NCBI RefSeq assembly: GCF_009914755.1
Contig: NC_060936.1
Source of the DNA: the human T2T-CHM13v2.0 reference genome, Homo sapiens
Length of the DNA: 64,000 bases
Strand: one strand, 5' to 3'
Positions within the stretch are counted from its first letter, which is position 1; each line of letters opens with the position of its first letter. The position numbers and the translations under genes are program-made. The notes under the pieces are model-generated. The model had not been told where the DNA came from. It did no database searches and was given only the letters and a program-made list of their open reading frames with translations. Shown piece after piece: positions 1 to 64,000 of the stretch.

Positions 1-582
1 CGCGGCTCGCACCCCTTCCTGTCTCCGTCTGCCCACGGCGGGCGGCGGGCGCGCGGCGCCCAGACAAAAGCTCGGGCCGTCGGGCCCACGGGCCCCGGGA
101 GCGCTCCAGCCCCGAAGCCGAGGGTCCTGGCACAACTTTGCGAACGCAGAGGCAGGAGGTGCCGGCGCCCGCGGGGTCCGGGTGCTCCCGGGGCAGCCGG
201 CACGCGCGTGGGCCGCGGGCGAGGGCGCCGGGGGAGGGCGCGGCGCGCCCCGCGGCCGCCGGCAACTTGCCCCGGGCCGTGGCCGGCGCCCGGCAGGCCC
301 GCCCGACGGCGAGGCCCGGCGGCCCACATTGTCCCCGCGGTGCCCGATGGCCCCCAGTGCGCTCGCTCGGCCGCACACGCCCCCTGCCCGGGCCGGCTGC
401 GGGCCTGCCGCGCTCCTCTACGCCCCGCTCGGGCCCGGCCCCGGCCGCCCCGCCGGCAGCGGCAGCAAAACTTTCTCCTCATCGCGGCGGCGGCGGCGTC
501 GCGGCCGCCCTCGGCGCGTCAGACAGGCGGTCGGGAGGTCGTGCGGCGGGTCCCTCCCTCAGCCCCACCCCGGGCCGCCGAC

Positions 583-636
583 CTGGTCCGGCTCCGATTC
601 ATAGTCGTCGTCCTCGGCGCTCACGGACATGGCCAT
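583..636 (-). CDS. KDM2B: KDM2B-SF alternative first coding exon, MAMSVSAEDDDYESEPDQ (54 nt, phase 0)
   Basis: Minus strand GCC-ATG-GCC-ATG-TCC...GAC-CAG|GTCGGC. The peptide matches the N-terminus I recall for the short JmjC-less isoform. The phase-0 end matches the phase-0 end of the 28028-28114 exon it replaces. Confidence 0.88.
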
Positions 637-683
637 GGCTCATGGTGGGCCCAGGCTCGCGCGCGCTGACATGGCTGGAGCGG

Positions 684-754
684 CGCCGCCGCCGCCGCCC
701 GCCCGGAGCAGGCTCGGCTCGCCCTGGCTCGGGCTCGGGCTCGGGCTCGGGCTC
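684..754 (-). repeat. (GGC)5 and (CGAGCC)~5 short tandem repeats in the SF 5' leader
   Basis: cgccgccgccgccgcc at 684-699; ggctcg x4 + ggctc at 726-754. Confidence 0.85.
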
Positions 755-844
755 CCGCTGCCGCGAGGAGGGAGCCGCGCCGCGCGCCTCGCACGCCCGC
801 GCTGGAGGGGGCGGGGAGGGGCCGGCGGGGGAGGGCCGGGGCGC

Positions 845-858
845 CATGCATATGCATG
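845..858. promoter_or_regulatory. MORE-type palindromic POU/Oct dimer site (CATGCATATGCATG)
   Basis: Perfect 14-bp palindrome whose core ATGCATATGCAT is the MORE consensus; ~210 bp upstream of the SF ATG. Confidence 0.6.
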
Positions 859-2334
859 AGGCGAGCCAGGAAGGGGCTGGCCCCCCGGGCGGGCGGGCCA
901 ATGGCGCGGCCGCGGCGCTGGGGCCGCACACAAAGGGAGCCCGGCCTGCGGTGACACGGGGGCGGGCCGCCGAGGGCGGTCCCTCGCGGCCGGAGCGCGG
1001 GGACTGGGGCTGCGTGGGGGCGTGCCCCGCGCCCCGCCCGGCCCGGCCTGGCCCGCGCGCCGCGGGATGCACATGGGTGGCTGCACGCCGCCACCGCTGC
1101 AACAGGAAATGCGCGCCCGGCCTGGGGTGGGGTCCTTTGTGTGGTCCCGTGGGGCGTCTCGCGGAAGCCCGGGGGCGCCCGGGCCGTGGGGGACGACTCT
1201 GCACCCGACGCCAGGAGCGGGTCCCCAGGTCCCTTGCAGCAGGCACACGGGCTGCCGGGTTTGCACTCGCTGCAGGACCAGGACCTGAAGCGCACGAACC
1301 CGGGAACCCCCGACCCAGAGCCTGCAGGACCGCTGGCCTGGATAAGCTCTGAGAGCCCAGTCTCCCCCGACGCGGGCGGTTGGGCTGGGCCGGCCTCCTG
1401 GCGCTGCACCTCCGGCACTCGGGTTCGCCTTTGCAGGGTCAAGTAGTGCAGGCGGGAGTTCCACTCGAGTCGCCTGACGGGGGCTGTCAGAACGCCCTGA
1501 CTCTACCCTGAGGTGGGCGCCCCCTCCCTTGGACAGGTACCGCCTTCTGAGTTGACCTCCGAAAGGTGGAGGACGTCGCAGGCCAGAACCCAGCTCTCCT
1601 AGGAGACTGGCTGCCCCTTAGGCTGGCTGGGGAGGTGTGGGTTTCTGAATTCTTAAGCTGCAAAGGTTCCTAGTGCTCACTCCAGCTGCAGCCCACTCCT
1701 GAAGAAAAGTGTTGCTAGAAATCCAGATAGATCTTCATTCATTCAAAAAAAAAGTCTATCGGGCACTTAAGCCAGCAGCCTCTCTGAAAGAGCTCATGAC
1801 CATGAGCTAGAACGACCAAAGCTGTTATAAGCATCAAAACCAAAGCTAAACACAAGCTAAGGAGGACTTGGCATACATATCATCCACCTGTCCAAGGTAA
1901 CACTAAATATGCACACCTGTACCTGTTCAGTTTCTCCATCTATACAAGGGGAAGGATTTACCAAGGGATGGATAACCTTCTGTAAAAAGATCAGAGGCTT
2001 TCCCAAGAATAAGCCATGAAATCAGGTGATCAGCTCTGCAATGGCCATCTGTTAGTCACGTCCAGGCCACTGGCCACGAAATCCAGTGAGAACAGAAGGG
2101 ATGGGCAGGCTGGTCCTGGCCTGGCCTTTCAAAGAAGGCAGGCTGTGTGCCGGAGACCTTGTAAACAAAACTCAGGAGGCTTCTAGCAGAGTCGGCAAAA
2201 GTGAATAAGCAGGGATGTCAGTTTTACTGAGTGGATTTTAAAGTCTGAAATTTACACACCCACTATAGAAAAAATCCCAGTCGACTTGCTCTTTGCCGAA
2301 ACGTATCTGTTCTGAGTTTCCTTCCTTACTCTCC

Positions 2335-3536
<1,202 letters not shown>

Positions 3537-3959
3537 GGAGAGAGAGAGAGATGTCTGTAAGCAGGAATTCTTCTCAAAGGTTTTTCCCATTACCAATCAG
3601 GAGCAAAAGAATTATCTTGAGGTTGATTTCCTTTGAGGACTCTCAAAAGCTCACTTCTGAATTTAAGGAAGTAAAAAAACACAATTCTCAACTATCATGG
3701 CTCAAAGAGCGGAAAGGAAAAGTGCGGACAAACAAAAAAGTTGCCGCTAACACAAACTCCCTTCCTCCCTTTATATCATTTCAGAGATAGAAGGGGGTCT
3801 CTCCTGACCCCTTCACTTCACAGGTGAGGAAATGAAGGCCCAAAGAAAATTAGGGAGTGGCTTTCAAGACCAGAGTCTCTTATATAATACCATCCAGAGA
3901 AAGACCTCCCTCCAAGGGCCCAGGCAATAACAGCAGCTTTAAGCATGTTCAAAGGGCCA

Positions 3960-4100
3960 GACCAGTGGTAAGTCTGCTGTAGACATGATCTCACTTATTC
4001 CTTTAAACAGCCCCATAAGGTGGGTACTTGACAGATGAGGAGACTGAGGCGCATTGCCGCGAGGAAGGGAAAGGACCTGGATCTGACTCTGTAGGCAACT
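3960..4100 (-). mobile_element. MIR fragment
   Basis: TGACAGATGAGGAGACTGAGGC MIR core. Confidence 0.6.
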
Positions 4101-5294
4101 GGAGCCTGGGCTCTCAACTGCACCGCTCCAATGCTTCATGCCAGAGACGAGGAGGATGCCAAATGAGGCTGGTGACAAACTCAGGCTGAAGCAGAAGAAA
4201 ATTAAGTGTCCCTTACTACATGCTATTAATTCTGTATTCTCAGTTCAAATCCAATTCCAAGGTGGGTAGGTATGGTTTGGATAGCCAGGTTGCTGTCTGA
4301 TCTGGCAAGGGCCAACTGTGGAACCGGGAGGCCATGGTTAGGACATGATAACGTAGTGGGTTCCCTCCAAACACTAGGAAGGCCACTGTCCTGACACCTC
4401 TTACAAATTCCTCTTTTGACACTTGCAAAATGCTTCTTCTCTATTTCCCTAAAGCAAATTTCCTATAGTTAACTGGTGCACACAATTATCCAATATCTGT
4501 TTTGTATTAATAGTGTGCTGGACTATATATACAATACAAATTATGCCAGCCCTTGCCCAACAGAATTGCCAACTTAAAATTTAGCATGTACACTGTGCTT
4601 TTGGGTGGCCCTCCCTCCCTCCGTCTGACCTCATCTTCTAGCGACCCTAAAAACTGAATCCTCCCCCAATTCCACTGGGCCAAGCCTTAACTTATATTCT
4701 TAGAAAGAGGTCCCCAAAGCTGATGCCACCCAGCCAGTTGGATCCAGAACTTTCACCATGTGATGTGGAAATAAACAAAAACAGATGGAAGCCGAGTCCT
4801 CCTCCATCACAATTGTCACTCATGTCTCTGCTTTCTCTCTGGGTGTCGTGTACATTTCTGATCTGCCTATCAGAGAGTGAGAACCCAGAAATGACCCCTG
4901 GCTGCTAAGAGGTTTTGCCCAGACTCAGCCGTGTCAGGCAATGTGCAAAGGTGAAGGGAGGAGGGAAAACAGGAAGACGATGACACTTGGAGTTAGTCAC
5001 CAGCCTCTCCATGCCCACTTCTAGGAATGGGCATGGGGAGGGCAGACTGGGCAGCAGCTGTCCCCGTGGACTCTGGTTTACCTAAGCGGAGGGGCTCTCC
5101 AGCGTGAAACCCCTTTCCTTGTGCCCATGTCACAAAGGCCACAGCTAAAGCTTGGGAACATCATTTTCCAGAGGCTCAGGGCAGAGAAACAGAATGGATC
5201 CTTTTAATGTTGAGACCAATGACGGGCTGGTACCCTCCTGGACCAATGGGCATCATTTGTAAACATGCCCCTAAGAAGGGAACAGAAGTGACCC

Positions 5295-7645
<2,351 letters not shown>

Positions 7646-7658
7646 TTTAGGTTAGGTA

Positions 7659-7956
7659 CGGCCGGGCACGGTGGCTCACACCTGTAATCCCAGCACTTTG
7701 GGAGGCCGAGGTGGGCAGATCACGAGGTCGGGAGATCAAAACCATCCTGGTGAACACTGTGAAAACCCCGTCCCTACTAAAAAATACAAAAAAATTAGCT
7801 GGGCGCGGTAGCGGGTGCCTGTAGTCCCAGCTACTCAGGAGGCTGAGGCACGAGAATGGCGTGAACCCGGGGGGCAGAGCTTACAGTGAGCAGAGATCTC
7901 GCCACTGCACTACAGCCTGGGCAACAGAGCAAGACTCCATCTCAAAAAAATAAAAA
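7659..7956 (+). mobile_element. AluY-like element with target-site duplication (TTTAGGTTAGGTA)
   Basis: GATCACGAGGTC and GAATGGCGTGAACC diagnostics; flanking direct repeat. Confidence 0.88.
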
Positions 7957-7995
7957 TTTAGGTTAGGTAGATATTACCTCAACAAAAAGCATATA

Positions 7996-8606
7996 CAGTC
8001 ATGCTCTTGCAGAAAAACGTTTTGGTCAATGATTGTGGTCCCACAAGAATATAATACCATATTTTTACTGTACCTTTTCTATGCTTAGATACAAAAATAG
8101 CTGGGCATGGTGGCTCACGCCTGTAATGCCAGCACTTTGGAAGGCTGAGGTGGGCGAATTCCTTGAACACAGGAGTTGGAGACCAACCTGGCAACACGGC
8201 AAAACCCTATCTCTACAAAAAATACAAACATTAGCTGGGCGTGGTGGTGCACATCTGCAGTCCCAGCACCTGGGGAGGCCGAGGAAGGAGGATCTCTTGA
8301 GCCTGGGAGTTTGAGGCTGCATTGAGCCATGATCATGCCACTCACTGCTCTCCAGCCTGGGAGACAGAGCGAGACTCTGTCTCAAACAAACAGAAAACCA
8401 AAAATACCTACCATAGTGTTACAGTTGCCTACAGTATTCATACAGTAGCATGCTGTACAAGTTTGCAGCCCAGGAGCAACAGGCTTTACCATACAGCCCA
8501 GGTGTGTAGAGGGCTATATCATCTAGGTTTGTATAAGGACATTCTATGACGAAATTGCCTAATGATGCATTCTTCAGAATGTATCCCTGTCATTAAACTA
8601 CACATG

Positions 8607-8610
<4 letters not shown>
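7996..8610 (+). mobile_element. Tigger3a (MER7/Golem-type) DNA transposon interrupted by an AluJ (~8100-8400)
   Basis: TA|CAGTCATG...CATGACT termini. Internal TTTTTACTGTACCTTTTCTATG and CCTAATGATGCATT...CAGAATGTATCCC match the Tigger3a consensus as recalled. Confidence 0.8.

Positions 8611-8650
<40 letters not shown>
8611..8650. repeat. (TG)20 microsatellite
   Basis: Direct read. Confidence 0.98.
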
Positions 8651-8653
<3 letters not shown>

Positions 8654-9289
8654 TTCATCAGACATGTCTTCCCTAGGTTAGCTAATCTGGTCAAAAATGG
8701 ACACACAAAAAAACTATACCAAAACTTGGAGGCCAGGTGTGGAAGCTCATACCCGTAATGCCAACACTTTGGGAGGCTGAAGCAGGAGGATCACTTGAGC
8801 CCAGAGAGCTTGAGACCAGCCTGGGCAACACACTGAGACCCTGTCTTTACAAAAAATAGAAGAAAATTTAGCCAGGCAAGGTGGCATGCACTTTTAAGTC
8901 CCAGCTACTCAAGAGGCTGAGGTGTGAGGATCATTTGAGCCCAACAGGTTGCGGCTGCAGTGAGCCAAGATTGTGACTGCACTCAGTCACCCTGGGTGAC
9001 AGACAGGGACTCTGTCTCAAAAAACAAAACAAAAAAAACAGGCACAGTGGCTCATGACTGTAATCCTAGGACTTTGAGAGGCTAAGGCAGGAGGATTGCT
9101 TGAGCCCAAGAGTTTGAGACCAGCCTGGGCAACATGGCAAGACCCCATCTATAAAAAAAAATTTTTTTTAGAAAGAAAAACTTGGAGATGAGGAGAAGAC
9201 TAACCCCCCTGCCCCACAACCCCCACGTCTTTGAATAGATGTTATTTTCTCTCCAAGAGTTGGGGCATCTCCCTATGGCTCTATCATCA

Positions 9290-9715
<426 letters not shown>

Positions 9716-9733
9716 TCAAAAAAAAAAAAATTA

Positions 9734-9985
<252 letters not shown>

Positions 9986-10932
9986 TTAGAAACTATAGGC
10001 CCTAAACCCCGGGATGTGTTAAAACTAACTGAAACAAAGAGATAGTTCAATCACCTCTTAAATGAGCTGCTAACAGTCACTGTGGGGGTCTGATGGGCTC
10101 CGATGACACTTTAATTCCAATACATATGGCTTTTCTCTCCCTCCTTCCTTCCCTCCCTCCTCCCTTTCCCTGGCTGCTGCCATGGGCCTCTCTCTTCAGT
10201 TACCATTCTTGTTCTTCATTTCATGGATTTTCATAGATCCATCAAGACACTCAAAATAGAAAAAGCCTGACAAAATCTATTGTCACCATTTGAAATAGCC
10301 ATTAACCAACTCCTTACTTTGAAAATCAGCATTTAAAGGGCAAGAAGTGAAGCCCTCACACTGCTGGCTCAGGAGGAACTGTTTTTAGGGGTAGCCCCAG
10401 TTGACAAGGAAAAGCTCTGCCAAACAACGCCAGCTAATTCACACGGAATGACATTCTTCAAAGATCATTTTTCATCTCCTGATGAAACAATTTTTTTAAT
10501 TTGAATCTTGTAGAGACGGAGTCTCACTCTGTCACCCAGGCTGGAGTGCAGTGGTGCCAATGATAGCTGACTGCAGATTCTAACTCCAGGCCTCAAGCAA
10601 TCCCCCCATCTCATCCAACTAGCTGGGACTACAGGCACAAAGCCACCACACCAGGCTAATTTTTTTTATTTTTTGTGGAGGCATGGTCTCACCTTGGCTT
10701 CTAAAAATGGTACCTTCTAAAAAGGTATTGTAAAAATACCTTTCATTACAGGTATGAGCTACCATACCTGGCCTGGCCCCAGTTATTTTTATATATGTAT
10801 GTATATATGTATTTATTTTTTTAAGAGACAAAGTCTACTCTGTCACCTACGCTGGAGTGCAGTGGCACAATCACAGCCCACTACACCCTCCAACTCCTGA
10901 GCTCAAGGGATCCTCCCTCCTTAGCCTCCTGA

Positions 10933-11313
<381 letters not shown>

Positions 11314-11316
11314 TAA

Positions 11317-11466
<150 letters not shown>

Positions 11467-11604
11467 TAAATCTTTTTAAAAGTTCTGTAGAAACAGGTTC
11501 TCTCCATGTTGCCCAGGATGGTCAACAAATAACCCTCCCGCCTTGGCCTCCCCTCCCAAAGTGCTGGGATTACAGGAATGAGCCACTGCGTCCAGCTTCC
11601 AATA

Positions 11605-11988
<384 letters not shown>

Positions 11989-12294
11989 TAACCAGGATGG
12001 TCTCGATCTTCTGACCTCATGATCCACCCGCCTCGGCCTCCCAAAGTGCTGGGATTACAGGCGTGAGCCACTGCGCCCAGCTGACCCCAATTATTTATAC
12101 TGGGCTCAGGCTCTGTTTTTTTCTTTTTGAACACAGGGTCTCACTCTGTTGCCCAGGCTGGAAGGCAGTGGCACGATCTCGGCTCACTGCAATCTCCGTT
12201 GCCCAGGCTCAAGCAATCCTCCCACCTCAGCCTCCCAAGCAGCTGCGACTACAGGCACGTACCACCACAACCGGCTAATTTTTGTTTGTTTGTT

Positions 12295-12298
<4 letters not shown>

Positions 12299-12338
<40 letters not shown>
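12299..12338. repeat. (TG)~20 microsatellite grown in an Alu linker
   Basis: Direct read; sits in the middle A-rich region of a minus-strand Alu. Confidence 0.95.
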
Positions 12339-12342
<4 letters not shown>

Positions 12343-12705
12343 GTAGAGACAGAGTTTCGTCATGTTGCCTAGGCTGTTCTCAAGCTCCTGGGCTCAACTG
12401 ATCTTCCCGCCTTGGCCTCCCAAAGTACTGAGATTAAGGTTTGAGCCACGGCACTGGCCTCAGGCTGTGATCTTGAAGCTCAGGGGTAAAGGGAGTTCTC
12501 AATTTCTTTAATCTTTAAAATGGAAGTAATGAACTCCTATACCACAAGGAGGCGCTATAAATAAATTGGTAAACAGTGGAATGTCGGGTCTTTTTTTAAG
12601 AGATGGGGCTTGGCCGGGCGCGGTGGCTCAGGCCTGTAATCCCAGCACTTTGGGAGGCCAAGGCGGGCGGATCATGAGGTCAGAAGATCGAGACCATCCT
12701 GGCTA

Positions 12706-13376
<671 letters not shown>

Positions 13377-13883
13377 TAAAGAGACAGGGTCTTGCTGTTC
13401 TCACCCTGCCTAGAGTGCAATGGTGTGATCTTAGCTTAATGCAGCCTCTAACTCCTAGGCTCAAGCAGTCCTCTTGCCTCAGCCTCCCAAGTAGCTAGCA
13501 CTTCAGGTGTCGCCCACCACACCTGGCTCCTGATGACATTATTGATACAGGAAAAAATGATCAACAAGTGCTGAAACCATCCACAAATGTCCAGGGAGGC
13601 GGGCAAGGAGGGGGCCAAGGCACCACCACCCAGATTCTCTGGAGCAAGGAGAGAAGAATAACTGAATAATGGGATATCAGACTTCCATTGCCTTAACCAA
13701 TGATTATATTTACTTTAACCAAGACTTTAAAACTTATATCCAATTTACAGAAGTTGCAAGAACTAAAGAACAAGCTAAATGACACCACAAGACACACTTG
13801 GACAAATGCATAGAGTGGGATATTCTATGGGACATGTGGCTCTTTGTTTTCTACAAATCATGTCCTGAGAAAAGTCTGTATTA

Positions 13884-18648
<4,765 letters not shown>

Positions 18649-19059
18649 ACAAGGGAGTGCTGTGATGGGGTCTAAACTTCAGGAGGTTACTTTGACAGCT
18701 GGGAGACTAGAAGGGACTAAGCCTGGTGGCAAATGGGTGACACCAGTTTGAGGATGTTGAAAATCATTCTGTGATCGGGTTTCCAGAAAGAGGACACTAA
18801 CCCGAAGTCGCCCTGTAAATTCAACACCTAGGGGCCATCCCTGACACCTCCCCTCAAACCAGCAGTAGAAGCATCCGATTGTCCTATCAGTGCTGCCTCC
18901 CAAATATATCTGGGATCCAACCTCTTCGTTGCCACAGTCACTACGCTAAACTGATCCACTGTTATGAGACCTTCAGCAATAGCCTCCTTGATGGCCTCGC
19001 CCTCACCAACTGTCCCAACTTCACACTATTCTGTCTTCAAAAACTTTCCGTCGGGGGGC

Positions 19060-20941
<1,882 letters not shown>

Positions 20942-21242
20942 TCATCCTGGCCCTGCGGCTTCCATCGCAGCCTCCTCCCAGCATGTTGAGCTGCGCTCTT
21001 CCTCTTGGGGAGCTGCTCTCCCACAAGCCTTTCACCAGACCCGTCGTGCCCTCAGCACTGGACATCTGACACCCTTGGCCTTTGACACCCTCTCCTCCTA
21101 CCCTGACCCAGTAGAGAACCCCATGGTCTCAGTGGCCTCAAACCCCCAGGGGCACATTCTCAGGCAAACCATCACTCCCCTCCAAAGAGCCTAGGACTCC
21201 TCCCGTCTAGGAGGAGGAAGAGATAAAGGAGAAGCAGCTTCT

Positions 21243-23190
<1,948 letters not shown>

Positions 23191-23204
23191 AGCAGCTTTC
23201 AGAA

Positions 23205-23325
23205 AGTGCAGATCCCAGGCCCACCCCAAGCCTACTCAATGTGCTACGTCAAGTGCGGGGGCCAGGAAGCTGTATTTTTTCACAAGTCCCCCAGGTGAAG
23301 CTGATGCCACCAGCCTGGGGACTGG
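23205..23325. mobile_element. MER5-like hAT-Charlie fragment
   Basis: CAGATCCCAGGCCCACCCC...CTGTATTTTTTCACAAGTCCCCCAGGTGA..CTGATGC. Confidence 0.55.
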
Positions 23326-24958
23326 TCCTCATTACAGCACACGGCCTTCCTGGGAAATTACAGGACCCTGAGTAGGTGGCAATACACGACAGCCATTATT
23401 GCCAGCCTCCTCCGCCTCAACTGCACAGCATCAGCTTCATGACTGCGGGCCGACAGGACTGAGAGCGGGGCAGGGACCCGCCGGAAGCACTCGGGGCCTC
23501 TCTCACTGAATCACGTGCCTCTCCTTCAGGGAAAGGCTGTGTGTCACTCCGGAGGGACCCCAGACGGAGCAGGCCTCTGGGATGGAACGGACCAACTTCG
23601 GAGGAAAGGGGAGAGAGACAAAGCAGAAGCAAAGGTCACAAGGCATCGAGGGTGTGTTGCTTCCTCCTGTGGCTCCTGTGTGGCCCCAAAATGTCCCCGT
23701 AAGGAAGCTGATCCAACAGCTACTGATGAGGACTGTCTCCATGCCCCCATCAGGGTGCTTGTCCTCCACACTCCAGCCTCTCTGCTCCCATACTCCAGAA
23801 AAATTGCCAATAATTGAAATTCAAGTGGCAGCCTGGTTTGGCCACTAGAGATAATGGATGAAGAAGCTGGCAGGGTCCACAGGCTGGCTTGCTAGCCAGA
23901 GGCAGTCATGGCTGGGTCCTCCGTCCTTCCTCAGTTTCTTCCTCTGGGAATAAACCAGCAAGCCAGCCAGTAGCCATGTCTGGCAGCTGAGCCAGGGGTC
24001 AGCTCACTAATAAGGCTGAGGTCAGAGGCTGGGCCTCAAATAAGCTCCGTTCCTTCACCCAGCCTGTAAGGTCACAGACAGGCCCCCACCATCCTGCCCG
24101 TTGGTCATAAAAGGAAGCAGCCAGAGTGTAGACAGATCAAAACAAATCCTACACCACTCGTGGAAACAGCCAGTCGGGTGGATGGTGATAGATGGTGGCT
24201 CAGTAGCATCTTGGATATGAAGGACACCGCATCAGAAATGACCTCACAGCACCTAATCAGTTCCAGAAAAGGGCTTTGTTCTCCTGGAGGCAAGGTGGGA
24301 GATCAAAGCATTTCTTGCTAATCATCACTTAGCATTAATTACTTGTTAGGTAACCCGACCCAGATCAAATACCACTCCCTACCTCGCATCCTGAGGGCCT
24401 CAGTGAGCACCCTTGATCTTTCACCCCAACCTGCATCCAATGGGAGGAAGCTGCAACCTGGGAACCCAGAGACCCCGGGCAGCCCAGGCAGTCAGTCGTT
24501 TAGTTACTTCTTCCTTTCCTGTTAACTTTTTAACCCCACCAGCCAGGAAATGCATAAACATAGCAGGGGCCTCCCTCCCCACTCTCCCCGCCACATATCA
24601 CTGGTTCCTCACTGTGCAATGACAGAAACCTGCACATCTGGGGTCCAACGCCTTTCTTCTCCTAAGGAAGTGGCCCGAGAGGCACTGCTGCACCTCTCCG
24701 AGCTCTGTGCTTCCTCAACTGCACTGGGGCGATAACACCCTCCATCTCCCAGCCTCATGGGAAGGGTAAAGTCAAATAGACAAACTGCATCTGGAAGCTG
24801 CTGTGTATACTGGGGAGTGCCCAGGAGTTTCAGCTGAGCTGGTGGTCATTTATTTTCAGGGCTCGGTGGTGGACCTGGGGTATTCATTCTTCTTCTGCTT
24901 CACACCATTTTGTGGCTCTGAAGTTATTTACTTCCTTATTTTTAAAATATTTATTTAT

Positions 24959-27605
<2,647 letters not shown>

Positions 27606-27807
27606 GATTAGACATTTTTATGTTGAGCATCAACCAGTTTTACACACTGAGAAAAAGTTCCTTTCAAAAGAGGAGAAGACAGCCCATGAAGCAATTAAAG
27701 GAAAAGGGAAAAGGAAGGGAAGAAGCAAGGGAGTGAGGGAAGGAGAGACAGAAAATCCACCTAACCACAGGGAAAGGCGAGGTGTCAGCACCCCCCAGTT
27801 TTCCAAG

Positions 27808-27826
27808 TGACCACCAGGCGGCACTG
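27808..27826 (+). promoter_or_regulatory. CTCF-like motif (one core mismatch)
   Basis: TGACCACCAGGCGGCACTG vs core CCASYAGRKGGCRS. Confidence 0.4.
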
Positions 27827-27970
27827 TTCGCAGTTCCCACAGCTAGGTAAAGCAACCCCCTTTTAAAAACAAAAACATGGAACAAATCACCAAAATCCTT
27901 CATCTTAACTGCGGTGCCTTCATCTCAGGAGGCCCCATAGCTACCCAAAAAGTCGCGGCTGTTCACCCTA

Positions 27971-28138
<168 letters not shown>

Positions 28139-28441
28139 TTAGCCCAGGGGGAAGGGGAGGTCTCTGAAGACAGCTGAACAGCAGACATAGTCCAGCAAGG
28201 ATCACACTCCACAAAGTCAGCGCCTGGCCATTGACTCCACCACCACCCACACATTCAATAGAAACCAAGTCACTAGGGTCCCCTGGGGCCCACGAAACAC
28301 ACAACGTTCCCCTCTGCCCTCTACAAAATTTCTTTAACAAAGCAAATCACATACCTCCCTGTGACTTCCACGTATGTATCACCCATGATCACAGTTATGA
28401 CATCTAGCACTTGTCCAGAGCGTCGGGGACTCACACACAAA

Positions 28442-29100
<659 letters not shown>

Positions 29101-29977
29101 TAATGTTCACAAATTTAACTACGTACTCAGCGAAGCAAACAAAACCAACCTCCAGACCTTGATGCCTTCATAGAGCCATGACTCCGTCCTTTAGTCAGCT
29201 TGCTACATGTACCCTAACCCTGCTGTGTGACGACGTGTAAATGTTTTTTGCAACATGGGCCCTAAATACAAGAAGATGCTTGATCTGGTCTGACTGAGGA
29301 TGGAGTCACGTGGCCAAATTGTGGCAGAAAAATGGGCTGCGTTGGACGGACTGCCAGGCTGCTTGGCGATCTCCCACGAGGCACACTGTGTTCACTCTCG
29401 GTGAGCAGTTTGAAGGTTCTTCAAAGGGAATTCTCACTCTGCCAGACTTTGGCCTTGTGTGGCTGGACTTTAGAACATCATCCAGGTATAAAATGCTACC
29501 CAGCTGAATTATCTAACAGCTAACTTACAGGGGAGGTTACCAAGGCCCAGAAAGGCTCACAGGATTTTAGTGCTACCCCAAACTATGAAGACAGACCCCC
29601 AGAACCCCACTCTCTGGCACCAGACTTTCTGCCCCAGGACCACCCACATAGGGTTTTTTTTGGCTACATCCACACATCCACAGCACCCCACAAAAAAATG
29701 TGTTTAAGCACACACAGAACTATCACTGGCCCATTCTGATCCTGGACCACGGATTGTTGAATTGTACAAAAACATTTTTTCCGGACATTTAAGAACAGAG
29801 TAAATCATACAGAAGCACTGAGCAGGAAGAGCAGAAGCGCTCAGGAGACAAATGAAGGTGAAGATTATTTTAATTCACCTTTCCTAATTCACTTCACTAG
29901 AAATGACTCCAGCTTACTTCCAGTTTACTCTGCTCATTGTCCTTTTTTTTTTTTTTTTTTTTTGAGACAGGGTGTGA

Positions 29978-30091
<114 letters not shown>

Positions 30092-30189
30092 TAACACCAA
30101 GCCCAGCTAATTGTATTATTTGTACAGATGGGTTCTCACCATGTTGCACAGGCTGGTCTTGAATTTCTGGGCTCAAGCAAAACACCTGC

Positions 30190-30415
30190 CTCAGCCCCCC
30201 AAAGTGCTGGGAGTGCGGATGTGAGCCCCCCAAAGTGCTGGGATTGCGAGTGTGAGCCTCCCAAAGTGCTGGGATTGCAGGTGTGAGCCCCCCAAAGTGC
30301 TGGGATTATAGGTGTGAGCCCCCCAAAGTGCTGGGATTGCAGGTGTGAGCCCCCCAAAGTGCTGGGATTATAGGTGTGAGCCTCCCAAAGTTCTGGGATT
30401 GCAGGTGTGAGCCAC
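30190..30415 (-). repeat. Alu-derived 31-bp minisatellite, 7 copies, within the Alu at 29943-30425
   Basis: AAAGTGCTGGGA-type unit starts at 30201, 30232, 30263, 30294, 30325, 30356, 30387. Confidence 0.95.
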
Positions 30416-30721
30416 TGCACGCCTATCATACTTTCCTGATCATAATTTGCTTGCATGATTTTTCTTTTTTTTTTTTTGAGTGATTTTTCAAGATGTGGCT
30501 GTTAACCTGAAGAACTTCCTCCTTAGCCCACAGGAAACAGCAAACAGCACAGTGGTCAAGAATGTTGGCTCTAGAACTGGCTCCAGGGGTTTAAATCCCA
30601 GCCCCGGCACATACAGCTTCCCCAAAGTCCCATAGTCAATGTCAATGATTTGTAAATGCTATTTATAAAGTGTCTTTATTCACTGCTATATCCTCAAAGC
30701 CTCACATAATGACTAACCTAG

Positions 30722-30877
<156 letters not shown>

Positions 30878-31084
30878 TGAGTAGCTAGGATTACAGGCGT
30901 GTGCCACCACCCCTGGCTAATTTTTGTTATTTTTAGTAGAGACAGGGTTTCACCATGTTGGCCAGGCTGGTCTCAAACTCCTAGCCTCAAGTGATCCACC
31001 CGCCTCGGCCTCCCAAAGTGCTGGGATTACAGGTGTGAGCCACCGCACCTGGCCCCAGAGTTTTTATAAAATAAAGCCACAAAT

Positions 31085-31250
31085 ACTAAAAGAGGGACAG
31101 TCTACAAAATGCCTGAACAGATCTCCTCAAAACTGTCAAGGTCATCAAAACAAGGAAAGTCTAAGAAACTATGGCAGCTAAGAGAAGACTGATGAGACTA
31201 AATGTAATATTGTACCTTGGGTGGGATCCTAGAACAGAAAAAAAAGTAAA
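31085..31250 (+). mobile_element. L1MC4-like fragment between Alus (30750-31055 minus; 31265-31572 plus)
   Basis: CTCCTCAAAACTGTCAAGGTCATCAAAACAAGGAAAGTCT...GATCCTAGAACAGAAAA. Confidence 0.7.
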
Positions 31251-31327
31251 AATGGTTTAACTCTGGCCAGTTGCGGTGGCTCACGCCTGTAATCCCAGCA
31301 CTTTGGGAGGCCAAGGCGGGTGGATCA

Positions 31328-31594
<267 letters not shown>

Positions 31595-31739
31595 TCATTA
31601 AGAACAAATGAGCTTTCCAGAAATACACTCAGGTTTAGCCAGAGACCTCCCATTCCCCCCTGCATGTGGGCCCCAAATGGCTGGGGGAGAAGACCGTCAC
31701 TTCCACAGGACATTTCAGCCACTTAGTCCAATCCCAAAC

Positions 31740-32045
31740 TCTAGGATTGGGTAACAAATTCAAGATGTAACCGGACTGGAACAATAGGGAACGGTGAGGC
31801 CTGTGACAAACTGGAAAACACATGGCCCATTTAAAAAGGGGCAAGGCTACCCAACTCCAGCTTACCTCCTATGGGGATGAAAAGCCCACCAGATCTTTAA
31901 TTTTTCAGAAGAAATCAAAGATGCAGAGTTTTATTTGAAATCTCTGCATTTTTAAATGTTAACAACTAACTAAAACTTTAAAAAACCCACTGTGAGTGAA
32001 ACATCTGTGTGCTGGTTTGGCCCATGGGCCACCAATTTGCAAAGA
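31740..32045. mobile_element. MER102-like hAT-Charlie fragment
   Basis: GAAATCTCTGCATTTTTAAATGTTAACAACTAA...TTTGGCCCATGGGCCACCAATTTGC. Confidence 0.45.
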
Positions 32046-32286
32046 TGGCTCTGCATATGACTGAAAGTAATGCCCACCCCCCTTTGTTTTCTTTGAGTTT
32101 CCTTCTTAAATGTCTTACGATTTCTTGTCATTTCAATATCAGATTGGAGTCTAACTCACAAGCATTGAGGTAGAGGCCTCTTTAGAGGGATATTTAGTTA
32201 CAAAAAGTTATTACTGCAGTTCTAAGTACTAGACATAATTAACAAATTAATAATAATAAATAATACATTTTTAAAGACTCTTTTAA

Positions 32287-33410
<1,124 letters not shown>

Positions 33411-33512
33411 TTATTTAATAATAATTAAAAATAAAAAGAATTTTCCCCAAGTGCCCTGAGCCCAGGATCTCACACTCATACCTCCCGTTTCCCTCTGTGT
33501 GTGGCCCCCCTG

Positions 33513-33531
33513 CGGCCACCAGGGGGCGCCC
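33513..33531 (+). promoter_or_regulatory. Consensus CTCF binding motif
   Basis: CGGCCACCAGGGGGCGCCC: exact match to the core CCASYAGRKGGCRS, in unique sequence. Confidence 0.75.
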
Positions 33532-34234
33532 TGGGCTCTGTCCCTCAGGGAAGAATTTTCATTTGTGTATGACAGGCTCCGGGAAAAGAAGATTATTCTA
33601 ATTGGAGATTTCATCTCTGAGAAATAGGTTGTGCTGGAGGGAATCATGTCACTGGCTTCCCTAGGCCCTGCTTGAATTTATACACTCCCTGGGGCTCTCG
33701 GCAGCACAGATATAAGGAAGGCTGGGTGCCCTCACCAGCTCAGCCCCCTAAGGGTTACACCTTACACGCCCGTCCCCTCCGAAAGTCCAGGGCAGGTTTT
33801 CGAAGAGAAAGATCCAACCGTGGGACCCTTTGTGCGGGAAACTGCCCCGTACTGGACCTGACGAGATAACCACAGACAAGGGATGGCTGGGCCTGGGCGG
33901 CCCTTTATGCCAACTTCTCTCAAAGAGATAATTAGTTAACAATGGATTCGGGTCCCACTGCTTCCTAGGCTGGGGCTTTAATAATCAGAAACTCCCTCCA
34001 TGCCATGACTAAAAATATCCCACTGTGAAAACAAGGCAGGCATCAGGGAAGAATCGCCATCCACAGGCCGGCAAAGGGAGGCGCAGCTTGGGGAACTCCT
34101 GCTCTGGGGAACCAGCACCCTCCGGGGTGCCCCCTTCTATGGGGAAAGAGACCCACCAGGCATCAACGCACCTGGGGTCTCTCAAGTACCCTCCCTCCAT
34201 CCCAGCCCCACCGTCTGTGAAAACCCATCTGAAG

Positions 34235-35385
<1,151 letters not shown>

Positions 35386-35790
35386 TTAAAAAGCCAACTG
35401 CGCTGGTGATCTGGGCTTTACACCTCACTGTTCTACATGTCAGTAAGACCCAGAAGAGGCCGCATCAATGAACAGGTGTGTTCCAGGGTCGGGAACTGAC
35501 GACCTCAAGAGAAAAAAGCTGTGAACACCTTCCACAGTCATGGGTTTCACAGGCTCGCACATTTGACCCTGCACCGGCCTGTTTTCATTCTATGGTGTCT
35601 GAAATTTTTGGCTCTAGTTTGCTGAGCTATTAAAGGCCCTGTGCTAAAGTGTCACCTCACGGAGTCCTCATGACCATGATGCTGTATTCCAAGTACTCCA
35701 TTTTACTGCATTCCTCAAGAGCATTCGGCTGGTTTACAGATGGCACAGGGATTCGGTCTAATGCAGAACTTTTGGTCTTCAAAGAACACC

Positions 35791-42805
<7,015 letters not shown>

Positions 42806-42823
42806 CACCCTCTGCAGCTCTTA

Positions 42824-43597
<774 letters not shown>

Positions 43598-43734
43598 CTA
43601 ACAATCCTAATGGTCAGTGCCTCCAGCCTCTGGAAAGGCCGTGGGGGACGCAGGTTCAGATCCCCACCCTGCTGCTTCCCGGCTGTGTGCACCCACATGG
43701 GTTGCCCCGCCTCTCTGAACACTGGCACTTTATT

Positions 43735-45215
<1,481 letters not shown>

Positions 45216-46716
45216 AAAATATAAGGCAAAGGAAACACCCTCAGAAAGCCGTGGTGCGGAGTACACAGGTATCCCTGGGCACAGGCACTGGCACACAGCA
45301 GCTCTGGATGGAGGGGGTGTCTCCCTCACGTTGCCCCTTCTCATTGGCAGATGGACTGGGAGAGCCAGAGGGAAAACAGTGGCAGGAAAACGTAAGGAAG
45401 ATGTGGGTACTGATTACCCAAGCACCACCTCGAGATTTCCTCCTGTGCCTGCGAATGGAATATTATTCTTCTGCCCTAAATGTCCAAGTGAAAGAACCAA
45501 CCCTCGGCCTTCTGGCCTGGGGACTGCAGACACTCAGAAAGCCTCTCACTCTCCCCAGCCTCTGTCTCCGGGGGATCGTGGAGTTACTGTGATCATAGCG
45601 GCTCTCACGCTATTTCAGGATCATTTCCCTTCTCTCCTACCAGGCTGGGAGCTCCAGAAGGGCAGGTTGTAGGGTTTCGGGACTTTCCAACCCCCTGAAT
45701 ATCACATCATCAGGCGGGAATGAGGCTCGCGACAGACCTCACAGGCAAAGACTTCCCAGTGAAGGCCCCAGCAGAAACACTGGTTCCCCATCATACGCCC
45801 AGCCTGGAAACCCTGAACGTCATTAAGGATGGGGCATAAGGGAAGGGATGGAAGAGGCTTACTGTAAAGGGGAAATAAAAAAAGAATCTAAAAATCCTAG
45901 AGGCTGCAGGAAAAATTGTGCAGACCCTCAAGGAGACAGACCAGTCTCATCTTTCTATCCCCTGGTTAAAAAAAAAAAGATGCAGTGTCTGAGATGCTGC
46001 AGACTCTACATCATCCAGGAAAACCCCTGCACCACAACAGCTCAGACGCAGCCGAGAGGAATCACGTTCTTCCTCTAGATTGCTGGTCGGGGCTTGCAGT
46101 CACAGCCAGATCCAACTTCAGGGCGGGCGTCTGTGAGTCAAGATTCAAGGGCAGAGCCGTGTTCGGGGGGGATGATGTCCCTTTAAGTACTGGCAGCAGG
46201 GCTGGGCGCTGCAGCGGCTCCAAACACTCTCTCCTGCTCCTCCAGGCCCGCACCACCTGCCCTGGTCACCCCTCCTGCTGCCTCAAAGACAGCCTTGGGT
46301 TTTCAGAGACTGGCTGCATCTCACAGGACTGCTCTTACATAGATAAAAACCCAACCTCCAGTGCAGGAGGAAAAATCAGCTGGTGTCCACGGAAGAGCCA
46401 AAAGAACGAGGATTCTCTGCTCTGTGGGGTGATCCCGTTTTAGCAGCCAAGCCCGGGGCGGCCCCAACCTGCATCTACACAGCCATGGGCTGGAGGCCAC
46501 ACACGTGACTCTTTTGGGGATCCGAATTCATTTTCTTGGACTCTGTATTCCAGGTGGGAAACTGGCAAGAATGGCTTCCCCTGAGGGGTTCCTAGGATTC
46601 TGCCCAATACACTGATTCAACGAATCCCCAAAACTCAGGGAGTGTCTCCAGGCCCCACTGAGAAAATGATTTCTGCCCCAGCTGTGCAGCCGAGGCCGTG
46701 GGCTCCCTCCGGTTCA

Positions 46717-46944
<228 letters not shown>

Positions 46945-48142
46945 TCACTGTCATCATCTTAGCGAGAGCATGGATGGTCGGGGGAGAAATGGTGGGGTGC
47001 TGGAAGGGAGATGCCGGCAGCATGCACAAATGAGGCGGAGGACGAGGCCCGCATGAGCGCCTCATCTCAAAGGTCCCTGAGCTGCACGCCCCAGAGGTTG
47101 GATGGGGGCCACTTGATGCTCCCGTGAGATGCAGAAAAACAGAATTCTCCCCTGACCTGCCTGCAGAGAGTGTGGGCACCTGCAGGTGGGAGCCGCTGCC
47201 TGATTCTAGCTACAACAGACATAGGTTCCTCCTTGTTTCTGAAAATTCCTGCACAGATTCTGCTGTTCCTCCCTCCTGCTTGAAAACCAGAAATCAACTT
47301 CCAAGCCTTATCTATTTGCAGACAGGTTATGGAGCCTCCTCCTGTTTGTTGGGAGGGAGGCCAGGCCAGCGGACCAATAAGAGTGAGGGGGTGTGGCCTC
47401 GCCTACCTCCAGGGGTGGGGCCTTGAAGGGGTCCATCTCCTGCTCCTCCCCACACCCGTCTGGCACTGCCCAGCCTGCAAGGCCACAAGGGCTCCCTCTG
47501 ACAGAGGTCCCAGGTATGACCTGAGACCAGCGTGATGCTGAGCTGAGGGAGACACATCTCGGGTCTGGAGCAGGAGATCCCTTTTGTCCCACCTCTGTCA
47601 CCCAGGCTGGAGTGCAGTGGCACGATCATAGCTCACTCAGCCTCGACCTCCTGGGCTCAAGCGACCCTCCTGCCTCAGCCCTGTGAGTAGCTGGGACTAC
47701 TGGCGCGCGCACCACCACGCCTGGCTGGGTTTTTTTGTATTTTTTGTAGAGATGGGGTTTGCCATGTTGCTGGTTGGCTGTTTATCATAGAAGAGGAAGT
47801 AAAGGTGGAGACAGCTTTGTGTACTAGAACTGTCAAAAGGCCTGAGCCCCGGGAGATTCCACGGGGGGCAGTTCAGGGTCTGTACAGATGAGATGTCACC
47901 GAAAGATGGGAAGGAAACAACGCCACTGATGGACCCAACACAAGGATGGAAAGAGGTCCCTGACACCCACACGGGGCCTCTCCTGCAGAGGCCACACGAT
48001 GGTCTCACATGCCCACACTCACACCTTGCTCCCTGGCTCTCTTGCCAAGAGGGTGTCTGCGGGGACGAGAAAGCCCTCCTCCCCTCCCTGATCCTATGCG
48101 AACTCAGGGAGTTGGATGGTGAACAATTACATTCTCCCACCT

Positions 48143-50700
48143 TCTAATCACACTCCCCTGCCCCTAATATCTTCACTCCCCTAATCGCACTCACCCATCC
48201 CCCCATTCACACTCTCCTAACCCCCATCACACTCCCCACCCTCCTATTCACACTCTCCACCCTCCTATTCACACTCCCCACACGCCAATCACACTCTCCA
48301 ATCCCCATCACACTCCCCACCCGCCAATCACACTCTCCAATCCCCATCACACTCCCCACCCCCTCTAATCACATTCCCCATCCCTCTAATCACACACCCC
48401 ATCCCCTCTAATCACACTCCCCACCCCCAATCACACTCCCCACCCCCCAATCACACTCCCCACCCCCCAATCACACTACCCACCCCCTCTAATCACACTC
48501 CCCACCCCCAATCACACTCCCCACCCCAATCACACTCCCCATCCCCTCTAATCACACTCCCCACCCCCAATCACACTCCCCACCCCCAATCACACTCCCC
48601 ACCCCCTCTAATCACACTCCCCACCCCCCAATCACACTCCCCACCCCCCAATCACACTCCCCACCCCCCAATCACACTCCCCACCCCCTCTAATCACACT
48701 CCCCACCCCCTCTAATCACACTCCCCACCCCAATCACACTCCCCATCCCCTCTAATCACACTCCCCACCCCCAATCACACTCCCCACCCCCTCTAATCAC
48801 ACTCCCCACCCCCCAATCACACTCCCCACCCCCTCTAATCACACTCCCCACCCCCATCACACTCCCCACCCCCAATCACACTCCCCACCCCCCAATCACA
48901 CTCCCCACCCCCTCTAATCACACTCCCCACCCCCTAATCACACTCCCCACCCCAATCACACTCCCCATCCCCTCTAATCACACTCCCCACCCCCAATCAC
49001 ACTCCCCACCCCCAATCACACTCCCCACCCCCTCTAATCACACTCCCCACCCCCTCTAATCACACTCCCCACCCCCCAATCACACTCCCCACCCCCCAAT
49101 CACACTCCCCACCCCCCAATCACACTCCCCACCCCCTCTAATCACACTCCCCACCCCCTAATCACACTCCCCACCCCCTCTAATCACACTCCCCACCCCC
49201 CAATCACACTCCCCACCCCCTCTAATCACACTCCCCACCCCCTAATCACACTCCCCACCCCAGTCACACTCCCCATCCCCTCTAATCACACTCCCCACCC
49301 CCAATCACACTCCCCACCCCCCAATCACACTCCTCACCCCCTCTAATCACACTCCCCATCCCCTAATCACACTCCCCACCCCAATCACACTCCCCATCCC
49401 CTCTAATCACACTCCCCACCCCCAATCACACTCCCCACCCCCCAATCACACTCCTCACCCCCTCTAATCACACTCCCCACCCCCTAATCACACTCCCCAC
49501 CCCAATCACACTCCCCATCCCCTCTAATCACACTCCCCACCCCCAATCACACTCCCCACCCCCCAATCACACTCCCCACCCCCTCTAATCACACTCCCCA
49601 CCCCCTAATCACACTCCCCACCCCCAATCACACTCCCCATCCCCTCTAATCACACTCCCCACCCCCAATCACACTCCCCACCCCCTCTAATCACACTCCC
49701 CACCCCCTAATCACACTCCCCACCCCAATCACACTCCCCATCCCCTCTAATCACACTCCCCACCCCCAATCACACTCCCCACCCTCCAATCACACTCCTC
49801 ACCCCCTCTAATCACACTCCCCACCCCCTAATCACACTCCCCACCCCAATCACACTCCCCATCCCCTCTAATCACACTCCCCACCCCCAATCACACTCCC
49901 CACCCCCTCTAATCACACTCCCCACCCCCCAATCACAGTCCCCATCCCCCAATCACACTCCCCATCCCCCCATCACTCCCCACCCCCCAATCACATTCCC
50001 CATCCCCCGAATCACACCCCCCACCCCCTAATCACACTCCCCACCCCCTAATCACACTCCCTATCCCCCTCTAATTACACTCCCCATCCCCCTCTAATCA
50101 CACTCCCCACCCCCAATCACACTCCCTATCCCCCTCTAATTACACTCCCCATCCCCCTCTAATCACACTCCCCACCCCCAATCACACTCCCCACCCCCAA
50201 TCACACTCCCCACCCCCTCTAATCACACTCCCCACCCCCAATCACACTCCCCACCCCCTCTAATCACACTCCCCGTCCCCCAATCACACTTCCCATCCCC
50301 CAATCACACTCCCCATCCCCTGATCACACTCCCCATCCCCCTAATCACACTCCCCACCCCCTAATCACACTCCCCACTCCCCTAATCACACTCCCCATCC
50401 CCCAATCACACTCCCCATCCCCCAATCACACTCCCCATCCCCCAATCACACTCCCCGCCCCCAATCATACTCCCCATCCCCCAATCACACTCCCCATCCC
50501 CTGATCACACTCCCCATCCCCCTAATCACACTCCCCACCCCCTCTAATTACACTCCCCATCCCCCTAATCACACTCCCCACCCCCCTGATCACACTCCCC
50601 ACCTCCAAATCGCACTCGCCACCCCCTCTAATCACACTCGCCACCCCCAACCACACTCTGCCACCCCCTAATCACACTCTCCCACCCTCCCCGAATCACA
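48143..50700. repeat. ~2.5 kb C-rich VNTR, ~19-22 bp unit (C/T)AATCACACTCCCCA(C/T)CCCC(CT), >100 copies
   Basis: Direct read; degenerate edges, homogeneous core. Confidence 0.98.
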
Positions 50701-51312
50701 CTTGCCCACCTCCACTGCCCTGCTCTCTGCTGACAATAAACAGGTGACATTCCCCATCTGGGACAAAGACAACTAGAAGCAGACCTCCGTTCTCCTTTTG
50801 CCCTAAAATGCTATTTTGCTGCATTTCTCAAAGTGCCCGTCTGGAAAAGGCCCAAACCCAGCGTCTCTGAGAGTCCTGGCTCTCACTCAGCTCCTGGCCT
50901 CAAGGCCTCCTCCCACTGCTGGGCCTCCTCTCTCCGCCTGCACACTGGGTGCTGGGCTCTGCCTGCCTCTGATGGATGGAATGCTTTGGAATGGGATCAT
51001 GGCCACCACATGCTCTTCAGCCCCCTGGGGGATGCACGGAGTGGGGACCATCATCTAGCGGTTTCCTTGGCTCCAGCTCCTTTCCTGAGAACCCCAGTTT
51101 CAGTGCTGGGAGAAGAGTCATCTTTTCTCATAGTTACTAGATCGGTGCCCTCTGGAGTTTAAAAAAGAGGGGCTCCTAGGCATGAAGCAAACCTTGATTT
51201 CCTATGAAGAAGGGTTTAGGGGACCTCAGCCCCACCTCTATTCAAGAGAAACGGACAAAAGATTTTGGAACGAATTACCAGTACTTAAAAAGCAAGCTGA
51301 GGACGGACAGAC

Positions 51313-51436
51313 CTCATCCACATTTCCTGACATGAGACTTGATTGGTAAAACTCTGAAGTCGGTTTTGACTTTTCAAATCTTTTTGACACCTTCCGAGCC
51401 ATTCTGCTCGGACACCATGACCACCTGGGAATCTTT
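51313..51436 (-). other. Candidate cryptic exon E (124 nt; alt acceptor 51424, alt donor 51279)
   Basis: CTCAATTTTTTTCCCCTAATTTAG|AAAG...GAG|GTCTGT or ...CTG|GTAATT. Confidence 0.45.
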
Positions 51437-51562
51437 CTAAATTAGGGGAAAAAAATTGAGGGGGCTGCACTTCAGGAGGGAAAGATAAGTCTCCCTTCTT
51501 TGTTGCTGAACCCAATGGAAACCAGCTGGGTGAAAACAAATGCTGATGAAGGAATTCAAATT

Positions 51563-51580
51563 TTTATTTATTTATTTATT
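51563..51580 (-). terminator. Candidate intronic polyadenylation signal cluster (4 overlapping AATAAA)
   Basis: Plus strand TTTATTTATTTATTTATT, not attached to any Alu; U-rich TTTGTTTT about 20-30 nt downstream on the minus strand. Confidence 0.35.
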
Positions 51581-51634
51581 TTTTTTTCCAAGAGAGGACT
51601 GCGGGAAACAAAAATTTGCAAAGAATTGACTTAC

Positions 51635-51686
51635 AAACAGGTTGTCGCCTTCCACCCTTCGCCTTCAAAAGGTTTCAGCCACATGC
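51635..51686 (-). other. Candidate cryptic exon D (52 nt)
   Basis: TTTAATGTCCCCAG|GCATGTGG...CTGTTT|GTAAGT. Confidence 0.5.
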
Positions 51687-51745
51687 CTGGGGACATTAAA
51701 CATACGGTTGCTCAACATTATTTGTTGACAGACTCGGAGCCTCAC

Positions 51746-52029
51746 CAAATTGAGTTAACCAACGTCAGTCCAAAACAAAAGGCAAGGCAGTCACAAGGCA
51801 TGCAATGCTCCCAGCCTGCAGGTCATCCGTCTACCAGAGGACCTCAGGGCCCACTCAGCGGCACCTGGCCTCAGCCCTTCCTCGGAGGTCCAAGTCATCT
51901 TCAAGCTGAGTGACCTCAGGAGATGACAACAAAAGGTTTCTCGAGTGTATCTAGAACTCCCAGGTCTCAAGGACTTGAAAAAGTCAAAATGTGAGAGTGG
52001 GTGGAAGTGTCCTACAATTTGTTTTTCTC
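51746..52029 (-). other. Candidate cryptic exon C (284 nt)
   Basis: Long poly-T tract then CCAG|GAG acceptor; TTG|GTGAGG donor. Confidence 0.35.
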
Positions 52030-52166
52030 CTGGAAAAAAAAAAAAAAAAAATCAATGGAAAAAAAAAAAAGTCCAATGGTAGGGGGAAGGGGAGAGGGAA
52101 GGTAAATTATTTGCAATTTCCAAATAGATTCAGTGGCTGTAAGGGAATGGGGCATGTCGGCATTAC

Positions 52167-52198
52167 CTTTTCTGGGAAGGCTGCTTTCACTAGAGCCA
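52167..52198 (-). other. Candidate microexon B (32 nt)
   Basis: TTTATCTTTCCCCCCCTCCCAG|TGGCTCTAG...AGAAAAG|GTAATG. Confidence 0.55.
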
Positions 52199-52271
52199 CT
52201 GGGAGGGGGGGAAAGATAAATAAAAGATAAATATAAGAGAGATGGCAATTTAATGATCATTTGGACCATAC

Positions 52272-52290
52272 CTATTCCCTATCAACCTAA
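52272..52290 (-). other. Candidate microexon A (19 nt; 15 nt from tandem acceptor 52286)
   Basis: TTCTTTTAACTTCAG|TTAG|GTTGATAGGGAATAG|GTATGG. Confidence 0.4.
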
Positions 52291-52629
52291 CTGAAGTTAA
52301 AAGAATGTAGTGATGATCGAGATGTTGTCTTAAGTATCAAATGCACAACATATCCACTCGTTGCTGTCACTCTTCCATCACTCTTCATAGCTTCAGGATG
52401 AGGGGAAGGGGAGATTTCATCTACAAGGGTTGGGGAATGGAAATCCACCATTCCCCAAACACCTGTATATGTTCGTGCCACCTCATGGGCAGTGACATTG
52501 CAGGATGGGGTCACCTATCATCTCGCCAGAAAAATTTAAATGGTGAAGGTAAGACACAGCTTCCTAGGGAACCCTGGGGTTCCCTAGTTTAGATAGGGGT
52601 CCCCACCTTGGGCCACAAAGGCAAATTCT

Positions 52630-55360
<2,731 letters not shown>

Positions 55361-56109
55361 AGTCTTCAGTTTTGACCCAGTTTGGGACCTGTCTTATGTG
55401 CCTAGGGACACGTGATCAAGTCCTAGCACGAGAAAGGCCATGGCAAGTTCAGGCCACTTGTCCTTTTCAGGGGACACTTGTGGAGCGAAGGACACACATC
55501 AGTTACCTAAGCCTCCGCCCATGTTCGTAGGACATGGGGTGAGTGAGGGAAACTTGACGTCTGGGAAACTAGCACCGTCCCTGTCAAGGGCAGAGAAAAG
55601 CCTCGGCCCCAGGAAACTAGAGACGTCCTCAGCAGACATGGAGACTACCTCAGAGACAGTACCCAGGGGGACTCAGGCACTGGCTTCCTCAGGCTTCCTC
55701 CCCAGTCAGATCTGGGGTCCCTGGGAGAACATATAGCCAAGACCTGACCTCAGACCAGGACAGGCCCTTCCAAGGTCCACACCCATCCTCCAAACAACAG
55801 CGACCAAATCCCCCTAATCCCTCACACCACTTTCTCCACGTGAGGAGGAAGAGGCAGGTCCCTGAAATCTCACGGTGCTTTCTCAGAGACACTTCCTCTT
55901 CCACAAGGGGGTTTTGGCTGCCCCCAACCTGGAGGTGAACAGAAACTCCAGGGCCTCCGGGTGTGGCTCCTACAGGCATTCCCCTGCCCCCCCTCCCCCG
56001 CCACAGAACCAGGACTGAAGCCAGCTTGAGAGAGGAATCGGGAGGGAGAGGGGAACTGTGGAGGACTTCAGTATGACCTGTCCCACACACCGAGCACCGG
56101 CAGAGCTCA

Positions 56110-56490
<381 letters not shown>

Positions 56491-56992
56491 TCAAGTCAGG
56501 AGCTGGGAAGCTGCAGATCAGCCCCCACTTCTTGAGGACCGTGATGACAAAAGCTTCCTCTGGGGACCTGGCTGCAATGGCCAGCAGAGAGGCAGGCCCT
56601 TTCTCCACCTCCATGCAGGCCACGGAGCCTCACCTCCCCTCCCAGGTGGCACATGTGTCCAGAGTCTTTCCTCACCATCCCAGAGGGGTCACAAAGGATG
56701 GCTGGGAACCATGACGCAGGAGTGACGTCTTGCCAGAGCTGCAGGACCCAAGCACTTTCCTCCGCCCAAGTCCATCTTCTTGTCATCAAACTCCACCCAG
56801 GCCCCTTTCCATGTGGTCTCCTTGGTCACACAACGCCTGCATGCCCCCCTCAGCTCTGCCCTCCACTCTGCCCCACAGGCTGCTGGTAAGTCTCTCCTGC
56901 AGCTTCTCACAGCTGGGAGCCGCAGTTTTTCATCTCTCCAAACTCCTAGCCTGGAGCCAGACACAGTCACCATCACAAGGGAAACGGAGGCA

Positions 56993-58090
<1,098 letters not shown>

Positions 58091-60332
58091 TCTGCATGGT
58101 CCATGAAGGCTGGGAGAAAGCCCCTCATTCACTGGGACACACAGCTACTGCACTGCAATTCACAGTGGCCATACTGCAAGTGCTCAGGTGACATGTGTGT
58201 GGCTCCTGGCTGCCGGGTCACACAGCGTGGGGCTAGGAGATGGGCAGGAGGAGAATCAACCCCAATTCACAGATGCTGAAACTGAGGGCACAAAGGGGGA
58301 AGCCACTTGCTGAATGAGTCACAGCTGGCAAGCGACAGCGGCTCCGTTTTTAGCCAGCACGCTGCACAGCTGCCGCTGCATCAAAGGTTCTGCACAGGAC
58401 TGCAAGTCCCGGGGGAAAGGCTGGGAAATACAGAGGGGAGGCAAAAGGAGAAACGCAGAGAGAAATAAGGACAAGGGCGGACAGAGGCGGAGCAACTCAC
58501 AGTGAAGGACAGAGGAGGGTTGGCTGGGGGAATGGTGCAGCAGAGGGAAGGGTGGCGGTGCCCCAAGACCCTGCACCTTGAAGGGCCTGGCCCTGGAGGC
58601 CGCTGTCCCCTCCTCTCCCAGCCATGCACTTTATTCTTTTGCTCTGAGGAAAATTACAGCGACTGCCTCTGCCCCCCAAGCCCGAGCGGTTCCAGTCTGT
58701 CCCCCAATGAAACACGCCAGCCCTGAGTCATGGGTGGTCACCACTGCTGGGAGCAACGCTCCTGCCTGGAAGACAGCACAGACTGCGGGGCCACTGCTGG
58801 CATCCGCAGTGGACACTCAGCCGCTGTCCCTTCCCACCAGGGCAACGCATGGAACAGAGCTGGCCATCCTCAGGGGAGAGCAAGGGAAAGCTCATCACCA
58901 GAAGCCCAGTGCTGCCGGGTACAGGCACGAGGGCTTTGCTTTAGGCAACCTCGTTCTGTGCCTGGCTCCCCGGGTCTCTGGCGTGAGCCATGAAAGACAG
59001 CTGCTCTGTGCGGTTGCAAGCGGCCGTCGAGCTCCCCAGCTTCCCATCCCACGACCTTCACCCTCCTCTGCACAGAAGCATGGCTGCCGCCCTGAAAGAG
59101 CCTCTGTCTCCACATCCGCTTCAGTCTCCTGCCTCTGCTGCCTGCAGGCTGACCTCAACATTTCCATGTTTCCACCAAGTGGAACCATGCTATTGAATGC
59201 TGTTATTGTCGCCATCCCCGTTATCCTAGCAACATTTCCTAAGATTGGGACCCGGGACCACCGGGTCATGTGATGCACAGGCAGGTGCATCTTATATGGC
59301 CCCACAAGCCTACCTCCCTCCCTGCAGAAAGCCCAAGTCCAGGGGCTAGGGTTCCATCCTGTCCCCTCCACTCCCCTCCCTTCTGGGGAACTTGGTGAGC
59401 AAGTCCTGAATCCATATAAGCAATTGGCATTGGTATCTGTGGTTGTCTCTGTCGATCACAAGGGCTCTGGTAGAGGATGGTGCCCACATGCATCCATCTT
59501 TCCCAGCCCTGGACTCTCCCTGTTCTCCTGGCAGGTGCAGAGGCCAACGCACCTGACTTACATCTGTTGCCCTGACACGTGAGGAAAGAGGAACACAGAG
59601 GAGAGCTGCTGCTGCGAGGAGGGGGCAGGGGATCTGCACGCCCAGACACTCGAGGGATTCTAGAAGCTTTTACCCACTCCCCTTCGCAGCCAGGGCCTCA
59701 AGGGTGGGTCAGGCAGCCACCCCTGGATTAGCCGCCACTGCGTCCCTCCCCCAGCTCTGCTCACATCTGCTTCATTACCCACATGCCTCCCTCAGTAAGA
59801 AGGAGGTGTGGAAATAACAGCGTTTGTGGGCCCCATCCATACCCCTCCTCCGATGGCCTCTCGACAGCCCAGGAAGCATGAGAGCCGGTGCTCCCAGGCT
59901 GCTGCCTGGGCTGGGAACGCTGGCATCTGCCTCCTGCTTCCAGCCAGAGTCATCGACAATATGAAGGCAATAAACAGAGGCTATTCAGGCCAAGCGACCA
60001 GGGACAGATGCAGTCATAGATGGGAAGCCAGTGATACACAAAGCAGCACATTCTCTGGGACCTCAGGGGGCCCAAGAAGGGCAGCAGGGGCAGGTGGGGC
60101 TCACCCACAACCTGAGCGTCTGCTCAGGACTCGGAATCCAAAGGCCCCACCCACATCTGCCTCCACCTCTGTGGCTTTAGCAGGAATAAACCTAGAGGTC
60201 TCAGAACTGGGCAAGGGACACCTCACAGACGCCCACAACCCAACCGGACCCTGGCTTCTTTCACCGACATCAGTGAACTCCCTGCGCCGGGCCAGGATCA
60301 GGAACGAACCTGTGGCTGCTGACATGAAGTAA

Positions 60333-64000
<3,668 letters not shown>

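What the first reader, a model, noticed from the sequence alone, without database searches (positions are those of the whole stretch)
51279..52290. Battery of five candidate poison/micro-exons placed immediately after the JmjC domain
Seen: an Alu-free, AT-richer block with five acceptor/donor pairs, all on the KDM2B strand: A 52290(52286)-52272, B 52198-52167, C 52029-51746, D 51686-51635, E 51436(51424)-51313(51279). Spliced to the phase-0 end of the last JmjC exon (56152), every one hits an early stop. A: TTA-GGT-TGA (or VDRE*); B: TGG-CTC-TAG; C: EKNKL*; D: GCA-TGT-GGC-TGA; E: stop at codon 21. An RBFOX motif TGCATG lies at 51799-51804. Known: chromatin regulators often carry conserved NMD-coupled poison exons. 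Inference: a splicing rheostat that removes only the catalytic long isoform and leaves SF (separate promoter) untouched. Parts may already appear as minor GENCODE transcripts; I cannot check.
Basis: partly seen in the sequence, partly recalled or inferred. Interest (0 to 1): 0.85.

Follow-up and report, generated by a model that had tools for sequence, protein, structure and literature searches.

The report
Two catalogued KDM2B poison exons, three look-alikes
Two of the five proposed stop-carrying mini-exons in this KDM2B intron are already listed in published human and mouse splicing catalogues as conserved decay-triggering exons, while I found no outside support for the other three.

Summary
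The sequence observation is exact.

Sequence statistics cannot settle the matter. About 93-96% of comparable AG..GT pairs in the window also bring a stop or frameshift. A run of five non-overlapping pairs is rare on the gene strand: 1 of 630 sliding windows and 2 of 1000 shuffles. But it occurs at two loci on the control strand.

Literature supplements decided it.
- **Candidate B (52198-52167, 32 nt)** maps base for base onto hg38 chr12:121517000-121517031. That is KDM2B exon "9b" in Margasyuk 2024: in VastDB, maximum GTEx PSI 0.56, liver and testis.
- **A 23-nt form of B and candidate D (52 nt)** are the two KDM2B "NMD_in" exons in Felker 2023. They derive from Yan 2015 mouse cortex data, with splice sites conserved between mouse and human.
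- **A, C and E** have no support in what I could see.

The core idea is therefore right for two of five exons and is already in print as catalogue entries. The "battery of five" and the rheostat function remain unshown.

The parts
56152..56267 (-). Constitutive KDM2B exon upstream of the intron. Both catalogues' naming makes it exon 9. It ends in phase 0 and encodes the end of the JmjC barrel and the start of the Jumonji helical domain.
   Evidence: Hub RefSeq table. (translation ...IEDRTR). (Pfam JHD PF17811, residues 23-37, E 0.013, below the cut-off because it is a fragment).
52167..52198 (-). Candidate B: a 32-nt poison cassette exon, catalogued as KDM2B exon '9b'. Stop at codon 3 (TGG CTC TAG). 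The acceptor follows a long CU-rich tract. The donor is AAG|gtaatg.
   Evidence: Acceptor PWM rank 20 of 4806 AG, donor rank 109 of 3713 GT. Maps exactly to hg38 chr12:121517000-121517031 using the offset from the intron's upstream end. Margasyuk 2024 table: in VastDB, phastCons score 205, split-read support 7, maximum GTEx PSI 0.56, Liver/Testis.
52167..52189 (-). 23-nt form of B. It uses the AG of B's own TAG as acceptor, so the first codon is TGA. This is the form lifted over from mouse cortex data.
   Evidence: Felker 2023 PE_2_of_2, chr12:121517000-121517022, class NMD_in. An AG lies at 52191-52190. The acceptor PWM is weak, -0.43.
51635..51686 (-). Candidate D: a 52-nt poison cassette exon. 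Stop at codon 4 (GCA TGT GGC TGA). The donor is TTT|gtaagt.
   Evidence: Felker 2023 PE_1_of_2, chr12:121516469-121516520, has the same 52-nt length and maps to 51687-51636, one base off. The class is NMD_in, and the list's entry criteria include AG/GU conserved between mm10 and hg19. PWM ranks are weak: 232 of 4806 and 399 of 3713. I saw no human expression data for D.
52272..52290 (-). Candidate A (19 nt, or 15 nt from 52286). The AG..GT pair carries a stop but has no outside support.
   Evidence: 276 pairs as good or better on the two strands of the window. Absent from the catalogue rows seen.
51746..52029 (-). Candidate C (284 nt). It has the best-scoring acceptor of the window, but only because it follows T13 and T19 runs. 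No outside support.
   Evidence: acceptor rank 1 of 4806, donor rank 101 of 3713. TRF finds a 20-nt duplication at 52039-52079. Absent from the catalogue rows seen.
51279..51436 (-). Candidate E with its alternative ends (51424 acceptor; 51313 and 51279 donors). No outside support.
   Evidence: The 51313 donor scores 0.85 (rank 453 of 3713) and the 51424 acceptor scores -2.14. Absent from the catalogue rows seen.
51799..51804 (-). TGCATG (RBFOX-type hexamer). It lies 112 nt upstream of D's acceptor and 362 nt downstream of B's donor. A GCATG also forms the first five bases of D.
   Evidence: The window rate is 10 per 64 kb on this strand, so one copy here is not enriched.
46722..46848 (-). Constitutive downstream exon (exon 10), entered in phase 0.
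   Evidence: Hub table..

Best explanation
The 1-kb unique block in KDM2B intron 9 holds two real, evolutionarily conserved, already catalogued poison cassette exons. They are B (32 nt, with a 23-nt form from an internal AG) and D (52 nt).

When either is spliced in between exon 9 (phase-0 end) and exon 10, a stop codon appears within 1-4 codons, more than a dozen exon junctions upstream of the normal stop. The transcript should therefore be degraded by nonsense-mediated decay.

The short KDM2B isoform starts from a promoter further downstream. Only the long, JmjC-bearing isoform can carry these exons, so their inclusion lowers the long form selectively.

Candidates A, C and E are most likely ordinary intronic pseudo-exons of the kind found throughout the window.

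Shown: the sequence anatomy, the stops, and the identity with the catalogue entries. Taken from the papers: inclusion in RNA and splice-site conservation. Inferred: actual NMD decay and any regulatory effect on long-form protein.
For: - **Anatomy and stops.**
- **Coordinate identity.** Felker 2023's BED gives the host intron as hg38 chr12:121513403-121520984. Anchoring its upstream end at window 56151 puts 121517031/121517000 exactly on 52198/52167, which is B. It puts 121517022 on 52189, directly after an AG. It puts 121516520/121516469 on 51687/51636, which is D shifted by one base, with identical lengths of 32, 23 and 52 nt.
- **Margasyuk 2024 supplementary table** (part 1 and the KDM2B row read). 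KDM2B 9b is in VastDB, has phastCons score 205, split-read support 7 and coverage 21, is found in GTEx Liver and Testis with maximum PSI 0.56, and has TCGA dPSI +0.152 in KICH and LIHC. Its methods (sections 10, 15-17 read) require junction reads, coverage and conservation above the 10th percentile of annotated cassette exons.
- **Felker 2023** (methods passages and supplement rows read). Both KDM2B entries are Yan-2015 class NMD_in. They are alternatively spliced in developing mouse cortex, with AG/GU conserved between mm10 and hg19.
- **Weyn-Vanhentenryck 2018 Dataset S5.** A Kdm2b NMD_in cassette rises from PSI 0 at E14.5 to 0.21 at P7 and stays at 0.10-0.16 later. It belongs to the early-switch module M2.
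- **Short form from a separate promoter.** Review PMC7000146, passages. The alternative exons 583-823 have no AG before any of their four starts.
- **Site density.** The block is the only one of 630 sliding windows on the gene strand with five non-overlapping site pairs.
Against: - The Margasyuk table files 9b under biotype 'unknown', not 'poison', and its cycloheximide dPSI is NA. Stabilisation on NMD block is therefore not shown.
- Support for B is modest: 7 split reads, coverage 21.
- I saw no human RNA evidence for D, and its sites are weak by my PWM (ranks 232 of 4806 and 399 of 3713).
- The Dataset S5 Kdm2b row carries no coordinates. It cannot be tied to B or D, and it is flagged 'under selection 0' and 'known AS 0'.
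- KDM2B is absent from the supplements of the RIPiT study PMC8091538 (2 files) and of the mouse-neuron AS-NMD study PMC11188260 (12 of 13 files searched).
- None of the 51 RefSeq transcripts has an exon in this intron (hub table).
- Felker's coordinate convention is uncertain by one base. Its AGRN row is one less than Margasyuk's at both ends.
- I could not read hg38 itself.
Confidence: 0.7

Rival explanations
1. One reading: all five candidates are used, forming a five-part battery of alternative poison or micro-exons that together act as a graded rheostat on the long isoform.
For: Five non-overlapping acceptor/donor pairs in 1 kb is the maximum on the gene strand (1 of 630 windows; 2 of 1000 shuffles). 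Two of the five proved real. C has the top-scoring acceptor in the window, and its donor ranks 101 of 3713.
Against: A, C and E are in neither catalogue row set seen. Pairs as good as A, D or E number 214-572 on the two strands. The control strand has two loci with five pairs. C's acceptor score comes from T13 and T19 runs; from recalled knowledge (Zarnack 2013, not read here), long U-tracts are bound by hnRNP C, which blocks U2AF65.
Confidence: 0.07
2. B and D are real splice products but are non-adaptive splicing noise. They are included at low levels, cleared by NMD, and have no regulatory role in setting KDM2B long-form levels.
For: Split-read support for B is low (7) and the conservation score modest (205 of 1000). 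The Kdm2b NMD_in exon is flagged 'under selection 0'. No focused study exists: 0 papers for KDM2B with 'poison exon', 0 with 'microexon' and 0 with 'intronic polyadenylation'.
Against: Splice sites are conserved between mouse and human. Inclusion is tissue-restricted and reaches PSI 0.56 in liver/testis despite expected decay. The Kdm2b NMD exon shows a monotonic developmental rise in two independent mouse cortex series.
Confidence: 0.18
3. The inclusion isoforms escape decay and encode a truncated N-terminal protein ending just after the JmjC barrel. Alternatively, they end at the AATAAA cluster at 51580-51563 as an intronic-polyadenylation isoform.
For: Steady-state PSI of 0.56 is high for an NMD substrate. 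The only four AATAAA hexamers on the gene strand in the 9.3-kb intron lie between D and E.
Against: The AATAAA copies are part of an (AAAT)n microsatellite. No RefSeq transcript ends here (hub table). The cut would fall inside the Jumonji helical domain, which continues into exon 10, so a folded catalytic module is unlikely. No paper pairs KDM2B with intronic polyadenylation.
Confidence: 0.04

Closest known systems
NMD-coupled cassette exons in chromatin regulators of the developing mouse cortex (Yan et al. 2015, PNAS; not held here, known through Felker 2023 and from recall)
   Same: B (23-nt form) and D are drawn from that very data set, class NMD_in, with conserved AG/GU. KDM2B is a chromatin regulator. 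A Kdm2b NMD_in exon switches on around birth.
   Different: Nothing differs in kind; they are members of that set. What has not been described in the papers I could search is any study of these two exons or of their long-isoform specificity.
Conserved cryptic tissue-specific poison exons of Margasyuk et al. 2024 (PMC11632617)
   Same: B is row 'KDM2B 9b' among that paper's 394 exons. It is unannotated in GENCODE v43 and RefSeq, conserved, supported by junction reads and tissue-specific.
   Different: It is filed as 'unknown' rather than 'poison' there. By my translation from the RefSeq frame it gives a stop at codon 3.
Ultraconserved poison exons of SR-protein genes, and SCN1A exon 20N
   Same: The same logic applies: a cassette exon with an in-frame stop between constitutive coding exons lowers productive mRNA.
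   Different: Those lie in ultraconserved blocks and have demonstrated autoregulation or disease variants. Here conservation is modest (score 205 of 1000) and no regulator or variant is known (recalled comparison; SCN1A 20N is also described in Felker 2023).
Intronic pseudo-exons (false exons)
   Same: A, C and E look like these: site pairs of ordinary strength, at 4.7-5.8 pairs per kb on both strands, nearly all carrying stops.
   Different: B and D would have been filed here too on sequence alone, so sequence scores cannot separate the classes.

Membership tests
Poison (NMD-coupled) cassette exon | Internal exon bounded by AG and GT inside an intron of the coding region | tested here: met
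   All five candidates, plus the 23-nt form of B.
Poison (NMD-coupled) cassette exon | [quoted passage not shown] | tested here: met
   Stops at codon 3 (B), 1 (B 23 nt), 4 (D), 3 (A), 6 (C) and 21 (E) on entry from the phase-0 exon end. B+D together (84 or 75 nt) also carry stops. By the hub table the gene has 23 exons, with many junctions downstream.
Poison (NMD-coupled) cassette exon | Inclusion observed in RNA, with junction reads on both sides | not testable with these tools
   From papers only. B in GTEx: split-read support 7, PSI up to 0.56. The 23-nt form of B and D in mouse cortex, via Felker 2023. Nothing found for A, C or E.
Poison (NMD-coupled) cassette exon | Inclusion isoform rises when NMD is inhibited | not testable with these tools
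   CHX_dPSI is NA for KDM2B 9b in A549. There are no KDM2B rows in the RIPiT supplement.
Poison (NMD-coupled) cassette exon | Splice sites or exon conserved across species | not testable with these tools
   No vertebrate genomes are on hand. From papers: AG/GU conserved between mm10 and hg19 is an entry criterion of the Felker list, and the phastCons element score for B is 205.
Regulated unproductive splicing switch (rheostat) | Inclusion varies with tissue or stage and anticorrelates with productive mRNA or protein | tested here: inconclusive
   Tissue restriction of B (Liver, Testis) and a developmental rise of a Kdm2b NMD_in exon fit this. The latter row has no coordinates, and I saw no expression anticorrelation.
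Neuronal microexon (27 nt or shorter) | Length of 27 nt or less with neural-regulated inclusion | tested here: inconclusive
   The 23-nt form of B and the 19/15-nt A meet the length criterion. The source of the 23-nt form is mouse cortex. No paper pairs KDM2B with 'microexon'.

The most novel reading that the evidence does not exclude
The block is a compound, long-isoform-specific off-switch. B and D, perhaps with one of the unannotated neighbours such as C, would be used in different tissues: B in liver and testis, the 23-nt B form and D in postnatal cortex. They would shut down only the demethylase-bearing KDM2B while leaving the short CxxC/F-box form untouched, setting the LF:SF ratio post-transcriptionally. 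These exons would also be antisense targets to raise KDM2B in haploinsufficient patients.
Probability: 0.12. Interest if true: 0.55.

Novelty: already known. Interest (0 to 1): 0.33.

Why it matters
KDM2B long and short isoforms have different knockout phenotypes (review passages). KDM2B loss-of-function causes a neurodevelopmental disorder (abstracts listed).

Poison exons that can hit only the long form would give a simple post-transcriptional way to set the LF:SF ratio. They are also the kind of target used for antisense up-regulation of haploinsufficient genes, and places where deep-intronic patient variants could act.

The exons are in catalogues, but in the library searched no paper discusses them. 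The practical value is to point at B and D, and to withdraw attention from A, C and E.

Tried and rejected
1. **Chance only.** After the PWM and null analysis I was ready to call all five ordinary pseudo-exons. The supplement searches overturned that for B and D. My PWM uses recalled, approximate site frequencies. It ranks the four real exons well (donor ranks 2, 12, 29, 32 of 3713), but it would have dismissed D.
2. **Repeat origin.** Self-BLAST of 50750-52800 against the window finds only A/T-run matches inside the block; Alu starts near 52620. A whole-assembly search finds only T-run hits on two other chromosomes.
3. **Structured RNA.** 0 Rfam matches in the whole intron.
4. **Regulator motifs.** UCUU, CUCUCU, YCAY, YGCY and GCATG counts around B and D are near window rates. 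The exception is three UCUU plus one CUCUCU in B's pyrimidine tract. No regulator can be named.
5. **Main-text paper searches.**
   - KDM2B + 'poison exon': 0.
   - KDM2B + 'cryptic exon': 4, none about this intron. One validates an Alu exon at hg38 121,554,076, which by my estimate lies outside the window.
   - KDM2B + NMD/exon: 23, none about this intron among the passages read.
   - FBXL10 + nonsense-mediated: 23; PMC1949830 lists isoforms only.
   - KDM2B + 'intronic polyadenylation': 0.
   - KDM2B + 'microexon': 0.
6. **Other supplements.** KDM2A has no entry in the Felker list, so there is no sign of a paralogous module. No KDM2B rows in PMC8091538 or PMC11188260 (one file of the latter was not searched).
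7. **Unavailable sources.** PDF supplements could not be read, so figures there may bear on KDM2B 9b.

Full report
**The observation.** I read 51200-52400 and the two flanking exons on the minus (KDM2B) strand and recomputed every candidate.

| Candidate | Coordinates | Length | Reading from phase 0 |
|---|---|---|---|
| A | 52290-52272 | 19 nt | LG* |
| A (alt. acceptor) | 52286-52272 | 15 nt | VDRE* |
| B | 52198-52167 | 32 nt | WL* |
| C | 52029-51746 | 284 nt | EKNKL* |
| D | 51686-51635 | 52 nt | ACG* |
| E | 51436 or 51424 to 51313 or 51279 | 112-158 nt | stop at codon 21 from 51436 |

- The upstream exon 56267-56152 ends on a complete codon (...IEDRTR). The next exon opens in phase 0 (VQPKF...).
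- TGCATG is at 51804-51799 on the gene strand.
- The block is AT-richer than its flanks: GC 0.41-0.48 against 0.54-0.61.
- It is free of the Alu-like self-matches that fill 44% of the window.
- It is single-copy in the whole assembly except for its T-runs.

The description is therefore correct to the base.

**Is it more than chance?** I scored all AG and GT sites with simple position-weight matrices. Their frequencies are recalled from textbooks and are approximate.

The matrices rank the four annotated exons well:
- Real donors rank 2, 12, 29 and 32 of 3713.
- Real acceptors rank 12, 43, 117 and 382 of 4806.

The candidates compare as follows:
- Candidate donors rank 101-453, all weaker than the real ones.
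- Candidate acceptors rank 1 (C, driven by T13 and T19 runs), 20 (B) and 134-232.

Further results:
- **Pair density.** Pairs at least as strong as the weakest candidates number 371 on the gene strand and 301 on the other strand.
- **Stops.** 345 of 371 and 288 of 301 of these bring a stop or frameshift. "Every one hits an early stop" therefore carries no information.
- **Chains on the gene strand.** Five non-overlapping pairs within 1012 nt is rare: 1 of 630 sliding windows, which is this block, and 2 of 1000 dinucleotide shuffles against a mean of 1.36.
- **Chains on the control strand.** The non-gene strand reaches five in 5 of 630 windows, at two loci.
- **Caveats.** The thresholds were fitted after the fact, and the block is the best of 64 kb.
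- **A stronger pair elsewhere.** The same intron holds an unlisted pair with better balanced scores, 55580-55307: acceptor 8.08, donor 5.34 inside a sense Alu.

On sequence alone I would have called the whole set ordinary pseudo-exons.

**What changed the verdict.** Main-text searches gave nothing on KDM2B poison exons. Searching the supplements of poison-exon catalogues did.

*Margasyuk et al. 2024* (PMC11632617; abstract, sections 10, 11, 15-17, and Supplementary Data File 1 part 1 plus the KDM2B row read). The row is chr12_121517000_121517031_-, KDM2B, exon "9b", with these values:

| Field | Value |
|---|---|
| in VastDB | yes |
| in CHESS | no |
| phastCons score | 205 |
| split-read support | 7 |
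| coverage | 21 |
| GTEx tissues | Liver, Testis |
| maximum PSI | 0.56 |
| TCGA dPSI | +0.152 (KICH, LIHC) |
| CHX dPSI | NA |
| biotype | "unknown" |

*Felker et al. 2023* (PMC9882217; methods and results passages and supplement rows read). It lists two KDM2B poison exons, both class NMD_in, in NM_032590.5 intron chr12:121513403-121520984:
- chr12:121516469-121516520
- chr12:121517000-121517022

Its list is built from Yan et al. 2015 cassette exons that are alternatively spliced in developing mouse cortex. Entries must cause NMD on inclusion and have AG/GU conserved between mm10 and hg19.

**Mapping the catalogue entries onto the window.** The host intron in the window is 46849-56151. I anchored its upstream end (56151 = hg38 121520984).
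- 121517031 and 121517000 fall on 52198 and 52167, which is exactly B.
- 121517022 falls on 52189, directly after the AG of B's own TAG. This gives a 23-nt form whose first codon is TGA.
- 121516520 and 121516469 fall on 51687 and 51636. This is D's length (52 nt), shifted by one base.

Two T-runs of 13 and 19 lie between B and D, and they are a likely place for a 1-nt difference between assemblies. That is inference.

Felker's coordinate convention is uncertain by one base. Its AGRN row is one lower than Margasyuk's at both ends. I could not read hg38, so the identity rests on exact lengths and boundaries.

The catalogue naming makes this intron 9: exon "9b", and UCSC intron_13 counted from the low-coordinate end of 22 introns.

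**Further context.**
- Weyn-Vanhentenryck et al. 2018 (PMC5989265; passages, the Dataset S5 header and the Kdm2b rows read) list a Kdm2b NMD_in cassette, CA-sr-chr5r-1600, in the early-switch module M2.
- Its cortex PSI runs 0, 0.003, 0.033, 0.076, 0.215, 0.165, 0.098, 0.131 and 0.119 from E14.5 to 21 months. An independent frontal-cortex series behaves similarly.
- The row has no coordinates, so I cannot say whether it is B, D or another exon. It is flagged "under selection 0".
- The short KDM2B isoform arises from an alternative intronic promoter and first exon 1b (review PMC7000146, passages).
- In the window, the alternative exons 583-823 have no AG before any start and share one donor, as first exons would.
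- Transcripts of the short form therefore begin downstream of this intron and cannot carry B or D.
- Pfam places the start of the Jumonji helical domain at the end of exon 9, continuing into exon 10. Both hits are below cut-off because they are fragments. The intron thus lies inside the catalytic module rather than strictly after it.

**Mechanism.**
- Shown here: B (either form) or D, or both together (84 or 75 nt, in frame but with stops), place a stop within 1-4 codons of the exon 9 junction.
- Taken from the papers: the exons are spliced in. B reaches PSI 0.56 in human liver/testis, and the 23-nt form of B and D are seen in mouse cortex. Their splice sites are conserved.
- Inferred: the products are NMD substrates and their inclusion lowers long-form KDM2B. 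The one NMD-inhibition value available is NA.
- Negative searches: KDM2B is absent from the RIPiT supplement (2 files) and from the mouse-neuron AS-NMD supplement (12 of 13 files).
- Regulators: motif counts around B and D do not single out a regulator. B's pyrimidine tract has three UCUU and one CUCUCU. The single TGCATG lies in the intron 112 nt upstream of D, not in an exon, and is not enriched.

**Verdict.** A, C and E have no support in anything I could see and look like the background.

The five-part "battery" and the rheostat function are not shown. Novelty: already known as catalogue entries. What is not in the searched literature is any study of these exons or of their long-isoform specificity.

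**Limits.**
- No vertebrate alignments, RNA-seq junction data, GENCODE or VastDB were available.
- PDF supplements could not be read.
- Yan 2015 was not held.

Noticed in passing
window 48146-50710: A 2.5-kb minisatellite in the same intron, about 570 nt downstream (in the sense of transcription) of candidate E. It has a 20-nt unit (CCCCCAATCACACTCCCCAC on the + strand) in about 124 copies at 85% match. The + strand has almost no G (GC skew -0.99 to -1.0), so the pre-mRNA strand is G-rich with GGGG runs. The intron is 9303 nt here but 7582 nt in hg38 by Felker's BED. The 1721-nt excess is probably this array (inference).
   Followed up: partly
window 51563-51580, minus strand: Four overlapping AATAAA hexamers inside an (AAAT)n run, between D and E. 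They are the only AATAAA on the gene strand in the 9.3-kb intron (window rate 0.59 per kb). This is a possible intronic polyadenylation signal; no transcript evidence was seen.
   Followed up: partly
Its donor GAG|gtgggt lies in a sense-oriented Alu. It is not in the catalogue rows seen.
   Followed up: partly
window 52031-52079, minus strand: Two T-runs (13 and 19 T) within a 20-nt tandem duplication just upstream of candidate C. They are the likely site of the 1-nt offset between the hg38 coordinates of B and D and their window positions, and probably length-polymorphic.
   Followed up: no
window 583-823, minus strand: The four alternative exon starts (823, 812, 803, 743) have no preceding AG and share one weak donor (CAG|gtcggc, PWM 0.97) in GC-rich sequence. 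This fits alternative first exons of the short KDM2B isoform.
   Followed up: partly
window 46801-48112 and 59101-60112, plus strand: Two loci on the non-gene strand also reach five non-overlapping AG..GT pairs per 1012 nt at the same thresholds. I used them as the control for the density statistic.
   Followed up: partly
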